From: Escherichia phage phiWec181 | Length of the DNA stretch: 64,000 bases | Sequence record: LC739534.1 | Direction: 5' to 3' (one strand) | Part shown: positions 1 to 64,000 of the stretch, piece by piece | Layout: each line of letters opens with the position of its first letter | Position numbering within the stretch: position 1 is the first letter of the stretch | Program-made: the position numbers and the translations under genes | Notes under the pieces: model-generated | The model's database searches: none | What the model was told of the DNA's origin: nothing | The model's input: only the letters and a program-made list of their open reading frames with translations

Positions 1-1
1 A

Positions 2-844
2 CTAAGCATGACGGATTTGGCAAACGAAGCACAGGTCAAAAGTTTGGTGGTAGAATGCAACCCTGATTTCATTATTCACTTAGCGGCAGAGAGTCATGTG
101 GACAACTCTATCAAAAATCCACGAGCTTTCATCGACTCCAATATCATCGGTACATATAATTTACTGGAAGCTGCGAGACTACTCCCAAGGAATAAGCTGA
201 AGATGTTTGTACACGTCTCCACAGACGAAGTGTACGGCGATATGGCAGACTCTGGCGCTCCCTTTACCGAAGAGACAGCATATACTCCTTCAAGCCCGTA
301 CAGCGCGTCCAAGGCGGCTTCTGATCATCTTGTGAAAGCTTGGCACCGTACTTATGACTTGCCTGTAGTGATAACTAATTGCTCCAATAATTTTGGACCT
401 TACCAATACCCTGAAAAATTGATTCCAAAAGTAATCACAAGCATCTTGACGAACAAAGAAATCCCAGTGTATGGTAAAGGTGATCAGGTACGAGACTGGC
501 TTTTTGTTGAGGACCATGCACGAGCTATTCTTCAGGTAGCTTCTGGCGGCGAACCTGGACAAACTTACAACGTAGGTACACGTAATCCTAAAACCAATAT
601 GGAGATCATCTATATGATTTGTGATTACATGGATGCCGTACACCCGCAAAGTGGAACCTACCCCTCTTCAAGTTTAATAACTTTTGTTGAAGATCGTAAA
701 GGACATGACTTGCATTATGAAATCAACCCTGCTAAGATTGAATCTGAACTGGGTTGGAGTGCAAACTCCACATTTGAACAAGACCTTTACTCTACGATAG
801 AGTGGTATTTAAACAACCCTCAATGGTGGAGAGAAAAGATTTAA
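2..844 (+). CDS. rfbB: dTDP-glucose 4,6-dehydratase (RmlB/RfbB), 5'-truncated at window edge
   Basis: Translation has HLAAESHVD and [13 protein letters not shown] (YxxxK region) typical of RmlB; N-terminal Rossmann part lies upstream of window. Confidence 0.85.
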
Positions 845-852
845 GGAGGGTT

Positions 853-1731
853 ATGAAAGGTATTATTTTGGCTGGAGGAAGTGGAACCCGCCTACATCCA
901 GTAACACGCAGTGTGAGCAAGCAATTGCTCCCTGTGTATGACAAACCTATGATTTATTATCCTTTATCAGTCTTGATGTTGGCAGATATTAAGGATATCT
1001 TAATCATCACAACCCCAGGCGATCAGGAAGATTTTGAGTATCTTCTTGGAGATGGATCTATGTTTGGGATAAAGATCACTTACGCAATGCAGTCTGAACC
1101 ACGAGGTCTTGCAGATGCTTTCATCATTGGTAAAGATTTCATTGGGGAAGATTCTGTTGCCCTTATTTTAGGGGATAACTTGTTCTTCGGACAAAGTTTC
1201 GGAAAACTTCTTATCCAAGCCAGCGAAATGGTGGATGTTTGGGGTGGAGCTTGTATCTTCGGGTATCTGGTGAAAGATCCTGAACGATTCGGTGTTGTTG
1301 AGTTTGGAAGTAATCGCCAAGCTATCTCTATTGAAGAGAAACCGGAACATCCTAAATCAGACTATGCTGTCACGGGTTTGTATTTCTATGACAACTCTGT
1401 TGTTCAACGTGCATTGGAAGTAACCCCTTCCGAGCGTGGAGAACTGGAGATCACAGATATCAATCGCAGCTACCTCGAAGACAGGAAGTTACAAGTTGAA
1501 GTTCTTGGAAGAGGATTCACTTGGTTGGATACAGGGACACACGCCAGTCTAATGGAAGCAGGTCAATTCGTGCAGACTATTGAGAACTGCCAAGGATTGA
1601 AGATTGCGTGCCTGGAAGAGATCGCTTTCAAAAAAGGGTGGATTTCTTTAGAGACTTTGGTGTATCATGGCAACTCATTGAAGAAAACAGAGTACGGGCA
1701 ATATTTGTTAAAATTAGCGGAGGGTAAATGA
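853..1731 (+). CDS. rfbA: glucose-1-phosphate thymidylyltransferase (RmlA/RfbA)
   Basis: N-terminal [12 protein letters not shown] sugar-nucleotidyltransferase motif; SD AAGGAGG upstream of ATG 853. Confidence 0.9.
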
Positions 1732-2288
1732 AAATAAAAGAATTAAGTATTCCTGGTCTGGTTGTCTTTAAACCTCAAGTTTACAAAGATGATCGTGGTT
1801 ACTTCACGGAGACGTTTAACGAGAAGATTTACGAAGAGGTTATTGGCAAACAAACGTTTGTTCAGGATAACCATTCATTCTCTACTTTAGGTGTTCTTCG
1901 CGGAATGCACTTTCAAGTAAACAATCCGCAAGGTAAGCTTGTACGTTGCACACGAGGTGAAGTTTTTGACGTGGCTGTAGATCTTCGTGAAGGTAGTCCA
2001 ACCTTCGGACAATGGGAAGGTGTGATTCTTAGTGGGCGTAACAATAAACAGTTTTGGATTCCACCTGGCTTTGCACATGGTTTTGTTGTAACCTCTTATG
2101 AAGCCAACTTTGAATACAAGTGCACCAACTACTACGATCCGGCATCTGAACGTAGTTTGTTGTGGAACGATCCTACTGTGAATATTGATTGGGGTTTTGA
2201 TATGATTTTCAATGATGAGAATTTTGTACCTATCATTTCGGAAAAGGATGCACAAGCTAAAACACTGAAGGAGCTTATGGAATCATGA
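1728..2288 (+). CDS. rfbC: dTDP-4-dehydrorhamnose 3,5-epimerase (RmlC/RfbC)
   Basis: RmlC-like cupin sequence ([22 protein letters not shown]); start overlaps rfbA stop (ATGA). Confidence 0.85.
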
Positions 2289-3127
2289 AAACATATTTAG
2301 TATTGGGTGGTAATGGTCAATTAGGTCAGGCACTGCGTAAAGTGGTGCCGGAGAATGTGACTTTGGTGTATCCAGAAAAGCGTGTAGATATCACCAGTTT
2401 CGAAGCTGTAAGAAAAGCGATCATGGACACCCCAAATATTAACGGTGTTATCAACTGTGCGGCATACACTGCGGTGGACAAAGCAGAGACAGATGTTGAT
2501 GCAGCTATGGCTGTAAATTTACACGGGGCAGCTAATATTGCTGCCTTCTGTAAGGCTTGGGATATTGACATGGTGCATATTTCTACTGACTATGTGTTCA
2601 ACAGCGATAAACCGTTGTTCCATCAGGATGAACCCAACCCTATCAATGTTTACGGGTTATCTAAAAGTTTGGGTGAAGCTGCTGTTCGTGGTATCTACCA
2701 TAAAGCTTTTATTATCCGCACGGCTTCTGTGTATAGCGAGTTTGGTAACAACTTCCTGAAGACTATGGTGTCTCGTTACAACGATGGTCAAAGAGACTTC
2801 TCGGTAGTTGCAGATCAAACATCTCGACCAACTTATGCCCCAGATTTGGCTAAGATGATTTTCCAAGTGTTGGAAACAGGATATAACACCCGTACTTTGC
2901 ATTACGCTGGGAACATCACTGTTTCGTGGCACCAGTTCGCAAAAATGATATTGACACGTATGCCTGAATCTGTTATTATACACCCGACCTCTGCTGCAAC
3001 CTATAATTCGGCAGCGATGCGACCAGCAAAGTCTATACTAATTACGTCTGGTTGGAACGAACCTTCAAGCGTCGGACAAGGTATTGAAGAATCTTTAGCA
3101 GTATTACTTAATAAGGAGAGAGCATGA
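2285..3127 (+). CDS. rfbD: dTDP-4-dehydrorhamnose reductase (RmlD/RfbD)
   Basis: N-terminal LGGNGQLGQAL dinucleotide-binding motif, RmlD-like length; ATGA overlap with rfbC. Confidence 0.8.
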   Translation: MKTYLVLGGNGQLGQALRKVVPENVTLVYPEKRVDITSFEAVRKAIMDTPNINGVINCAAYTAVDKAETDVDAAMAVNLHGAANIAAFCKAWDIDMVHISTDYVFNSDKPLFHQDEPNPINVYGLSKSLGEAAVRGIYHKAFIIRTASVYSEFGNNFLKTMVSRYNDGQRDFSVVADQTSRPTYAPDLAKMIFQVLETGYNTRTLHYAGNITVSWHQFAKMILTRMPESVIIHPTSAATYNSAAMRPAKSILITSGWNEPSSVGQGIEESLAVLLNKERA

Positions 3128-3384
3128 ATTTTGTAATTTACGGCAAACCAAATTGCCAGTTCTGTGAAATGTCCAAACAACTCTTAACTATGCGTGAAAA
3201 AGAGTTTGAATATCTGACATTAGATCAGGACTATGATTTTGAAGTGATGACTCAAGCAGTGATCGCAGCAACAGGAATTGCACCTCGCACCTTCCCGCAG
3301 ATTTTTGTGGAAGAGCTTGGAGCAGTAACCCACGTAGGCGGTTTTACCGAACTGCGTGATTTCATGGCTCAAATTGCGGAGTAA
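3124..3384 (+). CDS. glutaredoxin/thioredoxin-like protein (NrdC/NrdH-like)
   Basis: 86 aa with CQFC redox motif near N-terminus, same layout as T4 NrdC thioredoxin; ATGA overlap with rfbD. Confidence 0.65.
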   Translation: MNFVIYGKPNCQFCEMSKQLLTMREKEFEYLTLDQDYDFEVMTQAVIAATGIAPRTFPQIFVEELGAVTHVGGFTELRDFMAQIAE

Positions 3385-3389
3385 TATAA

Positions 3390-3539
3390 ATGAAAAGTAA
3401 ACAGAAACGTAAGATCTTTTCTCGTGCTTTAGCAAACGAGCTTAAGTCCAACACAAAGAAGACGAAACCGAAACGTGAGACTTCTCCTGAACATTTACTG
3501 TTTGACGAACTGGATCACGGAGTAGAGGACGACGAATAA
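3390..3539 (+). CDS. small basic protein (49 aa), hypothetical
   Basis: ORF MKSKQKRKIFSRALANELKS... not in ORF track (<60 aa); no clear SD, so low confidence. Confidence 0.3.
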   Translation: MKSKQKRKIFSRALANELKSNTKKTKPKRETSPEHLLFDELDHGVEDDE

Positions 3540-3547
3540 AGGAAAAC

Positions 3548-4051
3548 ATGGCTAAAAAAGTAGTAGATGAGTTTGACATGTTGGCTGTTGATGAAGGACT
3601 GAAGCTGACTGTTTACCCAGACACCTTGGGATATTGGACAGTCGGCATTGGACACCTCTTAACTAAAAAGAAAGATAAGGCGGAAGCTATTCGTATTCTG
3701 GATGCTCTTGTTGGTCGCAAGACTAACGGAGTTATCACAGAGAAAGAAGCCCGTGCTATCTTTGCTGACGATGTTGAAAAGGCGAAAAAACAGATTAAAA
3801 ACAGTTCCATTCTTGCCCCAATTTATGATAAGGTGAGTGAAACCCGTAAACTGGCAATCATCAATATGGTGTTCCAGTTGGGGTTAACAGGAACGGAAGG
3901 CTTTAAAAATAGCTTGACTTTAATCAGTAATTCGTACTATACTCAAGCTGGTAAAAACATGAGAGCCAGTAAATGGTACTCTCAAACGCCAAACCGTGCA
4001 GAACGAGTAATCAAGGTTCTAACATCTGGGACTCTTGATTCTTACAACTAA
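3548..4051 (+). CDS. e: T4-type lysozyme (endolysin, GH24 muramidase)
   Basis: MLAVDEGLKLTVYPDTLGYWTVGIGHLLTK...ITEKEA...INMVFQLG...SKWYSQTPNRAERVI aligns along whole length with T4 lysozyme. Confidence 0.9.
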   Translation: MAKKVVDEFDMLAVDEGLKLTVYPDTLGYWTVGIGHLLTKKKDKAEAIRILDALVGRKTNGVITEKEARAIFADDVEKAKKQIKNSSILAPIYDKVSETRKLAIINMVFQLGLTGTEGFKNSLTLISNSYYTQAGKNMRASKWYSQTPNRAERVIKVLTSGTLDSYN

Positions 4052-4088
4052 CAAAGGGGCGCAAGCCCCTTCTATAAGGAGTGCTACT

Positions 4089-4844
4089 ATGGGAAAAACA
4101 GCTACCGCTAAATCACCGCGCCAGAAGTTAGCTTCTAATGCGAAAGTAGAAAGTCGTTATGCTGCAAAAGCAGTTGGAAATGATGACTATCGTTTAGATG
4201 GGTTTTCACCAGAAGGAGATCAGCAGCAAATCGTTCAAAGTATGATCTGGAATGATCTTACAGTCGTAAATGCTCCAGCAGGGACAGGCAAGACTTCCGT
4301 GACTTTATGGAAAGCTTTGCAGATGCTTCGAGCAGGAGATTTCCGTAAGCTTCTTTTTATTAAAAACCCGACTGAAGTTGGTGATGATCAGATTGGTTTC
4401 CTTTCAGGAGATAAAACTGATAAACTGGCGGCGCACTACGAATCAACCAAACGAATCTTCCAGCAGTTTATGACTGCAAACAAATTAGAGAATGATATTG
4501 GTTCCGGTAAGATTGAACTTAATATCCCGAACTACCTACTGGGTGCTACCCTGGACAACACTATTGTGATCATTGATGAAGCACAGCTTATGTCTCCAGA
4601 AACATTAAAACTTCTGGTAGAGCGTGCAGGGATCAACACTCATGTTGTTGTTCTTGGAGATGTTCGTCAAACCTACGCTATCAAGAAGCGTGCAAACGGT
4701 TTGAAAGATCTTCTTGACAAAGTTGCCCCTGAAGGTGAAGATGGTGTTCGTGTCCCTCTGGTAGACTTTATCGGTTATGTGCAGTTAACCACAGATGACA
4801 ACAAACGATCTCGTTTGTCTAAGTTCATCACGGAAATTTATTAA
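4089..4844 (+). CDS. phoH: PhoH-like ATPase
   Basis: Walker A NAPAGTGKT and Walker B-like VIIDEAQ; SD AAGGAG upstream of ATG 4089. Confidence 0.8.
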   Translation: MGKTATAKSPRQKLASNAKVESRYAAKAVGNDDYRLDGFSPEGDQQQIVQSMIWNDLTVVNAPAGTGKTSVTLWKALQMLRAGDFRKLLFIKNPTEVGDDQIGFLSGDKTDKLAAHYESTKRIFQQFMTANKLENDIGSGKIELNIPNYLLGATLDNTIVIIDEAQLMSPETLKLLVERAGINTHVVVLGDVRQTYAIKKRANGLKDLLDKVAPEGEDGVRVPLVDFIGYVQLTTDDNKRSRLSKFITEIY

Positions 4845-4883
4845 TAACAAAAAAGCAAGGATGCTTTATTAAAGGGAGGGTCG

Positions 4884-5381
4884 ATGGTACAGACAATTAT
4901 AGATCGGACTGGTATTGATGAATGTTACCAAACTGGGCTTGTGAAGCCTAACGAGTTCCGACAGATTTGCGTGAATCATATTGAGAAAGAAATTGCACTA
5001 ACTTTGGAGAACCTTACTCTCCGAGACAAGCTGTCAATGTTTGTGGCTTGGTGTAAAGGTGAAGATTGGTTATTGGCCCATTTTCAAGAACTTTCTGATA
5101 GTCAAGAAGGCTTATATGAATGTATAATAGGAATAGCTGGCTCCAATCCTGAACTTCTCCATTTGGAAGAAGAAGAGGCGAAGTTATTGTTCTTAAGCAA
5201 CATGTTCAATCGTAAAGCATTGCTTGTTCGTGAGTGTAGTGATCTTTTAAATCATCCACTGGCGATCACAAACGAAATACTGGTTGACAAAGAGACATTA
5301 CGTGCGATAGACTATCTGCGCAAGTATGTCAACGGCGGGAAAGCAGTTCTTAAAACATTAACAGAGGAGGAAGCAGAATGA
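4884..5381 (+). CDS. hypothetical protein (165 aa)
   Basis: ORF with SD GGGAGGG upstream; no recognisable motif. Confidence 0.5.
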   Translation: MVQTIIDRTGIDECYQTGLVKPNEFRQICVNHIEKEIALTLENLTLRDKLSMFVAWCKGEDWLLAHFQELSDSQEGLYECIIGIAGSNPELLHLEEEEAKLLFLSNMFNRKALLVRECSDLLNHPLAITNEILVDKETLRAIDYLRKYVNGGKAVLKTLTEEEAE

Positions 5382-6067
5382 CTACAATTATCGCAACCAA
5401 AAACAAGATCCTTAGCGACGGTAAAGTAACTTTCGGTGGTCGTGTAGATTCAACCAATTTCAAGAAAGTACGTAAGATTGGGGATTATCTCGTAGGTGGC
5501 GCAGGGCGTTTGACTTCGGTATTAGCTTTCTTCCAGTGGTTCGAACAGAACCTGCAATGTGAAGCGGCGCGTGAGGCAGTGCCTGGGTTGATGATCAGTT
5601 CTAACCCTGATCGTGAAGATGAAGAGTTTATTGCTCTCGTTGTTCACCCAGACGGACGTATTTTCCTGCATGAAGGTAATGATCCTACTCGTGCATACCC
5701 AATCGACGAAGAATACTACGCAGTAGGTAGTGGTTCCGATTTCGCGCTCGCAGCACTGGACGGCGGTGCTTCTCCAGAAGCTGCTATGGAGGTTGCCAAG
5801 AAGCGTGACGCATACTCCGGTGGCGAAACCTTCGTTGAAGAATTAGATGAGATCATTGAACTGACTGACGAAGATCTCGAAAACTTCACCAAACAAGAAC
5901 TGATCAACCTGCTCAAGTTTGGTGATCCTTCTGGTGAAGAAACTCCTCGTGACGTGGCAGGTGACGAGACGGTAGAAGAAGAGGTTGCTGTAGAAAAAGA
6001 CTTGACTTCTAAACCGGAAAATATTAATCTCGTAAACGTAGCGGATTTCGACAATCCCGCTGCTTAA
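5378..6067 (+). CDS. HslV-like N-terminal-nucleophile peptidase with acidic C-terminal extension
   Basis: Starts MTTII (Thr after Met), KVRKI and AVGSGSDFALAAL resemble HslV MTTIV/KVRRL/AIGSGG; ~50 extra acidic residues at C-terminus. Confidence 0.6.
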   Translation: MTTIIATKNKILSDGKVTFGGRVDSTNFKKVRKIGDYLVGGAGRLTSVLAFFQWFEQNLQCEAAREAVPGLMISSNPDREDEEFIALVVHPDGRIFLHEGNDPTRAYPIDEEYYAVGSGSDFALAALDGGASPEAAMEVAKKRDAYSGGETFVEELDEIIELTDEDLENFTKQELINLLKFGDPSGEETPRDVAGDETVEEEVAVEKDLTSKPENINLVNVADFDNPAA

Positions 6068-6073
6068 TAAAAC

Positions 6074-6096
6074 TGCCCCTTCGGGGGCATTTCTTA
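6074..6096 (+). terminator. rho-independent terminator
   Basis: GCCCC-TTCG-GGGGC hairpin followed by TTTCTT directly after CDS stop. Confidence 0.6.
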
Positions 6097-6112
6097 CACA
6101 GAGGAGATTATT

Positions 6113-6550
6113 ATGTTGAACGTTCCTGTTAAATTCGTCGATAGCTGTGTTAATGCTTACCAACAAACTTGTAAACGTGCCTCAAACTGTTTGCAGTCTT
6201 TGATTCAAACGCGGTACGTGATCCAAAAGAAAAGAAAGTGGTTTGGTAAGGATTCTTATAGTGTTAATGCGTTTGGGGAGTATCAACTCCAATATGACGA
6301 TAACATGCAGCACATCTTAGAGTTTTTACTGATAAAAGATAAAATCTCCCCTGCGGATTACCAGTTACTTAAATTCTACGATCAGAGTTTGTCTATTGAG
6401 GAAGTTATTGAAGATATCCTTTCTCGTAAGACAGATAAGAACACTATTGGTATTACAAACTTAGAGATGCAATTGCTTAATGAGATCTTTTTGTTTGTGG
6501 AAGATGAGTCTGTAACTAAGGAGGAGCTTTTAAATGGCTTTAAGCTATGA
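6113..6550 (+). CDS. hypothetical protein (145 aa)
   Basis: ORF with SD GAGGAG upstream. Confidence 0.5.
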   Translation: MLNVPVKFVDSCVNAYQQTCKRASNCLQSLIQTRYVIQKKRKWFGKDSYSVNAFGEYQLQYDDNMQHILEFLLIKDKISPADYQLLKFYDQSLSIEEVIEDILSRKTDKNTIGITNLEMQLLNEIFLFVEDESVTKEELLNGFKL

Positions 6551-7043
6551 TCGTCCAGAGTCCGATTACTATCCGACTCCGCAAAAAGCGATTAACTCGT
6601 TATTTAGCATTATTGATTTTAAAAATTTGAAAGAGGAAGGATTTACATTTGCAGAACCGTGTAAAGGACAAGCAGCGGCTATTTACCGTCACTTCCCTGA
6701 AGGTTCTCAGTATTGTGAGCTTGAAGAAGGTAAAGATTATTTTAGTCACGTATGGGAAAATCGTCCCGACATTATAATCACTAACCCCCCGTTCAAGCTG
6801 GCATTAGAGTTCTTGGAAAAGAGCTTGAAAGAAGCAGACGTATCAGTCTACCTGCTTCGCTTGGGATTCCTTGAGTCAAAGAAACGTCGAGCGTTTCATC
6901 AAGAAAACCCACCTACGAATTTGATTGTACTCTCCGAACGTCCTTCGTTCGTAGCGGGTGGAACAGATAAGACAGCGTATGCTTGGTACGTATACGATCC
7001 AAAACAAATTTTGGGTCTAACTCAACCATTTTATTTCGTTTAA
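6534..7043 (+). CDS. putative DNA N6-adenine methyltransferase (small, NPPF motif)
   Basis: IITNPPF (motif IV (D/N)PP(F/Y)) preceded by FAEPCKG AdoMet-binding-like motif and DYYPTP. Confidence 0.5.
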   Translation: MALSYDRPESDYYPTPQKAINSLFSIIDFKNLKEEGFTFAEPCKGQAAAIYRHFPEGSQYCELEEGKDYFSHVWENRPDIIITNPPFKLALEFLEKSLKEADVSVYLLRLGFLESKKRRAFHQENPPTNLIVLSERPSFVAGGTDKTAYAWYVYDPKQILGLTQPFYFV

Positions 7044-7053
7044 GGAGCACACT

Positions 7054-7290
7054 ATGGCTAAATTTATTATGACCGTTTCTATTGATTTTGATGATGAGGA
7101 CGGAGGCATTAACTTAGGTATTGCTCAGAACCTGGAAGGGGATTTGAACCCGACAGAAGCAGCTATGGCGGTATTCTTTAAAGATGCCATAACAGCCACA
7201 GCAACGCATTCTGCAAATCAAACTGTAGATTACGGTAGCATGGTTCAAGCCTTGGTTGATGCTCAAAACGGTGAAGATTGGGATGATTAA
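7054..7290 (+). CDS. hypothetical protein (78 aa)
   Basis: ORF with SD AAGGAG upstream. Confidence 0.45.
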   Translation: MAKFIMTVSIDFDDEDGGINLGIAQNLEGDLNPTEAAMAVFFKDAITATATHSANQTVDYGSMVQALVDAQNGEDWDD

Positions 7291-7493
7291 TGGCTTACAA
7301 TTATTATTGCGTTTACGCAAATGAAGCAAAGAAAGGCGACACTGGCACTAATGTCTATGCAGAATCAGAAATACATGCAAAAGAAATTGGTGCGATCCTT
7401 CTGTCACGTTGGACAGGTGGTAACTATTCTGCTGCGGATTTGTTCGCAGAAATGGATGACACCATCCAAGAAGATACCATCACCACAACCTGA
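7290..7493 (+). CDS. hypothetical protein (67 aa)
   Basis: ORF start overlaps previous stop (TAATG). Confidence 0.4.
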   Translation: MAYNYYCVYANEAKKGDTGTNVYAESEIHAKEIGAILLSRWTGGNYSAADLFAEMDDTIQEDTITTT

Positions 7494-7515
7494 TATTGCT
7501 TGAAGTAGTTGGTAC

Positions 7516-7545
7516 TCTCCTTGTTTCGGCAAGGAGGGTATTTTT
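7516..7545 (+). terminator. rho-independent terminator
   Basis: CTCCTTG-TTTCGG-CAAGGAG hairpin followed by GGTATTTTT. Confidence 0.5.
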
Positions 7546-7557
7546 AAGGAGGAAATT

Positions 7558-7749
7558 ATGCAGGAGAATGAAGAGATAGTTGTTAAAAAGTTCCCGACAC
7601 GTACACAGGCAGTCAACTTTGCCTCTGATTTGCTTTTGGATGTGGAAGGAGTTCTCATTAGACATGAAGGGGATTCCTGGAATGTCTCTTATAATGTAAA
7701 CAGATCAATTATATATTTAGGAGAAGAGAACTTCTCTCGTATAGAGTGA
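7558..7749 (+). CDS. hypothetical protein (63 aa)
   Basis: SD AAGGAGG 5 nt upstream of ATG. Confidence 0.45.
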   Translation: MQENEEIVVKKFPTRTQAVNFASDLLLDVEGVLIRHEGDSWNVSYNVNRSIIYLGEENFSRIE

Positions 7750-7763
7750 TCGAAGGAGCAATT

Positions 7764-8336
7764 ATGCGTTCTACTTACACAGGTAAGATTAATTCTGGTA
7801 TCATTTTAGCAGCAGCAGGAATCATCAGCAAAACTTTCAAAGTGGCAAACCTACCAGAGTGTGTAGATTTTGACCACGTATTCAATCCATTAAATCCTTC
7901 TCGTTGTGTTGTTCGTAGCAACGTTGAGAATCCAAATGAGAACTTGTTTTATGTAACATCACCTTCACAAAGTATTCTAAACCAAGTGGAGGCTAAAATT
8001 ATTACCGAAGGTAGTTATTTCTCATTGCTACCTTGTAAATCGGTGGAGATTGAAGATAGTATCACCTTCGCAAATAACTTGGTCTTGACCATGTTCATGG
8101 TTTCTGATAAAGACTGTGGAGACGATATGGTTTTAGCTGTAAGGAATGTTTATGACACATTGGGTATTGCTTATAGCTGTAAGTTGTGCGATGATTATAA
8201 ATCTTGTTCAGACTTTTACATAAATGGTGTTCGGGTATGCCGTGTTGAATCCTACTGGGTGCAAGACACATACATAACAGTAGCGAACGTGATCAATGAA
8301 CCTATGTTCAGCCACGCTTTAGCGTTAATCATTTGA
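7764..8336 (+). CDS. hypothetical protein (190 aa), Cys-rich C-terminal half
   Basis: SD GAAGGAG upstream of ATG 7764; ORF-track start 7746 lacks SD. Confidence 0.5.
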   Translation: MRSTYTGKINSGIILAAAGIISKTFKVANLPECVDFDHVFNPLNPSRCVVRSNVENPNENLFYVTSPSQSILNQVEAKIITEGSYFSLLPCKSVEIEDSITFANNLVLTMFMVSDKDCGDDMVLAVRNVYDTLGIAYSCKLCDDYKSCSDFYINGVRVCRVESYWVQDTYITVANVINEPMFSHALALII

Positions 8337-8346
8337 GGAGGAAGGA

Positions 8347-8676
8347 ATGGAAATTACTACAGAACAGGCTCTTATCGACGAAGGGCGTAAAATCTTAGAG
8401 AAGCATTTGGGAGATATACATCAAACCCCTGGCTACTTAGGGTGGCGCATGGTTGAAGCTGTAGATTTCCTTCCTCGTACAAAACAAGACGTTGAAATGC
8501 GTTCTCTGTTCTTGCTTGTCAAAGTAGACGGGGATACGCCTTTCAAACTCGCAGCTTCACACATTGAGAAGGTGGAGGAGAAAGCTTATTCAGAGTTTGC
8601 CGAACTCGTATTACAGGAGGATCTCGAAGGGAAGGTAAACATTTTTATTTTTCTGGATTTTGAGGAGGAGATATGA
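8347..8676 (+). CDS. hypothetical protein (109 aa)
   Basis: SD GGAGGAAGGA upstream. Confidence 0.5.
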   Translation: MEITTEQALIDEGRKILEKHLGDIHQTPGYLGWRMVEAVDFLPRTKQDVEMRSLFLLVKVDGDTPFKLAASHIEKVEEKAYSEFAELVLQEDLEGKVNIFIFLDFEEEI

Positions 8677-9410
8677 TTTTATATAAAGAGATTACCGTGG
8701 AGCAGGATCAAGACCTCTTCATCATCGGGGACTTACATGGTTGCTACGATCTTTACTTGAAAGGTAAGAATTATCTTGGTATCCGAGATACAGATGTGGT
8801 TGTGTCTCTCGGAGATTTGACAGATCGCGGTAAACAAAACTTCAAATGTGTTGTGGAATTTACACGCAAAGAGAATCGTTATGCGCTTTGTGGTAATCAC
8901 GAAGATATGATGATTAAAGGCTTACTGGAAGGGGATCGTCGTTACTACGAATGTTGGTATCAGAACGGTGGTCATACAGTGTTGGCAGAATGTGATGAAG
9001 AAGGCTCTACATTACTTGCTACGATGGTCGAGGACAACCCTGTGGTTTTGGTTGTGAATTACCGAGGTATGAAGTTAGGGTTTATTCATGGCGGATATCC
9101 TTCCTCTTTTGAATATATTCCGCTGACAGACATACCGCACCTACGTATGAACAAAGCAAGAGAGGCTACTTTTGCTGAAGCTTTGATGTGGGATCGTGAC
9201 ATGGTGGAGTGTGCTAAAGAAGGTATGAAACTTCCGGTTGTTATGGGTGTTGATTATGTGTTTCACGGGCACTCTTATGTGAAAGAACCTTTGATCAATG
9301 CTAATCGTGTTTATATGGACACTGGGTCTGTTTTCAATAACAACTTAACGTTTGCCTATTTTGATGCAGACGGTGGACTTCAGTTTTATTCAACTTTACA
9401 GGAGGATTAA
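8673..9410 (+). CDS. Ser/Thr protein phosphatase (calcineurin-like metallophosphoesterase)
   Basis: Ordered GDLHGC, GDLTDRG and GNHE metallophosphatase motifs. Confidence 0.75.
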   Translation: MILYKEITVEQDQDLFIIGDLHGCYDLYLKGKNYLGIRDTDVVVSLGDLTDRGKQNFKCVVEFTRKENRYALCGNHEDMMIKGLLEGDRRYYECWYQNGGHTVLAECDEEGSTLLATMVEDNPVVLVVNYRGMKLGFIHGGYPSSFEYIPLTDIPHLRMNKAREATFAEALMWDRDMVECAKEGMKLPVVMGVDYVFHGHSYVKEPLINANRVYMDTGSVFNNNLTFAYFDADGGLQFYSTLQED

Positions 9411-9703
9411 TGTATAAAATTACAATCGTAGAATCTGTGGGTGAGATTCGTAAAGAAATTATTCTGGAGACGGAAGATCTGGAACTGGTACGTGAAATCA
9501 TAATTGGTAAGAATGTAGACAAGGTGGAGTCGGACGCACCCAACCTGATGATCGATGACCAATATGCAGAATTTCGTCGTATTTTTGAGGAAGAAAGGAA
9601 GAAGTGGGGCAAAGAACCAAACGTTTTTCGTCCTTATAATCCGTATCCTTCTGGTGATCCGTGGATCATGACTAACAGAAACCCGTTTGAAATAACCTGT
9701 TGA
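9410..9703 (+). CDS. hypothetical protein (97 aa)
   Basis: ORF overlapping previous stop (TAATG). Confidence 0.45.
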   Translation: MYKITIVESVGEIRKEIILETEDLELVREIIIGKNVDKVESDAPNLMIDDQYAEFRRIFEEERKKWGKEPNVFRPYNPYPSGDPWIMTNRNPFEITC

Positions 9704-9711
9704 GGTGGCCT

Positions 9712-10290
9712 ATGAGCAACCTATTTTACACAGGCGTGGGAAGTCGAGAGATAACCCACGAAGAATGGGATTTAATGGTCGCTGTAGCAAAGTGGTTGGC
9801 TAACTGTGGTTTTACTTTACGTTCAGGTAATGCAAACGGTAGTGACTCTGCTTTCGAAACAGGTGTGGAAGAATCCAAAAACAAATCTCTCAAGGAGATT
9901 TATATCCCTTGGGAGAAGTTTGAAGGCAATGATATTCCAGGTGAGAAAATAGTTCTTGCTAAACCTGACAGTATGAACTATGCTATCAGTCTCCAGTGGA
10001 TAAAGGATATTCATCCGGCATTTGATAAATTGAAACAAGGTGCACGTAAATTGCATCAACGTAACGTTCATCAGGTGTTGGGACAAGATCTGGAGCATCC
10101 AATTCCTTCTTTGTTTTTACTGGCTTGTTCCAAAGAAGATAAGAAGGGAGACGTTATGGGTGGAACACGGACGGCGTGGCTCATCGCTAAAGCTAATAAC
10201 GTTCCATGTTTTAACTTACGTGGTAAAACAAAGGAAGAACTTTATGCTTTTCTTAAACCGTTGGTCAAGGGGGCAATCAGTGGCAATTAA
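9712..10290 (+). CDS. SLOG/DprA-like Rossmann-fold protein (putative nucleotide-binding)
   Basis: GVGSREIT...LRSGNANGSDSAFETG resembles the DprA/Smf GxR...SGxAxGxDxAAH core; assignment tentative. Confidence 0.4.
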   Translation: MSNLFYTGVGSREITHEEWDLMVAVAKWLANCGFTLRSGNANGSDSAFETGVEESKNKSLKEIYIPWEKFEGNDIPGEKIVLAKPDSMNYAISLQWIKDIHPAFDKLKQGARKLHQRNVHQVLGQDLEHPIPSLFLLACSKEDKKGDVMGGTRTAWLIAKANNVPCFNLRGKTKEELYAFLKPLVKGAISGN

Positions 10291-10804
10291 GTTAAATCGT
10301 GCAAACGTAGGTAATCGTTTTAACCTTAGCCGTATAAACGAGGACGTAGATGTTACAGCAGATATTGAAAAAATCATGCAGGGTATTGTCCATCACGGTT
10401 TGCGTTTTGCCAGGGATTTGGTAATCTTCCGTTATGACGGAGAAGATGATCGTTCAAAGAATGATGGGATTATCTTCGTAGATAAAGATTTAACCCAAGC
10501 AGATATTGAACAGATCAACCGTTATTTTATTGGTGTAGGGGATCTTCAAGACACGCAGCTTGCACGTATGGCAGAAATTCTGGCGAATAAATTGTTGCAA
10601 GATATCGGAAAAGTTCTTGACAAAAATCCAAAACATGTTATAGTGACTATCCACAAAATGAGTTTTATTAAGTATCTTAACAAACCTGGTAAACTGGGTT
10701 ATGGATGGATACGCACAAGTGGACCACAAACCACTCTCGAAACCGAGATGTGCTATACAATTGAAGAAGTAAAACGTGAGGAGGAAGAGAATGGCGGAAT
10801 TTAA
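10280..10804 (+). CDS. hypothetical protein (~174 aa), GTG start
   Basis: In frame with ORF-track 10040..10804; GTG at 10280 preceded by AAGGGGG and placed just before the upstream stop; longer version would overlap upstream gene. Confidence 0.4.
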   Translation: MAIKLNRANVGNRFNLSRINEDVDVTADIEKIMQGIVHHGLRFARDLVIFRYDGEDDRSKNDGIIFVDKDLTQADIEQINRYFIGVGDLQDTQLARMAEILANKLLQDIGKVLDKNPKHVIVTIHKMSFIKYLNKPGKLGYGWIRTSGPQTTLETEMCYTIEEVKREEEENGGI

Positions 10805-11081
10805 TGAAGTGAAAAGTTACGAAAGCAATTTCGTAAGCAATTGGGAAGCATGGGATGAGATGGGTGTTGGTGAACTCTATTTCTACAATGTAACCCTTCG
10901 TCCAGAATATCAACATCTCATTCCAGAAGGCACTGTGCAGATCGGTATGTTCATGTCTTCTCAAGACGGTGTTGTGCAGTTTGAGTTTTACTCTGACACA
11001 GAACAGAACGAATTCACTTATCGTGCATTCAATATCGTATTAGCTTTAGGAGAGGAGAAATTTTATGACGACGAAGTATAA
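10791..11081 (+). CDS. hypothetical protein (96 aa)
   Basis: SD GAGGAGGAAGAGA upstream of ATG 10791. Confidence 0.45.
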   Translation: MAEFNEVKSYESNFVSNWEAWDEMGVGELYFYNVTLRPEYQHLIPEGTVQIGMFMSSQDGVVQFEFYSDTEQNEFTYRAFNIVLALGEEKFYDDEV

Positions 11082-11262
11082 AACAGTAGCAGAAGCACTG
11101 AAAGCAGCACACGAAGCCATTGCAGAAGCTGAACAATTGGCTGATGAAACTGGCACAAGTTTTCACTTCTCTGTTGAATATGGGATGGGTGGTACTTATG
11201 ACCCAGAAGATGAGAACGAATACACTGGGACCAACTGGCACCCATCTTCCCTCGGTTGTTAA
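11065..11262 (+). CDS. small protein, paralog family G (N-terminal helix, C-terminal Cys)
   Basis: SD GGAGAGGAG upstream; shares architecture with the next two ORFs. Confidence 0.45.
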   Translation: MTTKYKTVAEALKAAHEAIAEAEQLADETGTSFHFSVEYGMGGTYDPEDENEYTGTNWHPSSLGC

Positions 11263-11276
11263 TAAGGAGAAATAAA

Positions 11277-11495
11277 ATGAGTGATCGTAATGCACAAGCA
11301 TTAGCAGACAAAGCAAAAGAAATCATGAAGCTTGTGGATGCACTGGCAGCAGAAGCAGAAAAGGAAGGTTTCGGTCTTAGCTTAGAAAACAATACAATCT
11401 GTTTTGAAGATTGGCAGTCTTCTGCTTGCTATGGCGAAGCTGATGATGGTTTCACCGTTGACTCTGACGGTGTTTGGTATAGCAGTAATTGTTAA
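11277..11495 (+). CDS. small protein, paralog family G
   Basis: SD AAGGAGA upstream of ATG 11277; Ala/Glu-rich N-terminus, ends ...WYSSNC. Confidence 0.45.
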   Translation: MSDRNAQALADKAKEIMKLVDALAAEAEKEGFGLSLENNTICFEDWQSSACYGEADDGFTVDSDGVWYSSNC

Positions 11496-11504
11496 GGAGG
11501 GATC

Positions 11505-11774
11505 ATGTCAGAAGGTAGTGCCTTAATCAAGGCAAAAGTTAAAGAGATGGAAGAATCACAACAGAAGTTCCGCAACGAGATTGAAGAGCTTTGTGAGCAG
11601 TTCCAAGAACAAGCGTGGATCGGTGATTACGGGAATGGGGAAACTTACTACCCAACAGGAACAAACGCAGAAGAACATTATCTCACCTATATCTGCGGAG
11701 ACTATGATATTGAGATTGACGAAAACGGTCTGATGACCGAAGGTCTTTGGGTGTCTTCCTCGGAAATGTGCTAA
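11505..11774 (+). CDS. small protein, paralog family G
   Basis: SD AAGGAGGG upstream; ends ...WVSSSEMC like its neighbours. Confidence 0.45.
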   Translation: MSEGSALIKAKVKEMEESQQKFRNEIEELCEQFQEQAWIGDYGNGETYYPTGTNAEEHYLTYICGDYDIEIDENGLMTEGLWVSSSEMC

Positions 11775-11782
11775 TAAATAAT

Positions 11783-11808
11783 AACCCGCTTCGGCGGGTT
11801 TTTTATTG
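11783..11808 (+). terminator. rho-independent terminator
   Basis: AACCCGC-TTCG-GCGGGTT hairpin followed by TTTTTATT. Confidence 0.65.
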
Positions 11809-11816
11809 TGTGAGTG

Positions 11817-11845
11817 TTGACAAGACACGAAGAACCTGGTAGACT
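11817..11845 (+). promoter_or_regulatory. sigma70-type promoter
   Basis: TTGACA, 17-nt spacer, TAGACT upstream of CDS 11874. Confidence 0.4.
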
Positions 11846-11873
11846 TGTCTCATCAACTAAGAGAGGAGGATAT

Positions 11874-12812
11874 ATGAAAGTATTAATCGGTAGTCGTGCG
11901 TTGGAAATGATTTGTCGTTCTCGTGGTGTAGAACTGTATCGTGCTTGCGTAGATCTGGATTACCTCTGCACTGAAGAAGAGTGGCAAGCAGAAGCCCAGA
12001 AATTCTCGAAAGATCGTTTCGTAGAAATTGTTGAACGTAAAGGTAACAAAGGGCATATCAAAATGATCGCGGGCGCTCATCTGGAATATGATATTGCACA
12101 ACCAGGCGACTCTACAGATGCTTTGATTCAATACATCAAAGAGAATGCAGATCATCTGCCGCGTATTGGTTATGATGTGGTCGCGCCTTTGGATGTTTTA
12201 TACCTTCTGAAGATGAGTCACCGTTTTAAGAAGGACAGTCCTCACTTCCTGAAAACAATGAAGGATATCCACTTCATGCGTAACCTTGGAGCGAAGATCC
12301 CTGAAGAGTTGGAAGATACATACAAACTGCGTCAGAAGGAGTCCTATAATTACGGGCACCCTAATCTGAACGTGAAAAGTAAAGATTTCTTCAAGGGTGA
12401 TGAAGTGCCTTATGTGTATGATCACGATAGCCTGCACAGAGTTTTAGCTGTAATGGAGGAACCAGCTTACACGAACTACCTAAAGGATGGTAACGAGGTA
12501 ATGACAAGTAAAGATAAGTTCTATGCTGTTGACGAAACTACCAGATTGCTTGGGGTGTTAGAGGAGAGTTTGGTTCTGGCTTCGGAAAGGTGTCTAATAC
12601 CTTTCAACTACAGTGTTACAGGGAAGAAGGCATTTCTTATGGCTTTGACTAAAGTTTGCACTTCTATCACATCGGGCTACTTTCGAGAATATGCTTATGA
12701 AAAGTTCTTCCTTGTGTGTAAGGTATACGATAATATGTATCCTAACGACGAGTGGGTGGATACGTTAAGACAAGCCATAGATAAGGGGGCTGTTGATGTA
12801 TATAAAGCATAA
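11874..12812 (+). CDS. hypothetical protein (312 aa), possible minimal nucleotidyltransferase fold
   Basis: SD GAGAGGAGG upstream; N-terminal LIGSRAL...VDLDYL loosely resembles the GS...DxD NTase motif (weak). Confidence 0.5.
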   Translation: MKVLIGSRALEMICRSRGVELYRACVDLDYLCTEEEWQAEAQKFSKDRFVEIVERKGNKGHIKMIAGAHLEYDIAQPGDSTDALIQYIKENADHLPRIGYDVVAPLDVLYLLKMSHRFKKDSPHFLKTMKDIHFMRNLGAKIPEELEDTYKLRQKESYNYGHPNLNVKSKDFFKGDEVPYVYDHDSLHRVLAVMEEPAYTNYLKDGNEVMTSKDKFYAVDETTRLLGVLEESLVLASERCLIPFNYSVTGKKAFLMALTKVCTSITSGYFREYAYEKFFLVCKVYDNMYPNDEWVDTLRQAIDKGAVDVYKA

Positions 12813-13407
12813 ATATTTAGGAATCACAGACGAAGACTCCAAAGATGGAGAATTCGTCTACACGATCACAGCAGCGAATGGATACTACCAGACCCGTATA
12901 GGGGGTTTATGGAGAGCTTTAAATGCGCGGGTAGGTAAGGGATCATACACAAACGTATGTGTAGATTTTAAAGATTTCAAAGAGTTTGCCGAGAGTGTAA
13001 CAATATTAGCCAATTATAAAACATTAGATAGTTATGGGAACCACTATCACTTAGATAAAGACTTAAAATGTTACAAGAAGGATAAATCTTACAACAAAGA
13101 TTCAGTGCTGTTTATCCCTGGGCACTTAAATACCGCCTTGAAAGGTGTGATCCCTTACTTGGAGTGTGGGGCTACTTGTGGAGTCAGTTTTAGTAAGATT
13201 CGGAATAAGTTTCGAGCCTACTGTAATGATGGCGGTAGTAGACAGATACATTTAGGGTACTTCGAAAGTAAAGAAGCTGCTCAAAAAGCTTGGGTATTGG
13301 AGAAGATAAATCAAATAAAACGTTCCTTAATCAAAGAGAACATCTCGGACGAAGATATTTTGTATTTTACGGGTGTTTTGATAAGCGATTTAGAAGGAGG
13401 TTATTGA
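12793..13407 (+). CDS. AP2-domain-like DNA-binding protein (possible homing-endonuclease relative)
   Basis: C-terminal GVSFSKIRNKFRAYCNDGGSRQIHLGYFESKEAAQKAW matches the AP2 pattern common in phage HNH/AP2 endonucleases; nuclease motif not evident. Confidence 0.4.
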   Translation: MMYIKHKYLGITDEDSKDGEFVYTITAANGYYQTRIGGLWRALNARVGKGSYTNVCVDFKDFKEFAESVTILANYKTLDSYGNHYHLDKDLKCYKKDKSYNKDSVLFIPGHLNTALKGVIPYLECGATCGVSFSKIRNKFRAYCNDGGSRQIHLGYFESKEAAQKAWVLEKINQIKRSLIKENISDEDILYFTGVLISDLEGGY

Positions 13408-13408
13408 T

Positions 13409-13807
13409 ATGGGTTGGTGTGATCAGTCACAAAGTTACTTCAAAGTGACACATGTGGATCTCAACAAGGCAAGAGTGAAGCTGTTGAGTATTGAAAAAGA
13501 AACAGCAGCTATTGACAAACGCCTCCGAGAGAGTAAAGTGGTAATCACTTCTTGGTTCGGACTGAAACGTAAAGTCCTCACGCAGCGAGAGCATGTAATT
13601 AAAAATATGCATGGTTGGGCTTGGTTCCACGACATGGCAAAACACCTGGGGTACATTTCTACTGAAGAACACGACCTCTTGGAGCTACGTTATCGCCTTC
13701 CAGATGTAGAAGATTTAGATTTGTGGATCAGTTCCGAACAAATCTTCTTAACCGAGAGCGATTGGAAGAAAGTCAATATTTGTCTTAAATGGAGGGAGAA
13801 TGAGTAA
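13409..13807 (+). CDS. hypothetical protein (132 aa)
   Basis: ORF with SD GAAGGAGG upstream. Confidence 0.45.
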   Translation: MGWCDQSQSYFKVTHVDLNKARVKLLSIEKETAAIDKRLRESKVVITSWFGLKRKVLTQREHVIKNMHGWAWFHDMAKHLGYISTEEHDLLELRYRLPDVEDLDLWISSEQIFLTESDWKKVNICLKWRENE

Positions 13808-14483
13808 AGTAGTTTTATCAACATTTGATGGATCTGGGATCATGGTACTTCGTTACGCAGAAGCGGGACATAAATGCTATTGTGTAAATGCTGACGAAGG
13901 TGATCACGGGGCTTATGAAGTTCGCATGGAACATCCTAACATCACTTACGTGAACGCATGGATTGATTCCAACTTCAACCCTGAAGATTACGGTATTCCT
14001 AAGCCAGATATTATCTTTGGCTTCCCTCCATGTACCATGCTTGCTGGTTGCGGTAGTAAGCACGAACGTAGCGCAGAAGAGTTGGAAGAAGCTTTGGCTA
14101 ACATTCGTATCGTGGAAGCTTTAGGAAATAAATACAACGTTCCGTGGATGATTGAGAATCCGGTGGGTAAACTGTCAACATTGTGGCGTAAACCGGATTT
14201 CTATTTCGATCCTTACGAATATGGCGGATATCTGTTTGATGAAGAAGGCAGCTTCCACCCTAAAATGCCTACCCGTGACGGTTACACAAAGAAAACCTGT
14301 ATTTGGCATGGCAATGGTTTTGTTAAGCCTGTGAAGAAGCCTGTGGAACATATTGGTTGCTTCTGGGGCTGGAAAAGTTTAGGCGGAGCAAGTGCGAAAA
14401 CAAAGCAACTCCGATCGTTAACTGCTCGCGGTTTTGCTCGTGCTGTGTTTTTATCTAACAACCTTTTAGATAAGGAGGAATGA
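13800..14483 (+). CDS. compact C5-methyltransferase-fold protein (motifs I, IV, VI only)
   Basis: FDGSG (motif I), GFPPC (motif IV PC) and ENPVG (motif VI ENV) in canonical order, but only 227 aa with no room for a TRD or motifs VIII-X. Confidence 0.5.
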   Translation: MSKVVLSTFDGSGIMVLRYAEAGHKCYCVNADEGDHGAYEVRMEHPNITYVNAWIDSNFNPEDYGIPKPDIIFGFPPCTMLAGCGSKHERSAEELEEALANIRIVEALGNKYNVPWMIENPVGKLSTLWRKPDFYFDPYEYGGYLFDEEGSFHPKMPTRDGYTKKTCIWHGNGFVKPVKKPVEHIGCFWGWKSLGGASAKTKQLRSLTARGFARAVFLSNNLLDKEE

Positions 14484-15148
14484 TGACCCATTTAAAACCT
14501 TTTGGTGGAAAACCTATTGTGGCGTATCAAGTAGATCGTGATGATTGGGAAGGCAGTGTAGTTGTCTTTGGTAATCATTTCTTTGCTGTGCGTCGTAAAG
14601 GCGCAAGCATGTTAGATTGTGAGGAGGAGTATTGTCATGTCTCCCGTGCCAAAGAATTCGACCAGTATGTAGAAAAAGGTTTTGTGCCTGTCAAAGCTTT
14701 ACTGGAGGCAGGATGGTGGATACACTCTGCTCATGATGGTGTTAGACTTGACGAGTCTGTAGATAGTCTTGAGGCAGATTTTGACGAATGTGAAGATGGC
14801 ATGTATATTGAGGGGGATCTTGTATTTTCCCTTGACGAGAAAAGTGTGTGGAAGAACTGGGAAGAAATGGAACGTCACGCGCATTTTATCAATGATGCTT
14901 TGATTCGTAAAGCTTGGTTCACGGAGGCGGTGAAGGTAGCGTATCCGCAATTCACCTTTACAGAGGTTTGGGGCGGTCCACACCACATCACCCATACAGC
15001 ATTTTTCGACTTCCCTGGTTCACGTTACAAAGGTAATGTAATGTGGGACTGGGATGAGAATGAAGTACCATCTGTTCAAGACTTTCGTTGTTATGTTTGC
15101 CAAGGCGATCAAGAAGCCCTTGACAAATACCTGCAAAGTCTGGTATAG
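14480..15148 (+). CDS. hypothetical protein (222 aa)
   Basis: SD AAGGAGG upstream; start overlaps previous stop. Confidence 0.5.
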   Translation: MMTHLKPFGGKPIVAYQVDRDDWEGSVVVFGNHFFAVRRKGASMLDCEEEYCHVSRAKEFDQYVEKGFVPVKALLEAGWWIHSAHDGVRLDESVDSLEADFDECEDGMYIEGDLVFSLDEKSVWKNWEEMERHAHFINDALIRKAWFTEAVKVAYPQFTFTEVWGGPHHITHTAFFDFPGSRYKGNVMWDWDENEVPSVQDFRCYVCQGDQEALDKYLQSLV

Positions 15149-15164
15149 TGCCAGCATCTGAACA

Positions 15165-15194
15165 AAGCCTCCTGCTTCAGGGGGCTTTTCTTTT
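15165..15194 (+). terminator. rho-independent terminator
   Basis: AGCCTCC...GGGGGCT hairpin followed by TTTCTTTT. Confidence 0.5.
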
Positions 15195-15206
15195 ATGGGA
15201 GGAAAT

Positions 15207-15701
15207 ATGTTTCAAGTAGAAATTCATGTGCACAACAGTTGTTCAAATTGCGAAACTTGTGGTTACAATAGTTCAACCATGATCACTGTTAGCGGAGACT
15301 TAGGACATGCCAAGTTTGGCGAAGTCGCAAGCTGCTTCAGCGGAGAGGATGCAGATTGGCATGATATTGCTTTGTGGCTATGCGGAAGACTGAATGTAAA
15401 TTGTAAAGACTTCCCTGAACTGTTGAGCCGAAATCTTATTGATAGTCGGGAACAAGCCTACAATATTTATGCCGCTTCTGTTTATGTTGATCATAAATGG
15501 GTAGAAGATGAAGAAGCTGAACGTTTGCTGCGCCTCTACTACGAAGCAGAGGAAGCTTATGATAACTATTATAGCATGTCCAACATTCTACGCTTGTTTG
15601 CAGAGTTTGATATTTACTTTGAAGTGAGTTATTCTGAAGAGGAAGTGTATGATTTTGATGACGATGATTACGAGGAGGATGAAGAATGCCAAGACGATTA
15701 A
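15207..15701 (+). CDS. hypothetical acidic protein (164 aa) with N-terminal Cys cluster
   Basis: SD GGGAGG upstream of ATG 15207; CSNCETCG motif; highly acidic C-terminus. Confidence 0.5.
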   Translation: MFQVEIHVHNSCSNCETCGYNSSTMITVSGDLGHAKFGEVASCFSGEDADWHDIALWLCGRLNVNCKDFPELLSRNLIDSREQAYNIYAASVYVDHKWVEDEEAERLLRLYYEAEEAYDNYYSMSNILRLFAEFDIYFEVSYSEEEVYDFDDDDYEEDEECQDD

Positions 15702-16486
15702 TAGTGATCAGCGGTGCTGGTCTAAGCGCCGATAGCGGTGTACGTACTTTCCGCACTGATACAGATAGCGGGAAAGCTTTGTGGGATGAATACGACCTTT
15801 CTGAAGTGTGCGATATTTTCAATTTCCGTGCTGGCTACCAGCAAGAACAATGTGTTCCTGGCGCTGCTGGTGGATTAGATGCAGAGGGATACAACCTCTA
15901 CCGTAAAACTCACGACTTCTACAATAAACGTCGCGTAGAGATGGATAGTGTGTCTCCTAACGCTGCGCATTACCAGATCGCAGAGTGGTTCCAAGAGTAC
16001 GGCTGCGATCGTGTTATCAACATCACAACAAACGTAGATGATCTTCTGGAACAAGCAGGGGTTGTTCATGAAGATGTTCTGCATGTTCACGGCTTCCTGC
16101 CTGAAGTGATTGTAGACAATAGAATCATCAAGGATGTTGGTTATGCTGCTATTGATGTAGATGATTACAAGTATGTGAAGCCCAATGTAGTGTTCTTTGG
16201 GGAGACTGCCCCACTGTATAACGATATGTACCACATCTTAGACGGCTTGACGGCTCAAGATATGGTGGTTGTAGTGGGCTGCTCTAATCAAGTGATCAAC
16301 TTCAACTGGGATTTGTTCCCAGCCCTCAACATAGGAACAAAGATGGTCGTAGTTAATCCTGGGGTTAATTACGAAGAAACACTTCTCTATGAAGATCGTG
16401 GAGTTTTTGTTTACCGAGAAAAAGCTGCAACAGCCTTCAGTAATGAAGGTTTCATTAAAATGATCGAAGACCACTTAAACAAATAA
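15686..16486 (+). CDS. SIR2-family (sirtuin-like) NAD-dependent protein
   Basis: N-terminal VISGAGLSADSGVRTFR matches sirtuin GAGISxxSGIPxFR; HVHGF resembles the catalytic His region. Confidence 0.7.
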   Translation: MPRRLIVISGAGLSADSGVRTFRTDTDSGKALWDEYDLSEVCDIFNFRAGYQQEQCVPGAAGGLDAEGYNLYRKTHDFYNKRRVEMDSVSPNAAHYQIAEWFQEYGCDRVINITTNVDDLLEQAGVVHEDVLHVHGFLPEVIVDNRIIKDVGYAAIDVDDYKYVKPNVVFFGETAPLYNDMYHILDGLTAQDMVVVVGCSNQVINFNWDLFPALNIGTKMVVVNPGVNYEETLLYEDRGVFVYREKAATAFSNEGFIKMIEDHLNK

Positions 16487-16493
16487 ACCAACC

Positions 16494-16518
16494 AAGGGGC
16501 TACGGCCCCTTTCTTATT
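16494..16518 (+). terminator. rho-independent terminator
   Basis: AGGGGC-TACG-GCCCCT hairpin followed by TTCTTATT. Confidence 0.6.
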
Positions 16519-16529
16519 AGGAGATTACT

Positions 16530-16802
16530 ATGCAACAAGAAACTTTCGATTTTTATCTCGCCAATTACGTCTACTACTTCTCTAATGGTACACAGAAAGG
16601 GGAAGGCAACCTTTACCTGGCTACCAACACTGGAGCAGGTGTTCGTAAAGCCAATATTGATTTAGCAAGAGAAACAGTTCGCTCTGGACTGGAAGAGACG
16701 CTTGAAACTCCCGTTGTTGTGGTTATACAAACTATCAGTTACCTTGCAACTTGTACTAAAGAAGATTTTGAGGCTCCTCAAACGCAATCTAACGAAGCAT
16801 AA
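16530..16802 (+). CDS. hypothetical protein (90 aa)
   Basis: SD AGGAG upstream. Confidence 0.45.
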   Translation: MQQETFDFYLANYVYYFSNGTQKGEGNLYLATNTGAGVRKANIDLARETVRSGLEETLETPVVVVIQTISYLATCTKEDFEAPQTQSNEA

Positions 16803-16836
16803 AAGAAAGGCACCCAAGTGGGTGCCTTTTCTATTT
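16801..16836. terminator. bidirectional rho-independent terminator at convergent gene junction
   Basis: GGCACCC-AAGT-GGGTGCC hairpin flanked by A-run on left and T-run on right, between last + gene and first minus gene. Confidence 0.6.
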
Positions 16837-16871
16837 GAGAGCGTCTCTGTGCGATTTAAGGGGGTTCTCGG

Positions 16872-17102
16872 CTATTTGTGAAGTGCTCTCTCGTACAACT
16901 CGATAATCAACTCGTCTTCGGCAGTAATACGGGCCATTTGATCTGTCTTCAGGATTGCTGGTTGGTAATGATGCATTTCACTGCTCAAGATACACTCCCA
17001 CTCATCTTCCCCTACTCTCTCACCTACGTGAATCTTCACAGGATACCAGAAAGGATTGTCCACCAGGAATGCCATACAACCTTCTTCGATTTTGCTCAAC
17101 AT
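16872..17102 (-). CDS. hypothetical protein (76 aa)
   Basis: SD AAGGAGA upstream of ATG. Confidence 0.5.
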   Translation of the reverse strand: MLSKIEEGCMAFLVDNPFWYPVKIHVGERVGEDEWECILSSEMHHYQPAILKTDQMARITAEDELIIELYERALHK

Positions 17103-17123
17103 AGTAATCTCCTTTGTTCAGAT

Positions 17124-17148
17124 ATGAAAAAACCCGCCGAAGCGGGTT
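17124..17148 (-). terminator. rho-independent terminator
   Basis: AACCCGC-TTCG-GCGGGTT hairpin followed by TTTTTT on minus strand. Confidence 0.6.
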
Positions 17149-17192
17149 CATGTGCTGCGGTAGGATCAGTATCCTACAACACGAATTGTTTG

Positions 17193-17477
17193 TCAACGTT
17201 TGGAGTAGAAAAACTCCTCATATTCTGATCGTGTGACTATTGCTGGGCGACCTTTAGTGCCGAAGAAGTTTGCGCTTGGGCCTTGTGCCATACCTTTATT
17301 GAACAAGCAGTAATCCCCACGCATATAAATCCCAGAGAATGTTTCAACAACATCGTATTTGCCAACGCTGGAGAACTTAATTTCTCCATCTGCATCTCGA
17401 ACTGCGATCACAGCTTGTTCAGGCCATTCTTCGTTGAGAGCTTTAAGACCGTTGTAAACTTCTTGTACGAGTTCCAT
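17193..17477 (-). CDS. hypothetical protein (94 aa)
   Basis: SD AAGGAGG upstream. Confidence 0.5.
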   Translation of the reverse strand: MELVQEVYNGLKALNEEWPEQAVIAVRDADGEIKFSSVGKYDVVETFSGIYMRGDYCLFNKGMAQGPSANFFGTKGRPAIVTRSEYEEFFYSKR

Positions 17478-17486
17478 ATTACCTCC

Positions 17487-17660
17487 TTAAAGTACGATTT
17501 TTTCTTCGTCTGGTTTGTCATAATTTGGAGAGTAGACATGTGAAGGGTTGAAACCCTTGAAGCTACCACGTCCTTTACGAGGACAGTTGAAAGTACGAGC
17601 CTGATGATCACCGAAAGACTTACCACAATGCACACATTTGAAGTTGGTAACTTTATTCAT
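17487..17660 (-). CDS. small zinc-ribbon-like protein (57 aa)
   Basis: SD AAAGGAGAAG upstream of ATG 17660; CVHCG...CPRKG Cys pairs; ORF-track start 17690 lacks SD. Confidence 0.45.
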   Translation of the reverse strand: MNKVTNFKCVHCGKSFGDHQARTFNCPRKGRGSFKGFNPSHVYSPNYDKPDEEKIVL

Positions 17661-17715
17661 GTTCTTCTCCTTTAGGTTAATAGGCTGCACCTATTAAGAT
17701 GCAGCTTTTGATAGA

Positions 17716-17817
17716 TTACTTAGATGAGTCCAGAATATCTTTTACTTTGGCGATGATAACATCTTGATACTTATGGATGTGATATCCTACTACTAAACCT
17801 ACGATAAATGCAATCAT
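17716..17817 (-). CDS. small hydrophobic peptide (33 aa)
   Basis: MIAFIVGLVVGYHIHKYQ...; SD GGAGAAA upstream; TAATG overlap with upstream gene; not in ORF track. Confidence 0.3.
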   Translation of the reverse strand: MIAFIVGLVVGYHIHKYQDVIIAKVKDILDSSK

Positions 17818-18416
17818 TATTTTCTCCTATTTTGCTCGAATGTAGCTTGTGTCGGTATGTCAAACCAGTGGAAGTAACCTTTTTGTTGGGGTGCGATGCT
17901 GGTGCCAGTTGCCACAGCCAACACATCCACACTGATACCTATCTGATCATCTTCTACCGTATAATCCGAGGACCATAATTTAACAGTCAACGGTGTCTTT
18001 CCGACGAGGAAGTGAAGTCCTGCGTTTCCCCAGAGATTCACTTCAATCGCCTCGTCTTGAGATACATCTTGCTCTACTTCCTGTAGTTTGTCAAACACTT
18101 TCTGCACATCTTTTGGGTTAAGACGGATACTGTGCAGATAGTCAAACATGTTCACAAAATCTTGTGCTCGTTTTGTGTTTTTGGATACAGGATGAAGACA
18201 GTGTGGCACTAACGGCGACACACGAATATACCCTCCATCATCGTACCAACGCACAATAAACACGTCTCGACTTGGCTGACGATCTTTTGCTAAGATCGTA
18301 ACTTCTTGACCCTCTTCAATAGATGGGTAGTCTGGATCATACGCTGATGCACCATAGACCAAAGCTACGTGTCCAACATCCAAAGGTGTTTTTCCGTCCC
18401 AATAATTTGTTTCCAT
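17817..18416 (-). CDS. hypothetical protein (199 aa)
   Basis: SD AGGAGGGG upstream. Confidence 0.55.
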   Translation of the reverse strand: METNYWDGKTPLDVGHVALVYGASAYDPDYPSIEEGQEVTILAKDRQPSRDVFIVRWYDDGGYIRVSPLVPHCLHPVSKNTKRAQDFVNMFDYLHSIRLNPKDVQKVFDKLQEVEQDVSQDEAIEVNLWGNAGLHFLVGKTPLTVKLWSSDYTVEDDQIGISVDVLAVATGTSIAPQQKGYFHWFDIPTQATFEQNRRK

Positions 18417-18425
18417 TTTCCCCTC

Positions 18426-18689
18426 CTAAATAAGATCTGTGAAGTAGTGAATAACTTCAATATTATGGAAAAGCGTTTTACGCTCTTTTGTGTATTCTGT
18501 TGTCGTGACAGTTACCTTCGCCACCCCAAAATCTTTCATAGGGAACGTGGGTGCCTCTTTCAGGATATTATGTACTGTTTGGATGGCTTCAAATTCTGTC
18601 TCCCAGTAACTGAAGTAACCTTCGTCATCCGTGACGAGATTCTTGCCTTCCAAGTTCACGAAACAATAAAACTCTCGCGGTGTTGTCAT
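18426..18689 (-). CDS. hypothetical protein (87 aa)
   Basis: SD GAAGGTGG upstream; ATGA overlap with upstream small ORF. Confidence 0.5.
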   Translation of the reverse strand: MTTPREFYCFVNLEGKNLVTDDEGYFSYWETEFEAIQTVHNILKEAPTFPMKDFGVAKVTVTTTEYTKERKTLFHNIEVIHYFTDLI

Positions 18690-18844
18690 TCCACCTTCTC
18701 CAAAGCTTTCTTGAAGAATGTAGCATGTAACAGATGGCCCTCTGTATCAAACCATGTCACTTTACAGGAGTCCCCGTAGTCCTCTGTGACGGTCATGATA
18801 ACAGCTTCCCCACGTAAGGTTACAACATCGCCTACTGTAATCAT
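18686..18844 (-). CDS. small protein (52 aa)
   Basis: SD CCGGAGGA upstream; ATGA overlaps at both ends; not in ORF track. Confidence 0.4.
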   Translation of the reverse strand: MITVGDVVTLRGEAVIMTVTEDYGDSCKVTWFDTEGHLLHATFFKKALEKVE

Positions 18845-19287
18845 AAATCCTCCGGTGTACCAGCACGTAAAGCAGCTAAAGGTTCGGCTACAGCTTCCAG
18901 GGCGGCTTCAATTTGATCTTCAATCACATCACGAACCATTGCAATACGCTCATCAATATGCACAACGAAAGCATCGCTATAAGCACCAACTAACGTATTG
19001 TAAAATGTTTCTTGTGCGCTTAACGCGCCGCTAAGAATGAAATTACGTTGATCTTCAGGTAGTTGTTGGTGCTCTTCATATTTGGCAAACGTTTCACGGT
19101 TGATTTCCAACAGAGTCCCCATCATAAGGTCAAACTGCAAATCTTTGTCCGAGGGATTTCCCATTACAATGGTATTGTAAATGTTCAGCAAGCTGGTGCT
19201 AACACGAGCATTGTTTTCTACACCTTCCATCTGACGGAAAATAGTTAACACATCAATAGTTTCTTCAATCTTTTCGTTTTGGTTCAT
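18841..19287 (-). CDS. hypothetical protein (148 aa)
   Basis: SD AGAGGAGAA upstream. Confidence 0.55.
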   Translation of the reverse strand: MNQNEKIEETIDVLTIFRQMEGVENNARVSTSLLNIYNTIVMGNPSDKDLQFDLMMGTLLEINRETFAKYEEHQQLPEDQRNFILSGALSAQETFYNTLVGAYSDAFVVHIDERIAMVRDVIEDQIEAALEAVAEPLAALRAGTPEDL

Positions 19288-19459
19288 ATACGTTCTCCTC
19301 TATTATTGGAAGATATCCTGTAGTTTTACAGGGATTGCACTCATAAAGCTGGCCTACATCAACCATAACGTAGCCTAAACCTCCACAATATGGACACTCC
19401 ATAGGGGTACAAGGTACAGGTGTTGTTACGGTTACATCCACAACACGGGCAATTCTCAT
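19265..19459 (-). CDS. small Cys-rich protein (64 aa), putative zinc-binding
   Basis: CPYCGG...CNPC Cys pairs; SD AGGAGA upstream of ATG 19459. Confidence 0.45.
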   Translation of the reverse strand: MRIARVVDVTVTTPVPCTPMECPYCGGLGYVMVDVGQLYECNPCKTTGYLPIIEENVYEPKRKD

Positions 19460-19683
19460 TCCCATTCTCCTATAAGCTGGGGATTCAAGGCGAATTGTGA
19501 CATACGTTCAGTGGGAGAGTATAAGTACGGAGGTGTAATTTGCTCCAGCACCTTAGCTGCACGTACTTCATCTTCCACATCAATATGGAAACCACGTTCC
19601 ATAGTTAATACGCCATGATCATTAAGAAGGAATAGAGATTCTACTCCATCTACCTTATCAATTGCAACATAAAGTTTAGTCAT
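19456..19683 (-). CDS. small protein, paralog family H
   Basis: SD GGAGAT upstream of ATG 19683; C-terminus FALNPQLIGEWE matches next gene. Confidence 0.45.
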   Translation of the reverse strand: MTKLYVAIDKVDGVESLFLLNDHGVLTMERGFHIDVEDEVRAAKVLEQITPPYLYSPTERMSQFALNPQLIGEWE

Positions 19684-19693
19684 ATTATCTCCA

Positions 19694-19909
19694 TTACCAT
19701 TCGGCAATCAGTTGAGGTTTGACAGCAAAAGCTTGAAAGGTTGTAATATCATAAAGAAAGACATTAGTCGCCTCTTTCAGCTTAGTTGTCATGCCAGCCT
19801 TAGTTTCTCCGTTCCACGGGAAGATAGCAACACCTTGCTCTCCAACTAACCACCAGTGGTAATTGCCGTCACGAAGATCTTTTGCTTTATAAAGATAATT
19901 AGTAATCAT
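19694..19909 (-). CDS. small protein, paralog family H
   Basis: C-terminus FAVKPQLIAEW; start set at ATG 19909 (SD GGGAGA) rather than ORF-track 19999. Confidence 0.4.
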   Translation of the reverse strand: MITNYLYKAKDLRDGNYHWWLVGEQGVAIFPWNGETKAGMTTKLKEATNVFLYDITTFQAFAVKPQLIAEW

Positions 19910-20072
19910 TGCCACGTTTCTCCCATCTTTGCATCGCCTGTAACCAGCCCTCGGCTCTTTCCCTGGTTTCGAAGTAGACAGGAATACCCGTCCCTGCAAA
20001 TGTGACCCACCAAGTGAAGATCCACCAACCTGTTTTTATGCGATATCCTGTTTCATATTCGACCACTTTCAT
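19899..20072 (-). CDS. small Trp-rich protein (57 aa)
   Basis: MKVVEYETGYRIKTGWWIFTWW...; SD AAAGGTGA upstream; explains the N-terminal part of track ORF 19694..19999 in another frame. Confidence 0.4.
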   Translation of the reverse strand: MKVVEYETGYRIKTGWWIFTWWVTFAGTGIPVYFETRERAEGWLQAMQRWEKRGNDY

Positions 20073-20094
20073 GAGTCACCTTTAAAATCGTCTC

Positions 20095-20124
20095 ACTATA
20101 TCATTTACTATGTGTGTCTGTCAA
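20095..20124 (-). promoter_or_regulatory. sigma70-type promoter
   Basis: Minus strand TTGACA, 18-nt spacer, TATAGT; A-tract upstream. Confidence 0.4.
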
Positions 20125-20262
20125 GTTTTTCTTAGGGAAGAAGAGATCACAATAATGAATGTAGAAAAGTTCCACCAAAACCTCATCCTTGTACGACAAA
20201 CACTGCTCATCCTATTATTTTACATTAAAGCTTGGATAACAACCATCAGACAAATCTTAGTA

Positions 20263-20427
20263 TCATCTTATGGCTACAAGATAGAAACATAGAACACATC
20301 CAACCACACTTACTAAGAAACTGACATAAACAACAAACCTGTTATCGTCCACAATAGCCACAGCTAATGCGGCAGATGTTATCAGGAAAAGAACCATCAA
20401 CAGAATATCCCTGTTTACTGCATCCAT
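20263..20427 (-). CDS. small membrane protein (54 aa)
   Basis: Hydrophobic MDAVNRDILLMVLFLITSAALAVAIV...; strong SD AGGAGGTG upstream; not in ORF track. Confidence 0.45.
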   Translation of the reverse strand: MDAVNRDILLMVLFLITSAALAVAIVDDNRFVVYVSFLVSVVGCVLCFYLVAIR

Positions 20428-20556
20428 AGACACCTCCTCTTGTTAGTTACAGAGAGTATAATACCGGAACGTTACGATTACAACTACGAAGAACGGGTGA
20501 TTTTTGATTGATAGGTAGGACTTATCTGAAAGGAATAATTGATAGGGAACGCTGTA

Positions 20557-20585
20557 TTGACTTTTGCGAAAAAACATGCTACCCT
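20557..20585 (+). promoter_or_regulatory. promoter-like element, extended -10 type (TTGACT N17 TGcTACCCT), copy 1
   Basis: Nearly identical element recurs at 61274..61303; on + strand inside a minus-gene block, followed by homologous structured sequence. Confidence 0.35.
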
Positions 20586-20714
20586 AAACATATGTTTACG
20601 AGCGATAGCGAGTAGTGATTTCTATAGTATTATTGCATGTTACTCACGATAGGGAGTAAGCAATGTTAGTGAGGTAGACAGACTATGATCAACCATCTAC
20701 CTACTAACTATCTA

Positions 20715-20915
20715 TTACTCAGAGAAGGTACATTCGAGTACAGTCCAGACTAATATTACAGTCCAAGATGCTAACAGTATCCTGAAGATAGTCCACCAAC
20801 TAAACACATCTACCGTAATCCAGTGTCCAGCTACCAGTGATCCTGCTAACCAACCTCCTACAACAGTGATAACCCAAAGAATAAAACCTATCAAAGAAAA
20901 CGTAGCAAGTTTCAT
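20715..20915 (-). CDS. small membrane protein (66 aa)
   Basis: Two hydrophobic segments rich in Trp; SD AGAGGAGAAG upstream. Confidence 0.55.
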   Translation of the reverse strand: MKLATFSLIGFILWVITVVGGWLAGSLVAGHWITVDVFSWWTIFRILLASWTVILVWTVLECTFSE

Positions 20916-21196
20916 TAGACTTCTCCTCTATAAAGTTTATCTTCTCTTCTAACTTCAATCTTACACTCTTTGTCTACCACAATCAAGACTGAACATGAGT
21001 AATATCCTTCTGCAACAGTCTCGATCTGTTCTTCCAGATCCTTCGTCAATTCCTCTCCCATGAGATAGAAGGCAAACTTCGTGCAATGTAATAACTCTTC
21101 CTTGAAGTTAACCATCTTGTAGATGTTCATCCCAGTCTTATGTTCATCTACTGTCCAACCACTTGATCGAAGTCTGACTGCTGCGTTATGTCTCAT
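20915..21196 (-). CDS. hypothetical protein (93 aa)
   Basis: ATG overlaps stop of upstream small ORF (ATGA coupling). Confidence 0.45.
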   Translation of the reverse strand: MRHNAAVRLRSSGWTVDEHKTGMNIYKMVNFKEELLHCTKFAFYLMGEELTKDLEEQIETVAEGYYSCSVLIVVDKECKIEVRREDKLYRGEV

Positions 21197-21336
21197 CGTC
21201 CGTTACCATTCAATTGATCACGTAGCTTTTCTGCATCTCGTTTCTGTGGGAACGTGGCAACAGAGACATTGAATTCATTAACAACAGAAAAGGACTTGTC
21301 CAGGTTTTCACGGATAGTAAAAGGTTTCTTGCTCAT
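21193..21336 (-). CDS. small protein (47 aa)
   Basis: MSKKPFTIRENLDKSF...; SD GGAGGGAGA upstream; ATGA overlaps at both ends; not in ORF track. Confidence 0.4.
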   Translation of the reverse strand: MSKKPFTIRENLDKSFSVVNEFNVSVATFPQKRDAEKLRDQLNGNGR

Positions 21337-21686
21337 AATCTCCCTCCATCTTTAAGACGATTTTTAACCCAGCGTAGACGATCTGGATCTGTGTGTTGTG
21401 AAGCGTTTTCCGAATCCAGTAAATAAGCCTTTCTTCCGAACGGATAGGTTTCACATAACCCTGCTTCAATAAACTGATTATACATCTCTTTCATAGTGTT
21501 TTCGATTAAATACCAGTTACCTTCTGGAAGGTCTAAATCATACAACCAATACTCAAGATTACCACACAACCCTACAGAAGAGCTAAACACGTCTTCCATA
21601 ACAAGGCCCGTCTCGTCTCCATTTTCAGCCCAAGATAACCAAGCCTGATAAAAATCTAAAAGTAATTTACTTGATGCAATCTTCAT
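21333..21686 (-). CDS. paralog family A member
   Basis: Family pattern L..FY..WL.W...GLC...PF(N/G)...RL.WVK.R; SD AGGAGAG upstream of ATG 21686. Confidence 0.6.
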   Translation of the reverse strand: MKIASSKLLLDFYQAWLSWAENGDETGLVMEDVFSSSVGLCGNLEYWLYDLDLPEGNWYLIENTMKEMYNQFIEAGLCETYPFGRKAYLLDSENASQHTDPDRLRWVKNRLKDGGRL

Positions 21687-21688
21687 GC

Positions 21689-21874
21689 TCACTCTCCTAC
21701 ACTTTCTGGTGTGCCATCCCAAGCACCTAAGACTTCTTTCAGGTGTGCACGGGGTTCTTTAAAATACTCCTCCATTTTATCCAGAAGATCGTCTGTGTTT
21801 GGGCTGTATCCCAACATCCCACGTAAAACTCTTTCTTCTTGCAAGACCAACCATCTATGATAGCTTCGAATCAT
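21689..21874 (-). CDS. small protein (61 aa)
   Basis: SD GGAGG upstream of ATG 21874; ORF-track start 22006 lacks SD. Confidence 0.4.
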   Translation of the reverse strand: MIRSYHRWLVLQEERVLRGMLGYSPNTDDLLDKMEEYFKEPRAHLKEVLGAWDGTPESVGE

Positions 21875-22289
21875 AATATTCCTCCAAGAGTTTCTCAATT
21901 CTCTGAACGGTCTTAGTATCCCAATAAACCTTATTAAAGTCAAGTGTTCCATGTGCATTTCTTTTTGTTTCGAAGTAATAACCACCTTCCCGCTCCAAGC
22001 GATCACGGATCACTTCTATAAGATGATCCTTACCTATCTGCGTCAAACAATAATCATACTCTCCTTTTAAGAGATCTATAGAAGGTTGACGGTTATCTCC
22101 AACCTGGGAAATCTTCCAATTTACCAATGATCCTTGTATACCAACGTCTGTCTGCTTCACAGCGAAGCCTTTGGCACCCCAGCTACCCAACGTTACCACT
22201 AACAGGGCTTCTCCCGTCAGAGAGCGATTAAGCGTGTCGCTTCGGGGTTCACTTAAAGTTGAAAACCATTTAAGAATCTTTTTAAACAT
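21855..22289 (-). CDS. hypothetical protein (144 aa)
   Basis: SD GAGAGGAG upstream of ATG 22289. Confidence 0.5.
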   Translation of the reverse strand: MFKKILKWFSTLSEPRSDTLNRSLTGEALLVVTLGSWGAKGFAVKQTDVGIQGSLVNWKISQVGDNRQPSIDLLKGEYDYCLTQIGKDHLIEVIRDRLEREGGYYFETKRNAHGTLDFNKVYWDTKTVQRIEKLLEEYYDSKLS

Positions 22290-22309
22290 TATATGCTCCT
22301 CTCGTTCAA

Positions 22310-22344
22310 CATGCACAAACAATAACACCCTCCAAAGAGGGTGT
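22310..22344 (-). terminator. putative rho-independent terminator
   Basis: ACACCCTC-TTTG-GAGGGTGT hairpin followed by T-rich run on minus strand. Confidence 0.45.
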
Positions 22345-22350
22345 CAATGA

Positions 22351-22560
22351 TTAATCGATCACAAAAAACGTAGCGTTCAAACGTCTGAATGTCGCAGGGC
22401 TATATCCATGATCACACTCTTCAATGAACTGATCTGTAGTCTGATCGTAACTATAATACTGATCATTTTGGAAATGGAAGGACGCACAGAACAAATCATT
22501 TCCTACAGTCCACACTGCCACAAAATTCTTACCGAACGGATAACCTTCAGCTACTTTCAT
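22351..22560 (-). CDS. hypothetical protein (69 aa)
   Basis: SD AGAGGAGGGAGA upstream of ATG 22560. Confidence 0.45.
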   Translation of the reverse strand: MKVAEGYPFGKNFVAVWTVGNDLFCASFHFQNDQYYSYDQTTDQFIEECDHGYSPATFRRLNATFFVID

Positions 22561-22571
22561 TCTCCCTCCTC

Positions 22572-22841
22572 TTACCAAGAAACATACATAGAATACACAA
22601 AATCATTGCAGTCTGTCGTAAACGTCGCACTGCAACCTTGAGATCTGAATTTATCACAAATCCCGCGTACAATCGAAGCTTGTAGTTCTTTACCTTTCGG
22701 TAGACCTAAAGCTTTTACTGGGTTCTGAATCGTCGTGCTGTAGTAACCCCCTTCTGCTGCCGTTGTAATGAGGATTTCTGCTCGTTTGATATATTCAAAG
22801 TTCACAGAGTCAGCCAAAGCGTGTAAAGAATATGCATCCAT
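22572..22841 (-). CDS. hypothetical protein (89 aa)
   Basis: SD GAGGAGG upstream. Confidence 0.5.
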   Translation of the reverse strand: MDAYSLHALADSVNFEYIKRAEILITTAAEGGYYSTTIQNPVKALGLPKGKELQASIVRGICDKFRSQGCSATFTTDCNDFVYSMYVSW

Positions 22842-22851
22842 TATAACCTCC

Positions 22852-23187
22852 TCAAGAACGATCGAGTTTCATTAAAAATACAATCATAGCTGCACGCAGT
22901 GGTTTATCGTCTTCACGGGACGGTACACCTTCTGTCTTCGCAAGCCAACCGCGAGGAAAACCATCTTCCCCTGTTACAGGGCTGATACAAATCCTATGTT
23001 TTACTATGATAGCCCAAGCATCTGCTGGATCATTGCAGTAATCATACCAAGTGTAATTGCCGTTGCAGTCATTCCCCACTGATCGTCCATCTGCATTGTG
23101 CGGATAACCTAAAGGCTTGACACCGTGGACTGCTGCAAACACACGCTTGTTGATTTCAAAATCACTCATTACTCCATATTCTGTCAT
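22852..23187 (-). CDS. hypothetical protein (111 aa)
   Basis: SD AAGGAGAAAG upstream. Confidence 0.5.
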   Translation of the reverse strand: MTEYGVMSDFEINKRVFAAVHGVKPLGYPHNADGRSVGNDCNGNYTWYDYCNDPADAWAIIVKHRICISPVTGEDGFPRGWLAKTEGVPSREDDKPLRAAMIVFLMKLDRS

Positions 23188-23513
23188 GCTTTCTCCTTAT
23201 CTTTGGATACTGGAAGGATATTGATCATAACAACCCCATCATATCCGTAGGTATCGTTGATTGTAGTTTCAACTTCACGTATGTCGGCTAAAGATGGAGG
23301 CCAATCTGTGAATTGCACATCAATATTACCTGTCCCGATAAAATTACCTTCTTCTGGTCTGTAGTTGTATACAAACACAGCATCGTAACGAAACTCCTTC
23401 TGTTTGTTACGCTTCTTAAAAGTGCGGTCTAAGGCATAGATGCTTCCTATGACACATACCGCTACAGCAACAACAACAATGTTAAAATAGAGTTCTTGTA
23501 AAATTGCGCTCAT
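23184..23513 (-). CDS. membrane-anchored protein (109 aa)
   Basis: N-terminal hydrophobic segment NIVVVAVAVCVIGSIYAL; SD AAAGGGGG upstream. Confidence 0.5.
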   Translation of the reverse strand: MSAILQELYFNIVVVAVAVCVIGSIYALDRTFKKRNKQKEFRYDAVFVYNYRPEEGNFIGTGNIDVQFTDWPPSLADIREVETTINDTYGYDGVVMINILPVSKDKEKA

Positions 23514-23515
23514 TG

Positions 23516-23845
23516 TTATTTACCCCCTTTCAGTTTTGATTTAACCCATGCCAACCGTTCTTTGTTCATATGTTGCGTGCCGTGCTCATAATCCTGCATA
23601 TAAGCTAAGTCACCAAATGGGTACAAGGTGTCTTGGAAATCTTTGAAAAGCATCTCTGCAAATGCTTCGTTAACTTCGTCAATTTCTTTTAATGAAAACC
23701 CTTGTTCCAGTAACCAGTAAGACAAAGAGTCGCAAAGCCTAACAAGTGTGCTGAAAGGTTTGACATTCTCTCTTTTCGGAGCCACTTTAGCCCAGGCTAA
23801 CCATGCCTTAAGAAATTGTTGGATAATCACTTCGTTCTTTGTCAT
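23516..23845 (-). CDS. paralog family A member
   Basis: Family A pattern (FLKAWLAW...YPFG...RLAWVKSKL); SD AGGAG upstream of ATG 23845. Confidence 0.6.
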   Translation of the reverse strand: MTKNEVIIQQFLKAWLAWAKVAPKRENVKPFSTLVRLCDSLSYWLLEQGFSLKEIDEVNEAFAEMLFKDFQDTLYPFGDLAYMQDYEHGTQHMNKERLAWVKSKLKGGK

Positions 23846-23853
23846 TTTAGCTC

Positions 23854-24528
23854 CTATTTGATGTTCAGTTTGTTGAGCAGACGTTGAACCGTATAAGGGT
23901 GCCATGTGGTACTGCCACGAACGGTTTCAATTTTCTCTTCAGTAAAGATCTCTGCAATTCGAGTCAGAGATGCTCCTGCTTTCCTCATTAACGTCACTTT
24001 ATCACGAAGCTTCTCTGCATACAAGACACTTTTATCATTTTTTCGAGGTTGTTTGTAGTCTTGACGTGATTCTTTATACTTAGGGGAAGCAGATCCTAAA
24101 AGAACTCCTTTGCTCTTAGCTACTGCCAAACCTTTTTTGATACGATCTGCCATACCGCGAACTTCCTGTTCGGCGAGAACAGATAAAAGCTGGATAACCA
24201 TCTTATCCGCATCTGGCATAATGGCGATCTTAACGTCGATCATTTCCAGCAAGATTGCTACCGAGGCGTTGTTACGACCTAAACGGTCCACTTTAGCTAC
24301 CAGGAGGGTTGCTCCGGTAGCTTTACACATCTCAACAGCCTTGACAAGTTCTTTACGTTGCTTCCAGTCACCTTTACCTGAATAGAATTCAGAAAACTCT
24401 CCGATCACTTCAGCCTCCGGCACAGACTCCAAGAAGTAACGGATATCGTTCTCCTGACTCTGCATACCATACTGGGCTTCGCCTTTCTTCTGTTTGGACA
24501 AACGGCTGTAAACAACAAACTTTTTCAT
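23854..24528 (-). CDS. serine recombinase (resolvase/invertase family)
   Basis: N-terminal VVYSRLS...Q with catalytic Ser, VDRLGR motif, C-terminal HTH-like SLTRIAEIF; SD GAGGAG 6 nt upstream of ATG 24528. Confidence 0.7.
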   Translation of the reverse strand: MKKFVVYSRLSKQKKGEAQYGMQSQENDIRYFLESVPEAEVIGEFSEFYSGKGDWKQRKELVKAVEMCKATGATLLVAKVDRLGRNNASVAILLEMIDVKIAIMPDADKMVIQLLSVLAEQEVRGMADRIKKGLAVAKSKGVLLGSASPKYKESRQDYKQPRKNDKSVLYAEKLRDKVTLMRKAGASLTRIAEIFTEEKIETVRGSTTWHPYTVQRLLNKLNIK

Positions 24529-24538
24529 GATCAACTCC

Positions 24539-24745
24539 TCAATCGTTATTAGGCTTCCATTTTACAAACTTGAAGCAGTTATTGTCAAGGAATTTATTGG
24601 CATCTTTTTCCTGTTTCCAAACGGTGCATTGTTCTTTAAGGGCTATCTGTTCATTCTGCACATCTGATACCACATCAGCAAGGAGGATCAGAAATCCCAA
24701 AAAGACCAACATCAATAACAGATTAAAGAAAGTTTGAAAACTCAT
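24539..24745 (-). CDS. small membrane protein (68 aa)
   Basis: Hydrophobic FNLLLMLVFLGFLILL; SD GGGAGG upstream of ATG 24745. Confidence 0.45.
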   Translation of the reverse strand: MSFQTFFNLLLMLVFLGFLILLADVVSDVQNEQIALKEQCTVWKQEKDANKFLDNNCFKFVKWKPNND

Positions 24746-24996
24746 GCGTCCTCCCATTTGATCCACAGAATCATTTCTTCAACGTAAACCTCTTTACCTT
24801 TGTTATTGATGAAAGTGTATTCTATGAACTCCGCTGTATACTTTTTGTTGTATTGCTCCGCTGCTGGGATCGGACACTTTGTCATACGTGTCTCAACCCA
24901 TTGACGATGAATCGTTGCCTTGTTTTTGGGGTCAAACGGGTGTAAATAGTGTGGTTCCCCACCCTGACTTTGCCCCATCTTATTTTTCTTTGCCAT
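24742..24996 (-). CDS. hypothetical protein (84 aa)
   Basis: SD GGAGGAGG upstream of ATG 24996. Confidence 0.4.
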   Translation of the reverse strand: MAKKNKMGQSQGGEPHYLHPFDPKNKATIHRQWVETRMTKCPIPAAEQYNKKYTAEFIEYTFINNKGKEVYVEEMILWIKWEDA

Positions 24997-25324
24997 GCTG
25001 CACCTCCTCCAGACGGTCATACACCCAAGCAAGACGATCGAAGTTTTTGTGTTGGGTGCCGGACTTCTTCTCAATCCAATAACAAGGAATCCAACCTGAC
25101 AGATCCCACTCGCCATCGAACGGATAGTTCCATTCTAAACCTTCCGCTTCAAACTGCTCTACCATTTCATCAGAAAGGGAAATATACAAATCTTGGTCTT
25201 CCCCGCAATACACTTCCACTGCATGACACAAACCGCAAGCTTTGATGTTTTCGTGCGGATCTTGGCCCATAGCCTGATCCAACCACCACTCATAAAACTC
25301 CAGTAAAGCTTCACTTGATCTCAT
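24980..25324 (-). CDS. paralog family A member
   Basis: Family A pattern (LLEFYEWWL...GLC...YPFDG...RLAWVYDRL); SD GGGGAGGGGAAG upstream. Confidence 0.6.
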   Translation of the reverse strand: MRSSEALLEFYEWWLDQAMGQDPHENIKACGLCHAVEVYCGEDQDLYISLSDEMVEQFEAEGLEWNYPFDGEWDLSGWIPCYWIEKKSGTQHKNFDRLAWVYDRLEEVQHGKEK

Positions 25325-25697
25325 TTTCTTCCCCTCCCCCTTTTCCAATAAGCGGCGAAGCCGCGATCATCGACTTATAGACAACTTCGGCTGTTCGGGT
25401 TAGCCCCGTCCAGTCCTTCGCTGCCTCCAACATTTCTGGGGTAGGCTCTTTCGGGACCAAGACATACCCTTCTGGGACACACATCCCACTCTCTTTCTTT
25501 TCGGCTTCTTCCGACATAACTTGCCACACTCCATAGCTGCAATTCTCGAACAAACAATAGAGTTCAGATCCTTCATCATCCACGACAATGAAACAGTTCT
25601 CATCTGCTACTTTGGCATTATAGATCCGACCTATGGTCAAATAGTCTCGGACATTAATAAACTTAGAGGCAAGAAACTTCACACGAATGTTTTTCAT
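25311..25697 (-). CDS. hypothetical protein (128 aa)
   Basis: SD CGGAG upstream. Confidence 0.5.
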   Translation of the reverse strand: MKNIRVKFLASKFINVRDYLTIGRIYNAKVADENCFIVVDDEGSELYCLFENCSYGVWQVMSEEAEKKESGMCVPEGYVLVPKEPTPEMLEAAKDWTGLTRTAEVVYKSMIAASPLIGKGGGEENEIK

Positions 25698-25933
25698 TTC
25701 TTAAACTCCGAAAAGCAACCCAAAGAGATGACCCCGCCATTATAGACGATAGCAAACTGGCACCCTGTCTTTGTGTCTGTGATGATGTAATCTAAAGCCC
25801 CAGTCATGCCAGTTTGAACAAAGCGATCCTTGGTTACAACTTTTGAGTCCGAGAAGCCGTTAACTTTCGGCACAGTGTCTGCCATAACAGTAGGAGTCAC
25901 CAGAAACAATGCGATCAGTAATGCCTTTTTCAT
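25694..25933 (-). CDS. small secreted protein (79 aa) with signal peptide
   Basis: MKKALLIALFLVTPTVMA signal-like N-terminus; SD TGGAGGG upstream. Confidence 0.5.
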   Translation of the reverse strand: MKKALLIALFLVTPTVMADTVPKVNGFSDSKVVTKDRFVQTGMTGALDYIITDTKTGCQFAIVYNGGVISLGCFSEFKK

Positions 25934-25944
25934 AAACCCTCCAG

Positions 25945-26259
25945 TTAGCCTTGAAATGAATTGCGACGACCAATACGGGCACAGCGATCACCTTCATAAG
26001 AGGTGAAATCCAGACTCACTCGGAAGCCAGGGTGGGTATCAGAGATCCCCACATTCTTCACCCACATCTCGAAACTGCCGATATGTAAGGTCATAATGTT
26101 TACATACCATTCCAGCGTCACTTCTGTGCCGTCTACGCCTGTGATGTAGAAATCACGAGCGAAATGGGTGTCGTGCTTCTGTTTCTGACGCTCATACTTA
26201 GCGATTGCACCTTTCTCAACAGCCGCTTTCAGGATCACTTCTAACTCTTCTATTTGCAT
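25945..26259 (-). CDS. hypothetical protein (104 aa)
   Basis: SD AAAGGAGAGAGA upstream. Confidence 0.5.
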   Translation of the reverse strand: MQIEELEVILKAAVEKGAIAKYERQKQKHDTHFARDFYITGVDGTEVTLEWYVNIMTLHIGSFEMWVKNVGISDTHPGFRVSLDFTSYEGDRCARIGRRNSFQG

Positions 26260-26288
26260 GTTCTCTCTCCTTTATTGTTGATGCAACC

Positions 26289-26317
26289 ACTATAATATGT
26301 CTGACACTCTCTGTCAA
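26289..26317 (-). promoter_or_regulatory. sigma70-type promoter
   Basis: Minus strand TTGACA, 17-nt spacer, TATAGT upstream of CDS 25945..26259. Confidence 0.4.
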
Positions 26318-26529
26318 ATGTTTTCTGCTTCCAGCACTACTCTTTGGATCTGCACGTCATCAATGTTTGCGAGACAATTCCCTAAAATAAGCCCTGCTCG
26401 GAAAGGGGCTTGGAACTTGGAGGAAGCCCCCACTCGAATAGAATACTCCACACCGCACATAACATAATCTACACGGTACATATTCAAGCCCATGAACATG
26501 AGTTCTTCTTCCGACTCTTCGATTTGCAT
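26314..26529 (-). CDS. hypothetical protein (71 aa)
   Basis: SD AGAGGAGA upstream. Confidence 0.45.
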   Translation of the reverse strand: MQIEESEEELMFMGLNMYRVDYVMCGVEYSIRVGASSKFQAPFRAGLILGNCLANIDDVQIQRVVLEAENI

Positions 26530-26541
26530 TTTTATCTCCTC

Positions 26542-27096
26542 TTAGTTCCAACTAATAATGATGTGTTTGATAACCCCAAAAACGCTATATTCCGCTGTTG
26601 TCAACGTTACATCTAAACCTTTTGCACGCAACATTGCGGCTACTACATTCACCCCTTCTTTCTGTTTATCCATCTCTTCGTAAGAAGAAGGGCTGTTACA
26701 CAAACCAAAACTCGAAGGTTCAAAATATTTTTGGAATTTTCCCTGTTCTGCATAATCTTCAATCTCCAGCAGAACACAGTCTACCATTTCAGTAAAATGG
26801 GAATTTGCTTGCAGTGCTTTACTACGTAGTTTATCACGTAAACTTCCCACAAACCCTTCCTGATCTTCTGTTTGCTCTACTTCACAGAAAGGATGAAGTT
26901 CAGCCCAGTCCCAAACGTCTCCCTCTAAAGCAAACGTTGTGTTGTAGTTGAAGAAGGTGCAACGTGGAAGTTCCCCGTTGAAAGAATCCTTCAGCAAAAT
27001 GTATTTCTTACCATTTGCGTGGAAGAGTTCCCCTTTGATAACCTTGCCTTTCTGGATATCGCTGTCGGTGGAACGGGTGCAGATAAACTGTTTCAT
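26542..27096 (-). CDS. hypothetical protein (184 aa), paralog family B (C-terminal domain)
   Basis: C-terminal FEPSSFGLCNSP...AMLRAKGLDV resembles CDS 33333..33635; SD GAGAGGAGAA upstream. Confidence 0.55.
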   Translation of the reverse strand: MKQFICTRSTDSDIQKGKVIKGELFHANGKKYILLKDSFNGELPRCTFFNYNTTFALEGDVWDWAELHPFCEVEQTEDQEGFVGSLRDKLRSKALQANSHFTEMVDCVLLEIEDYAEQGKFQKYFEPSSFGLCNSPSSYEEMDKQKEGVNVVAAMLRAKGLDVTLTTAEYSVFGVIKHIIISWN

Positions 27097-27150
27097 GATT
27101 TTCTCCTCTCTGTTTCGATGAGATGATTATGACAAAGACAGATCCTTCTG

Positions 27151-27477
27151 TCAACCAATTATTTCTTCTGCTATACGTTCTTTTACCCAGTTCACACGAT
27201 CCACATTCAAATGACAACGGCTTCTTTCCGCTTCTAAGGTGTACTTTCCAAAATTACTGTTGAAAGGCAACACCATAACCAAATCTTTGCGGTAGAACTG
27301 CTCATGCATTTCATCCAGTACAGGTTCGTATCGTTCGCTTTCCCCCATATCGTAAAAATCATAGAGGTTCGAGCACAAACCTGTGCAACGGGTGAACGGT
27401 TCACCTTCAGGAGCACCAGCTTCCAACCATGCCAAATACGTGCGGTAAAATGTTAATAGTTCTTCGCTCATTTCCAC
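27151..27477 (-). CDS. paralog family A member
   Basis: Family A pattern (LLTFYRTYLAWL...GLC...LPFNSN...HLNVDRVNWVKERI); SD AAGGAGAG upstream. Confidence 0.6.
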   Translation of the reverse strand: MEMSEELLTFYRTYLAWLEAGAPEGEPFTRCTGLCSNLYDFYDMGESERYEPVLDEMHEQFYRKDLVMVLPFNSNFGKYTLEAERSRCHLNVDRVNWVKERIAEEIIG

Positions 27478-27680
27478 TCTCCTTCATGATAGTAAACCTC
27501 AAAAGAATAGTAAGTGAACATGCTCATTGTAACACCTCCCATTTCTGGATCAACGGAAGTGTTGTTATACATGTCAACTACTGCCTGACCCGCTGCTTTG
27601 GCATGTGCTGCCGAATCACAGGCACAAACATCTTTCTCCCACGGAAACTTGCCATCATACTTAAGACGGACAATCCACAT
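27468..27680 (-). CDS. hypothetical protein (70 aa)
   Basis: SD TGGAGGAA upstream. Confidence 0.45.
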   Translation of the reverse strand: MWIVRLKYDGKFPWEKDVCACDSAAHAKAAGQAVVDMYNNTSVDPEMGGVTMSMFTYYSFEVYYHEGEWK

Positions 27681-27682
27681 GA

Positions 27683-27910
27683 TTATTCCTCCATCTTAAA
27701 CCATTGAGGGAATACTTTACGGAAGACACGAGTTGCTTCCAAAAGGAATTCCAATTCTTTTTCCCGATCTGCGTTCCAACCGTGTACTTTAACATTGATC
27801 GCCAGTGCATCAGCGCGCTGACTCAATGCTTGGCAAATCGGATCGCGCAACACTACCGCATCATAAAACTGACAAACAGCTTCAAGTTCATACCAATTAT
27901 AAGCAGCCAT
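27683..27910 (-). CDS. hypothetical protein (75 aa)
   Basis: SD AGAGGAGAA upstream. Confidence 0.45.
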   Translation of the reverse strand: MAAYNWYELEAVCQFYDAVVLRDPICQALSQRADALAINVKVHGWNADREKELEFLLEATRVFRKVFPQWFKMEE

Positions 27911-28236
27911 TATTCATTCTCCTCTGCAATACGATCTTTAACCCAATTAATCCTGTCCACGTTCAGGTGACAGGCATCTGCATCTGACTCTAAAACATAT
28001 GCATCGTAGTTCTCATTGAAAGGGAGTTCTTGACTCAACCCTTTATAGTGGAACTGTGCGTGCATCTCATCTGACAAGGTTATTATAATGAGATTGAAGC
28101 CATCCCTGTGCACATAATCGAACAAGTTGGCACACAAACCCACACTTGGCAGAAACGGTCTGCCATAAGGAGCACCATTTTCAATCCATGCCAGATACTT
28201 TTTGTAAAACTTCATCAACTCTTCACTTGTTTTCAT
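27910..28236 (-). CDS. paralog family A member
   Basis: Closest relative of 27151..27477 (…GLCANL…HLNVDRINWVKDRIAEE); SD GAGGTGG upstream. Confidence 0.6.
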   Translation of the reverse strand: MKTSEELMKFYKKYLAWIENGAPYGRPFLPSVGLCANLFDYVHRDGFNLIIITLSDEMHAQFHYKGLSQELPFNENYDAYVLESDADACHLNVDRINWVKDRIAEENE

Positions 28237-28474
28237 TTAGCCACCTCGTCAGTTTTTCTTGCTCTTTGTTTGCGCGTTCTAAGCTTCTAAACTTTAAACA
28301 AAGGGGAAGAGTATCCACACCCATGCACAAGCTTTTATCTAAGCTGTGCTCCCCAACCAACCAAAGAGAATATGTTTGAACATCTAACCCATAGTTTCTG
28401 TCTTTCCATAATCTCACCCCAAGAACATCAAAAGGCGCTTCCGCGACTAAAGAAAGAAACCGATCTTTATTCAT
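28223..28474 (-). CDS. hypothetical protein (83 aa)
   Basis: SD GAGGTGG upstream. Confidence 0.45.
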   Translation of the reverse strand: MNKDRFLSLVAEAPFDVLGVRLWKDRNYGLDVQTYSLWLVGEHSLDKSLCMGVDTLPLCLKFRSLERANKEQEKLTRWLNENK

Positions 28475-28475
28475 G

Positions 28476-28820
28476 TTACACCACCTCTACCACATGAATG
28501 GACACATCGTCACGGTAGTATTTATCATCCCCGTAAATCTGGCCCAAACGTACACATGCGTCGTAGATAGAAAGGGCTGGGATCTGATAAGTTTTAATAC
28601 TGCCGTTATCTTTTGTATACCGGATCTCAAAAAGACGCATCACATCTTCAGCTACCACCTCAAAAGTGGCGCAGCCCATTCTCAACTCAATAACACAATC
28701 TGTTCCGTCATCACTATTGATCCAGTAGTAGTCCACATCCTCGTCTGTATTTGTCACAGGGTATTGCTTACCAACAGTGAAATATGGAACGGAAGATGAT
28801 ACGCACAAAAGTTTAGTCAT
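28476..28820 (-). CDS. hypothetical protein (114 aa)
   Basis: SD AAGGAGAGAA upstream of ATG 28820; ORF-track start 28877 lacks SD. Confidence 0.5.
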   Translation of the reverse strand: MTKLLCVSSSVPYFTVGKQYPVTNTDEDVDYYWINSDDGTDCVIELRMGCATFEVVAEDVMRLFEIRYTKDNGSIKTYQIPALSIYDACVRLGQIYGDDKYYRDDVSIHVVEVV

Positions 28821-28848
28821 TTTTCTCTCCTTATTGTCTTGATGTGGT

Positions 28849-28877
28849 AAGCATACCATACAGAAATCAGGTGTCAA
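28849..28877 (-). promoter_or_regulatory. sigma70-type promoter
   Basis: Minus strand TTGACA, ~16-nt spacer, TATGCT upstream of CDS 28476..28820. Confidence 0.35.
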
Positions 28878-28880
28878 GCT

Positions 28881-29081
28881 TTATCGACACAGATAGTTGT
28901 AACGATCTGCTTTATCCTCTGCTTCAGCAAAGTCAGCAATCAAGGAAGTTTTGAGTTCTTCCAACTCTTTCACCCAAGAGTCGTAATCGCTCTGTGTTTC
29001 CCCGATGGTTTGGAGAAAACAATCGTCGTAGCCAATAGACATGGCTAACTCGATAATACGTTCCAGTTTTTCTTCCATCAT
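28881..29081 (-). CDS. hypothetical acidic protein (66 aa)
   Basis: SD GAAGGAGAGA upstream. Confidence 0.45.
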   Translation of the reverse strand: MMEEKLERIIELAMSIGYDDCFLQTIGETQSDYDSWVKELEELKTSLIADFAEAEDKADRYNYLCR

Positions 29082-29602
29082 TTCTCTCCTTCTACAGATT
29101 CTTGTTTAATATGATAATAGGCACCCCGTGCCAGATACACTTCGTGTTCTACATCGCTGATCGGGAACCCATCAGGATTGGAAAGTCCTTGCTCAATAGT
29201 GAGAATAAGGCTTCGCAAACTAAGAGCCAGCAATTCTATACGTGCTTCAAGCACACGGTTGTGTTTACGAGAAATATCGTAGTTGCACTGTGCTTCCTTC
29301 CATTGTTCGGTGGCATGTTCCGCTACACGCAGAAGAACAGCTTTCTCCTGTTCAGCTTTAGATACTTCCCAGTTCACAGAAGTGTCAGCAGGAACAAGAA
29401 TGAAAGGTTCTTCTTTCTCTCCCACAACAGACCAACGCCCCAGCTTACTATCTTTCAATGTATCCCACGCATAGTCCCCATCGTCACAAGTAAATCGGAA
29501 TACCTCTCCTTCCTTGGCCTCCCATTCAGCCTCGTAAGTTTTACCAGTGGTAACAAAGGAATGTTTAGAGAGACTACAGTAAACAGCGAATACCTTGCTC
29601 AT
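29078..29602 (-). CDS. hypothetical protein (174 aa)
   Basis: SD GAGGAGG upstream. Confidence 0.55.
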   Translation of the reverse strand: MSKVFAVYCSLSKHSFVTTGKTYEAEWEAKEGEVFRFTCDDGDYAWDTLKDSKLGRWSVVGEKEEPFILVPADTSVNWEVSKAEQEKAVLLRVAEHATEQWKEAQCNYDISRKHNRVLEARIELLALSLRSLILTIEQGLSNPDGFPISDVEHEVYLARGAYYHIKQESVEGEK

Positions 29603-29844
29603 TCTACCTCCTCATTAGAAATTACAGACAAAGAGAGCGTAGCAAAACCTACAGAGATTGCTCGCCCCTCATCAATAGCTTCGTTAATCATATAACTTAC
29701 CAAACTGGTAGTAGCAAAATCACCATCTTCAGTAAGGCGAAACACTTCTTGATCCGGTTCGGTGATGAAAGGCAGAAGGTATTCTTTCTTTGTATCCAGG
29801 AAACGTACTACATGGAATAAACGGGTTTTATTTCCGTAAGACAT
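29599..29844 (-). CDS. hypothetical protein (81 aa)
   Basis: SD AAAGGAGAGA upstream of ATG 29844. Confidence 0.4.
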   Translation of the reverse strand: MSYGNKTRLFHVVRFLDTKKEYLLPFITEPDQEVFRLTEDGDFATTSLVSYMINEAIDEGRAISVGFATLSLSVISNEEVE

Positions 29845-30109
29845 TCTTTCTCTCCTTTGCTTTTGGATACTCCCAACCCTCTGGGAGATCTTCGTTAAGC
29901 ATCCACTCAAAAGGCCAGCGACAATAGCTATGCCACTTTCCATCCAAGTAGAGGCAATCTTCATCTACTGGTCCACAAGGATTGATAACTACAACACACC
30001 CTTTTGCTCGCCAATACTGAACTATTTCGGGGTAAAAACAAGAAACATCAGTCCACTCCCAAATACGTTCATCATTCAAACGATACGCTGCTGGTAATGT
30101 TTCTTTCAT
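29828..30109 (-). CDS. hypothetical Cys/Trp-rich protein (93 aa)
   Basis: ORF; weak SD AGAGG. Confidence 0.45.
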   Translation of the reverse strand: MKETLPAAYRLNDERIWEWTDVSCFYPEIVQYWRAKGCVVVINPCGPVDEDCLYLDGKWHSYCRWPFEWMLNEDLPEGWEYPKAKERKNVLRK

Positions 30110-30113
30110 CCGA

Positions 30114-30560
30114 TCAAACCTCTGTCAAAGAGAAACGCCAATCTTTACTACTACCCACACCAAGGAAGTAATAGTCTCCGGTACTAACGGAAATACGCCA
30201 AGCGGAAATCCAGTCAGGAATCTCTGGCTTATGGCTGTAGCCATAGCGATCACCACTTGAATCTGTTGCAATATAATTAACAAATTCAGGCACATCTAAA
30301 GTTTCACCTTGATACTCTACACGCTTGAAGCCATCTTCCACTTGTTCCTCCCCTTCTACCAGAAGGGCAAGAAGCTGAATGTGCGGACAAGTGAAATCTT
30401 GCCCTGGATAACGTGAACGGATATCTGTAAGCAGAGCGATCACCGCGTCTGCCAGATTTTGGTAATCTTCATACTTCACGAACGTCCCTTTTGTAGGATC
30501 ATCCGAACACAAAAGCCAAGCGTCGTTCGGATTCACTCCATAATGTTTAACTTTAGACAT
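30114..30560 (-). CDS. hypothetical protein (148 aa), paralog family D
   Basis: YEDYQNLADAVIALLTD resembles YDDYQKLAEATSWLVSML of CDS 33121..33333; SD AGGAGGG upstream. Confidence 0.5.
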   Translation of the reverse strand: MSKVKHYGVNPNDAWLLCSDDPTKGTFVKYEDYQNLADAVIALLTDIRSRYPGQDFTCPHIQLLALLVEGEEQVEDGFKRVEYQGETLDVPEFVNYIATDSSGDRYGYSHKPEIPDWISAWRISVSTGDYYFLGVGSSKDWRFSLTEV

Positions 30561-30640
30561 ACACCCTCCTATTCGTACATTAAGAAGCCCAAAATAATAA
30601 TCAGGGCAGCGAAAATAATAATCTCTATCATATCACATTC

Positions 30641-30853
30641 TCACTTATTCATAGAAGCAGGAAGAATCGAATGACACTTCCTGCACACTTTCACTTTAAC
30701 AAGATTATCACTCCCTTCTGCGTAAATCAAAGCTTCTTTCAACTTATTCCCACACGAACAATACTCTGTTAGGTCCAGGGGAACATCAAAAAGCCCGTAA
30801 TCGCTCTCATATTGTTTCTTACACAACGAAACCACTCTTGTAAAGTAAGACAT
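30641..30853 (-). CDS. small zinc-finger-like protein (70 aa)
   Basis: CSCGNK...CRKCH four-Cys arrangement; SD GAGGAA upstream. Confidence 0.45.
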   Translation of the reverse strand: MSYFTRVVSLCKKQYESDYGLFDVPLDLTEYCSCGNKLKEALIYAEGSDNLVKVKVCRKCHSILPASMNK

Positions 30854-30856
30854 TTC

Positions 30857-31078
30857 TTATTCCTCGATCACTTCTACATCCCAAGAGAAGAATACATAGT
30901 CACAACCTTCCCAAACATCATCCTCCAGGATCTCACAACCTTCCACTTTAGCCATCTCTTCTTGGGAAACGAAGAATGTTTGCAGATCATCGCTGAAAAG
31001 GTGTGCTTCAACAACAAAAGGAAGCTGAACGTTCTCGAAACCTACATAGCCTGTAACATCAATAATCTTAATTTTCAT
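30857..31078 (-). CDS. small acidic protein (73 aa), paralog family C
   Basis: MKIKIIDVTGYVGFENVQLPFVV... resembles CDS 35471..35701; SD AAAGGAGAA upstream. Confidence 0.5.
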   Translation of the reverse strand: MKIKIIDVTGYVGFENVQLPFVVEAHLFSDDLQTFFVSQEEMAKVEGCEILEDDVWEGCDYVFFSWDVEVIEE

Positions 31079-31269
31079 GATGGTTCTCCTTTATAAAGTA
31101 AACCTCTTAGTTCGCATTCTGCCACCAATAGACGGTTGGCTTGATTGTCCATAGACACGTCTATCTCCACACTCCAAGCATTAATATACACTTCGTTGAT
31201 CTTTGCGTCAAGCATTTGTGCAACTAAAGCTACGGCTCCAGCATATTCAAGTTTGATCTCTATAATCAT
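31075..31269 (-). CDS. hypothetical protein (64 aa)
   Basis: ORF with start overlapping upstream stop; no clear SD. Confidence 0.4.
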   Translation of the reverse strand: MIIEIKLEYAGAVALVAQMLDAKINEVYINAWSVEIDVSMDNQANRLLVAECELRGLLYKGEPS

Positions 31270-31553
31270 TTAAGATGATCCCTTACCCATTGGATACGGA
31301 CAGCATTGAGATGAGAACCATCTTCCTTGTATTCTTTCGCGTAATCATCCCAATCCTTATTGAACGGGAGTTCTGGGTCCAACCCCGCAGCTTCAAACTG
31401 TTTTGACATTTCATACAGCAAATCATCATCACAATAACCGAAGAAATAGAGATTAGTACATAAACCCCATTCACGGCGGAAAGGATTACCGTCTGGCGCT
31501 CCCGCGTCCACCCAATCTGCGTAAGCTTGATAGAACTCTCGTAATGTTTTCAT
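31266..31553 (-). CDS. paralog family A member
   Basis: Family A pattern (LREFYQAYADWV...GLC...LPFNKD...RIQWVRDHL); ATG 31553 overlaps stop of upstream small ORF. Confidence 0.6.
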   Translation of the reverse strand: MKTLREFYQAYADWVDAGAPDGNPFRREWGLCTNLYFFGYCDDDLLYEMSKQFEAAGLDPELPFNKDWDDYAKEYKEDGSHLNAVRIQWVRDHLK

Positions 31554-31708
31554 AACCACCCCTTATCTTGATAACCTTTAGAAAACCCTTCTTCCCACTC
31601 TTGAAACTGTTCAGGATGTTTATTGGGATCGTAAGGATTGTGGCGGCAAAACATGCCGAATTTATAACCCTGTGCGTAGCCTTTATCGAATGCGTTCTTA
31701 CTCTCCAT
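31550..31708 (-). CDS. small protein (52 aa) with KGY repeats
   Basis: MESKNAFDKGYAQGYKFG...SKGYQDKGWL; strong SD AGAGGAGAGAA upstream; not in ORF track. Confidence 0.4.
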   Translation of the reverse strand: MESKNAFDKGYAQGYKFGMFCRHNPYDPNKHPEQFQEWEEGFSKGYQDKGWL

Positions 31709-31720
31709 TGTTCTCTCCTC

Positions 31721-31993
31721 TTATTCAACGTTCCAGAAAACACCCCGTTTATCTGTAATGTCTATACGATACTCCTCCCACATCTTAGTTACAAGAGGTC
31801 TTTTCACATAACCGTGAAAATAAACTTCAGAATGCACCCCGTAAGCTGTGTAATTGTCAACAGTCCCTTCTACCTTGAAGATCACCATGTCTCCACCTAA
31901 AAATCTTTCAAAAACCAAGGTGAAACAGTCGAACTTAACAACGTCTCCCTCGAAGAGGGAGATATCTTTCACCTTACAGAAATGTCCGATCAT
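31721..31993 (-). CDS. hypothetical protein (90 aa)
   Basis: SD AAGGAGAGAA upstream. Confidence 0.5.
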   Translation of the reverse strand: MIGHFCKVKDISLFEGDVVKFDCFTLVFERFLGGDMVIFKVEGTVDNYTAYGVHSEVYFHGYVKRPLVTKMWEEYRIDITDKRGVFWNVE

Positions 31994-32002
31994 TTTCTCT
32001 CC

Positions 32003-32194
32003 TTAATACACATCACCTACAAACCAGATTTCTGGATCGCCATACTGATCCTTCTCGTAAGATTTGTAGACACTACAGCAATATTTCAAAACACCGTCCA
32101 CAAGGATTGTTGATCTTTCTTCTGGAATCTCTGTGATCTCCCCTTTGCGGGTTTCGAAGATGGTATCACCCTTTTCAATTAGTCGGATTTTCAT
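32003..32194 (-). CDS. hypothetical protein (63 aa)
   Basis: SD GGGAGG upstream. Confidence 0.5.
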   Translation of the reverse strand: MKIRLIEKGDTIFETRKGEITEIPEERSTILVDGVLKYCCSVYKSYEKDQYGDPEIWFVGDVY

Positions 32195-32195
32195 A

Positions 32196-32393
32196 TCATA
32201 CCTCCCTCAATGCGATTAGTGCGTTCACCAGATTATCAACACCTTGAGCATCCAGGGCAATAACATCAAAGTTAAACCCTGTATCAGTTGGGACTTTACG
32301 TGTTATGGTGTAATAATCCTCTGCATGACGTTCAACATATGCGTATGGGTAACTGGTGTTCGGATCATGTTTTACGCGAATAGATGTTTTCAT
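32196..32393 (-). CDS. hypothetical protein (65 aa)
   Basis: SD AAGAGGAGAA upstream. Confidence 0.5.
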   Translation of the reverse strand: MKTSIRVKHDPNTSYPYAYVERHAEDYYTITRKVPTDTGFNFDVIALDAQGVDNLVNALIALREV

Positions 32394-32863
32394 GTTTTGT
32401 TCTCCTCTTTAGTTGCAACACGGAACTTATTAGCTTCTCTCACCTGGAACATGAAGTCTTTCTTCTTCATAATCCCGATGGACATTTCATCCAGTTCTTC
32501 TGGATGGATCTGGAGATTACGGCGATCGGACAGGAACCAAGATTTCTCCCACCAGAAGCGTTGATCCTCCTCCTTGTGGTGCTTGTATTCCTCTTTTTCT
32601 TTTTCTGTGAGGATCTTGAAGCGATTCTTTCCTTCCCAACGCATTGCTGTGTTAAAAGGAATACCGTTATCCCCATTATACACTGCGGAAGTAGGAAGGC
32701 AATAGCCAGTTTCTGCGTCGATCATTTGGTAGTGAAATTCACATTCCAGTTCAACGTACTCTAAATCCCCATAAAAATCACTGATCAAGAAAGCAATGTA
32801 AGTTTCACCATGTTCGGGAACAAATTCTTGCTTTGTCAACATCTCCAGTTTCAAACCTGCCAT
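32390..32863 (-). CDS. hypothetical protein (157 aa)
   Basis: SD AAAGGAGAAAG upstream. Confidence 0.55.
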   Translation of the reverse strand: MAGLKLEMLTKQEFVPEHGETYIAFLISDFYGDLEYVELECEFHYQMIDAETGYCLPTSAVYNGDNGIPFNTAMRWEGKNRFKILTEKEKEEYKHHKEEDQRFWWEKSWFLSDRRNLQIHPEELDEMSIGIMKKKDFMFQVREANKFRVATKEENKT

Positions 32864-32875
32864 TGCTTTCTCCTT

Positions 32876-33109
32876 TTAGTCGAACCAGTTATATTCAGAA
32901 GGGTAACGCGCATAGTTTGGCTTATACCCCAGCCTTTTCATCTTAACAGACATACGAGTGAAGCCAAAGGTTTTTTTGCCCTTAGACATAAACTTCTTCC
33001 CACTCTTCATTGGCTTCTTAGGGTCTTTGATCGCCTGGTTTAACGCTCGCGCAAGCCACAAAGTGTATGCGCTCGGTGCTTGGTTAACTTTCATCTTGTT
33101 ACCCTTCAT
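32876..33109 (-). CDS. small basic protein (77 aa)
   Basis: Lys-rich (KDPKKPMKSGKKFMSKGKK); SD AAGAGGAGA upstream. Confidence 0.5.
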   Translation of the reverse strand: MKGNKMKVNQAPSAYTLWLARALNQAIKDPKKPMKSGKKFMSKGKKTFGFTRMSVKMKRLGYKPNYARYPSEYNWFD

Positions 33110-33120
33110 ACGATCTCCTC

Positions 33121-33333
33121 TTATAAAATTTCAAGTTCTTCGAGTGTTTCTTTCAGGGAAACTGGCAAATCACACTCCACATCCAGCATCGAAACCAACC
33201 AAGAGGTGGCTTCGGCTAACTTCTGGTAATCATCATACAACACATAACCCCCTTCGTCAACCTCTACGATGCAACGATAAGATGCAAAAGGGTTTTTGCT
33301 CATTTCTTCAATGTCATAACGTTCAACAACCAT
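33121..33333 (-). CDS. small acidic protein (70 aa), paralog family D
   Basis: SD AGAGGTGA upstream of ATG 33333; related to CDS 30114..30560. Confidence 0.45.
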   Translation of the reverse strand: MVVERYDIEEMSKNPFASYRCIVEVDEGGYVLYDDYQKLAEATSWLVSMLDVECDLPVSLKETLEELEIL

Positions 33334-33635
33334 TATTTCACCTCTGACCAATCAACAGTAATACATTGATAAGCTTGATGATTTATGTCCAATTCAATAT
33401 AAACCACAAGCCCACGCTCGCGGAGTGCTGTTACCACCATATACATTAACTCGCGCTGTCTGGCGATCCCATCTTGGGAAAGAGGACGATTACAGAAGCC
33501 AAAATCAGAGGGCGTGAAATCCCGTTGGTAATTTCCCGCCCGTGCTTCTGAAAAACACGTCTCAATAACCTCTTCAATAGGAAAACCGATGGAAGCTTCT
33601 TTGGCAATACTGCGTAACTGTTCGGTCAAATTCAT
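33333..33635 (-). CDS. hypothetical protein (100 aa), paralog family B
   Basis: FTPSDFGFCNRP...TALRERGLVV resembles C-terminus of CDS 26542..27096; SD GAGAGGAGAA upstream. Confidence 0.5.
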   Translation of the reverse strand: MNLTEQLRSIAKEASIGFPIEEVIETCFSEARAGNYQRDFTPSDFGFCNRPLSQDGIARQRELMYMVVTALRERGLVVYIELDINHQAYQCITVDWSEVK

Positions 33636-33700
33636 TTCATTTCTCCTCTCGTCTGTGTATGCAAAGATTATCTACCAACGTGATCCTTATGTCAAGCTAT

Positions 33701-34213
33701 TTATTCAAAATAAACTTTAACTTGTGCCGTGCTGTAGCGATTGTAAATCTCGACCACGGCTTTAGCATTATCTTCTTTATAGGATTCTGCCAGATCTTCC
33801 GCATCTCGGATATTTCCGGCAACACCTACGAGAACAAGATCCACCATTACAAGATATTTTTTATCTTCTGGACTCTCTTGAGAAGGCTCTTGCACTGGTT
33901 CTTCCTTTGGTTCTGGTGGCAAACCAACCTCTGCCTCAACATAAGAGTCAAACCAAGTGATATCGTTAAAATGCTTTAACTCGTGTTTGGACAGCAGCAT
34001 ACCACAATCAACGAAAGCACCTGCATCAGCTTCAAAGACATGCCCTTCAAATGTTTGGAACTTAACCACATCCCCTTTTTCTGTTGTCTCCAACACCAGG
34101 AAGTGTTTTGGCCCCAGCAGATCTGAAATCTTTCGGTTCAGATTGACAGCTTCACGGAACGCATTGTACTCTTTTGTATTTTTGAATTTATAAGAATGCC
34201 CTTGAATAAACAT
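33701..34213 (-). CDS. hypothetical protein (170 aa), paralog family E
   Basis: SD AAGAGGAGA upstream; tandem duplicate of next gene. Confidence 0.55.
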   Translation of the reverse strand: MFIQGHSYKFKNTKEYNAFREAVNLNRKISDLLGPKHFLVLETTEKGDVVKFQTFEGHVFEADAGAFVDCGMLLSKHELKHFNDITWFDSYVEAEVGLPPEPKEEPVQEPSQESPEDKKYLVMVDLVLVGVAGNIRDAEDLAESYKEDNAKAVVEIYNRYSTAQVKVYFE

Positions 34214-34225
34214 AGTAGTCTCCTC

Positions 34226-34744
34226 TTAGTCAAATATCACATTACTTACGAGTTTCGCTGTGCTACGCAGAGTATAAATCTCCACAAGCTTCCCTGGACT
34301 CTCTTTCTTCGCTTTCGTGGCTCTTTCTTGTGCCTCTGAAAAAGATGATACAGTATGCACTACTACGTAGTCAACAATAACTGCAAACTTTTTAGGCACA
34401 ATATCGGCATCAGGACGATCGTCGTGCGCAGAAACATCCTTACCTGGCTGTGGTGCCAGCGGCGGCAAGCCTGTCATTAACAGTGCACCTCCATCAAAGA
34501 AATATCCGATTTCATCGTGTGCAATAAGGAAGCGATCCATTTGAGCATCACCTACTCCCTGATCCCAGAACACTTTCCTATCTTCTACGAAGATGATAAG
34601 GGACAGGACATTCCCATGAACATCCGTGTTAACTGGTTGGAACCAGTGATCCCCAATCGCTTCAGCCAATTGTTTAGAGATTGATTGAAACAACTCTTGG
34701 TACGTGCCTTGTCTGAAACGATATACATTATTTGTTTTAAACAT
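34226..34744 (-). CDS. hypothetical protein (172 aa), paralog family E
   Basis: SD AAGAGGAGA upstream; C-terminal KKFAVIVDYVVVHT...VEIY resembles previous gene. Confidence 0.55.
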   Translation of the reverse strand: MFKTNNVYRFRQGTYQELFQSISKQLAEAIGDHWFQPVNTDVHGNVLSLIIFVEDRKVFWDQGVGDAQMDRFLIAHDEIGYFFDGGALLMTGLPPLAPQPGKDVSAHDDRPDADIVPKKFAVIVDYVVVHTVSSFSEAQERATKAKKESPGKLVEIYTLRSTAKLVSNVIFD

Positions 34745-34766
34745 TAGTGTCTCCTCTTGTATTAAA

Positions 34767-35225
34767 TTATTGTTCTACTTCACGCAGCCACGCTAAAGCC
34801 TCTTCTGGGGATTTATCGAAGTCGTTGAGCAGTTCCTGCTCCAACTCCTCTTTCATTTCATTCAGCACTTGTAGTTGACGTGCCTTTTTCCACAAGGCTA
34901 CACGATAATCAACACCTTGTGGTGCTTCTTCTGCCACTTTTACATTACCTGTCGGGCAGCGAGGAAGATAGTCTTCAATATCTTCCAAGGCACGGCGATA
35001 ATTGGGGTCCATGTAGTTCACACGAACACGATTACATTCTAACAAAGTGGCACGGAACACTTCATAACGTGTTTCGGATAGAATGTGTTTCACACAGACA
35101 GCACCAGTATCTTCTGAAATTACGCTATACACTTCCAGTAGGCTGGAGTTTCTCTTGACATAATCTGTAACGCATTGCACATATGCTCCCAATATTGTGG
35201 AAGCTCTCGCTGGTTTTTCGCTCAT
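34767..35225 (-). CDS. hypothetical protein (152 aa)
   Basis: SD GGGGAGG upstream. Confidence 0.55.
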   Translation of the reverse strand: MSEKPARASTILGAYVQCVTDYVKRNSSLLEVYSVISEDTGAVCVKHILSETRYEVFRATLLECNRVRVNYMDPNYRRALEDIEDYLPRCPTGNVKVAEEAPQGVDYRVALWKKARQLQVLNEMKEELEQELLNDFDKSPEEALAWLREVEQ

Positions 35226-35461
35226 TTTCTACCTCCCCATAATGCCACCATTTTATTAAAGATGGAAGCGCGTCGTGCACGAGATGCTAACATACGATTG
35301 GCTTCTTCGTAGCCATAGAACAAACGATCTGTCAATACCAACGCCAGTGTCTTCTCTTGCAGAGACTGGCAATTATGTTCAGGACGACAGTCGTGCCCTG
35401 CATCGAAGTACAGATTGTTCAGATAGTTGTTTGCTCTCTCATTCTGCTTTGCAGTGATCAC
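35222..35461 (-). CDS. hypothetical protein (79 aa), GTG start
   Basis: ORF-track start is GTG preceded by AAGGAGGG; start uncertain. Confidence 0.4.
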   Translation of the reverse strand: MITAKQNERANNYLNNLYFDAGHDCRPEHNCQSLQEKTLALVLTDRLFYGYEEANRMLASRARRASIFNKMVALWGGRK

Positions 35462-35470
35462 GATCCCTCC

Positions 35471-35701
35471 TTAATGAACAATTTCATATTCGTGAGGAAG
35501 GAAAACATAATCTTCCCCTTCACCTGCATCTTCTTCATCCCAGAAGAAACCTGGTATCTCAATCATCTTCGAAAAGCGCACATGCGCCAACCCACTATAC
35601 CCTATCTGTGCATTCAGCACAACGGGTAACTCTGCACCAATCAGACCTACATACCCGCAAGCGGTTTCAATACGAATTTTCATACGTTTTATGTTATGCA
35701 T
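35471..35701 (-). CDS. small protein (76 aa), paralog family C
   Basis: Related to CDS 30857..31078; weak SD. Confidence 0.45.
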   Translation of the reverse strand: MHNIKRMKIRIETACGYVGLIGAELPVVLNAQIGYSGLAHVRFSKMIEIPGFFWDEEDAGEGEDYVFLPHEYEIVH

Positions 35702-35903
35702 CTTTCATATTCTCCACGAAGTGACGAGCAACAGGATTCCCGTAGAAATATTCATTGATGAAATCGATCACACAGGTTTCACTGCCTGTCACAACGGACG
35801 GTGCGAAGTTTCGGAACTGCACGAGTACACGACTTGCGTTAGCAAGGGCGTTCACACGATCAGTATTAGCTAAATACAAGGATACAGTTTTCATATTCGA
35901 CAT
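35694..35903 (-). CDS. hypothetical protein (69 aa)
   Basis: SD TGAGGAGA upstream. Confidence 0.5.
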   Translation of the reverse strand: MSNMKTVSLYLANTDRVNALANASRVLVQFRNFAPSVVTGSETCVIDFINEYFYGNPVARHFVENMKDA

Positions 35904-35974
35904 TTCAATCTCCTCATTGGCTATCTGTTATGCGCGGTATTGCGCCTCTCATGCAAACAAGTATACAGACATTT

Positions 35975-36343
35975 TTATTCAATGCAAGCATTATTTGCAT
36001 CTTCGATGCGATCTTTCACCCATTGAAGACGTAACGTGTTGGTATGACACGCCAAGTCTATACACTCTGAAAGGTAATCCATGCAATCTGCATTGAACGG
36101 AAGATTGTAGTCCAGTTTTGCACATGTAAATTGTTTCCTCATTTCGTATTTCAAACTATCCAACAAACGATCACGCCATCTTTTATCTTCTTCTCTAATT
36201 ACCTCACCAACAAAATCATCTACATAATCTACCAGACAACCACACAAGCCACTCGTTGTGCGATTCATTGCCGGATGGTTGGCAATCCATGCTTTATAGA
36301 ATCGTATTAATGTTGCACTGCTCAACGGAATGTTACTTTTCAT
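35975..36343 (-). CDS. paralog family A member
   Basis: Family A pattern (LIRFYKAWIANH...GLCGCL...LPFNAD...RLQWVKDRI); SD GAAGGAGG upstream of ATG 36343. Confidence 0.6.
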   Translation of the reverse strand: MKSNIPLSSATLIRFYKAWIANHPAMNRTTSGLCGCLVDYVDDFVGEVIREEDKRWRDRLLDSLKYEMRKQFTCAKLDYNLPFNADCMDYLSECIDLACHTNTLRLQWVKDRIEDANNACIE

Positions 36344-36698
36344 TATTGCCTCCTTCACAATCCTGGATACGATCTTCTACCCATTGCACACGCAGTCGGT
36401 TGAGATGACATTTTCTGTTTTCACATTCTTCCTCGTAGTCGAAGAAGTTGGTATTGAAAGGTGTGGTTTTAGACAACCCTGCATACATAAACTGTACCAG
36501 CATTTCATCAGCTAAAGCTTCACGCATCTCCCAAAACTGATCCACATCGGCACCATGTATCGGACACAATACGTCCCATGCAAAATTGCCTAAACATACG
36601 CACAAGCCATTCGCTGTGTTCACCAACTCACTACGGTGAGCCATCCAATTCTTATAGAACATCAGAAGAGTATCACTACTCAAGGGAATATTTTTCAT
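36333..36698 (-). CDS. paralog family A member
   Basis: Family A pattern; N-terminus MKNIPLSSDTLLMFYKNWM; SD AAAGGAG upstream. Confidence 0.6.
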   Translation of the reverse strand: MKNIPLSSDTLLMFYKNWMAHRSELVNTANGLCVCLGNFAWDVLCPIHGADVDQFWEMREALADEMLVQFMYAGLSKTTPFNTNFFDYEEECENRKCHLNRLRVQWVEDRIQDCEGGNNEK

Positions 36699-36699
36699 A

Positions 36700-37080
36700 T
36701 CAGGCTCCTTTACGATTATGGAAACAATCTTTCACTCGCTCTTGCACCCACTCTACACGAAGCTTGTTTTCATGCGCTCTGTTGTGGTTATGCTCTTGCA
36801 CATAGTCTTCGTAGTTCACATTAAAGGGAACACTGACAGACAATCCTGCACAACGAAATTGTTTCTTCATTTCTTTTAATGTCGCATCACTTAGGGCACA
36901 AAGCTGATTTGCCTGTTCCTCACTGAAGTTACTGTCCCACATCTCATCCCAGATAAAACTATCCAAGCATACACATAACCCATGCCTTGTGCGCTCTTTA
37001 GTATGATGATCAGCAAGCCAACTTTCATAGAAAGCTAACAACACCGGACTACTCAACGGAACATTTTTACTCTCTTGCAT
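36700..37080 (-). CDS. paralog family A member
   Basis: Family A pattern; SD AGAGAGGAGA upstream of ATG 37080; ORF-track start 37167 lacks SD. Confidence 0.6.
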   Translation of the reverse strand: MQESKNVPLSSPVLLAFYESWLADHHTKERTRHGLCVCLDSFIWDEMWDSNFSEEQANQLCALSDATLKEMKKQFRCAGLSVSVPFNVNYEDYVQEHNHNRAHENKLRVEWVQERVKDCFHNRKGA

Positions 37081-37133
37081 GATAATCTCCTCTCTTGGTT
37101 TCATGACAAACATCCTAATTCTCAACGAGGAAC

Positions 37134-37162
37134 ATCTTACGATCAATCCTCGGCAATTACAA
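37134..37162 (-). promoter_or_regulatory. putative sigma70-type promoter for the three tandem family-A genes
   Basis: Minus strand TTGTAA, 17-nt spacer, TAAGAT (same -10 as array promoters). Confidence 0.35.
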
Positions 37163-37437
37163 TTCATTTATCATCGCTTTTCCCTATCAATTATTCTATA
37201 TATACCTGTTATTTTTGACACCCCCTTTGGTCAAATATTAATCGGCAAAATATCTGGGGGTACTCTATAAAATGATGCCCCCTGTTCCTGCAATTTATCG
37301 AGGAGAATATCATTCGACTATCATCGGCAAAGAGACAGAAAAGCCTTTGGTAGCAAGGATTTATGGCGAGTACGTCAGGACTGCTTAACGCGAATTTTTC
37401 GGCCCCTCCACTTCTGCGAGCCGGAATCCTCAAATAT

Positions 37438-37470
37438 CAATGAGAATAATTATCATTATCATTCGTATTC
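37438..37470. promoter_or_regulatory. Fur-box-like palindromic operator motif
   Basis: AATGAGAATAATTATCATTATCATT: 16/19 identity to Fur consensus GATAATGATAATCATTATC; related copies at 52026..52140. Confidence 0.35.
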
Positions 37471-37859
37471 AATAACTTAGGCGATCTTTTCCCCTGCTAT
37501 AAGGTCGGGCCTAACTTAACCATCACTTTTCAAACAATCCTTTATCAATCAACTACTTAACAACCTAAACATATGATTACTACGGTGTAAAGGTGCCGCC
37601 CATAACAGACTACCTATAAAATAGATGAGAATGATTATTATTCAGACAATTCTTACAACAAATCGACCAACAAATCAAGAATTTTCTTATTTTTATTCAC
37701 GTTTAAGAGAACGTGCTCAACATTCCGCTACGCGTAACGGTTCGCCCCCAAAAGATTAGCCTTTGCTTTCCTGTATATTTATACACTATGTGCAAGGTGT
37801 CGCTACACGCTCGCCTTGCCCCGCATAATCCTTCACTGTGCTAATGATTTCATAGTGCA

Positions 37860-38060
37860 ACAATAACACTTATTATTATATTACGCTTAATTATTCTTAC
37901 ATACAATGCTAATAATAAGCCAGCGTAATTAGTGTAAGCGTAATACGCTTGCAATAATTGCAAGCTACATAATCACAAGAAATAACTATCACCGATAGTT
38001 ATGATTGTGGGGGTGTAGTTGGCTTATTATTAGCTCGCTACGTGTCCGGCGTAGCGTGCT
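37860..38060. repeat. cluster of four distinct perfect palindromes in non-coding DNA
   Basis: AAGCGTA-a-TACGCTT, GCTTGCAAT-a-ATTGCAAGC, ATAACTATC-acc-GATAGTTAT, CGCTACG-N7-CGTAGCG within ~120 bp. Confidence 0.45.
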
Positions 38061-38099
38061 AATGATGAGGCTTGGAATGATTCATTTTGCAATTATTAC

Positions 38100-38480
38100 A
38101 GTCTTCACTATTTTGATAATAGTTGTTCTTTTAATGGTTTCATTTGTTATCGTTAGTTAGTTGGTTGTTTTGTAGTGTTATCGTTATCTTGCTTAGTATT
38201 CATCACGGTTTGATTGTTTGTCGTTATCAATCATCTTTCTATTATTCCTTTGATTATGATTAGTTTGCTTATTGTTTTAGGTTGTTGGTTGGTTAGTTGT
38301 TGCGAACTATTATCAACATTATAGTTATGCACTTATATTGCATAGATACGCAAGGGTAGATGATAATGGTTATCATTGCACTGGAAAGGAAGAAAACAGC
38401 CTTTTTCGGTTGTTTGTTGTTGGTTGTTGATCTATTTTAACCGCTCTAAATAGCTCTCTAACAGCCTGTTTACCTGGGGT
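38100..38480. repeat. G+T-rich low-complexity tract with reiterated GTTATC / GGTTGG motifs (iteron-like)
   Basis: Multiple GTTATC(G/A) and GTTGTTGG repeats; no ORF with SD on either strand. Confidence 0.4.
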
Positions 38481-38583
38481 GTATGGTTATTCGTTTGCTG
38501 GTTGATTAGCTCGATACCGCGATTTATTCAGTTTTGTTCTGTGTCGGTTTTTCATAGGCGGAATCTATCAACATTGTTCGGGC

Positions 38584-38612
38584 AAAAAGAAAGGGCGCTT
38601 GGTGCGCCCCTT
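38584..38612 (-). terminator. rho-independent terminator
   Basis: AAGGGGCGC-ACCAA-GCGCCCTT hairpin followed by TTTCTTTTT on minus strand, just after CDS 38626..39045. Confidence 0.55.
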
Positions 38613-38625
38613 GTTTTGTTGTCGA

Positions 38626-39045
38626 TTATAACGCTTCATAGATTGAGTAGATCCGGTTCGCCAGGTCATTACGAAAGCGGAATTTTTCATCACGTTTAAT
38701 CATCAGATCCTTAAAACCGCATTCTTTCAAGGCTTCATTAACTTTACTGCGGCATACTTTCATATTGTCCTGCGCGTCACCAATAAACTTATTGCTATGA
38801 TGCATTGCTTTGATCTCTTCCTCCAGGACCAGGGCAACTACACGGATCGGATCAAGCTGATACGCGGTAACATCCATGCGGCATTGTAAACGGCTTTTAA
38901 CATCGTTTACCGGATACACTGCAACCTCTTCCCCGTCAACGTTCACGATAACCAGTTTGCCATCAATTTCGAAGCCTTTAGCGGCGCTACCGTGACAAAA
39001 AGCGTTATCGAAGGAGTAAGCCGGATTATTTGATTTAATGTTCAT
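38626..39045 (-). CDS. hypothetical protein (139 aa)
   Basis: SD AAAGGAC upstream; promoter TTGACA inside palindrome CCCCTGTCAATAGGGG upstream. Confidence 0.55.
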   Translation of the reverse strand: MNIKSNNPAYSFDNAFCHGSAAKGFEIDGKLVIVNVDGEEVAVYPVNDVKSRLQCRMDVTAYQLDPIRVVALVLEEEIKAMHHSNKFIGDAQDNMKVCRSKVNEALKECGFKDLMIKRDEKFRFRNDLANRIYSIYEAL

Positions 39046-39156
39046 GTTGTTGTCCTTTGTTTGGTTGCGTTGTTTGCTGCCAGTGAGTTAAATATAATAT
39101 AACGCCGATCCCCTGTCAATAGGGGATAGCGTATTATTTACATTTCTTTACGTTAA

Positions 39157-39175
39157 AGGGCGCTTAGTGCGCCCT
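39157..39175 (-). promoter_or_regulatory. intergenic GC hairpin (weak terminator or mRNA-stabilising element)
   Basis: AGGGCGC-ACTAA-GCGCCCT 10 nt after stop of CDS 39185..39553; only a short T-run follows. Confidence 0.35.
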
Positions 39176-39184
39176 TGTATAATC

Positions 39185-39553
39185 TTACTTTGTGCGGTTG
39201 TGAACGTTATCGCGTTCAACCATCAAGGCAAGGCGGATCAGTTGATCAGTTGTATCGCGTAAGCTGTCAGGCCATGTCTTATAGTTCCAGCTATCCAGGT
39301 TTGATTGTATATAGGTTTCAATCGCTTGATCCATATTATCAAACAAGTTTTCCTCCAAGCTCTCGGCTGTTTCACACTGGAAAGCATCAGCGACACTATT
39401 AATCAATAAGCAAGCCAGTAAATCAGCGTTGCGCCAATTTTTACGGATAGTTTCATCTGTCAGATAACCAACGAGATTAACCTTTGCGCCAGTGGTGGAC
39501 GTTGCGATCACTTCTTGCGCTTTTTCAACTGCTTTAATTGCTGATTTGCTCAT
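39185..39553 (-). CDS. hypothetical protein (122 aa)
   Basis: SD AAAGAGGAAAAG upstream. Confidence 0.55.
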   Translation of the reverse strand: MSKSAIKAVEKAQEVIATSTTGAKVNLVGYLTDETIRKNWRNADLLACLLINSVADAFQCETAESLEENLFDNMDQAIETYIQSNLDSWNYKTWPDSLRDTTDQLIRLALMVERDNVHNRTK

Positions 39554-39631
39554 CTTCTTTTCCTCTTTGTGGGCTTGCTGTATTGCTTGCCCTACGCAAT
39601 AACTATAAGTTAACAGGGTGTATAAAGCAAG

Positions 39632-39865
39632 CTATTTTTTATAAAATTTTTCTGCTGTGATATTCTTCCCTGTAGGCTTAACCGCTTGCAAAATCTTATC
39701 ATGTGCCGAACGTCCAAAGGAATAAGATCCGTAAACGGTAAACCAATAATCGCCATTGGGTTGCACGGTTACGGCGGCGTATGGTGTACCTCTCTCATTA
39801 TCACCGATAAAGTGTGAAACATTGCCGTTAACGTTCGATTTAGTGCTTTTAATTTGTCCGATCAT
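39632..39865 (-). CDS. hypothetical protein (77 aa)
   Basis: SD TAGGAAT upstream. Confidence 0.5.
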   Translation of the reverse strand: MIGQIKSTKSNVNGNVSHFIGDNERGTPYAAVTVQPNGDYWFTVYGSYSFGRSAHDKILQAVKPTGKNITAEKFYKK

Positions 39866-39885
39866 GGTGTTATTCCTATATTAGA

Positions 39886-39942
39886 CGGGAAACATTCCCG
39901 CCCTACGTGATAAATAATAATATAAGCGTGATCCGGTGTCAA
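39886..39942 (-). promoter_or_regulatory. promoter + 5'-proximal GC stem-loop cassette (PeSL-like), hairpin class IV
   Basis: Minus strand TTGACA, 17 nt, TATTAT, 10 nt, GGGAATGTTTCCC hairpin, then CDS 39632..39865. Confidence 0.5.
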
Positions 39943-40077
39943 TAGGTAGAATTGTAAAGATTTGATAGTTTGTCTCTTTGTTGTTTTGTTGTTTGATAGA
40001 TGTTAGCTATCAATATATAGCGGGGTCGTCCGGTGATTACCTCCCCCGTTGCCAGTGCCGCCCGTTCAATAAGCATA

Positions 40078-40107
40078 ACAAAAAACAGGACAAAAGCAAG
40101 CCCTGTT
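40078..40107 (-). terminator. rho-independent terminator
   Basis: ACAGGGCTTGCTTTTGTCCTGT hairpin followed by TTTTTTGTT on minus strand after CDS 40117..40320. Confidence 0.55.
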
Positions 40108-40116
40108 TTGTAAAGA

Positions 40117-40320
40117 TTAGATGATCTGCATATCCTCCACGATAATTTCTAATTTCCAAACAAGATGATCTAAGCTCCCTGATAAAAATGATTCCGATAC
40201 ATAACCGCCATCGGACACCGTAGCAAGGATCTCGCCATTTGCTTGCTCTTTGATTTGAACATCCAGGCGGTTAGCCTTTGCTTTGTTCAGGACGGCGATC
40301 AGGCGGTTAGCTGTAGTCAT
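40117..40320 (-). CDS. hypothetical protein (67 aa)
   Basis: SD GAAAGGAAAA upstream; loosely similar to CDS 41063..41299. Confidence 0.5.
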   Translation of the reverse strand: MTTANRLIAVLNKAKANRLDVQIKEQANGEILATVSDGGYVSESFLSGSLDHLVWKLEIIVEDMQII

Positions 40321-40340
40321 GGTGTTTTCCTTTCAGTTGT

Positions 40341-40398
40341 GAGCGGCACCATTGCCGCCCTACGTGATACATCTTACACTATCAGATACATTGTGCAA
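40341..40398 (-). promoter_or_regulatory. PeSL-like cassette, hairpin class I
   Basis: TTGCAC, ~16 nt, TAAGAT, 10 nt, GGCGGCA-ATGG-TGCCGCT hairpin ~20 nt before ATG of CDS 40117..40320. Confidence 0.5.
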
Positions 40399-40404
40399 GC
40401 TATT

Positions 40405-40596
40405 TTAGATCTCGTCACCTATATAATCAGATCTGTTCTTCTCTGTCATACGTTTTAATAATTCTTGCATATCGCTTATAGCTTGCAATGTGTCTTCTTC
40501 CAGGCTTGAATCCACATAGTCAGGATCATTCTTTACCTTGCTATGGTTATGATAGCGCAACGCTGCTAATACCTTTCTAACTTGTTCCACGTTCAT
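40405..40596 (-). CDS. hypothetical protein (63 aa)
   Basis: ORF; weak SD AAGGG. Confidence 0.45.
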   Translation of the reverse strand: MNVEQVRKVLAALRYHNHSKVKNDPDYVDSSLEEDTLQAISDMQELLKRMTEKNRSDYIGDEI

Positions 40597-40605
40597 GATG
40601 TACCC

Positions 40606-40725
40606 TTAAAATAGTGTGCCGATGGAAGATAGCAGGTCACTAATAACCAGGACCAGATCTACTATCACATATCTAATCAGGAAGGGGATTAGCGCCAGCG
40701 TCGCTACTATGATCCCCATTGTCAT
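40606..40725 (-). CDS. small hydrophobic peptide (39 aa)
   Basis: MTMGIIVATLALIPFLIRYVIVDLVLV...; SD GAGAAAGG upstream; not in ORF track. Confidence 0.4.
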   Translation of the reverse strand: MTMGIIVATLALIPFLIRYVIVDLVLVISDLLSSIGTLF

Positions 40726-40736
40726 GATTACCTTTC

Positions 40737-41027
40737 TCATTGTTGGCGGTTTACATAAGCTTTACCGTTTACGGTCATCGGTATGGCCTCAAGGTCTGGA
40801 TCTTCCTTAAGGTCGCGTGCAAGCTCACCGCACCGGACACCCTCGAATCCGTGGTATTCTGTTTCCCCGTTCTTAAAAGTTTTAGCGGCAAGGCATAGGC
40901 GATAATTAACACCGATCCGGTTTACTGCGTTGATATCGGTTAACGTGATCGATTCCGGCAAATCGTTAGCCATTACAGGCGCGTTAATACCAACAACCAG
41001 GGCAACTACTGCGATCATCTTTTTCAT
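40737..41027 (-). CDS. small secreted protein (96 aa) with signal peptide
   Basis: MKKMIAVVALVVGINAPVMA signal-like N-terminus; SD GGAAGAGGA upstream. Confidence 0.5.
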   Translation of the reverse strand: MKKMIAVVALVVGINAPVMANDLPESITLTDINAVNRIGVNYRLCLAAKTFKNGETEYHGFEGVRCGELARDLKEDPDLEAIPMTVNGKAYVNRQQ

Positions 41028-41062
41028 GTGTCTATCCTCTTCCTATTGCGTTTAATGGGGCG

Positions 41063-41299
41063 TTATTGATTGATGTTATGATGAAAGTTATTTTCTTCAA
41101 CGGCTTTTAAAATAAAGGCTGTTACCGCTTTCGTGTCTACTTGTTCGAACGTATCAGAATAAGCCCAATAATAATCATCCCCTACTTTAGGCGGGTAAAC
41201 CTGGACAAGGAGATCGCCACCTGGTTGATCTATAAGCTCAACATGTAAGCCGGATGATTCAGCGGTTTTAACGGCGTTTAATACTGTTGCAATACTCAT
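41063..41299 (-). CDS. hypothetical protein (78 aa)
   Basis: SD GAAAGGAAAAG upstream. Confidence 0.5.
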   Translation of the reverse strand: MSIATVLNAVKTAESSGLHVELIDQPGGDLLVQVYPPKVGDDYYWAYSDTFEQVDTKAVTAFILKAVEENNFHHNINQ

Positions 41300-41318
41300 A
41301 ATCTTTTCCTTTCTAATG

Positions 41319-41334
41319 TGGGGCGTTGCCGCCC
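41319..41334 (-). promoter_or_regulatory. intergenic GC hairpin without adjacent promoter
   Basis: GGGGCG-GCAA-CGCCCC between CDS 41344..41643 and 41063..41299; no -35/-10 next to it. Confidence 0.3.
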
Positions 41335-41343
41335 CTTTGTTGA

Positions 41344-41643
41344 TTAGATCGCTGTTTCCAGTAGTTCGGCTAACGTCTTACCGCCTGATAGTTGGTCTAA
41401 CGTTTGCTCTTCTGACAAGAAATTAGCGGATATTAAACCGACCTGGTTCCCTTTGTGCCAGTTAGCCTGGCGGGTGATTCCATCCTTTAAGGATTTTACC
41501 GCCATTGTGCAACCATCACCAAATGATTCATTTTTATGGTCCATCACTTCATAAGCGCCCAGCTTGCTGCTGTTAGGCACCATTAACGCGAATACATCAC
41601 CAACAACCAGTTTTTCTACGGTAACAATAGCGATAGTTTCCAT
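41344..41643 (-). CDS. hypothetical protein (99 aa)
   Basis: SD TGAGGAAAAC upstream. Confidence 0.5.
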   Translation of the reverse strand: METIAIVTVEKLVVGDVFALMVPNSSKLGAYEVMDHKNESFGDGCTMAVKSLKDGITRQANWHKGNQVGLISANFLSEEQTLDQLSGGKTLAELLETAI

Positions 41644-41660
41644 TTTGTTTTCCTCATTAT

Positions 41661-41718
41661 CGGCGGCACCATTGCCGCCCTACGTGGTAAATATTATCAC
41701 ACTGGCGATCTGTGTCAA
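41661..41718 (-). promoter_or_regulatory. PeSL-like cassette, hairpin class I
   Basis: TTGACA, 16 nt, TAATAT, 10 nt, GGCGGCA-ATGG-TGCCGCC hairpin, then CDS 41344..41643. Confidence 0.5.
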
Positions 41719-41724
41719 TACTTT

Positions 41725-42111
41725 TTATTCAATATAAATCAAATTATCTTCACCAATGTAAGCCGACACGTCCGGCATGAATTTAGCGGCATTTGTTAGG
41801 CGGTTGGCTGTGTTAGTAGTGTATATTTCAGGGCGATCCCAAAATCCTACGCCGTGACCGTTACGGGTAAAATGTAAATCATTCCCGATCTGGTTGGCTG
41901 TAGCGCCGTCGCTCATTGCTTCCGCAATAGCGGCAACGTTAGCATTACAAAATGATGTAACATCGTCCGCGATACGGTCCAGGGCTTGAGAAGAAAAATC
42001 ATAATCGTCTAAGTTATCAATAAAATCACCTTCGTGATCCCTGGCTGATTCAGCAAAAATAAAAACGTCTTTATAACCGTTGATGATTTCGTTAATGATT
42101 TCTGTTTTCAT
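41725..42111 (-). CDS. hypothetical acidic protein (128 aa)
   Basis: SD AAAGAGAGA upstream. Confidence 0.55.
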   Translation of the reverse strand: MKTEIINEIINGYKDVFIFAESARDHEGDFIDNLDDYDFSSQALDRIADDVTSFCNANVAAIAEAMSDGATANQIGNDLHFTRNGHGVGFWDRPEIYTTNTANRLTNAAKFMPDVSAYIGEDNLIYIE

Positions 42112-42125
42112 GTTGTGTCTCTCTT

Positions 42126-42230
42126 TTAACCGATACCGTGGGAAGATAGGATCATATTAGCCATAGTTGCAACCACTCCAACCGATAACGCCAGGCCAAC
42201 TACTGCAACCGTGAAAATTTTCTCTAACAT
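42126..42230 (-). CDS. small hydrophobic peptide (34 aa)
   Basis: MLEKIFTVAVVGLALSVGVVATMANMILSSHGIG; SD GAGGGTAG upstream; C-terminus resembles 40606..40725 peptide; not in ORF track. Confidence 0.4.
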   Translation of the reverse strand: MLEKIFTVAVVGLALSVGVVATMANMILSSHGIG

Positions 42231-42248
42231 GATGCTACCCTCATTAAT

Positions 42249-42310
42249 GGGCGTTGCCTTATTGCCCCGCCCTACGTAATACAGTTTACCCGATTTATAA
42301 TTGTTGTCAA
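42249..42310 (-). promoter_or_regulatory. PeSL-like cassette, hairpin class V
   Basis: TTGACA, 16 nt, TAAACT, 10 nt, GC hairpin GGGCG...CGCCC, then small ORF 42126..42230. Confidence 0.45.
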
Positions 42311-42311
42311 A

Positions 42312-42593
42312 TTATTTTTTCAAGCTTGACCACTCAAAACACGGCGGGATCTCGTTAAAACTTGCACCCTGTAAAGCACATAATTTTTTAGCAATAGCCG
42401 CCGTAACCTGGCGTTGTACGCGCGGATCTGCTACTGATTGGAGAAAGTAGGCGGCTTTATATGTGATCATGCTTTCGCCTGTTTCCTTGTTAACGTGGTG
42501 CACTATTTTAGCCTTATCATCTTTAACCAGGGTGTAACCGGATTCGATGGCCTTGATTGCAACGTCCAATGATATTTTCATGATTTGTCTCAT
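42312..42593 (-). CDS. hypothetical protein (93 aa)
   Basis: ATG only 7 nt after hairpin and without SD; possible short-leader translation. Confidence 0.45.
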   Translation of the reverse strand: MRQIMKISLDVAIKAIESGYTLVKDDKAKIVHHVNKETGESMITYKAAYFLQSVADPRVQRQVTAAIAKKLCALQGASFNEIPPCFEWSSLKK

Positions 42594-42599
42594 CTGATA

Positions 42600-42658
42600 A
42601 GCGGGGCGGTTGTCGCCCCTGTAAAATGAATACTACGCGCTTATTTTGCTGTTGTCAA
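42600..42658 (-). promoter_or_regulatory. PeSL-like cassette, hairpin class III
   Basis: TTGACA, 17 nt, TAGTAT, ~10 nt, GGGGCG-ACAAC-CGCCCC hairpin, then CDS 42312..42593. Confidence 0.5.
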
Positions 42659-42823
42659 CAACGGGCGAAAAAACTTTTTGATCTGGTTTGCTGTTAGGCG
42701 CATATCTGCTTTGAGCGTTGCCAGGCGATAAGCTTTACCCTTGATCAGTTTATGGTGTCCGGTGCCGTTGCCGATGATAACATCGATTTCACACAATACG
42801 CGGGAAGCATCAATCTTTTTCAT
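42641..42823 (-). CDS. hypothetical basic protein (60 aa)
   Basis: SD GAAAGGTAA upstream. Confidence 0.45.
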   Translation of the reverse strand: MKKIDASRVLCEIDVIIGNGTGHHKLIKGKAYRLATLKADMRLTANQIKKFFRPLLTTAK

Positions 42824-42843
42824 GTTGTTACCTTTCGTGTTAT

Positions 42844-42899
42844 GGGGCGCTTGTCGCCCCCTGTCTGATAAAGATAATCCCTTTCGGGATATCTGTCAA
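42844..42899 (-). promoter_or_regulatory. PeSL-like cassette, hairpin class III, with second hairpin in promoter spacer
   Basis: TTGACA, 17 nt (contains ATCCC-GAAA-GGGAT), TATCTT, 10 nt, GGGGCG-ACAAG-CGCCCC. Confidence 0.5.
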
Positions 42900-42905
42900 C
42901 TATTT

Positions 42906-43091
42906 TTATTGTACGGTGTGGCGATCGCTGTATTCAGCGTAAAACTCACATCCATCGTCACGGCTATCAAGTTTAACGATGTACCCGCTATTCCAACGTT
43001 CAACTGATACTACCGGATAATACTTCCCGTTAAGGATATTTTTCACCAGGTCGCCTTTTACCAGTTCTTTCGTTTTCTTGTAAGTAGTCAT
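42906..43091 (-). CDS. hypothetical protein (61 aa)
   Basis: ATG 43091 preceded by AGAAGAGAAAAC; ORF-track start 43172 would lie inside the promoter cassette. Confidence 0.45.
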   Translation of the reverse strand: MTTYKKTKELVKGDLVKNILNGKYYPVVSVERWNSGYIVKLDSRDDGCEFYAEYSDRHTVQ

Positions 43092-43110
43092 GATGTTTTC
43101 TCTTCTGTTT

Positions 43111-43172
43111 TGCGGTGGACCGTTCCGCCGCCCTATGTAATAAACTATACGCGCCAACGTTCCAGGCGTCAA
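43111..43172 (-). promoter_or_regulatory. PeSL-like cassette, hairpin class II
   Basis: TTGACG, 17 nt, TATAGT, 10 nt, GGCGGCGGA-ACGG-TCCACCGC hairpin. Confidence 0.5.
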
Positions 43173-43289
43173 GTATATTTTTAAAATTATTTTCTACAAC
43201 GTAAAACGCCCCAGCATAAGCCAGGGCGCACTAATTAAATCAGGTAGGGGATTGCATTGCCTTACACCTTTTAGGCTGTTAGCTGGCGA

Positions 43290-43517
43290 TTAGTAGCGTA
43301 GGATGTTTACACGCTCATCCCGCCCCAAGATATCTTCATATCTGTTTCCCCTTCCTTCGTACCAGATGATCACGGTGTCAGGATCAAACGGATTGTTTTC
43401 GATAGCCGTTACCTTACAAAAATCATAAAACGGGAACGGATAAACGCCAACCTGTAAACGCGCCCGATCTCCTGGGCGAATGGTAGCGGCACGATCTGCA
43501 ATGACATTGTTATACAT
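43290..43517 (-). CDS. hypothetical protein (75 aa)
   Basis: SD TAAGGGG upstream of ATG 43517. Confidence 0.45.
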   Translation of the reverse strand: MYNNVIADRAATIRPGDRARLQVGVYPFPFYDFCKVTAIENNPFDPDTVIIWYEGRGNRYEDILGRDERVNILRY

Positions 43518-43527
43518 AGTAAGCCCC

Positions 43528-43806
43528 TTAACGATTATAAACATTGTGGATGGCATCGAAAGCAAGCCGACCATAAGCCGCCAAATCGGGATTGATCCAG
43601 GCGTTATCTAACATCGTTTCAAGGACTGTGGAATCATCGTATAAAGCATCATAAAAATCTGCACGGATGATCGTTTCAATATCGTCCGGTGTTAGTTCCC
43701 TGTTAAGGTTGCAAACCGCTAAAACGTCCACCAATAATTTCCAATCTTGCAAATTAGTGGTTAATACTGTTTTCATTTCTTCGGTTGTGAGTTTAACGAT
43801 GGTCAT
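43528..43806 (-). CDS. hypothetical acidic protein (92 aa)
   Basis: SD AGAGAGATAA upstream. Confidence 0.5.
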   Translation of the reverse strand: MTIVKLTTEEMKTVLTTNLQDWKLLVDVLAVCNLNRELTPDDIETIIRADFYDALYDDSTVLETMLDNAWINPDLAAYGRLAFDAIHNVYNR

Positions 43807-43823
43807 GATTTTATCTCTCTGTT

Positions 43824-43882
43824 AGGCGGGGCGCTTGTCGCCCCTATGTGATACACTTTATCAGATTGGTTGGGCTTGTCAA
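43824..43882 (-). promoter_or_regulatory. PeSL-like cassette, hairpin class III
   Basis: TTGACA, 17 nt, TAnnnT -10, GGGGCG-ACAAG-CGCCCC hairpin, then CDS 43528..43806. Confidence 0.5.
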
Positions 43883-43883
43883 A

Positions 43884-43994
43884 CTATTTTTTCTTTTTCT
43901 TTGCTTCCAACCGTCTAAGGTTACGGCTTGACTTATTGCGCAAGGCGCTTAGATCGTCGTACCCTTTCCATGCTTGCATATCTTTCGGATTCAT
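43884..43994 (-). CDS. small basic protein (36 aa)
   Basis: MNPKDMQAWKGYDDL...KKKKK; SD TAAGGGGGG upstream of ATG 43994. Confidence 0.4.
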   Translation of the reverse strand: MNPKDMQAWKGYDDLSALRNKSSRNLRRLEAKKKKK

Positions 43995-44004
43995 GTTAGC
44001 CCCC

Positions 44005-44211
44005 TTAACGCGTTGCGTAAATAATATGACTTGCCGGACTACTGCAAACCAGGTTAAGCGGCTTGCTGTTATATTGCATCTTGTCGGCTTGTTTGCTTGC
44101 TGCGATGATTCCATCTATTACACGTTGCAAACTAACCTTTACCGCCTTTTTTGCCAACCGTTGACGCTTTACCAGTGCCTGGATCTTTTTCTTGTCTGCG
44201 TTGCTTAACAT
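44005..44211 (-). CDS. hypothetical basic protein (68 aa)
   Basis: SD TAAGGGCG upstream. Confidence 0.45.
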   Translation of the reverse strand: MLSNADKKKIQALVKRQRLAKKAVKVSLQRVIDGIIAASKQADKMQYNSKPLNLVCSSPASHIIYATR

Positions 44212-44220
44212 GGTGCGCCC

Positions 44221-44400
44221 TTACTTGTTAGCCGGATTGTATGCCAGGATCGCGCCGCTTGCTTTCACGCTTTCATCTTCATAGTTGCGCAGATCGTTTT
44301 CTGTAAGATTGAGCGCGATCACTTCCTCGATCTCAATGCCAGTGGCAAGGGCGATCTCTTTAATGATGTTTGATGATCTGATAACGTTTACTGTTTTCAT
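44221..44400 (-). CDS. hypothetical protein (59 aa)
   Basis: SD AAGGTG upstream of ATG 44400. Confidence 0.45.
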   Translation of the reverse strand: MKTVNVIRSSNIIKEIALATGIEIEEVIALNLTENDLRNYEDESVKASGAILAYNPANK

Positions 44401-44410
44401 GGTGTGCACC

Positions 44411-44530
44411 TTATAAGATGATTGATAAGATAGTGATAACGAAAGCGATAACACCAACGGCGATCGTAGTCTTACGCCCTTCGGATACTGCCGGATTCTC
44501 TACCGTGTATTCTACTGTGTATTTGTTCAT
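44411..44530 (-). CDS. small hydrophobic peptide (39 aa)
   Basis: MNKYTVEYTVENPAVSEGRKTTIAVGVIAFVITILSIIL; SD AGAGGATAA upstream; not in ORF track. Confidence 0.4.
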   Translation of the reverse strand: MNKYTVEYTVENPAVSEGRKTTIAVGVIAFVITILSIIL

Positions 44531-44552
44531 TGTGTTATCCTCTCGCTTGCTT

Positions 44553-44610
44553 TGAGAACTATTCCCGCCGCCCTATGAATTAAATATACACTATCCCAAA
44601 ATGATTGCAA
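44553..44610 (-). promoter_or_regulatory. PeSL-like cassette, hairpin class IV (degenerate stem)
   Basis: TTGCAA -35, TAnnnT -10, GGCGGCGGGAATAGTTCTC region with weaker pairing. Confidence 0.4.
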
Positions 44611-44629
44611 GCCTTTTTCTAAATTATTT

Positions 44630-44914
44630 TTATGCAGTAAACAGACCATCATTTACAACGGCGGCGATGATCTCCCGTGCCATTGATTCAGGGAACGGGG
44701 CGCTATAGTCCTGGCTTGTCTCGTCGCTGTCTGTTACCCAATGATAAGCCAACGAGTAAAAGCCTTTACTCCCTGTTTTCAGTGAAACGATGATCACTCG
44801 GTTAAGTCCATCGGTAAACGTTGCCGTTAATGTGTTATCATCTTGCGTCATGTTGGACAAGTAAGCGGCATCATTAACCAGGGAAAACAGTAGCACCGTG
44901 TTAGCTTTAACCAT
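44630..44914 (-). CDS. hypothetical protein (94 aa)
   Basis: SD GAGGAT upstream of ATG 44914, immediately after hairpin. Confidence 0.5.
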   Translation of the reverse strand: MVKANTVLLFSLVNDAAYLSNMTQDDNTLTATFTDGLNRVIIVSLKTGSKGFYSLAYHWVTDSDETSQDYSAPFPESMAREIIAAVVNDGLFTA

Positions 44915-44932
44915 GATTTGATCCTCAAACGG

Positions 44933-44990
44933 GCGCGGCACCATTGCCGCCCTACGTAATACACTTTACCTTATTTCTTCCAAAAAGCAA
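44933..44990 (-). promoter_or_regulatory. PeSL-like cassette, hairpin class I
   Basis: TTGCTT, ~17 nt, TAAAGT, 10 nt, GGCGGCA-ATGG-TGCCGCGC hairpin; -35 overlaps 3' end of upstream CDS. Confidence 0.45.
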
Positions 44991-45171
44991 GTTTATTTGC
45001 AATTGGTGACAAATAACGTTTACCCGCGTAAAACAGTACAGCGACACTAACCACGGCGGCGATCTCATGCATAGCCGACGGGAAACGAGTATCATAATAA
45101 GATCCAATAATAGCAATAGCGGCAACGGCTGCAACGTCGATAATGATTTTTTCTTGTTTTGCGGTGATCAT
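44971..45171 (-). CDS. small membrane protein (66 aa)
   Basis: Two hydrophobic segments; SD AAAAGGTAAAT upstream. Confidence 0.5.
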   Translation of the reverse strand: MITAKQEKIIIDVAAVAAIAIIGSYYDTRFPSAMHEIAAVVSVAVLFYAGKRYLSPIANKLAFWKK

Positions 45172-45192
45172 AATATTTACCTTTTTGTATGG

Positions 45193-45253
45193 TGGGGGGA
45201 ACTATTCCCCGCCCTGATGTAATACAGTTTAACAGATCCGGTTATAGTGTCAA
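45193..45253 (-). promoter_or_regulatory. PeSL-like cassette, hairpin class IV
   Basis: TTGACA, TAnnnT -10, GGGGAA-TAG-TTCCCC hairpin, then CDS 44971..45171. Confidence 0.5.
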
Positions 45254-45259
45254 CCACTT

Positions 45260-45445
45260 TTAAAGATATTTTATACTGATAACATTTTCCGGTTTAACCT
45301 GGTTGTGATAAGCATCAATGTAAATCAAACCATCGTTAGAAACGCCCAGGATCACGCCTTGCGCAATAAAACCGTATCGGTCGCGGTAACGTGCCGCCAC
45401 TTTGTTCGCTGCGTTGTAGGCTGTTTTAATCTCGTTTAAGGTCAT
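45260..45445 (-). CDS. hypothetical protein (61 aa)
   Basis: SD GAGAGGATAA upstream. Confidence 0.5.
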   Translation of the reverse strand: MTLNEIKTAYNAANKVAARYRDRYGFIAQGVILGVSNDGLIYIDAYHNQVKPENVISIKYL

Positions 45446-45469
45446 GTGCTGTTATCCTCTCGTTAGATA

Positions 45470-45493
45470 TAAGAAAGGGCGCTATTTGCGCCC
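45470..45493 (-). terminator. rho-independent terminator
   Basis: GGGCGC-AAATA-GCGCCC hairpin followed by TTTCTTAT on minus strand. Confidence 0.5.
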
Positions 45494-45503
45494 TTGATTT
45501 GTT

Positions 45504-45650
45504 TTAGTCTTCCAGGTCCATCCATGCACGTTTCTCGGTGCGGTCGCGCTTAGTTTTGTTGCGCTTGTCGCCCTTGCGGATCACTTCTTCATTCCACGCT
45601 GCGCGTGTTTTAGAAGATTGGATTTTTTCGGCGCGATTAGATGTATTCAT
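45504..45650 (-). CDS. small basic protein (48 aa)
   Basis: MNTSNRAEKIQSSKTRAAWNEEVIRKGDKRNKTKRDR...; SD AAAGAGGAAA upstream; not in ORF track. Confidence 0.4.
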   Translation of the reverse strand: MNTSNRAEKIQSSKTRAAWNEEVIRKGDKRNKTKRDRTEKRAWMDLED

Positions 45651-45672
45651 GATGTTTCCTCTTTTTAGTTGT

Positions 45673-45731
45673 GAGCGGCACCATTGCCGCCCTACGTGTT
45701 TTAATTTACTTTATTGTTTGATGCCTGTCAA
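45673..45731 (-). promoter_or_regulatory. PeSL-like cassette, hairpin class I
   Basis: TTGACA, TAnnnT -10, GGCGGCA-ATGG-TGCCGCT hairpin, then small ORF 45504..45650. Confidence 0.5.
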
Positions 45732-45748
45732 CTACTTTTAAAAACTTT

Positions 45749-46102
45749 TTATTCGTGGGAAAGTGTAAGGATCACACCTGCAATATATAACCAATAGTTT
45801 TCCCTTTCTTTCTGGATCTTGTTTTCGCTACTACGCTCGTTAATGTACCCCCAGGATGTTAACAACCGATCTACTTCCCAATACTCGAAAGCTATATTAA
45901 TATTTGACGGTAAACCTTGTAACCATGATGCTATTGCTCTGATAATGTTATGATCGTAACGTTTTTGATTATCGGTGTACCAATATTCAGATTTAAAACA
46001 GCGCATCAATTCCGCGATCTTCTCTTTCTCTTCTGTGATGCCATACTCGCTATAATCAATTGAGGCCAGAATATAAAGTTTAATTGCATTTTGTGCTTTC
46101 AT
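45749..46102 (-). CDS. hypothetical protein (117 aa)
   Basis: SD AGAAGAGAGA upstream. Confidence 0.5.
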   Translation of the reverse strand: MKAQNAIKLYILASIDYSEYGITEEKEKIAELMRCFKSEYWYTDNQKRYDHNIIRAIASWLQGLPSNINIAFEYWEVDRLLTSWGYINERSSENKIQKERENYWLYIAGVILTLSHE

Positions 46103-46121
46103 GGTGTCTCTCTTCTGTTGT

Positions 46122-46179
46122 GAGCGGCACCATTGCCGCCCTATGTGTTACATCTTACCGGATTTTTAAAACTTGTCAA
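46122..46179 (-). promoter_or_regulatory. PeSL-like cassette, hairpin class I
   Basis: TTGACA, TAAGAT -10, GGCGGCA-ATGG-TGCCGCT hairpin, then CDS 45749..46102. Confidence 0.5.
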
Positions 46180-46401
46180 TCATTTTTCTACTATCATTTG
46201 ATAACCTGTTTCAAGGTTAGTAAACACCGTGATCCCGTCCTGGCGTTCACTCATAAGCAAGCAAGGCGCTAACATCCTTCCTACTTCCTTGCACTCGTTA
46301 TAAGCGGCGGTAATGTCTCCCGCTGCTTTGTCTTCTGTGGTGAATGTATCGTTTACGTAAACTTTACCAGCGACAACGGCGACAATAGCAAAAGTGATCA
46401 T
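46180..46401 (-). CDS. hypothetical protein (73 aa) with hydrophobic N-terminus
   Basis: SD AAAGAGGAAAAC upstream of ATG 46401; ORF-track start 46473 lacks SD. Confidence 0.45.
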   Translation of the reverse strand: MITFAIVAVVAGKVYVNDTFTTEDKAAGDITAAYNECKEVGRMLAPCLLMSERQDGITVFTNLETGYQMIVEK

Positions 46402-46479
46402 GATGTTTTCCTCTTTGTGTTTTTCGTTTTGATTAGTTGATAATACAGCAATTCGCAGATTAGTCTTTAGCAATTCATG

Positions 46480-46698
46480 CTATTTACTCACAACAGTATC
46501 GAAAACAAATTTTTCTTTGTTGTCGAAGCTAACATATCCGATTCGACCACGCAAGCCGCCAGTAGTGCCGTATTCGTAACCATCAAGGCCTTTAACCTTC
46601 CAATCCGTACCCATTAAAACCGCATTATATTTCTGACCAACTACAAACGCGCCACCAGTTGATTCAATGCAAACAACTTTAATTTTACGGATTGCCAT
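46480..46698 (-). CDS. hypothetical protein (72 aa)
   Basis: SD AAAGAGAGAAAG upstream. Confidence 0.5.
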   Translation of the reverse strand: MAIRKIKVVCIESTGGAFVVGQKYNAVLMGTDWKVKGLDGYEYGTTGGLRGRIGYVSFDNKEKFVFDTVVSK

Positions 46699-46766
46699 TT
46701 TCTTTCTCTCTTTGTGGTGATTGGTTTCTCTTCTCTATAGCGCCCATTATAAGGCGCTATAACGAA

Positions 46767-46934
46767 AAGTCAACGATTATTTTTTACGGCTTAAGGTGCC
46801 CAAGTTATCAGCGTGACGCAGACCAGGGAAGATCCAAGCGCCGGATTCATCTTTTACAGGTGCCTTAACACTTGCGCCCAGGTTGGCGGCGTTAACTTTA
46901 CGTGCTACGTTGCGAGCGGCTTCACGGGTAGTAA
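46767..46934 (-). CDS. small protein (~55 aa)
   Basis: MITFTTREAARNVARKVNAANLGA...; SD AGAGGAAAAC upstream; not in ORF track. Confidence 0.4.
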
Positions 46935-46957
46935 AAGTAATCATGATGTTTTCCTCT

Positions 46958-47020
46958 TCTCTTTGTTAGGCGGTGGACCATTCCGCCGCCTTGATGTAAT
47001 ACAGTTTACTCTATTTTTAT
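46958..47020 (-). promoter_or_regulatory. PeSL-like cassette, hairpin class II
   Basis: TTGCAA, 16 nt, TAAACT, ~11 nt, GGCGGCGGA-ATGG-TCCACCGCC hairpin. Confidence 0.5.
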
Positions 47021-47165
47021 TTCTTTGCAACTACTTTTATATTTTCTTTCTTTGCCTCTTCCACCTGGTCCGCCCACTGCTTACCCCACGTTTGAGCGTT
47101 ATAGTGATATTGACAAAGAGCAACACCACGTTTTAAACCAGCGATAGACTTTTTACCACATTGAC
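47007..47165 (-). CDS. small Cys-containing protein (52 aa)
   Basis: MKTCQCGKKSIAGLKRGVALCQYHY...; SD TAAGGGA upstream; overlaps -35 of downstream cassette; not in ORF track. Confidence 0.4.
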
Positions 47166-47186
47166 AAGTTTTCATTTTGTGATCCC

Positions 47187-47399
47187 TTAGTTGATGATAG
47201 TCAGTGTAAAATTATAATCACCATTCTTATATAACACCATATTACCGAAGGTGCCGACTCGACGCATATCCATACGGATACCTATAACATCTTTAACGTC
47301 TTTAATGTTTTTAACGCCCGTGATATCTTTATTAAAATATTCCTCGTCTGAAAATAAAACTTGACTTGCATTTTTTAACAGTGTGCGGATATTAGCCAT
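47187..47399 (-). CDS. hypothetical protein (70 aa)
   Basis: Purine-rich AGAAGAGAGA upstream. Confidence 0.5.
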   Translation of the reverse strand: MANIRTLLKNASQVLFSDEEYFNKDITGVKNIKDVKDVIGIRMDMRRVGTFGNMVLYKNGDYNFTLTIIN

Positions 47400-47422
47400 C
47401 GTGATAATCTCTCTTCTGTTGT

Positions 47423-47480
47423 GAGCGGCACCATTGCCGCCCTACGTAATACAGTTTACTCTTTTTCTTTCCGGTGTCAA
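47423..47480 (-). promoter_or_regulatory. PeSL-like cassette, hairpin class I
   Basis: TTGACA, 16 nt, TAAACT, 10 nt, GGCGGCA-ATGG-TGCCGCT hairpin, then CDS 47187..47399. Confidence 0.5.
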
Positions 47481-47488
47481 CAATCTTT

Positions 47489-47716
47489 TTAGATTAATTC
47501 GTCCAGGCATAACAGGCGATCAACGTTGAGATCGGTCAGGCTGATGGTTGGCACCTGATAAGATTCGATGTACTCGACGCTTGCATATTCCCCAAAGTTA
47601 GCAATAGCCCACTTATTCAAGATCTCACATACATCATTAATCTTTTTGTTTGTTACAACTGCAATAACCTGGGAAGTGCCAACGGTGCCGGATACGCGAA
47701 CAATATTGATAGCCAT
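47489..47716 (-). CDS. hypothetical protein (75 aa)
   Basis: SD AGAAGAGAGAAAA upstream. Confidence 0.5.
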   Translation of the reverse strand: MAINIVRVSGTVGTSQVIAVVTNKKINDVCEILNKWAIANFGEYASVEYIESYQVPTISLTDLNVDRLLCLDELI

Positions 47717-47735
47717 GATTTTTCTCTCTTCTGTT

Positions 47736-47794
47736 AGGCGGGGCGCTTGTCGCCCCTATGTGATACATCTTACACTAATTTAAAACTTTGTCAA
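47736..47794 (-). promoter_or_regulatory. PeSL-like cassette, hairpin class III
   Basis: TTGACA, TAAGAT -10, GGGGCG-ACAAG-CGCCCC hairpin, then CDS 47489..47716. Confidence 0.5.
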
Positions 47795-47795
47795 A

Positions 47796-47876
47796 TTATT
47801 TTCTATTTCTTCCGTAATAGCCCAATTTATGATCTAAGCTAAAACGTTTTGTGAGATAGGTCGAACGATGTTTCAT
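47796..47876 (-). CDS. tiny basic peptide (26 aa), speculative
   Basis: MKHRSTYLTKRFSLDHKLGYYGRNRK; SD AAAGGAGAC upstream; may be spurious. Confidence 0.25.
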   Translation of the reverse strand: MKHRSTYLTKRFSLDHKLGYYGRNRK

Positions 47877-47889
47877 TTTTATGTCTCCT

Positions 47890-48129
47890 TTACATTCCAA
47901 CCATAGCGGCGCGGATCGCGGTAGTGCTATACTTGAAACCGTCTGGAGTTTTATCTTGTCCAGTCTGTTCCAGAAAGAGCATCATATCACGCGCCGCATC
48001 GTTACGGTTAGAATTATAACTAATAAATTCTTTCGCGGTGCGGTATAATGATTCATCGTTATTAATCCAAAGGCTTACATTCCAATGAGTTTTGTTTTTG
48101 TGACCTAAGAACATTTTTGATTTAGCCAT
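47890..48129 (-). CDS. hypothetical protein (79 aa)
   Basis: SD AAAAAGAGA upstream. Confidence 0.5.
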   Translation of the reverse strand: MAKSKMFLGHKNKTHWNVSLWINNDESLYRTAKEFISYNSNRNDAARDMMLFLEQTGQDKTPDGFKYSTTAIRAAMVGM

Positions 48130-48150
48130 GATGTTAATCTCTTTTTCAGT

Positions 48151-48212
48151 GAGGCGGGAACTATTCCCGCGCCCTATGTAATACAGTTTACTCTTTTTAT
48201 TCGTGCTGTCAA
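48151..48212 (-). promoter_or_regulatory. PeSL-like cassette, hairpin class IV
   Basis: TTGACA, TAAACT -10, GCGGGAA-TAG-TTCCCGC hairpin, then CDS 47890..48129. Confidence 0.5.
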
Positions 48213-48218
48213 TGCTTT

Positions 48219-48572
48219 TTATAAATCTTTTTTACGTTTTACATCGCTTGCATGACTGTATACAGCGATCCCATTATCACGACAAAAACGGGTAAGGTAT
48301 GATCCGCGTGAAAACTCTTTCCCTTCCAGGTCAACAACCTTGCTAAATTCTTCCAGGGCAACGGTATCAAAATGATCACCATAACCATATTGAAACGGCA
48401 CGTTAACAACTTCAATCAATTTACCGCCGATCTCAACGTCCACGCTTAAAGAAAAATATGTGTTACCGTAGGACTGTTGAAACCAGCGACGGGCGCTAAT
48501 GTGAACGGCTTCAATCTCACCAATTTTAAATTGAGTGTTACCCAGGATCGCAACGTTGATATTTTTAGCCAT
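48219..48572 (-). CDS. hypothetical protein (117 aa)
   Basis: SD AAAGAGAGAAAA upstream. Confidence 0.5.
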   Translation of the reverse strand: MAKNINVAILGNTQFKIGEIEAVHISARRWFQQSYGNTYFSLSVDVEIGGKLIEVVNVPFQYGYGDHFDTVALEEFSKVVDLEGKEFSRGSYLTRFCRDNGIAVYSHASDVKRKKDL

Positions 48573-48597
48573 GATTTTTTCTCTCTTTTTGGTTAGT

Positions 48598-48649
48598 GGG
48601 AAGTGTTCCCGATAAAAGTTATTATGCTTATACTATCGTTTTTTGTCAA
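48598..48649 (-). promoter_or_regulatory. PeSL-like cassette, hairpin class IV
   Basis: TTGACA, 17 nt, CATAAT, 10 nt, GGGAAC-ACT-TCCC hairpin, then CDS 48219..48572. Confidence 0.45.
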
Positions 48650-48668
48650 TAGTATAAGACTAAAACTT

Positions 48669-48848
48669 TTAACGATAATCATCGTAGGCTTTATTAACCT
48701 GGCGAATATAACATTCGAAAGCGAGATCAATAGAATCATATTCCCGCACATAATCCCCGTAAGAAACTACATACACACCTTTTTGATCCTCAAACGTCAT
48801 GATGATAGAATCCAGGCCGATGATTTCAGTTTTAGCGATGATAGTCAT
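48669..48848 (-). CDS. hypothetical protein (59 aa)
   Basis: MTIIAKTEIIGLDSIIMTFEDQKGVYVVSYGDYV...; SD AAAAAGGT upstream; not in ORF track. Confidence 0.45.
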   Translation of the reverse strand: MTIIAKTEIIGLDSIIMTFEDQKGVYVVSYGDYVREYDSIDLAFECYIRQVNKAYDDYR

Positions 48849-48867
48849 AATAATAACCTTTTTATTG

Positions 48868-48926
48868 TTGGCGGCACCATTGCCGCCCTACGTGATAAAC
48901 TATACCAGAATTTTAAACAGTGTCAA
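48868..48926 (-). promoter_or_regulatory. PeSL-like cassette, hairpin class I
   Basis: TTGACA, TAnnnT -10, GGCGGCA-ATGG-TGCCGCC hairpin, then CDS 48669..48848. Confidence 0.5.
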
Positions 48927-48936
48927 ACGTTTTTTC

Positions 48937-49182
48937 TTAGTTTGCGAAATATGGCGCGGCGGCTGATGCCGTTAATCTCCAAGTGATTTGGCTATCGATC
49001 AAGTATTCTTCATTCTTGATCCGCACGGTATCAATCGAGAAGTTACTGAAAGGCTTGCTCTTGATTTTACGAACAACCGTTACACGACGGTTATTTTTCA
49101 TCTCTTTTAACTGAATCCAGGCGTAACCTTTTTCATTGACAAATATTTCATTGTGATTGGTGATAGATGATAAGTGTTTCAT
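48937..49182 (-). CDS. hypothetical protein (81 aa)
   Basis: SD AGAAGAGAGAAAA upstream. Confidence 0.5.
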   Translation of the reverse strand: MKHLSSITNHNEIFVNEKGYAWIQLKEMKNNRRVTVVRKIKSKPFSNFSIDTVRIKNEEYLIDSQITWRLTASAAAPYFAN

Positions 49183-49203
49183 GATTTTTCTCTCTTCTGT
49201 TTT

Positions 49204-49265
49204 GAGCGGTGGACCATTCCGCCGCCCTATGTGTTACATCTTACTACTTTTTTAAACATTGTCAA
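49204..49265 (-). promoter_or_regulatory. PeSL-like cassette, hairpin class II
   Basis: TTGACA, TAAGAT -10, GGCGGCGGA-ATGG-TCCACCGC hairpin, then CDS 48937..49182. Confidence 0.5.
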
Positions 49266-49273
49266 GGATATTT

Positions 49274-49555
49274 TTAACTATATGATCCACATCGTTCGCA
49301 GTAGTGATCATCGTCGTCATCTGCTACCTGGCTGATAAAATGATCTACCTTTGCTTTCAAATTATTATAATTGCTTTCTACTTCCTGTAGTCGTCGTTGG
49401 TAGTATTCCAGGGCTTGCACATAGGCCATTTGTTCGGTTTTAGCTTGCATAGCTAAATTCATGCCACGCGTTTCATCGTATAACCAATAACCATCATTAC
49501 ATTCACTAATAGATAGTGTAGGGCTTAGTTTTTCGTGACGGATAACCTTGCTCAT
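49274..49555 (-). CDS. hypothetical protein (93 aa), coiled-coil-like with C-terminal CxxC
   Basis: SD TAAGGGG upstream; ends ...HYCERCGSYS. Confidence 0.5.
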   Translation of the reverse strand: MSKVIRHEKLSPTLSISECNDGYWLYDETRGMNLAMQAKTEQMAYVQALEYYQRRLQEVESNYNNLKAKVDHFISQVADDDDDHYCERCGSYS

Positions 49556-49565
49556 AGTGTGCCCC

Positions 49566-49676
49566 TTACTTCAAAATGATTGTTGTGATAACTGCTACGG
49601 TGATCCAGAATGGAACAACTAAGATAATAGCGTTAATCGTTCCAACTGTCAAACTATTTTCTTTCTTGATCATCAT
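49566..49676 (-). CDS. small hydrophobic peptide (36 aa)
   Basis: MMIKKENSLTVGTINAIILVVPFWITVAVITTIILK; SD AAGGAAAAC upstream; in frame with track ORF 49566..49799, whose N-terminal extension is rejected. Confidence 0.4.
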   Translation of the reverse strand: MMIKKENSLTVGTINAIILVVPFWITVAVITTIILK

Positions 49677-49683
49677 GTTTTCC

Positions 49684-49767
49684 TTACAGTGTCCAAAGAA
49701 TGATTTCAAGTGCAGCACGGAAACCAGGAATAAAATTGATTGCAAAAAACAGGGAAGTAGTAAACAT
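49684..49767 (-). CDS. small hydrophobic peptide (27 aa)
   Basis: MFTTSLFFAINFIPGFRAALEIILWTL; SD GAAAGGATAG upstream; not in ORF track. Confidence 0.35.
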   Translation of the reverse strand: MFTTSLFFAINFIPGFRAALEIILWTL

Positions 49768-49786
49768 TTTTCTATCCTTTCAGTTG

Positions 49787-49845
49787 TGAGCGGCACCATT
49801 GCCGCCTGATGAGTTAACTATAAGGGATCACGTTTTACCTGTCAA
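49787..49845 (-). promoter_or_regulatory. PeSL-like cassette, hairpin class I
   Basis: TTGACA, TAnnnT -10, GGCGGCA-ATGG-TGCCGCT hairpin, then the two small hydrophobic peptide ORFs. Confidence 0.5.
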
Positions 49846-50399
49846 CCTAAATCATCAAAATAAAGATAATTTTTTTCGGCTTCTTTCTTCTCTTCCTGTG
49901 ATGCCTCAAAGACTGGGAGAAAGTGATCAAAGGCGACGCACTCAACCGCTTGATCGTCTTCCTCTTCCTGGTCTTCCTCCTGGGCTATGGCTGCAATTTT
50001 GGCTAATTTCCTTTCAGCCTGGATCAGCTTACCATCTAAAACGCTTTTAGCGGTGCTGTACGCCGTCCAAGTGATGCGCTTACTTTCCAGCGCGGCATCA
50101 AGCGCCGCTATCTTGCTGGGGTATTCATCCAGGACACGAAAAGCCGGATCTACCTTGTACAGCGGATTATCTTTCGCGCCGTCGCTATCATCTGCGGCGC
50201 TTGCAATGTCAGCGTTACCATTCGCCAGCCAACCAGGGCGATCGCTGCGTGTTTTGGTATTCCCATGACTACGCGCCGATCTGTTGCCTACTTGCTCGCC
50301 ACTATAGCCAGGAGCATGATCGATCATGTCGTCCGGTATAATGCGCGGATCATTAACGTCATGTTTTACCCAGGACTGGATCACATATTCGCGCCCCAT
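49842..50399 (-). CDS. hypothetical protein (185 aa), acidic C-terminus
   Basis: SD AAAAGGGGTG upstream. Confidence 0.55.
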   Translation of the reverse strand: MGREYVIQSWVKHDVNDPRIIPDDMIDHAPGYSGEQVGNRSARSHGNTKTRSDRPGWLANGNADIASAADDSDGAKDNPLYKVDPAFRVLDEYPSKIAALDAALESKRITWTAYSTAKSVLDGKLIQAERKLAKIAAIAQEEDQEEEDDQAVECVAFDHFLPVFEASQEEKKEAEKNYLYFDDLG

Positions 50400-50659
50400 T
50401 ATACACCCCTTTTAACAATCATTTCACACACAAGAAATAAGCTGGCGGAATCACGGCAAGGATAGAAAGATGTACGATAATCTCTCACCCCTGCTTTTAT
50501 GATCTCCGTGGTTTTACCTGATAGCACATTGTAAATAGTGTAACTTGTCGGACTGTTTTTATATACCTTGCCAGGGTAGATCATAACATAACGAGCAAGG
50601 TTATAAAATTCCTCGTTACGAAAGGCTATGATCTTCCCGCATACCTTAAGAAAGTGCAC
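50399..50659 (-). CDS. hypothetical protein (86 aa), GTG start
   Basis: GTG preceded by TAAGGGGGG at 6 nt; start overlaps downstream gene stop. Confidence 0.45.
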   Translation of the reverse strand: MHFLKVCGKIIAFRNEEFYNLARYVMIYPGKVYKNSPTSYTIYNVLSGKTTEIIKAGVRDYRTSFYPCRDSASLFLVCEMIVKRGV

Positions 50660-50669
50660 GTTAGCCCCC

Positions 50670-50942
50670 TTACAGCAAAAAGTTTACTTGTCTTGCTGTT
50701 AATGTAGTATCAACCATTTTCGGGCTTTTATAATTGACAAAACGCGCGGTTTTTTCAATAGCGAAGCCGAGATAATCTTGTTTGTTGAAATTACATTCTT
50801 TCTTAAATGTTTCCCGTGCAATGGCGATCGCTGCGTCCAGGGATAAACGCCCGTCAATATTGATATTTGCGAAAGATCCGCCACCGCTCATAGGTTTACC
50901 AGTGGTGCCCGTTACGATCATTGTTGCGCTATATGATGCCAT
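50670..50942 (-). CDS. hypothetical protein (90 aa)
   Basis: ATG 50942 preceded by AAGAGAGATTATC; ORF-track start 50978 would lie inside the hairpin cassette. Confidence 0.5.
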   Translation of the reverse strand: MASYSATMIVTGTTGKPMSGGGSFANINIDGRLSLDAAIAIARETFKKECNFNKQDYLGFAIEKTARFVNYKSPKMVDTTLTARQVNFLL

Positions 50943-50964
50943 GATGATAATCTCTCTTAGTTGT

Positions 50965-51026
50965 GAGCGGTGGACCATTCCGCCGCTCTACGTGATACAT
51001 CTTATCAGGTTGTTGCCTGTTGTCAA
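50965..51026 (-). promoter_or_regulatory. PeSL-like cassette, hairpin class II
   Basis: TTGACA, TAAGAT -10, AGCGGCGGA-ATGG-TCCACCGCT hairpin, then CDS 50670..50942. Confidence 0.5.
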
Positions 51027-51032
51027 TACTTT

Positions 51033-51230
51033 TTATTCAAGCCCTACGATATGTAAGACACGGCGATTAGCAATAGCGTGCTGGTCTTCTGTTATAACGC
51101 CCATTTCTACCAGTGAATCAAGAAAGGAAAGCACCGTGATATATTCGTCATCGGGTACACTCATTTCATTAGTACCGTTTACCACTACGTTGATTTGTCC
51201 TGCTTTCGCTACAATGTGCAATGTTGCCAT
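51033..51230 (-). CDS. hypothetical protein (65 aa)
   Basis: SD CTGGAG upstream; long GC-rich leader. Confidence 0.5.
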   Translation of the reverse strand: MATLHIVAKAGQINVVVNGTNEMSVPDDEYITVLSFLDSLVEMGVITEDQHAIANRRVLHIVGLE

Positions 51231-51365
51231 GATCTTAACTCCAGGTGATGAATGATGTTTTTTGTTGGTTGACGGTGGATTATGGAGATCCTCACCTTTG
51301 CCCGTCCTGCATTGCGCCCTCCTGTTGTTTATTGTCGTTGTGCCTCGCCCCCCTCGACAAGATTA

Positions 51366-51394
51366 ATACTACGCTACCAGGTGCGGAACGTCAA
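51366..51394 (-). promoter_or_regulatory. sigma70-type promoter with long GC-rich leader
   Basis: Minus strand TTGACG, 17-nt spacer, TAGTAT; ~130-nt leader before CDS 51033..51230. Confidence 0.45.
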
Positions 51395-51504
51395 CGACTT
51401 TTTCAATCTTTTTTATTTTCTTTTTGCTTGCTATATATAAAGGAAAGGGCTATCATCTTTCTACCGCGCCAACCAGGGCGCACAACAGAAGAAAGGGCGA
51501 CACC

Positions 51505-51771
51505 ATGACAACTACTACATTACACCTTATGCACTCGTTAGGCTGGCAAGGCGGCACGGTCCACCAGGTAGCAAGCGCAACGGGCTTAAAGGTTGAAACA
51601 GTTCTCAACCTGGGCGATCATAAAGTGGAAGAGATAGACCATTTTGATCCGTTCGCTGATGGTTATCTCTGGGCTTGCAGTGGCGGCGGGGAAAGCAAGA
51701 TACCGCCAGCCGCGCGGGGCGATATGCATTTTTGGTTAGGTGTTCTCTCCTGGCAAGAAAACAAAAAATAA
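51505..51771 (+). CDS. hypothetical protein (88 aa) in GC-rich island, opposite strand to neighbours
   Basis: ATG 51505 preceded by GAAGAAAGGG; codon composition visibly more GC-rich than surrounding genes. Confidence 0.35.
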   Translation: MTTTTLHLMHSLGWQGGTVHQVASATGLKVETVLNLGDHKVEEIDHFDPFADGYLWACSGGGESKIPPAARGDMHFWLGVLSWQENKK

Positions 51772-51773
51772 TC

Positions 51774-51802
51774 TTGACAAGCCCAGGGATCGGGCTTATA
51801 CT
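51774..51802 (+). promoter_or_regulatory. near-consensus sigma70 promoter on + strand with no downstream SD-led ORF
   Basis: TTGACA, exactly 17-nt spacer, TATACT; downstream ~150 nt GC-rich with no convincing ORF. Confidence 0.5.
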
Positions 51803-52025
51803 GTTTTACATACAGAAGAGGAAGCGCCACCCCACGGCGTAAAGGCGGGGCTAACATACCAGGGGCACTGGTTGGAAGGTCGATCGCCGGGAGGCTGGGC
51901 GCTATATATTTGTAAAGAAATGTAAAGATAAAATAATCGCTTGCTTTCCTGGCTGGATCTGTTATTCTTATTACATGGCGAGGGGACACGGGAGCGCGAG
52001 ACAATCACCGGACCTGCCCGTCATT

Positions 52026-52140
52026 CTGCAAATGAGAAAAATTCTCATTTGCAAATAAGACTCATTCGCATTTAATAATTGAATGAGAATCATTCTCATT
52101 CTCATTCGTATTTCGATTTTAAGTGAGAATAATTCTCATT
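52026..52140. promoter_or_regulatory. three palindromic operator-like sites (AATGAGAAT-n-ATTCTCATT), Fur-box-like
   Basis: 27-bp perfect palindrome TGCAAATGAGAA-AAA-TTCTCATTTGCA at 52026..52052; further copies at 52082..52100 and 52121..52140. Confidence 0.45.
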
Positions 52141-52152
52141 TCGGTAATTTTC

Positions 52153-52338
52153 ACGTAAACTTTAGAATTTGCTTTTCAACTTTCACTTTTGTAAAAGCAA
52201 AAAAACTTTAAATACCTGGTGCGCGCGACTTTTTAAAAAATTTTTCTCGGTTTTTTGCTTTGAAATCTGGCCCACCAATTTGAGATAGTGTACGTAAACT
52301 TTAGAATTTGGTTTTGGATTCTCACTTTTGTAAACTCG
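52153..52338. repeat. pair of ~46-bp direct repeats in non-coding DNA
   Basis: ACGTAAACTTTAGAATTTG(C/G)TTTT...TTCTCACTTTTGTAAA at 52153..52198 and 52292..52338; TTGAGATAGT also repeated. Confidence 0.45.
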
Positions 52339-52483
52339 TAAAAAGTTTAAATAATTGTAGGGATTTTGAGATAGTTTGCTTGTAAGGTTTGAGATAATCC
52401 TTCCCGAAGATGTTACGCAGCCTACAGCCTACCTGAATGCTCGTCTAACGAGATTAACTCTAAAAGATGAGTGTTGGTGTAGC

Positions 52484-52521
52484 TAAAGAGAAAAGGCTCT
52501 CTACGGTGTTGTAGGAGCCTT
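52484..52521 (-). terminator. rho-independent terminator after NADAR gene
   Basis: AAGGCTC-N15-GAGCCTT hairpin followed by TTTTCTCTTT on minus strand. Confidence 0.45.
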
Positions 52522-52591
52522 ATTTCTGTGGCACAAAGTTGACGTATTCTTTTTAAAAACGAATTTTTTCAAAATATCACGAATATCGCCT

Positions 52592-53119
52592 TTATGGTAT
52601 TTTGGCTGGGAACAGGATTTTAATCAGATTGTTGTGGTATTGTCCTAAAAGATTCTGCCCTTTCCAGTTGGCAGGATTAAGCACCCCTGGTTCGTACATA
52701 CCCATTCCAATTCCGTAAACCTTATCATAAGGACTCGCCTCAACGAACGTTTTGAATTGGTACAGTCGCAAGTCAGAATAAAGATCAGGGTTCTGTGTAT
52801 ACTTCAAGCATAAGCCTCGCATTACGATACGCTCTCGGTACTCTTCCCACATGTCATTATTAAAACCAGACACCGCTCGACCCATGCGCTTGTAGTATGC
52901 CTGTCCCTTCTCGTCGTCACGCTTCATTGAGTGATCAAGGATAGCTGCTGCGATTACCTGATCCTTGAACAGCAAAGCCTTACGCCACATCATGTATTGC
53001 TCTACACAACAGAAAGTTTCATTGTACCCTGGTTCCGTCTCTGTGAATGGTGCAATGTACCAATTGCTAAACACATCTTTATGTGAAAAGAAGAATACAT
53101 ATTCATTAGTTATTCGCAT
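52592..53119 (-). CDS. NADAR-domain protein (YbiA-like, NAD/ADP-ribose processing family)
   Basis: N-terminal FFFSHKDVFSNWY and overall ~175 aa layout resemble NADAR/DUF1768 (YbiA). Confidence 0.65.
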   Translation of the reverse strand: MRITNEYVFFFSHKDVFSNWYIAPFTETEPGYNETFCCVEQYMMWRKALLFKDQVIAAAILDHSMKRDDEKGQAYYKRMGRAVSGFNNDMWEEYRERIVMRGLCLKYTQNPDLYSDLRLYQFKTFVEASPYDKVYGIGMGMYEPGVLNPANWKGQNLLGQYHNNLIKILFPAKIP

Positions 53120-53294
53120 TTTTCATGCCTCTTAAGACTTCAGCTTGCCCGTCTTGAAAAGCTTTCATCAGAACTATCTTAAGATTGACTTCCAAGCGTT
53201 CTTCATCCTCTTTATAACAATCCAACACTGCCTTAAGTTCATCATAGTGGTTCAGAATAGGTTTAAAGATTTCATGATCTGCTAAACGTGCCAT
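53106..53294 (-). CDS. hypothetical protein (62 aa)
   Basis: SD AAAGGAGAAAC upstream of ATG 53294. Confidence 0.45.
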   Translation of the reverse strand: MARLADHEIFKPILNHYDELKAVLDCYKEDEERLEVNLKIVLMKAFQDGQAEVLRGMKNANN

Positions 53295-53307
53295 AGTTTC
53301 TCCTTTG

Positions 53308-53673
53308 TTAGTCCATCCACCAGTAGCCATAAACTGCGTCTGCGTCGATGAGTTTGTGTTTGTTGTTCCGCATGTAGTCTAAGATAAGTAGACGTTTATT
53401 GTATCTGGAGAGATTATGACCCTCTTTTCCGCCATAGTCAAAATATTTTGCAAGACTTTTACACTCAAACAAAATCAGTTCGGGAGTTTCTTCACATTGG
53501 TCTGTCTGGTACACTTGACGGATGATCATGTATACGTCATCGTCTTCCGCTAAGTGCTCTACTGGTCCACACCCAGCAGGAATAAATTCATAGTCCCATC
53601 GAATCAGATGTTTCTCTACTGCTTCAAAGAAATCCATTTTTTCGCTACGCATGATCTGAACATCAATTAACAT
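53308..53673 (-). CDS. hypothetical protein (121 aa)
   Basis: SD CAGGAGGAAAA upstream. Confidence 0.5.
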   Translation of the reverse strand: MLIDVQIMRSEKMDFFEAVEKHLIRWDYEFIPAGCGPVEHLAEDDDVYMIIRQVYQTDQCEETPELILFECKSLAKYFDYGGKEGHNLSRYNKRLLILDYMRNNKHKLIDADAVYGYWWMD

Positions 53674-54679
53674 AATTTTCCTCCTGTCTCATTATTCCAC
53701 CTGCTTGGTTGATAGCACTTAAGACAACAGCCAAATCCTCACGCAGGAAGGTTTCACTATGACCGTCTTTCATGTGCAACGCTTCCACACAGCCGATAGA
53801 CGGTAGGATCTGATCAGTCTTAGATTTTAGCTTACTCTCTAACGCCCTGCAAGCCTGGTAGGACGGCAGATCAAACAATGCTACACGTTGCATAAAGTAG
53901 TTATTATTTGCATTCTGAATCTTCAAACGTATATCACTATCCTTTGCAATCCCCAGCTTGAAAGCTCCCGTATCTTCTCCATACTCATCAAGGATAACGT
54001 TGATGTAAAATTCTTGCTGTGATCTGCCTTTACATTCAGAACAACCATTCCCACTTAGATACTTATTAGGTGTTATCGTTTGTTCTCCGTGCTCACTACA
54101 TAAATATTTAAACTTAGACATGGTTCCCACCTTACCAACGAACCCTATAAACTGGTCCCCTCGTTCCTGGCAAGCTTCAGTCATACGGAAAATCCATTGC
54201 GCAGGAGTGTAACGATGGTTTTTAGAACAACGGCAAGCAAGCAGCCCATCTCTAAGACTGCTCCTCGTTACTTCAAACCTACCGTTACACACGCCAGCCT
54301 TTACATATTCGTCATGAGAACATACGGAACACTTAACTATCCAATAAGCCGCCCATCCTTTACTATCTAATCTATCACTACGATAATACTCACGCGGAAC
54401 GTTATCAGGACACGCTTTGTTAAAGGTTGTGATATGGATTGAATCATCAATTAAACATGTTTGCCTTATTGCTTCCACCCTACAACCTTTACAACCACTT
54501 CCTATTTTAGCATTATCTATAGAAGTTGTTCTCCATTCCCCATGTATAGAACATTCACAGGTTAGTTTAGTGCGTGCCCCCTTCCATTCACCATGCCACC
54601 CCGTAATGGTCCACGGTTTATCCTGGTAAGCTTGTTCTATTTCTTCCTGATATTCCTCCCAACTTTTAGCCCTCATCAT
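53663..54679 (-). CDS. T5orf172-like (GIY-YIG-related) domain protein with N-terminal CxxC zinc-ribbon repeats
   Basis: Repeated CxxC pairs, then C-terminal KLGIAKD...R...KDGHSETF resembling T5orf172; paralog of CDS 58247..59200. Confidence 0.5.
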   Translation of the reverse strand: MMRAKSWEEYQEEIEQAYQDKPWTITGWHGEWKGARTKLTCECSIHGEWRTTSIDNAKIGSGCKGCRVEAIRQTCLIDDSIHITTFNKACPDNVPREYYRSDRLDSKGWAAYWIVKCSVCSHDEYVKAGVCNGRFEVTRSSLRDGLLACRCSKNHRYTPAQWIFRMTEACQERGDQFIGFVGKVGTMSKFKYLCSEHGEQTITPNKYLSGNGCSECKGRSQQEFYINVILDEYGEDTGAFKLGIAKDSDIRLKIQNANNNYFMQRVALFDLPSYQACRALESKLKSKTDQILPSIGCVEALHMKDGHSETFLREDLAVVLSAINQAGGIMRQEENYVN

Positions 54680-54716
54680 CCCCCCTACAACAAATGCCCC
54701 TTGCGGGGCATCTTTA

Positions 54717-55856
54717 TTAGAACACGCTACTTAAGGTTGCAGATCGTGTAGTGGTTGGTTCCAGAACCACACGGAACGTATCCCCAGGTTTATCGCTCAC
54801 TACTACAATCTTACCACCTTCGATCAGGTCACACTTCAAACCTTCGGCAGTAGCTTTCAGGTCGATGCGTGGATCGCCATCATCATCCAGGATAACGTAG
54901 CTGCTATCTTCGAGAGGCTCCAGTTCTTCGTCTTTCACGGCTTCCAGGTAGATGTTCAGTTCACATGCACCAGACAAGAACTTGGTAGGAGTGAACTCAT
55001 GCCAGTTGTTGACCCAGTTAGGCTTGATAGCTTTACCGTTGACAACAATAGAGCTAATCGTCCAGCGTGCATCGTTACCCAGAGAGATACCCATCATCTC
55101 CAGACAGGTCTTGAACGTCATTTTCGGATAGAAGTTTAACTCTTCTACGATCCCTTGAATAACATCGAAAGACAGTTCAGTGCTAACATCCCACAAACGT
55201 TGGAAGCTTTCAACATGTTTGCGATTCTTCAGATTCTTGTCCAGGTAGTCCAGCATAGTTTCAATAGACAGTTTGTCGTAGTTGAAGCTATAGAAGATAC
55301 GGCTCGGACGGTTGACGAAGTATTCCGAGATGTATCCGCTGTTCTTTGTCAGCATGAACAGTTTGTTACCGCTACCTGTGCCATCCAGCAGAGTCAGCAG
55401 TGCTTCCTGATCTTCCTTCTTGGAATACACTTTGTCGAACTCATCGAACAGTACTACTGCGCGTTCAGAGATCTTACTCATGAACTCCAGGAAATTGGCA
55501 TCAGAATATGGCTGCGTTACCAGAATAGTTGGGATTCCCAGGTCTTCCGCTTCCAACAGAGTGTTACTGATCAGTTTTGCCAGCATTGTCTTGCCACTGC
55601 CTTTTGTACCCGACAACAGGACACCTGTGTTCTTACCTTCTTTACTACGACGAGCGAAGGTACGGATAACGTGGGCTGCACGTTCTTTGGTTTCCCCGTA
55701 CAGGCGATCAGGAATCGTGAACTTATCAGCGCGACTAAGAGAATAGTTACCATGTGGATCACAATTGACAGTCCAAACGCCAGCGGGGAGTTTATCAACC
55801 TCTACACCAAAATCTTTATTAACAATTGCAACATCCCCATAAACTGTGTATTTCAT
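54717..55856 (-). CDS. AAA+ family ATPase
   Basis: Walker A GTKGSGKT and Walker B VVLFDEFD; SD AGAGGAGAAAG upstream. Confidence 0.7.
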   Translation of the reverse strand: MKYTVYGDVAIVNKDFGVEVDKLPAGVWTVNCDPHGNYSLSRADKFTIPDRLYGETKERAAHVIRTFARRSKEGKNTGVLLSGTKGSGKTMLAKLISNTLLEAEDLGIPTILVTQPYSDANFLEFMSKISERAVVLFDEFDKVYSKKEDQEALLTLLDGTGSGNKLFMLTKNSGYISEYFVNRPSRIFYSFNYDKLSIETMLDYLDKNLKNRKHVESFQRLWDVSTELSFDVIQGIVEELNFYPKMTFKTCLEMMGISLGNDARWTISSIVVNGKAIKPNWVNNWHEFTPTKFLSGACELNIYLEAVKDEELEPLEDSSYVILDDDGDPRIDLKATAEGLKCDLIEGGKIVVVSDKPGDTFRVVLEPTTTRSATLSSVF

Positions 55857-55879
55857 TTACTTTCTCCTCTTCTGTTGGA

Positions 55880-55916
55880 ATAGACGTATTATCTCTTGTC
55901 TAATACGTCTTGTCAA
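55880..55916 (-). promoter_or_regulatory. sigma70-type promoter overlapped by 10-bp inverted repeat (operator-like)
   Basis: TTGACA, 17 nt, GATAAT; inverted repeat AGACGTATTA / TAATACGTCT spans the spacer and -10. Confidence 0.45.
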
Positions 55917-55924
55917 TACTTGTT

Positions 55925-56284
55925 TTAGATCCCTTCGCCTTTAGTGATGATAGCTTCCATCACCACAGCTTTCTTCTTACGTTGAACATCTTGACGGATC
56001 AGGAGGCTACCACCTTGATCATCCTTATACTGCTTCATGATGATGAAGTTGTTGCCACACACAGCGCCGATAGCCACGTATGGGCGATTAGAATTATCCA
56101 CATCCGCAGATGGGGTTACATCCGTGCAAGTAAAGAACTTGCCATCAGGATCAGTATAAGCAAAGTGGCCTTTAGCAGTTACTGCAACTTCTCCGGTGCT
56201 TGTGGACTGTGCAGCCACAAACGGTGCAGCAGATGCTACGAAACTTGCAGACAGCAGGGCTACAGCTAAAATAATCTTTTTCAT
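55925..56284 (-). CDS. secreted protein (119 aa) with signal peptide
   Basis: MKKIILAVALLSASFVASAAPFVAA signal-like N-terminus; SD AAGAGGAGA upstream. Confidence 0.55.
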   Translation of the reverse strand: MKKIILAVALLSASFVASAAPFVAAQSTSTGEVAVTAKGHFAYTDPDGKFFTCTDVTPSADVDNSNRPYVAIGAVCGNNFIIMKQYKDDQGGSLLIRQDVQRKKKAVVMEAIITKGEGI

Positions 56285-56296
56285 GGTGATCTCCTC

Positions 56297-56458
56297 TTAT
56301 TCCAACAACATACACAATGCAGCTACAACCAAGAACAGAGTAGCCACGCTTAAAGCGATAAACATTCCTAATTGAGAATGAAATTCGCCTATGATAGGTG
56401 CAGACAACGCACTTAGCAAACAACCTGTCAAACTTGCTTTGATAATAAGATCTAACAT
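56297..56458 (-). CDS. small membrane protein (53 aa)
   Basis: Two hydrophobic segments; strong SD TAGGAGGTAAT upstream; not in ORF track. Confidence 0.45.
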   Translation of the reverse strand: MLDLIIKASLTGCLLSALSAPIIGEFHSQLGMFIALSVATLFLVVAALCMLLE

Positions 56459-56466
56459 ATTACCTC

Positions 56467-56718
56467 CTACAATTCCACAATAGTTTTATCTAAGTGGTGT
56501 GCCTCAACTTGAGATAAGGTTAGCACTTCAACCAAACCTCTGTCAATACCTAATTTGATCACTTGCAAATAATCACCGAAAAGATCAGAGATTTCAATCT
56601 GGTGTTCAGTAACCACCACGACCTCGTTACCCTTGGTATACTCTCTCCAGATTCGTCCACACTTATAAATGAAATCTTTCTGGTCTTCACTGATCATCTT
56701 AGGCTTAACGCTTAACAT
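56467..56718 (-). CDS. hypothetical protein (83 aa)
   Basis: SD CGGGAG upstream. Confidence 0.5.
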   Translation of the reverse strand: MLSVKPKMISEDQKDFIYKCGRIWREYTKGNEVVVVTEHQIEISDLFGDYLQVIKLGIDRGLVEVLTLSQVEAHHLDKTIVEL

Positions 56719-57056
56719 TACATACTCCCGTAGTCTGGTTCAATATGGTGTTTACGACAAATAGCATCCCAACGTTCACTACCGAAACCCCGTCCGTGTA
56801 GTGCATCGTATGCGAAATGTTCTGCCAACCACAATACTACACCATCTGGTTCAGTGTCAAGCGGAATTCGAAATTCTCGATCATAACGCATACGGAGAAC
56901 AAACTCATTACCGTCTTCCAGGAGATGCATGTGACTTTTCGCTCGTGATGCCAAGTCAAAGAAAGGTGCCTCGTCTTTCCAAACCTGGCGCTCAACCTCA
57001 ATACCGTGATCAACTACCAGGGTAGCAATCACATCTTTCATTTCTTTACTAAACAT
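56718..57056 (-). CDS. hypothetical protein (112 aa)
   Basis: SD TAGGAGGGAAT upstream of ATG 57056. Confidence 0.5.
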   Translation of the reverse strand: MFSKEMKDVIATLVVDHGIEVERQVWKDEAPFFDLASRAKSHMHLLEDGNEFVLRMRYDREFRIPLDTEPDGVVLWLAEHFAYDALHGRGFGSERWDAICRKHHIEPDYGSM

Positions 57057-57064
57057 ATTCCCTC

Positions 57065-57310
57065 CTAATAATGTTTTAAAGTCCACTCAATACCTGACGG
57101 GTAACTGCCTCGACAAATCTTACCATCGGAATGCCAGTTAATGCTATCAGGGAAAGTATGATTTAGTGTTTTTTCATGAGGAAGCCATTCTGTAGGCTTC
57201 TCTCCACCATTGATCCATACAAAACCTTCGTCTTCCAGTAAACCTAAAGCAAACTCCATCTCTTCTGCATCGTGAACCGTTACTTTCTGACCTTTCTGTA
57301 ATTTAATCAT
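57065..57310 (-). CDS. hypothetical protein (81 aa)
   Basis: SD TAAGGGGG upstream. Confidence 0.5.
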   Translation of the reverse strand: MIKLQKGQKVTVHDAEEMEFALGLLEDEGFVWINGGEKPTEWLPHEKTLNHTFPDSINWHSDGKICRGSYPSGIEWTLKHY

Positions 57311-57319
57311 ATTACCCCC

Positions 57320-57493
57320 TTAACCAATTAGTTGGACTGCCTTGCAGATGTAAATCCAAACAGGACTAAGCATAAGTGCTACAATACTGGGGTAAATCCC
57401 TTTTGGCTCTATCTCAATTATTGATAAGATTAAGGTGACAGCACTGATAAACATATAAGCTCCCAAGAAAGCCAGCGTCAAGAATTCAGACAT
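57320..57493 (-). CDS. small membrane protein (57 aa)
   Basis: Two hydrophobic helices; SD GTGGAG upstream of ATG 57493. Confidence 0.45.
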   Translation of the reverse strand: MSEFLTLAFLGAYMFISAVTLILSIIEIEPKGIYPSIVALMLSPVWIYICKAVQLIG

Positions 57494-57495
57494 AA

Positions 57496-57828
57496 TTAGC
57501 TCCACAAGTTATGAAAATATTCAGCAAACAGGCAACGACCTTCGATTTTATCCGTTTTGGTCATAACGGATTCAGGTTTAAAACCTTCAATCATTTGATC
57601 AATAATGGATAACCACTCCACTGTAGCTTCCCGCTCCTGCTCTTCTGTTAGTTTACGGTAATCTGACACATATTTAGCCCAAATCTTAGATGGGATAAGG
57701 ATATCCCCTCGTTCCACAATACGTGCCTTGAACGCGTACAGTCCAGCACAGATAATCGCGGAGAACGTATCATCCAGGTCTTGCAGATCTTCTACGCCAA
57801 ATTGTAATTCATCATGGATAATTTTCAT
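57496..57828 (-). CDS. hypothetical protein (110 aa)
   Basis: SD CGGGGAGAAAC upstream. Confidence 0.5.
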   Translation of the reverse strand: MKIIHDELQFGVEDLQDLDDTFSAIICAGLYAFKARIVERGDILIPSKIWAKYVSDYRKLTEEQEREATVEWLSIIDQMIEGFKPESVMTKTDKIEGRCLFAEYFHNLWS

Positions 57829-58112
57829 TTTGTTTCTCCCCGCTCTGCGTCTAATTTCAATAAGAAGGCTGCATACTCTTCCGAACCTTTGTGTAAGAAC
57901 ATACGATAAGAACTCACCAGTTTCTTCGTTGTTGTATAACGCTCCATTCCGCCGACAACCCCTGTACCGAGAGTGTAGAGAACAACACCTTCAACCCCAA
58001 CATGGGTTACGACTTCAACCATGTCCGTGTTATCCCAGTGATATTTAGGGGATACAATAAGATCGCCAACTGCTAATTTGATGTTTGCCGCTTCGTCTTG
58101 TGAATAGTACAT
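57825..58112 (-). CDS. hypothetical protein (95 aa)
   Basis: SD GAGAGGAGAA upstream. Confidence 0.5.
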   Translation of the reverse strand: MYYSQDEAANIKLAVGDLIVSPKYHWDNTDMVEVVTHVGVEGVVLYTLGTGVVGGMERYTTTKKLVSSYRMFLHKGSEEYAAFLLKLDAERGETK

Positions 58113-58157
58113 TTTGTTCTCCTCTCACATTAGGACACGTTTTGTGTCGATGGGTGT

Positions 58158-58186
58158 AGATTACGTGAGCACAAAGGGGTTGTCAA
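58158..58186 (-). promoter_or_regulatory. sigma70-type promoter
   Basis: Minus strand TTGACA, 17 nt, TAATCT upstream of CDS 57825..58112. Confidence 0.45.
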
Positions 58187-58194
58187 CTACTTAT

Positions 58195-58222
58195 TGACAA
58201 AAATTTCTAAACGTTGTAAATT
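58195..58222 (+). promoter_or_regulatory. sigma70-type promoter, divergent from 58158..58186
   Basis: TTGACA, 16 nt, TAAATT upstream of + strand CDS 58247. Confidence 0.45.
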
Positions 58223-58246
58223 AAAAACATCTACAAAGGAGGAAAC

Positions 58247-59200
58247 ATGAAATACGAAGATTTTAAACAAATAGTTAAAGACGATGTGGTATTTGAGAAC
58301 TTACAGGAAGGTTGTGAAGTCTTAGGTTGGACAGAAAGAGATAGAAACTTTGCAAAAATATACGTAATACGTTGTAGTGTTTGTGCCAAAGACCCCGAAA
58401 TGTATGGAGATGGTCTTTTTACAGCTACAAAAGGGCGTTTAGTGAAAGGTCAGAAATGTTGCGCGTGCGCTGTATCCTTTAAATACAGTCAAAACCAACA
58501 CCTAATTCTGCTAAACAGGCATTTAAGTGTCGCAGGGTACAGCATAGTTTCTATTGGTGCTTGGGAGTGTTCTAAGACGAGAATAGAGTTTAGTTGTGAG
58601 AATGGACACACGAAGAACAGAACCCTGGCTCAAGCAAAGGTAGTAGAACCTTGTAAACAGTGTCTTGAAGAAGGCTGTACAAAACACAAACAAGATGAGG
58701 CAGAGGCAAAAATTATGAAGATAATAGAAGATAAATGTTTACCTTATGTATTTGTAGGGTGGGATACTTCTTACAAGAATGTAACTTCAAAATTCAACCT
58801 CATCTGTTCGGATCACGGTTTAAAAACAATAAGATACGCTTGTTTCCTAAATGGTCATTTTTGTAACGAGTGTTCTGGTAGAAATTGCCTAAGTCTTTAT
58901 TTATTAGGAGTTTATGATAGAGACTTGTTGGTAGGTTTAAAATTTGGCATCTCTCAGAGTCCAGTAAGAAGGGTTCAACAGTTAAATAAAAGGAACTTAT
59001 TTAAATGTAAAATACTACAGATTTGGACTTTTACATCACATGATCAAGCTGTACGGATGGAAACATTATTAAAGAACACATTGCGAACTGGAATATTTAC
59101 TAAAAGAGAGATGAAAGATGGTCATACAGAAACCACAGAAGTTACTAATTTAGAAACCATAATGGACCTTATGACCTCATCTCATGGATTGGTTAGTTAA
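58247..59200 (+). CDS. T5orf172-like (GIY-YIG-related) domain protein with CxxC repeats; + strand gene inside minus-strand block
   Basis: Repeated CxxC pairs, then C-terminal KFGISQS...R...KDGHTETT; own divergent promoter; SD AAAGGAGGAAAC upstream. Confidence 0.5.
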   Translation: MKYEDFKQIVKDDVVFENLQEGCEVLGWTERDRNFAKIYVIRCSVCAKDPEMYGDGLFTATKGRLVKGQKCCACAVSFKYSQNQHLILLNRHLSVAGYSIVSIGAWECSKTRIEFSCENGHTKNRTLAQAKVVEPCKQCLEEGCTKHKQDEAEAKIMKIIEDKCLPYVFVGWDTSYKNVTSKFNLICSDHGLKTIRYACFLNGHFCNECSGRNCLSLYLLGVYDRDLLVGLKFGISQSPVRRVQQLNKRNLFKCKILQIWTFTSHDQAVRMETLLKNTLRTGIFTKREMKDGHTETTEVTNLETIMDLMTSSHGLVS

Positions 59201-59495
59201 CAAAAACCTTAACATTTCCGATGTTCTTGCTGACTTCTTGTGAGAACATTGAAAGTACCTTGTCAAGCAGTTTTACTAATTCATTTGTAATTTGTTCCTC
59301 TGAACGAGAAGAAGTAAGTACCTTACTCTCACCAACGATGTGCATCACCTTGATAGGAGCATTCAGGATAACATTGTGCTTTTCATCTTCTTCGAAAGAT
59401 GCTAACCACTTCTCATTATTCCCGTGCAAAGCCACGATAACACCAAAACCGTTAATAGTTTGTGAAATGTTCTTAGTTGCTAATGTAATGTTCAT
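59193..59495 (-). CDS. hypothetical protein (100 aa)
   Basis: SD AAGAGAGGTGA upstream; 3' end overlaps 3' end of + strand gene by 8 nt. Confidence 0.5.
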   Translation of the reverse strand: MNITLATKNISQTINGFGVIVALHGNNEKWLASFEEDEKHNVILNAPIKVMHIVGESKVLTSSRSEEQITNELVKLLDKVLSMFSQEVSKNIGNVKVFVN

Positions 59496-59523
59496 TGTTC
59501 ACCTCTCTTAATAATGTAGGGCT

Positions 59524-59582
59524 ATTGTACACTAAAAATATTTCAGGTCAAGTGTTGACAAGCTTTTTGGTTCTGTTATGAT
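59524..59582. promoter_or_regulatory. back-to-back divergent sigma70-type promoters at strand-switch point
   Basis: Minus: TTGACC, 16 nt, TACAAT (59524..59551); plus: TTGACA, 16 nt, TATGAT (59555..59582); -35 boxes 4 bp apart. Confidence 0.45.
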
Positions 59583-59612
59583 TAGCTCATACTAAATGAG
59601 AGGAGAAAACAA

Positions 59613-60050
59613 ATGCAAAACATCAAACTGACTTGGACCGAAGCTAAAGAAGCAATGAAGGAAGGTAGACGTGTTAAACACGAGTATTTCTGTGGTGGGG
59701 AATGGTTTGAGATGCAATATGGTGTTATTCTGGACGAACATGGTTATAATATGACTGATTGGTATCGTGACGAAGCTTGGCAGGATGATGGTTGGTCTGT
59801 GGTTGAGAAAGAAGGTAATGAGGAAGAAGGACTGTTGTCTAATGTAGAGCGCGAAATGCGGGAAACAAAGGTGCCCGAACTGGACTACCATCACCTGGAA
59901 CTTCTTGTGGCAGCATCTTTCGCTACTGGAGATACAATGTGGCAAACTCCGGTGTCCCGTGTCGATAACCAAAATAAACCGTCTGCCCGTAATCACAAGC
60001 TTTACAAAGGTAAAGGTCATAACAAACTGAAGAAAGGAAAGAAGAAATGA
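59613..60050 (+). CDS. hypothetical protein (145 aa), Lys-rich C-terminal tail
   Basis: SD GAGAGGAGAAAAC upstream. Confidence 0.55.
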   Translation: MQNIKLTWTEAKEAMKEGRRVKHEYFCGGEWFEMQYGVILDEHGYNMTDWYRDEAWQDDGWSVVEKEGNEEEGLLSNVEREMRETKVPELDYHHLELLVAASFATGDTMWQTPVSRVDNQNKPSARNHKLYKGKGHNKLKKGKKK

Positions 60051-60193
60051 TCTACAAAAACAAGTTCACTGGTTGTCTACGTAAGTTTGTCGATAAAAAA
60101 GGTTATGTTTCGCTTGACAACGGGACTACATGGGTGCAGAATGGGACTTCAGAACAATTGATCAAGGCTCTGCCTTACTACGAGGAGGTTTAA
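60047..60193 (+). CDS. small protein (48 aa)
   Basis: ATGA overlap with upstream stop; next gene starts directly after its TAA with SD GAGGAGG inside it; not in ORF track. Confidence 0.4.
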   Translation: MIYKNKFTGCLRKFVDKKGYVSLDNGTTWVQNGTSEQLIKALPYYEEV

Positions 60194-60517
60194 ATGTCCA
60201 ACAATCTGTTTAGCGTGTCAATCGCACCGCGTGTTAATATTCGCTGTCAGTTTGTTACCTTGCCAGGCGTGACACACATTACTTTAGAGTATGATCCTCG
60301 TTCACGAGAGAACCCAATTACAGGCAAGATTGATTCAGCCTACGGCGACTTCCTAATGGATCACCAAGCGATCTTATGTTGTGTGCAACGCTTACAGGCA
60401 GGGTCTTTATACATCTTTAAGAAGTCTGTGTTCCAAGAGATTGCTCAAGCAGTTGAAAGCGGTATGGAGACTCTTAACGCTATGATTGAAGCAGCCAACA
60501 AGAAGGAGGTTTTATGA
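60194..60517 (+). CDS. hypothetical protein (107 aa)
   Basis: SD GAGGAGG upstream. Confidence 0.55.
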   Translation: MSNNLFSVSIAPRVNIRCQFVTLPGVTHITLEYDPRSRENPITGKIDSAYGDFLMDHQAILCCVQRLQAGSLYIFKKSVFQEIAQAVESGMETLNAMIEAANKKEVL

Positions 60518-60771
60518 CACTCTATCACGTAACCACTGAAGGCGATACCGAAGGTCGTACTACAAAAGACTTAGGGTATGTTGAAGCAGATTCGCCTGAA
60601 CATGCAATCAAGTATCTGCACTCTATAGGGAAGTATGCAGGGTATAAATATGACATTCAAGAAGTTGAAGTCAACCCTGTACAAGTGGCAACACCTATGG
60701 TAGAGTTGCAGTATCTTAAAGCCAAGGTTACACCTGGGCCTTTGGGCGGTTATAAGGGAGAGGTAAAATGA
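60514..60771 (+). CDS. hypothetical protein (85 aa)
   Basis: ATGA overlap with previous gene; SD AAGGAGG upstream. Confidence 0.5.
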   Translation: MTLYHVTTEGDTEGRTTKDLGYVEADSPEHAIKYLHSIGKYAGYKYDIQEVEVNPVQVATPMVELQYLKAKVTPGPLGGYKGEVK

Positions 60772-60977
60772 GCGGTTGGATTAAGGTATCTGGCACCGAA
60801 GATGTTCCTGTAGGAGAGTGGCTTGTCATCATGGCAGACGGCAAGAAGGGCTTCTGTGAGGTGCACAAAGCCGCAAAAGGGACAATAGCAGTCATTAACC
60901 GTTTATTTTACTTTGACTGTGAACCTGTAATAGCGTATCATGCATTACCAACTTATGAAGAGGAGACTAACAAATGA
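60768..60977 (+). CDS. hypothetical protein (69 aa)
   Basis: ATGA overlap; SD GGGAGAGG upstream. Confidence 0.5.
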   Translation: MSGWIKVSGTEDVPVGEWLVIMADGKKGFCEVHKAAKGTIAVINRLFYFDCEPVIAYHALPTYEEETNK

Positions 60978-61270
60978 GCCTTACCACTATGCACAAAACA
61001 CTGCTCAAACTATTTAACAATCAACGTAATCTTTTGATCGAAGATTTCCGTAGCTTTAAACGTAACAAGGTCAATCGTGCCTACATGCCTCATTCAGCCT
61101 TTGATGCCACGTTAAAAGAGTTTCGTAACCGTATCTCTGAAATGGATGCTTACATCCGTGGCACAAAGCTTGCACGCACAGTAACTATCCAAACAGGATT
61201 GTTGCACTTTTATGATGGAACTACCGGATCGATCTACAATCCAGACAGCATAGAGAATTATTTAAAATAG
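60974..61270 (+). CDS. hypothetical protein (98 aa)
   Basis: ATGA overlap; SD GAGGAGA upstream. Confidence 0.5.
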   Translation: MSLTTMHKTLLKLFNNQRNLLIEDFRSFKRNKVNRAYMPHSAFDATLKEFRNRISEMDAYIRGTKLARTVTIQTGLLHFYDGTTGSIYNPDSIENYLK

Positions 61271-61273
61271 TTG

Positions 61274-61303
61274 TTGACTTTGATATACGAAGTATGCTAC
61301 CCT
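61274..61303 (+). promoter_or_regulatory. promoter-like element, extended -10 type (TTGACT N18 TGcTACCCT), copy 2
   Basis: Shares TTGACTTT and ATGCTACCCTA with element at 20557..20585. Confidence 0.4.
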
Positions 61304-61470
61304 ACCCACGAAGTGCCGAGCGGGAGCGAGGTATAAGTGTTACCCTCCCGTTAGGGTAGAGGGTAGTAATTATAGTTTCTATCGTTAGATTGTTCGAAGA
61401 ACAGAAACTTAGATCTTGTTCTTATCGTTAGATGATCGTAAGATCAAGAACATAATATAGAGGAGATAAA
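61304..61470 (+). promoter_or_regulatory. structured 5' leader with inverted and direct repeats
   Basis: CGAGCGGGAGCGAGG block and TTACCCTC...GAGGGTAG hairpin homologous to 20600..20665; GTTC-gaa-GAAC palindrome; two CGTTAGAT repeats. Confidence 0.35.
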
Positions 61471-61472
61471 GA

Positions 61473-62009
61473 ATGAAATTGTTAGACTATGCGATGGTTA
61501 TGGATCTTAGTGTGCTTCGTGACGATGCTCAATACATGACACAGAACCAGGATGGCACCTTAAACCTGTATTCTGCCTATCCACGTAATCATGGTCCAGT
61601 TACAACTTACGGTTGGGGTGATAGCAACTTCCTGGATTACTACCCAGCACCACGTAGCCTGGAAACTGCTGAAGATTGGTTCCACTCTATTATCAACTTG
61701 CAAGCAATCCGTGACTACCAAGAGAGTGGGTCAGATAGCAACCTGGCAAATACATTGGGAACGTTGAATACCATCTCTTACAAAGAGAAGCCGCCTAAGC
61801 TTTACTTCCTGCGGGATATTCCAGAAGGCACTTTCTTTGTCTATGGCGGTGCTGACGCTTCTGGTGAGCCTCCTATCTGGCAGAAAGTAGATGGCGGTTT
61901 AGCAGTTATGTTTGATACAGGGATCACTTCTCCGCAAGATACTTTCTCTCAAGATCGTGTGTGGAAAATCTTGAAAGCGCATCTGACTGTTAGCCCAATC
62001 CGAGAATAA
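61473..62009 (+). CDS. hypothetical protein (178 aa)
   Basis: SD AGAGGAGATAAAG upstream. Confidence 0.55.
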   Translation: MKLLDYAMVMDLSVLRDDAQYMTQNQDGTLNLYSAYPRNHGPVTTYGWGDSNFLDYYPAPRSLETAEDWFHSIINLQAIRDYQESGSDSNLANTLGTLNTISYKEKPPKLYFLRDIPEGTFFVYGGADASGEPPIWQKVDGGLAVMFDTGITSPQDTFSQDRVWKILKAHLTVSPIRE

Positions 62010-62087
62010 TCTTAATCTGCAAATAAGTCTTGATCACAAGGTTGTATTCTGATAGAATGCAATCTCACTAAACAAAAGGAGATTTAA

Positions 62088-62285
62088 ATGGCTACGAAGA
62101 AACAAAAAATGAAATGTCTGTCACTAACTCAACTGGGACACAGTGCAGGTTGTGTGACGATCGGTAAAACCTACTCCACCACTTTGAATAAAGAGAACAA
62201 CAGCTTTACATTCAAAGATGACAATGGTAACATGCAGGTGGGGATTTACCCTGAGTGTGCATTCGGTACTTGGGAAAAAGTTTAA
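62088..62285 (+). CDS. hypothetical protein (65 aa)
   Basis: SD AAAAGGAGA upstream. Confidence 0.5.
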   Translation: MATKKQKMKCLSLTQLGHSAGCVTIGKTYSTTLNKENNSFTFKDDNGNMQVGIYPECAFGTWEKV

Positions 62286-62304
62286 TTAACTGATCGGAGG
62301 GAGT

Positions 62305-62478
62305 ATGCAAGACAAGAAAAACAATGTTCGTTATGCTTTGTACGGACGTATGGGCGTAGACTGCGAATGGAGACTTCTGTTACAGCGTATTCCCTCTTAT
62401 CAAGAAGCTATGACGAAGCGAGAACATTATAAGAAGACGTGGAGACACGTTGTTTGCAAACATTACGAGGAGGCATAA
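62305..62478 (+). CDS. small basic protein (57 aa)
   Basis: MQDKKNNVRYALYGRMGVDCEWRLL...; SD GGAGGGAG upstream; TAATG overlap with next gene; not in ORF track. Confidence 0.4.
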   Translation: MQDKKNNVRYALYGRMGVDCEWRLLLQRIPSYQEAMTKREHYKKTWRHVVCKHYEEA

Positions 62479-62786
62479 TGAGCACATTATCAACAGCAGT
62501 CAAGTTCCACCAGGATTATGAAGAAGCTGTCAAAGATGCTGACAATCCTTCCTCGTTAGTGTTTGAGGATCGTACAGGTTTGAAGTGGGTTAAATCTTTC
62601 GATGAGATCTATTTCTGGTATCCGCAGGGAGCCACAAGCAATAGTTCTCTGTATAGCTACGAACTGGAATACCGTGGCCCTGTAGATGAAGATGAAAACT
62701 TTATCATGTATTTCGTAAATAATGGTTGCGGTGAAACGTTTAATGTTGTATTCTCTAAAGCAGATGAGTCTGACGAGGAGGTGTAA
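62478..62786 (+). CDS. hypothetical protein (102 aa), paralog family F
   Basis: SD GAGGAGG upstream of ATG 62478; ...DENFIMYFVNNGCGETFNVVF resembles next gene. Confidence 0.5.
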   Translation: MSTLSTAVKFHQDYEEAVKDADNPSSLVFEDRTGLKWVKSFDEIYFWYPQGATSNSSLYSYELEYRGPVDEDENFIMYFVNNGCGETFNVVFSKADESDEEV

Positions 62787-63091
62787 TGCAGTACAATACG
62801 ACTTTAAGTTTGGCAGTTGCAGCCCACATGCTGTACAATGATTCTGTGAAGGATGAGTTGTCGCCTGTGAGTTTAGCTTTCTATCTGATAGAAAGGGATT
62901 GGATGTTCTCTGGTGAGGACGAAATCTACTACGTAAATTCGCGCGGTTTTATTGAAAGTTTTGAACTTGAACATCGCGCACCAACAGCAGAAGATGATCG
63001 TTTTATTATGTTCTGTGTAAGTGATGGTTACGGAGAGGTATATGATGTAGTATTCTTCAAAAACCGACAGAAGATTGAAGAGGAATTCTAA
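62786..63091 (+). CDS. hypothetical protein (101 aa), paralog family F
   Basis: ...DDRFIMFCVSDGYGEVYDVVFF parallel to previous gene; SD GACGAGGAGG upstream. Confidence 0.5.
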   Translation: MQYNTTLSLAVAAHMLYNDSVKDELSPVSLAFYLIERDWMFSGEDEIYYVNSRGFIESFELEHRAPTAEDDRFIMFCVSDGYGEVYDVVFFKNRQKIEEEF

Positions 63092-63454
63092 ATGAAAAAG
63101 CTACTTTGTGTCCTGATGTTGATGATTGCCACCAATGCTACAGCCGCCCGTGACGGTTTCAAGATTGGGGTGGAAGGTAGCCAATTCTTCACTTGGTACG
63201 GTGGTGAAGCTGTCTACCAGGTGGATGATAAAAAGTATAACTGTAAGTTTGATCGTATAGATCGTGGAGTAGATAATTGGGGCGACGCTTATAAAGCAAC
63301 AGGTTTTTATTGCACCAAAGAAATCTACATTACGGTCAAAGAACCACAAGACAACAGAAAGGTGTTGTTTATTGTGATAAACCCTGCTAAATTTGAAGAA
63401 CGTAAAGCTTACTATGCAGATATGTTCATTGAATACAAAAAGGAGGAAAAATGA
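63092..63454 (+). CDS. secreted protein (120 aa) with signal peptide
   Basis: MKKLLCVLMLMIATNATAA signal-like N-terminus; SD GAGGAA upstream. Confidence 0.5.
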   Translation: MKKLLCVLMLMIATNATAARDGFKIGVEGSQFFTWYGGEAVYQVDDKKYNCKFDRIDRGVDNWGDAYKATGFYCTKEIYITVKEPQDNRKVLFIVINPAKFEERKAYYADMFIEYKKEEK

Positions 63455-63813
63455 GAGAAACAATCGTAGATGTTGTTATTAATGGACAACGTTATGTACC
63501 TGTTATAGAGAAAGCTGAACCAGACGCTTTAGATGTTGTCTTTGAAGATGATGATCTTGGCACTGTTACTGTACGTGAATATTTCAGACGACTACTCTCT
63601 ACACTTTGGGAAGAAGAAGACAGTTTTAGTGGAAAACGACCTTTTGGTAACTCTTGCTGGCAGTTCGATTTGATTATCGGTTTGATCGATGCTGGCTACC
63701 TGGAGGGTAAAGTTTATCGTGACGAAGATGGAGGTATAGAAGATACCGACTATGATCGTGAAGAAGCAGATAAACTCATTCAAGGTCTAATTTCACGTAT
63801 GTGTTTGGGGTAA
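63451..63813 (+). CDS. hypothetical acidic protein (120 aa)
   Basis: SD AAAAAGGAGGAAAA upstream; ATGA overlap. Confidence 0.55.
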   Translation: MRETIVDVVINGQRYVPVIEKAEPDALDVVFEDDDLGTVTVREYFRRLLSTLWEEEDSFSGKRPFGNSCWQFDLIIGLIDAGYLEGKVYRDEDGGIEDTDYDREEADKLIQGLISRMCLG

Positions 63814-63814
63814 T

Positions 63815-64000
63815 ATGAAAGTCTTGAACTTCTACCATTTAGGTAAAGTTGTTCCCGACACTGCAATATACATTGGACGCGCGATGCCCCACTTCGGGTT
63901 GAAAGCGTCAAAGTTTGCCAACCCGTTCAAACTGAAAGAGGATGAACCAAGAGGTGCTACCATTCAAAGATACAAAGAGTGGTTGTGGGATCAGATCCGT
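63815..64000 (+). CDS. hypothetical protein, 3'-truncated at window edge
   Basis: ORF MKVLNFYHLGKVVPDTAIYIGRAMPHFGLKASKFANPFKL... continues past window end; weak SD. Confidence 0.4.
   Translation, partial: MKVLNFYHLGKVVPDTAIYIGRAMPHFGLKASKFANPFKLKEDEPRGATIQRYKEWLWDQIR

Follow-up and report, generated by a model that had tools for sequence, protein, structure and literature searches.

Do the five genes packed into 3.3 kb of the Escherichia phage phiWec181 genome form one counter-defense system, or are they neighbors with separate functions? We analyzed a stretch of 64,000 nucleotides from this phage (LC739534.1; hereafter, the window), in which the first-pass annotation had described a NADAR (YbiA-like) protein, two small ORFs, a 338-residue protein with CxxC repeats and a T5orf172-like C terminus, and a 379-residue AAA+ ATPase, and had proposed that the cluster may counter ADP-ribosylating toxins. 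All five ORFs lie on the minus strand at the coordinates first listed (Table 1). Our own data on gene identities, residue conservation, an indel, and gene distributions make it quite probable that the locus holds three independent elements that adjoin one another within an accessory region of a Stephanstirmvirinae genome, rather than a multigene system.

Table 1. Features of the locus and its surroundings (window coordinates).
Feature	Coordinates	Strand	Description
Terminator-like hairpin and U-run	52485-52521	-	3' of NADAR
NADAR ORF	52592-53119	-	175 aa
Small ORF (orf74)	53106-53330	-	74 aa; phrog_22330
Ultraconserved DNA island	53185-53484		3' part of orf121 and start of orf74
Small ORF (orf121)	53308-53673	-	121 aa; phrog_24465
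338-aa ORF	53663-54679	-	Three CapR zinc modules; divergent C-terminal T5orf172/GIY-YIG nuclease (putative)
GC-rich hairpin (GCAA loop) and U-run	54693-54712	-	Between ATPase stop and downstream genes
AAA+ ATPase ORF	54717-55856	-	379 aa; phrog_2376
Sigma-70-like promoter and overlapping palindrome	55882-55916	-	Upstream of ATPase
Second CapR/T5orf172 homing-endonuclease paralogue (putative)	58247-59200	+	317 aa; beyond the five-gene cluster

The deposited record of phiWec179 calls the same genes, every one of them as "hypothetical," and the paper describing the phiWec phages does not mention them. The deposited form of orf74 is shorter (62 aa, 53106-53294). Homologues of orf74 are found in ESCO13 (96% amino acid identity) and Citrobacter Tr1 (38%), with none in Justusliebigvirus; orf121 has a homologue in ESCO13 (96%) and a weak one in the L018 group (E about 1e-6, 24% identity), where it directly follows the ATPase, with none in Justusliebigvirus or Tr1. 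Neither small ORF matched Pfam at lenient thresholds, and PADLOC returned no match for the small ORFs or the nuclease.

The NADAR assignment was borne out. The ORF matched PF08719 (E = 1.2e-33; 117.1 bits against a cutoff of 35.1; residues 11-161) and TIGR02464 (109.7 bits; curated cutoff, 73.7), as well as PDB entry 8BAU (E = 1e-13). In the 8BAU alignment, E40, K47, K77, R81, E127, D132, and Y135 are the catalytic equivalents; they match all of the PnNADAR residues E43, K50, K75, R79, E125, D130, and W133, for which roles in ADP-ribose binding or hydrolysis have been reported (PMC11543638), with Y135 supplying an aromatic residue in place of Trp. Every ADP-ribose-contacting or catalytic residue of the P. 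nicotianae and E. coli C7 NADARs is retained. The protein is 57% identical over 172 residues to bas60_0111 (E = 4e-68), which occupies the same genomic position, and because of this identity and synteny we regard the window NADAR and AdfN^Bas60 as orthologues. AdfN^Bas60 comes from the BASEL phages Bas60-62 (Johannesman et al., Nat Commun 2025, PMC11825919), which are phi92-like and thus belong to the sister genus Justusliebigvirus. Expressed alone, it rescued three DarTG1-sensitive phages; it also neutralized DarT1 without infection and did not counter DarTG2 (PMC11825919). The two proteins share the phage subfamily, a position 3' of the ATPase and endonuclease, a stand-alone single domain, and the catalytic motifs VEQYMMWRKA, YYKRxGR, and FVEASPYD, although 43% of their residues differ and the two small ORFs between nuclease and NADAR in the window phage have no counterpart in Bas60.

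AdfN^T4 (gp30.3) and the DarG1 NADARs share the fold family of the window protein and remove ADP-ribose from guanine N2 in DNA, which is predicted for the window NADAR as well. The catalytic position differs, being Glu (E127) in the window protein, His in T4-type, and Asp in DarG1-type enzymes. AdfN^T4 acts specifically on modified T-even DNA, a restriction that AdfN^Bas60 does not share; cytidine-ADPr is a further substrate of the Glu-type (NADAR/YbiA) enzymes but not of the T4 and DarG1 enzymes. PADLOC matched the NADAR only to the candidate family PDC-M42C. A DarG1-type antitoxin was ruled out, with no DarT1 toxin gene adjoining and Glu rather than Asp at the catalytic position; the neighboring proteins scanned contained no ART/DarT domain. 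We predict that the window NADAR is a YbiA/Glu-type DNA guanine-ADP-ribosyl glycohydrolase with anti-DarT1 activity. Acting alone, as an AdfN-type orphan enzyme that resembles an antitoxin, it would hydrolyze the N-glycosidic bond between ADP-ribose and the guanine N2 to which host DarT1 attaches it on phage DNA, and this clean-up during infection would allow the phage to replicate in DarTG1-carrying hosts. The proposal that the cluster counters ADP-ribosylating toxins is supported for the NADAR by itself, through the experiments on its orthologue, and fails for the cluster as one system; since those experiments exist, the anti-DarT1 idea is already published.

The 379-aa protein is an AAA+ ATPase as first annotated, matching PF00004 (E = 3.5e-9; 37.6 bits against a cutoff of 21.2) and phrog_2376 (E = 6e-109). 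Across 32 homologues, G83, K85, G86, G88, K89, and T90 (Walker A), D138 and E139 (Walker B), N172 (sensor-1), and R183 and R186 (Arg fingers) are invariant. The chain comprises an N-terminal beta domain, the AAA core, a lid, and a lineage-specific, beta-rich C-terminal domain (AF2 pLDDT 84), and its best Foldseek matches, Bcs1, YjoB, Rpt, NSF, and FtsH, all belong to the classical AAA clade. With the remodellers of this clade (Bcs1, B. subtilis YjoB, Rpt/PAN/Mpa, and the FtsH AAA module) it shares Walker A and B, the sensor-1 Asn, the helical lid, and an SRH-like segment, NRPSRIF, with two invariant Arg residues; however, the AAA module alone aligns (TM about 0.4), and the N- and C-terminal domains are unique. 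It has no protease domain. The aromatic-hydrophobic-Gly motif that substrate-threading unfoldases carry in pore loop 1 is not obvious here: beta2 and alpha2 are joined by QPYSDANF, of which only an aromatic residue, Y117, is commonly kept. The labels "FtsH-like protease" and "Zn metalloprotease" carried by some records, e.g., those of BASEL, were rejected, as there is no Peptidase_M41 match and no HEXXH. PADLOC gave only weak P-loop noise. Homologues occur in 394 phage records from many families. This catalytically intact, classical AAA+ protein would most likely be a remodeller or unfoldase acting on a host or phage protein. Many families of large virulent phages have probably inherited it by vertical descent, with no tie to NADAR.

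The 338-aa protein combines two kinds of module. CapR modules, recognized by a paired-Cys zinc motif (CxxC ... CxC), were found in three stretches (PF21817; 93.2 bits against a cutoff of 24.2); the residues C117/C120/C149/C151 and C194/H197/C213/C216 are invariant, and C43/C63/C66 are nearly so. The T5orf172-like C terminus of the earlier description is divergent: the window copy scores 12.9 bits (E = 0.17), below the cutoff of 20, while covering positions 3-98 of the 101 in the profile. Homologous C termini match T5orf172 in 12 of 14 cases (best E = 9.5e-6) and MUG113 in 8 of 14, and the domain shows the GIY-YIG fold with the Tyr of beta1, the x-I-G of beta2, the Arg of alpha1, and the Glu of alpha2 conserved. 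Neither the single sequence nor a C-terminal-domain profile matched the PDB. In phiWec188, 9 bp replace the block 53685-54691, between flanks that are 95.6% and 98.0% identical to those of the window; the insertion is intergenic, and the gene carries its own ribosome-binding site (RBS). Among relatives the nuclease measures 331, 338, 390, 467, or 486 aa, with variable alleles and module numbers. The 317-aa paralogue (PF21817, E = 1.5e-20; phrog_681, E = 5.9e-59; MUG113/T5orf172 near threshold) lies in a second indel, as 58157-59244 is missing from phiWec188.

Free-standing endonucleases of the Seg and Mob type in T4 resemble the window gene in lying intergenically between conserved genes with their own RBS; such genes are expected to cut a nearby endonuclease-less allele and, by co-conversion, to carry the markers on its flanks with them. 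Their DNA-binding modules differ from those of the window nuclease. Homing endonucleases that join CapR to T5orf172 have been published for vibriophage ICP1 and for other phages (Netter et al. 2021, PMC8096241; Barth et al. 2023, PMC10448857). Common to the window gene and the ICP1 type are N-terminal CapR/DUF723 Cys4 repeats in variable number, a GIY-YIG domain of the T5orf172 type at the C terminus, the presence of several paralogues in one genome, and a patchy distribution between relatives, although the nuclease domain of the window gene is divergent. Because of the patchy presence, the intergenic insertion with its own RBS, the two paralogues, and the variable modules, we conclude that the 338-aa gene is, by its sequence features, a free-standing homing endonuclease gene, with homing as its predicted activity. 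Its insertion site would have been the 9-bp spacer that separates the terminator hairpin of the ATPase from the RBS of orf121; the three zinc modules would bind DNA, the GIY-YIG/T5orf172 domain would cut, and the gene would spread by double-strand-break repair in mixed infections.

The transcription signals divide the locus further. A promoter-like site (TTGACA-17-GATAAT, 55916..55888, minus strand; 11 of 12 matches) is overlapped in its spacer and -10 element by a perfect 10-bp palindrome, AGACGTATTA N9 TAATACGTCT (55882-55910), a putative operator. The palindrome occurs once in the 64-kb window (0 expected by chance), and a recurring operator motif was rejected, as the single arms occur at chance level. 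Promoter and palindrome are conserved only in phiWec188 and PsgM04F and have no counterpart ahead of the ATPase in ESCO13, PHB05, Bas60, Tr1, and GAP32. A hairpin and U-run directly follow the ATPase stop (dG -19.6 kcal/mol, z -3.65), also at the empty site of phiWec188, and a second hairpin after NADAR (dG -19 kcal/mol, z -4.44), followed by UUUUCUCUUU, closes the transcription unit. The operator-overlapped promoter described by the first-pass annotation is therefore present as a promoter with a palindrome, but its role in driving all five genes is weakened by the strong hairpin and U-run behind the ATPase.

These results bear on whether NADAR, nuclease, small ORFs, and ATPase could be one operon-encoded system against ADP-ribosylating toxins, for instance with the ATPase remodelling or clearing away the toxin or stalled complexes before NADAR cleans the DNA. 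The common strand, the tight spacing, the strong upstream promoter, and the downstream terminator speak for such an operon, as does the ATPase-(nuclease)-NADAR adjacency kept in at least three genus-level Stephanstirmvirinae groups (Phapecoctavirus, the phiWec group, and Justusliebigvirus); an unrelated 490-kb jumbo phage (L075) independently places NADAR 2.3 kb from an ATPase homologue. Against it, 58 of the 63 confirmed ATPase loci in IMG/VR have no NADAR within 10 kb, and the five that do are L075 and four Stephanstirmvirinae loci (L013-L016). Elsewhere, phages with both genes hold them 9, 19, or 179 kb apart; Tr1/L017 and L018-L020/L037 retain the ATPase but have no NADAR, and Kayvirus and Listeria phages, in which NADAR is common, do not appear among the ATPase matches. 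The nuclease is dispensable between phages that are 96-98% identical (phiWec188), Justusliebigvirus lacks both small ORFs, AdfN^Bas60 suffices alone, and the hairpin and U-run part the ATPase from the remaining genes. Within the subfamily, the ATPase is followed by NADAR, by DUF6939, or by neither. In Citrobacter Tr1/L017 a DUF6939 protein takes the place of NADAR, and it was rejected as a hidden NADAR: it had a faint Pfam match to DarT1-associated NADAR (E = 0.023), but no BLASTP match, no PDB match, and an hhalign probability of 0.1% between its 14-sequence profile and a 118-sequence NADAR profile. When same-strand ORFs within 5 kb on either side of 75 ATPase loci were clustered, no neighbor family reached more than 4 of 34 lineages, the most recurrent being NAMPT (4 lineages) and a metallophosphoesterase, a PhoH-like protein, and a membrane protein (3 each). 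The distributions of ATPase and NADAR are thus largely independent, components drop out individually, and the genes are not co-conserved, which is the finding that the first-pass annotation itself had named as refuting a single functional system. We consider such a system very improbable; the adjacency in three groups and in L075 means that ATPase and NADAR may still share a lineage-specific functional link.

Two further readings concern single genes. The NADAR could instead be an N-glycosidase of the YbiA type whose substrates in vivo are reactive riboflavin intermediates, or soluble immune signals derived from ADP-ribose, and not DNA-ADPr: TIGR02464, matched above its cutoff, is named "riboflavin biosynthesis intermediates N-glycosidase," E127 is the YbiA-type Glu rather than the DarG1 Asp or T4-type His, and an Aravind-lab survey made the case that small ADPr derivatives are the targets of most phage NADARs. 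Furthermore, E. coli YbiA and, in one study, T4 gp30.3 were active in vitro but gave no protection from DarT1 in cells, so in vivo specificity is unreadable from sequence. However, AdfN^Bas60, the orthologue in the same genomic position, counteracts DarT1 inside cells and lets phages replicate again on DarTG1 hosts, guanine-ADPr is removed by every NADAR family tested, and no riboflavin genes were seen beside NADAR, leaving the small-molecule role an unlikely one. Domestication of the 338-aa protein for the benefit of the phage, either as a CapR-like sequence-specific repressor or as an anti-satellite or anti-competitor nuclease resembling ICP1 Odn, has a precedent in ICP1/PLE, where CapR modules serve in repression and T5orf172 in a nuclease directed against the satellite (PMC8096241, PMC10448857). 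The unique palindrome overlapping the nearby promoter would suit a repressor, and the strict conservation of the nuclease motifs implies selection on activity. Yet the patchy presence between near-identical genomes, together with the other features listed above, forms the classic signature of homing, and no satellite or target was found in this analysis; we thus hold domestication to be improbable and prefer a homing endonuclease.

The region next to the endonuclease insertion site contains an island of 300 bp that is 96-100% identical at the nucleotide level in 70 of 70 related records, in a genus that otherwise differs by 20-35%. Its identity to DIJ07P1, 99.0%, is the maximum of all 300-bp windows in the 64 kb (median 77%); identity decays smoothly on both sides, synonymous changes are depleted within it, and NADAR lies between the two blocks that are the best conserved in the window. 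A structured RNA was rejected within the reach of the tools used (fold z +1.1; no Rfam match at E<=1). An identity peak beside the nuclease would fit co-conversion in the manner of T4 Seg/Mob, but the link between peak and homing is unproven because phiWec188, which lacks the endonuclease, carries the same island and peak. It is conceivable, though doubtful, that endonuclease and island mark a homing-driven exchange hotspot that spreads and homogenizes an anti-DarT gene among Stephanstirmvirinae. The nuclease would repeatedly cut near the orf121/orf74 junction, and repair would drag the orf121-orf74-NADAR segment between co-infecting phages. If so, a selfish element would spread a counter-defense gene through the phage population.

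These assignments give names to genes called "hypothetical": a predicted anti-DarTG1 enzyme of the AdfN type, two putative homing endonuclease genes, and an AAA+ ATPase of the classical clade. They also strike a tempting but false "system" from the candidate counter-defense operons and illustrate that adjacency inside one phage subfamily does not amount to evidence of function. For this group of therapeutic-candidate phages, the prediction is resistance to DarTG1, and not to DarTG2.

The region with the five genes matches Escherichia phage phiWec179 (LC739533.1), a member of Stephanstirmvirinae listed as Phapecoctavirus, at 100% identity. Each gene is annotated "hypothetical protein" in that record, and none is discussed in the paper describing the phiWec phages. 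All five ORFs are present on the minus strand, and the first-pass annotation had recognized these real genes correctly. The 379-aa ORF encodes an AAA ATPase (PF00004, E = 3.5e-9; phrog_2376, E = 6e-109) and the 175-aa ORF a NADAR protein (PF08719, E = 1.2e-33; TIGR02464, 109.7 bits against a cutoff of 73.7). The 338-aa ORF matches phrog_681 ("endonuclease"). Its zinc modules were confirmed (three CapR, PF21817, E = 1.1e-26), but the T5orf172-like C-terminus attributed to it holds at the family level: the isolated C-terminus scores 12.9 bits, below the Pfam cutoff of 20, while T5orf172 is recognized in 12 of 14 family members (best E = 9.5e-6) and MUG113 in 8 of 14. The products of orf74 (74 aa) and orf121 (121 aa) match solely PHROGs without function. 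Records named "Pseudomonas phage PsgM04F", "Acinetobacter phage ABPW7" and, in several cases, "Campylobacter phage" (OR584014.1, MG065645.1, OP562383.1) share 92-99% identity with E. coli Stephanstirmvirinae here, and their host labels look doubtful.

Features of the region, with coordinates in the 64-kb window
Feature	Coordinates	Strand	Remark
Conserved gene	51505-51771	+	only plus-strand gene here
Promoter, near-consensus TTGACA-17-TATACT	within 51774-51905	+	11/12; directly after stop of 51505-51771 gene
Second-best conserved block	51651-52050
Gene-free stretch	52027-52353		downstream of NADAR
Four palindrome copies, 19-21 bp	52030-52141		AATGAGAAnnATTCTCATT
Direct repeats, 62 nt, two copies	52153-52214 and 52292-52353		84% identical
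NADAR gene	52592-53119	-
Best conserved block	53051-53600
orf74	53106-53330	-
Ultraconserved island	roughly 53185-53484		orf121 3' part and orf74 start
orf121	53308-53673	-
CapR/T5orf172 nuclease gene	53663-54679	-
AAA+ ATPase gene	54717-55856	-
Perfect 10-bp palindrome, 9-bp spacer	55882-55910		overlaps promoter-like site
Promoter-like site, near-consensus TTGACA-17-GATAAT	55916..55888	-
81-aa gene	57065-57310		also missing from phiWec188 (stretch 57067-57303)
Second CapR/T5orf172 paralogue	58247-59200	+	indel relative to phiWec188; in divergent-promoter region

We aligned the window NADAR to the P. nicotianae NADAR:ADP-ribose complex (8BAU, E = 1e-13), with residue roles taken from Schuller et al. 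(PMC11543638). Every important position is retained: E43, K50, K75, R79, E125, D130 and W133 of the P. nicotianae protein correspond to E40, K47, K77, R81, E127, D132 and Y135. With Glu at the E125 position, the protein falls into the NADAR/YbiA type, which accounts for the names "YbiA-like N-glycosidase" and "GTP cyclohydrolase II" deposited for its relatives, whereas T4-like phage NADARs carry His and DarT1-linked antitoxin NADARs Asp at this position. Johannesman et al. (bioRxiv PMC11257639; Nat Commun 2025, PMC11825919) described a NADAR in BASEL phages Bas60-62 that on its own lets three DarTG1-sensitive phages regain replication by several logs and neutralizes DarT1 without infection, but does not counter DarTG2. 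These phi92-like phages now belong to Justusliebigvirus (Stephanstirmvirinae), and in Bas60 (PaulScherrer, MZ501100.1) the gene bas60_0111 occupies the corresponding position behind the ATPase and endonuclease genes; its product is 57% identical to the window NADAR (E = 4e-68), with catalytic motifs intact. From this orthology and the Bas60-62 experiments, we infer that the window NADAR is probably an orphan antitoxin-like DNA ADP-ribosylglycohydrolase of the AdfN (anti-DarT factor NADAR) type. Since Glu-type NADARs also remove cytidine-ADP-ribose, which the T4 and DarG1 enzymes do not, it may act on a broader set of substrates. The NADAR assignment was right, with an orthologue shown by experiment to act against DarT1, and the anti-DarT idea is not new, having been published for that orthologue.

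The wider proposal, that all five genes cooperate against ADP-ribosylating host toxins, fared differently. The ATPase family comprises 394 phage records spanning Stephanstirmvirinae, jumbo phages, Lahexavirus, Grimontviridae, Herelleviridae, Lactococcus 949-like and crAss-like phages; NADAR was found in 718 records, mostly Staphylococcus, Listeria, Enterococcus and Bacillus myoviruses. In phages recovered by both searches the two genes lie far apart (about 9 kb in Lactobacillus Semele, 19 kb in Enterococcus phage 156 and 179 kb in Yersinia fHe-Yen9-04). With locally built HMMs we searched the 10 kb on either side of 63 confirmed ATPase loci in IMG/VR. The only places with NADAR near the ATPase were four Stephanstirmvirinae contigs and a 490-kb jumbo phage (2.3 kb downstream; the sole such locus outside Stephanstirmvirinae), and the CapR nuclease was confined to those four contigs. 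Clustering of neighbors at 75 ATPase loci from 34 lineages yielded no family present in more than four lineages.

Within Stephanstirmvirinae the components are lost one by one. In ESCO13 the ATPase is followed by nuclease, orf121, orf74 and NADAR; in Justusliebigvirus by nuclease and NADAR, the small ORFs being absent; in phiWec188 by orf121, orf74 and NADAR, the nuclease being absent; and in a group of loci represented by L018 by a weak orf121 homologue only. Citrobacter phage Tr1 and the related IMG/VR contig at locus L017 lack NADAR and nuclease, and carry an orf74-like gene (in Tr1) and then a DUF6939 protein (PF22075, E = 2e-7) that fills the NADAR position (Tr1 locus L003, 8365-8982; L017, 11385-11999). 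DUF6939 homologues occur mostly in jumbo phages (130-618 kb contigs); the protein has no detectable relation to NADAR (hhalign probability 0.1%) and was rejected as a hidden member of that family. The genes are therefore not co-conserved across phages, and a single functional system is not supported. The ATPase gene is widespread among phages and stands on its own.

The 338-aa gene is best read from its architecture and context as a selfish, free-standing homing endonuclease gene. CapR modules combined with T5orf172 are a published phage homing endonuclease architecture (PMC8096241, PMC10448857), and all homologues carry CapR/DUF723 zinc modules in varying number (331, 338, 390, 467 and 486 aa in relatives). 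What we consider decisive is that phiWec188 lacks the gene: window positions 53685-54691 are replaced there by 9 bp, between flanks 95.6% and 98.0% identical. The junctions show that the insert carries its own ribosome-binding site and occupies precisely the interval separating the hairpin behind the ATPase stop from the ribosome-binding site of orf121. Its position between ATPase and NADAR would be an accident of insertion. At the site of the second CapR/T5orf172 paralogue, phiWec188 has a 163-aa ORF instead.

Immediately beside the nuclease gene lies an ultraconserved island. Nucleotide identity between phiWec179 and ESCO13 is ~73% over the ATPase and ~87% over NADAR, and climbs smoothly to 98-100% over the island, a 300-bp segment 96-100% identical in 70/70 related (Phapecoctavirus-type) records. 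Among all 300-bp windows across the 64 kb compared with Phapecoctavirus DIJ07P1 (median 77%, 99th percentile 96.3%), the island is the single maximum (99.0%); the second-best block (97.0%) flanks NADAR on the opposite side. Synonymous changes are depleted in orf121 (13 synonymous, 5 non-synonymous in 122 codons compared) relative to the ATPase (167 and 74 in 380 codons), so protein-level selection alone does not explain the conservation. The island gave no RNA-structure signal (fold z = +1.1) and no Rfam match. The best available idea is homogenization by recombination around a homing-endonuclease cut site, which is unproven because the endonuclease-less phiWec188 carries the same island. The two top blocks bracket NADAR, itself ~86% identical to DIJ07P1, a layout that would allow cassette exchange by homologous recombination.

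Across 32 homologues of the ATPase, the Walker A and B motifs, sensor-1 and two Arg fingers (SRH-like NRPSRIF) are invariant. The structural model (pLDDT 84, pTM 0.71) displays a small N-terminal beta domain, an AAA core with lid and a beta-rich C-terminal domain. Among solved structures, the closest are the classical-clade protein remodellers Bcs1, B. subtilis YjoB, proteasomal Rpt/Mpa, NSF and FtsH, of which only the AAA module aligns, pointing to a putative role in protein remodelling. The canonical pore-loop motif is absent, leaving threading activity open. Some records call it "FtsH-like protease" or "Zn metalloprotease", which over-reads the sequence, since the protein has neither a protease domain nor HEXXH. 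In the 490-kb jumbo phage (L075, IMGVR_UViG_2974583807_000001, 9938-13859) a ClpP protease (NF001368, 314 bits) directly follows the ATPase homologue, a hint that ATPases of this family may supply a protease with substrates. In 4/34 lineages (L007, L036, L039, L068) the ATPase has nicotinamide phosphoribosyltransferase within 5 kb, and GAP32 (L005, 1-922) encodes NMN adenylyltransferase and PnuC 6-7 kb upstream; this loose NAD-salvage theme may reflect only shared accessory regions. Justusliebigvirus-type and Tr1-like genomes carry two ATPase paralogues on the same contigs (L014/L031, L017/L028), one full-length and the second ~46% identical over residues 3-274; the window holds one copy only.

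The cluster had also been described as driven by an operator-overlapped promoter. The promoter-like site and the palindrome are present, the latter occurring once in the 64-kb window, where chance would predict none, but neither an operator role nor service to all five genes is established. Conservation of both elements is limited to phiWec188 and PsgM04F; ESCO13, PHB05, Bas60, Tr1 and GAP32 have unrelated sequence at the corresponding position before the ATPase. A further, internal promoter-like site lies at 53441..53413. A GC-rich hairpin with a GCAA loop and U-run directly follows the ATPase stop (54693-54712; dG -19.6 kcal/mol, z = -3.65) and persists at the empty site of phiWec188, and a second terminator-like hairpin follows NADAR (dG -19, z = -4.44). 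The minus-strand gene run extends upstream to 58112, which means that the five genes do not make up an operon of their own.

Downstream of NADAR, the palindrome copies and direct repeats of the gene-free stretch look iteron- or operator-like. The neighboring plus-strand gene retains 92-94% amino acid identity even to Justusliebigvirus. The promoter after it precedes a GC-rich segment of ~100 nt containing a long stem (fold z = -1.9 plus, -2.6 minus); this stretch, with no Rfam or tRNA match, is possibly a small RNA at about 51810-51905.

Taken together, the ATPase, nuclease, NADAR and small ORFs are not supported as a single system.

Follow-up and report, generated by a model that had tools for sequence, protein, structure and literature searches.

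The gene at positions 58247..59200 of the window (the whole stretch of phage DNA that was analyzed, 64,000 nucleotides in length) encodes a protein of 317 amino acids (aa) and is probably a freestanding homing endonuclease gene (HEG) of the CapR-zinc-finger/T5orf172 class of the GIY-YIG superfamily, carried on a cassette in the 3' end of a DUF7325 gene. An earlier note on this DNA had proposed a freestanding mobile, homing endonuclease-like insertion, and on the sequence evidence this proposal is supported by the states of the insertion slot in related phages, by diverged alleles at the same site, and by the domain architecture of the encoded protein. With 100% identity, the window matches Escherichia phage phiWec179 (LC739533.1, where 42325 is subtracted from the record position to give the window position), a member of Phapecoctavirus, Stephanstirmvirinae, in which the 317-aa product is annotated as a hypothetical protein (BDU12217.1). 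The genes that are central to the analysis are the following.

57825..58112, minus strand: left flanking gene, phage tudor domain (Pfam PF24144, E 1.4e-24)
58247..59200, plus strand: endonuclease-like gene, ATG start, 317 aa, with three zinc modules and then a C-terminal nuclease domain
59193..59495, minus strand: target gene, DUF7325 family, with a 100-aa product and the insertion close to the 3' end (Pfam PF24011, E 7.6e-18)
53663..54679, minus strand: distant paralog, a second freestanding endonuclease-like gene, with CapR x3 and a T5orf172-like C-terminus

The local observations from which the mobile-insertion proposal had started hold up in the deposited annotation. In the ~42 kb between 16979 and 59495, all deposited coding sequences are on the minus strand, the exceptions being 58247..59200 and an 88-aa open reading frame (ORF; 51505-51771), so that the gene is indeed the sole sizeable one on the plus strand; its 3' overlap of 8 nt with the convergent ORF 59193..59495, described as a small early gene, spans exactly 59193-59200. 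The GC skew of the gene is reversed relative to the surroundings, and its GC content is somewhat lower. The claimed paralogy with 53663..54679 is true but distant (28% identity in BLASTP over the C-terminal 144 aa, E 2e-14); CapR domains are present in both products, and the paralog itself is an indel relative to Escherichia phage phiWec188. A tblastn search of the window returned 53663-54679 alone and no third paralog. Comparison of the 317-aa gene with a 74% identical allele from a metagenomic contig (L005, discussed below) yielded a dN/dS of 0.10 at a pS of 0.67 (0.668), which is near saturation; this ratio indicates purifying selection on the encoded protein, so that the ORF is neither a chance ORF nor a decaying relic.

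The encoded protein consists of three zinc-finger modules, predicted to bind DNA, and a C-terminal putative nuclease domain of the GIY-YIG type, with the catalytic arginine and glutamate intact.

58307..58471, plus strand: CapR-homology zinc finger (aa 21-75), the best PF21817 stretch
58556..58876, plus strand: second and third zinc modules, both of the C-x(2-3)-H...C-x2-C type (C117/H121/C136/C139 and C187/H190/C206/C209)
58886..59179, plus strand: GIY-YIG / T5orf172-like nuclease domain (aa 214-311; Y218, K232-F-G234-I235, R242, E272, G292-H-T-E295)

The Pfam CapR model (PF21817) matches the protein in two stretches with E 1.5e-20 (73.6 bits against a cut-off of 24.2), and the translation contains C43-x2-C46, 25 residues and C72-x-C74, which fits the CxxC-(24-26)-CxC motif needed for DNA binding by CapR (Netter et al. 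2021, PMC8096241). The second and third zinc modules are joined by a long predicted helix (aa 137-162), and the treble-clef models DUF723 and DUF4379 are matched by members of the family. PHROGs assigns the protein to phrog_681, 'endonuclease' (E 6e-59).

The family was delineated by a profile search of 5.8 billion proteins, which returned 45 relatives; the alignment was built on 41 sequences. All 41 homologs match CapR, 13 of the 41 match T5orf172 at E <= 0.01 (best 2.4e-6), and 8 match MUG113 (best E 6.6e-9). In the protein from the window, residues 229-300 match MUG113 (PF13455; 19.4 bits, gathering cut-off 22.3) and T5orf172 (PF10544; 15.1 bits, cut-off 20), both of the Pfam GIY-YIG clan, below threshold, and one homolog (P0003) exceeds the MUG113 cut-off with 22.9. 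Thus, the label "T5orf172" that had been attached to this gene is warranted at the level of the family and the fold but not by the Pfam score of the lone protein. In the 41-sequence alignment, C117, Y218, G234, R242, E272 and E295 are invariant, and K232, I235, G292, T296, C136 and C139 are nearly so. The residues that define the GIY-YIG motif, namely the strand-1 tyrosine, the K/Y-x-G of strand 2, the catalytic arginine and the catalytic glutamate, correspond to Y218, K232-F-G234, R242 and E295, respectively. An AlphaFold2 model derived from the family alignment (mean pLDDT 93.4) displays the GIY-YIG alpha/beta fold in the predicted nuclease domain; a Foldseek search with the full-length model as the query gave no significant match. 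The predicted domains therefore comprise a nuclease and a separate DNA-binding region, the combination that is expected of a HEG.

The gene is present sporadically, at one defined site for which intact empty alleles exist. Among the phages, phiWec179 and phiWec186, which are nearly identical to each other, are the only two in which tblastn detected it, the best phage match after these being 35% identical; in ~130 relatives, the slot is empty or holds another gene, and phiWec188, the closest relative, lacks the 317-aa gene. The flanking genes are directly adjacent in ESCO5, phi92 and many other phages, an arrangement that represents the empty site; in ESCO5, 12 nt separate the DUF7325 gene from the downstream tudor-domain gene. 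With 591 nt of ESCO5 as the empty-site query, the counterpart was contiguous, that is, empty, in 28 of the 40 listed records that cover the query fully, including phi92 (genus Justusliebigvirus), and spanned ~1,120 nt in 11, corresponding to a 163-aa gene in the slot. This occupant, an unrelated minus-strand gene of 163-165 aa, fills the spacer in phiWec188, PsgM04F, phAPEC8 and others; it was considered as another nuclease and rejected, its only matches being phrog_11258 (unknown function in PHROGs) and, weakly, DUF7337, with no nuclease match. The comparison of presence and absence at the exact position thus comes out in favor of a mobile, homing endonuclease-like insertion, and the finding that the earlier note had named as fatal to this proposal, a gene at the same locus in all relatives, is not what is seen, given that empty-site alleles are the majority.

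As judged from the alignment with empty alleles, the insert is not intergenic: it lies within the 3' end of the convergent DUF7325 gene, the C-terminus of which is rewritten.

58125..58156, minus strand: remnant of the original DUF7325 3' end (...PIDTKRVLM and stop), stranded between the tudor gene and the cassette
58157..58186, no strand assigned: left copy of the duplicated target segment in degenerate form (23 scrambled nt, then TTGTCAA)
59193..59243, minus strand: cassette-borne replacement DUF7325 tail, SQEVSKNIGNVKVFVN and stop, overlapping the endonuclease stop codon
59244..59270, minus strand: right copy of the target segment (coding for ...LLDKVLSMF), 6/27 mismatches to phiWec188

Homology to the empty alleles stops at 58156 and restarts at 59245, which delimits a cassette of ~1.09 kb (~58157-59244 of the window). 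The remnant aligns to the DUF7325 3' ends of ESCO5 and phiWec188 over 40 nt with 97.5% identity, and from this displaced old tail together with the replaced one, an insertion event is evident in the alignments. What the cassette brings to the interrupted gene, as read from the translation, is a substitute C-terminal tail and a stop codon. The new tail is common only to the HEG-bearing alleles, those of the window, of L005 and of Klebsiella phage FKP3. Across 135 phage records, the listed HEG-less phages align with the DUF7325 protein of the window no further than about residue 85-89, except for Klebsiella phage KP13-16, and the six HEG-less tails that were translated, KP13-16 included, all are of the type (D/E)NAP...K(R/K)VL(M/AF) followed by a stop. 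The KP13-16 match, which extends to residue 98 in tblastn, was pursued as a lead to a donor lineage with the new tail as its natural C-terminus and was rejected because the tail of this phage is of the ancestral ENAPKDIKRVLAF type and there is no HEG.

In the window allele, the target segment is split by the insert. Its left copy has the same length and position as the intact copy in L005, with only ~8 of 23 nt identical; the changes in the right copy relative to phiWec188 include two amino acid replacements, and the next ~330 nt are 97-98.5% identical. In the comparison with phiWec188 by a 200-nt profile, the flanks of the cassette consist of mosaic patches, and the right flank retains 97-98.5% identity up to the junction; this profile overturned a single co-conversion tract that the first BLAST blocks (91-92% in the flanks, 98% in the background) had seemed to outline.

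The same site harbors strongly diverged alleles of the cassette. The 74% aa-identical allele (P0002) was found on five metagenomic contigs (L005-L009) with an ESCO5-like backbone, between the tudor and DUF7325 genes and with the same 8-nt overlap. Contig L005 (filled) and ESCO5 (empty) are 97% identical overall and show zero mismatches on either side of the cassette, over 646 nt on the left and 497 nt on the right, their differences near the cassette being confined to the duplicated target segment. Direct repeats of 27 nt, CAAACATCCGAAGAA[GG/CA]TTGTCAA[C/G]CA, flank the L005 cassette, and the two copies are 89% identical. A third allele is present in the Justusliebigvirus FKP3: its protein, only 33% identical and ranked third among the matches in the entire protein database, is encoded by a gene that converges on DUF7325 and overlaps it by 6 nt. 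The change of tail occurs at the same codon (...DLF followed by ERSLKEDKSDVKVYL and a stop), and what is left of the ancestral tail (TKKVLAF and stop) can still be recognized. The combination of anciently diverged cassette alleles with identical flanks of filled and empty sites is explained by a discrete unit that was either gained by homing or lost cleanly. The homologs in DU_PP_I, ABPH49, SSE121 and nepoznato as well as P0005 and P0026 were examined as potential alleles at the same target and discarded because they occupy unrelated loci; distant members of the family are located downstream of the DNA polymerase gene, among structural genes, in the tape-measure/Dit interval and at block boundaries.

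We regard the alternative of clean loss as rather unlikely. Under this scenario, the element is a relic that is no longer mobile: it entered the DUF7325 3' end once, in an ancestor of Stephanstirmvirinae, was inherited vertically or through ordinary recombination, was repeatedly deleted between the flanking direct repeats, and encodes a protein that is kept for some other benefit. Deletion between the 27-nt repeats of L005 could, in principle, regenerate an empty site; a single ancient origin is suggested by the junction codon that alleles with only 33% identity have in common; and the HEG and its DUF7325 neighbor have the same pS (0.668), which is likewise compatible with prolonged vertical co-inheritance and recurrent clean loss. 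However, by far the most frequent state of the slot is the empty one, found in every sampled lineage, including phi92, and all catalytic residues are under strong purifying selection, which a non-nuclease role would not require. Furthermore, at the position where both L005 repeat copies have CCG, the ESCO5 target has GTT, so that ESCO5 is not a simple product of repeat-mediated deletion from the L005 allele. A short co-conversion tract formed during gain fits this pair slightly better, loss through the repeats being possible in general.

The regulatory signals at the left edge of the cassette bear both on the freestanding character of the gene and on a different interpretation of its function.

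58180..58200, no strand assigned: palindrome TTGTCAAC-N6-TTGACAA at the left cassette edge, with a right arm that coincides with the -35 hexamer of the putative promoter of the endonuclease gene
58194..58222, plus strand: promoter-like site of the endonuclease gene, TTGACA-17-TAAATT, sigma-70-like, 10/12 matches
58236-58242, plus strand: AAGGAGG ribosome-binding site of the endonuclease gene

The earlier note had credited the gene with its own divergent promoter. The consensus match alone does not establish this, since 9 such matches were found against 4.9 +/- 2.4 expected and a single match is not significant by itself; what speaks for the promoter is that equivalent sites are kept in L005 (TTGACA-17-TAGATT) and FKP3 (TTGACA-18-TATACT). 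With promoter-like and ribosome-binding sites of its own that are kept in three alleles, and with no intron or intein, the gene is freestanding. A search of Rfam detected no intron match at the locus, and the cassette has no terminal inverted repeats and no tRNA; in view of these results, a transposon-like or intron-borne element was rejected.

In phages with the empty site, the DUF7325 3' end itself contains a promoter-like element, TTGACA-17-GATAAT (11/12), on the minus strand and facing the tudor gene, and the duplicated 27 nt are essentially the -35 hexamer and the spacer of this element. In L005, which shares the palindrome (as inverted repeat I14), the whole element survives on the left side of the cassette, back to back with the promoter-like site of the endonuclease gene, so that this cassette also keeps a promoter-like copy that faces the downstream genes; in the window, the -10 hexamer of the element has degenerated to TAATCT. 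Consensus promoter matches are common in this AT-rich DNA.

Given that the insertion point coincides with a promoter-like element, and that a palindrome links this element to the -35 hexamer of the HEG, the CapR-type fingers might recognize a promoter, similarly to CapR itself. It is conceivable, if doubtful, that the endonuclease also is a transcription factor that homes into its site and autorepresses itself or regulates the surrounding early operon. I-TevI is an autorepressor and regulator at its own promoter. Should such a dual role be borne out, the locus would be a tractable E. coli model for the conversion of HEG DNA-binding modules into regulators.

A related scenario, to which we assign a low likelihood, is that the protein is a domesticated HEG derivative that has ceased to be selfish and acts as a nuclease against competitors or satellites, similarly to Odn, or as a CapR-like regulator of early transcription. 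The dN/dS of 0.10 and the cassette-edge palindrome that overlaps two back-to-back promoter-like sites are compatible with domestication, and CapR and Odn are precedents for the co-option of domains of this family (PMC8096241, PMC8263062). Nevertheless, a useful gene would not be expected to occur in only 2 of ~135 related phage genomes, and a pure repressor would not need an invariant catalytic arginine and glutamate; as for a nuclease directed at competitors, marker exclusion is the same mechanism as homing. Finally, the view that this is an ordinary conserved phage gene, on the opposite strand by chance and with no mobile history, has virtually nothing to recommend it beyond an intact, expressed-looking ORF and is refuted by the comparative sequence data, given the majority of empty-site alleles, the insertion event to which the stranded 3' end and the new tail testify, and the absence of the gene from the closest relative, phiWec188.

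The preferred interpretation, a freestanding HEG, suggests the following route of propagation. The gene would be expressed from its own sigma-70-type promoter, and the three zinc modules of the product would recognize a long asymmetric site at the HEG-less junction (...CATTATCAAACATCCGAAGAACRTTGTCAAGCAG...). The DNA of a co-infecting HEG-less relative would then be cut by the C-terminal GIY-YIG-type domain, in which R242 and E295 are the putative catalytic residues, and recombinational repair would copy the cassette into the break. The insertion is likely to be tolerable or nearly neutral to the host phage because the interrupted gene regains an end.

The architecture in which CapR/DUF723 zinc fingers are combined with T5orf172 in HEG-like proteins, arranged as 'beads on a string', is known from ICP1 and many other phages, the putative T5orf172 HEGs of ICP1 with CapR-homology domains being Gp53, Gp121, Gp130, Gp165 and Gp174 (PMC8096241, PMC10448857). 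Similarly to the T5orf172 HEGs of ICP1 and of the set compiled by Barth et al. (2023), the protein described here has N-terminal zinc repeats (CapR/DUF723/DUF4379) and a C-terminal T5orf172-like nuclease domain and belongs to a group that is multi-copy in the genome, freestanding and sporadic among related phages. It differs from that set in coming from an E. coli Phapecoctavirus lineage, a genus not mentioned in the survey of Barth et al. 2023 (PMC10448857), in sharing at most ~35% identity with phage proteins outside phiWec179 and phiWec186, and in that the insertion site, the empty allele, the replaced tail and the direct repeat are resolved here to the nucleotide. In the papers on this class that were consulted, we found no evidence of cleavage or homing and no homing assay for CapR-type T5orf172 HEGs.

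CapR of the Vibrio cholerae satellite PLE is a transcriptional repressor that binds the -35 region of a promoter and has no nuclease domain (PMC8096241). The 317-aa protein shares the zinc-finger domain with this repressor, and its cassette junction coincides with promoter-like TTGACA elements; unlike PLE CapR, it retains the complete GIY-YIG-type domain along with the catalytic residues. Odn (ICP1 Gp88), in which glutamate E180 is experimentally required for cleavage, has a RepA_N-like DNA-binding domain, targets the satellite replication origin and is an anti-parasite nuclease, not a homing element (PMC8263062). A C-terminal domain of the T5orf172 type and the conserved catalytic arginine and glutamate are common to Odn and the protein from the window, which, in contrast to Odn, has zinc-finger modules instead of the RepA_N-like domain.

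Further afield, the GIY-YIG homing endonucleases of the T4 type (I-TevI, SegA-G) have an N-terminal catalytic domain and DNA-binding modules of the NUMOD/HTH kinds. The resemblance lies in the modular combination of nuclease and DNA-binding parts, in the freestanding location between or within phage genes and in the patchy presence in relatives; in the gene described here, however, the catalytic domain is C-terminal, the DNA-binding region consists of zinc treble-clef repeats, and the gene is antisense to the host operon. A parallel to the rewritten gene end comes from mitochondria: in 1994, Paquin et al. reportedly described a GIY-YIG ORF inserted at the 3' end of the Allomyces atp6 gene, where the ORF is said to supply a new C-terminal segment and the displaced original 3' end to persist downstream. 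In both cases, a new C-terminal coding segment is supplied and the old 3' end is left behind; in the organellar case, the new segment is fused in frame and homologous to the old one, whereas the phage tail is unrelated to its predecessor.

The gene therefore adds a member to an already described class, a well supported but ordinary addition that leaves the current understanding of these elements unchanged and provides a clean example rather than a surprise. A 'hypothetical protein' becomes annotatable as the product of a CapR/T5orf172-type homing endonuclease gene, and the class is extended from Vibrio, Aeromonas and T5-like phages to E. coli Phapecoctavirus and Justusliebigvirus, which are in therapy development. 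What the locus adds is nucleotide-level resolution of empty and filled alleles, a replacement tail, a stranded remnant and a flanking direct repeat, as well as the record of a single HEG lineage that has persisted in two genera at the same codon of a single target gene. It also illustrates a low-cost mode of insertion, in which the cassette lessens the cost to the host phage by carrying a substitute gene end. With filled and empty alleles in identical flanks, a third occupant of the slot and three diverged alleles at one target, these coliphages offer natural material from which the first homing assay of a CapR-type T5orf172 enzyme could come.

Between the tudor-domain gene and the DUF7325 gene, which in the empty-site phage ESCO5 are 12 nt apart, a third state was found besides the empty site and the one carrying the homing-endonuclease-like gene. 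In phiWec188, a close relative that does not have the endonuclease-like gene, the 12-nt spacer contains a gene for a protein of 163-165 aa that belongs to phrog_11258 (labeled "unknown function" in PHROG) and shows a weak match to DUF7337; the ribosome-binding site is duplicated along with the insertion. This gene is also carried by PsgM04F and phAPEC8 and, in all, by about one in four of the relatives sampled. The spacer appears to be a hot spot for insertions. The features considered here are as follows.

L002 (sequence from phiWec188) 3900-4391, corresponding to window ~58113-58124, minus strand: 163-165-aa gene in the tudor/DUF7325 spacer
L003 (sequence from ESCO5) 3351-3379, metagenomic contig L005 4912-4940 and window 58157-58187, minus strand: promoter-like element, TTGACA-17-GATAAT in empty-site phages
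window 53663-54679, minus strand: paralog of the endonuclease-like gene, with three CapR domains and a T5orf172-like C-terminus, an indel among relatives

In the empty-site phages, the near-consensus, promoter-like element falls within the DUF7325 gene, in the coding part of the 3' end, and follows an AT-rich stretch that shows 100% conservation; the endonuclease cassette duplicates the -35 hexamer and the spacer of this element.

The Stephanstirmvirinae locus is closely matched by genomes named as Pseudomonas, Acinetobacter or Campylobacter phages (OR584014.1, OP562383.1, MG065645.1, MG065650.1 and others), with nucleotide identities of 89.5% for PsgM04F and 98.8% for ABPW7, and 88% identity of the DUF7325 protein in Campylobacter phage B15; A145 is a weaker match (68% nucleotide identity across half of the query). 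The host labels of these records look doubtful.

An 81-aa gene of the window (57065-57310, minus strand), for which the PHROG search gave no match, is missing in phiWec188, ESCO5, L005 and the metagenomic contig L021, whose endonuclease-like gene is identical. Within the minus-strand block, ~1.4 kb (~37200-38620) contain no annotated CDS and no ORF of at least 75 aa, and yielded no match in Rfam and tRNA searches. The unannotated, AT-rich stretch 51772-52591 (GC about 0.32) includes two short tandem repeats with periods of 23 and 40 (52022-52140) and adjoins an 88-aa ORF (51505-51771), the only other annotated plus-strand ORF of this block.

The paralog is absent from phiWec188, where ~9 nt stand in place of ~1 kb; PsgM04F has a counterpart annotated as "endonuclease", and in L005 the slot is occupied by an allele with only 35% protein identity. 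The block at 54.7-58.1 kb (~3.5 kb) is thus flanked by two endonuclease-like genes.
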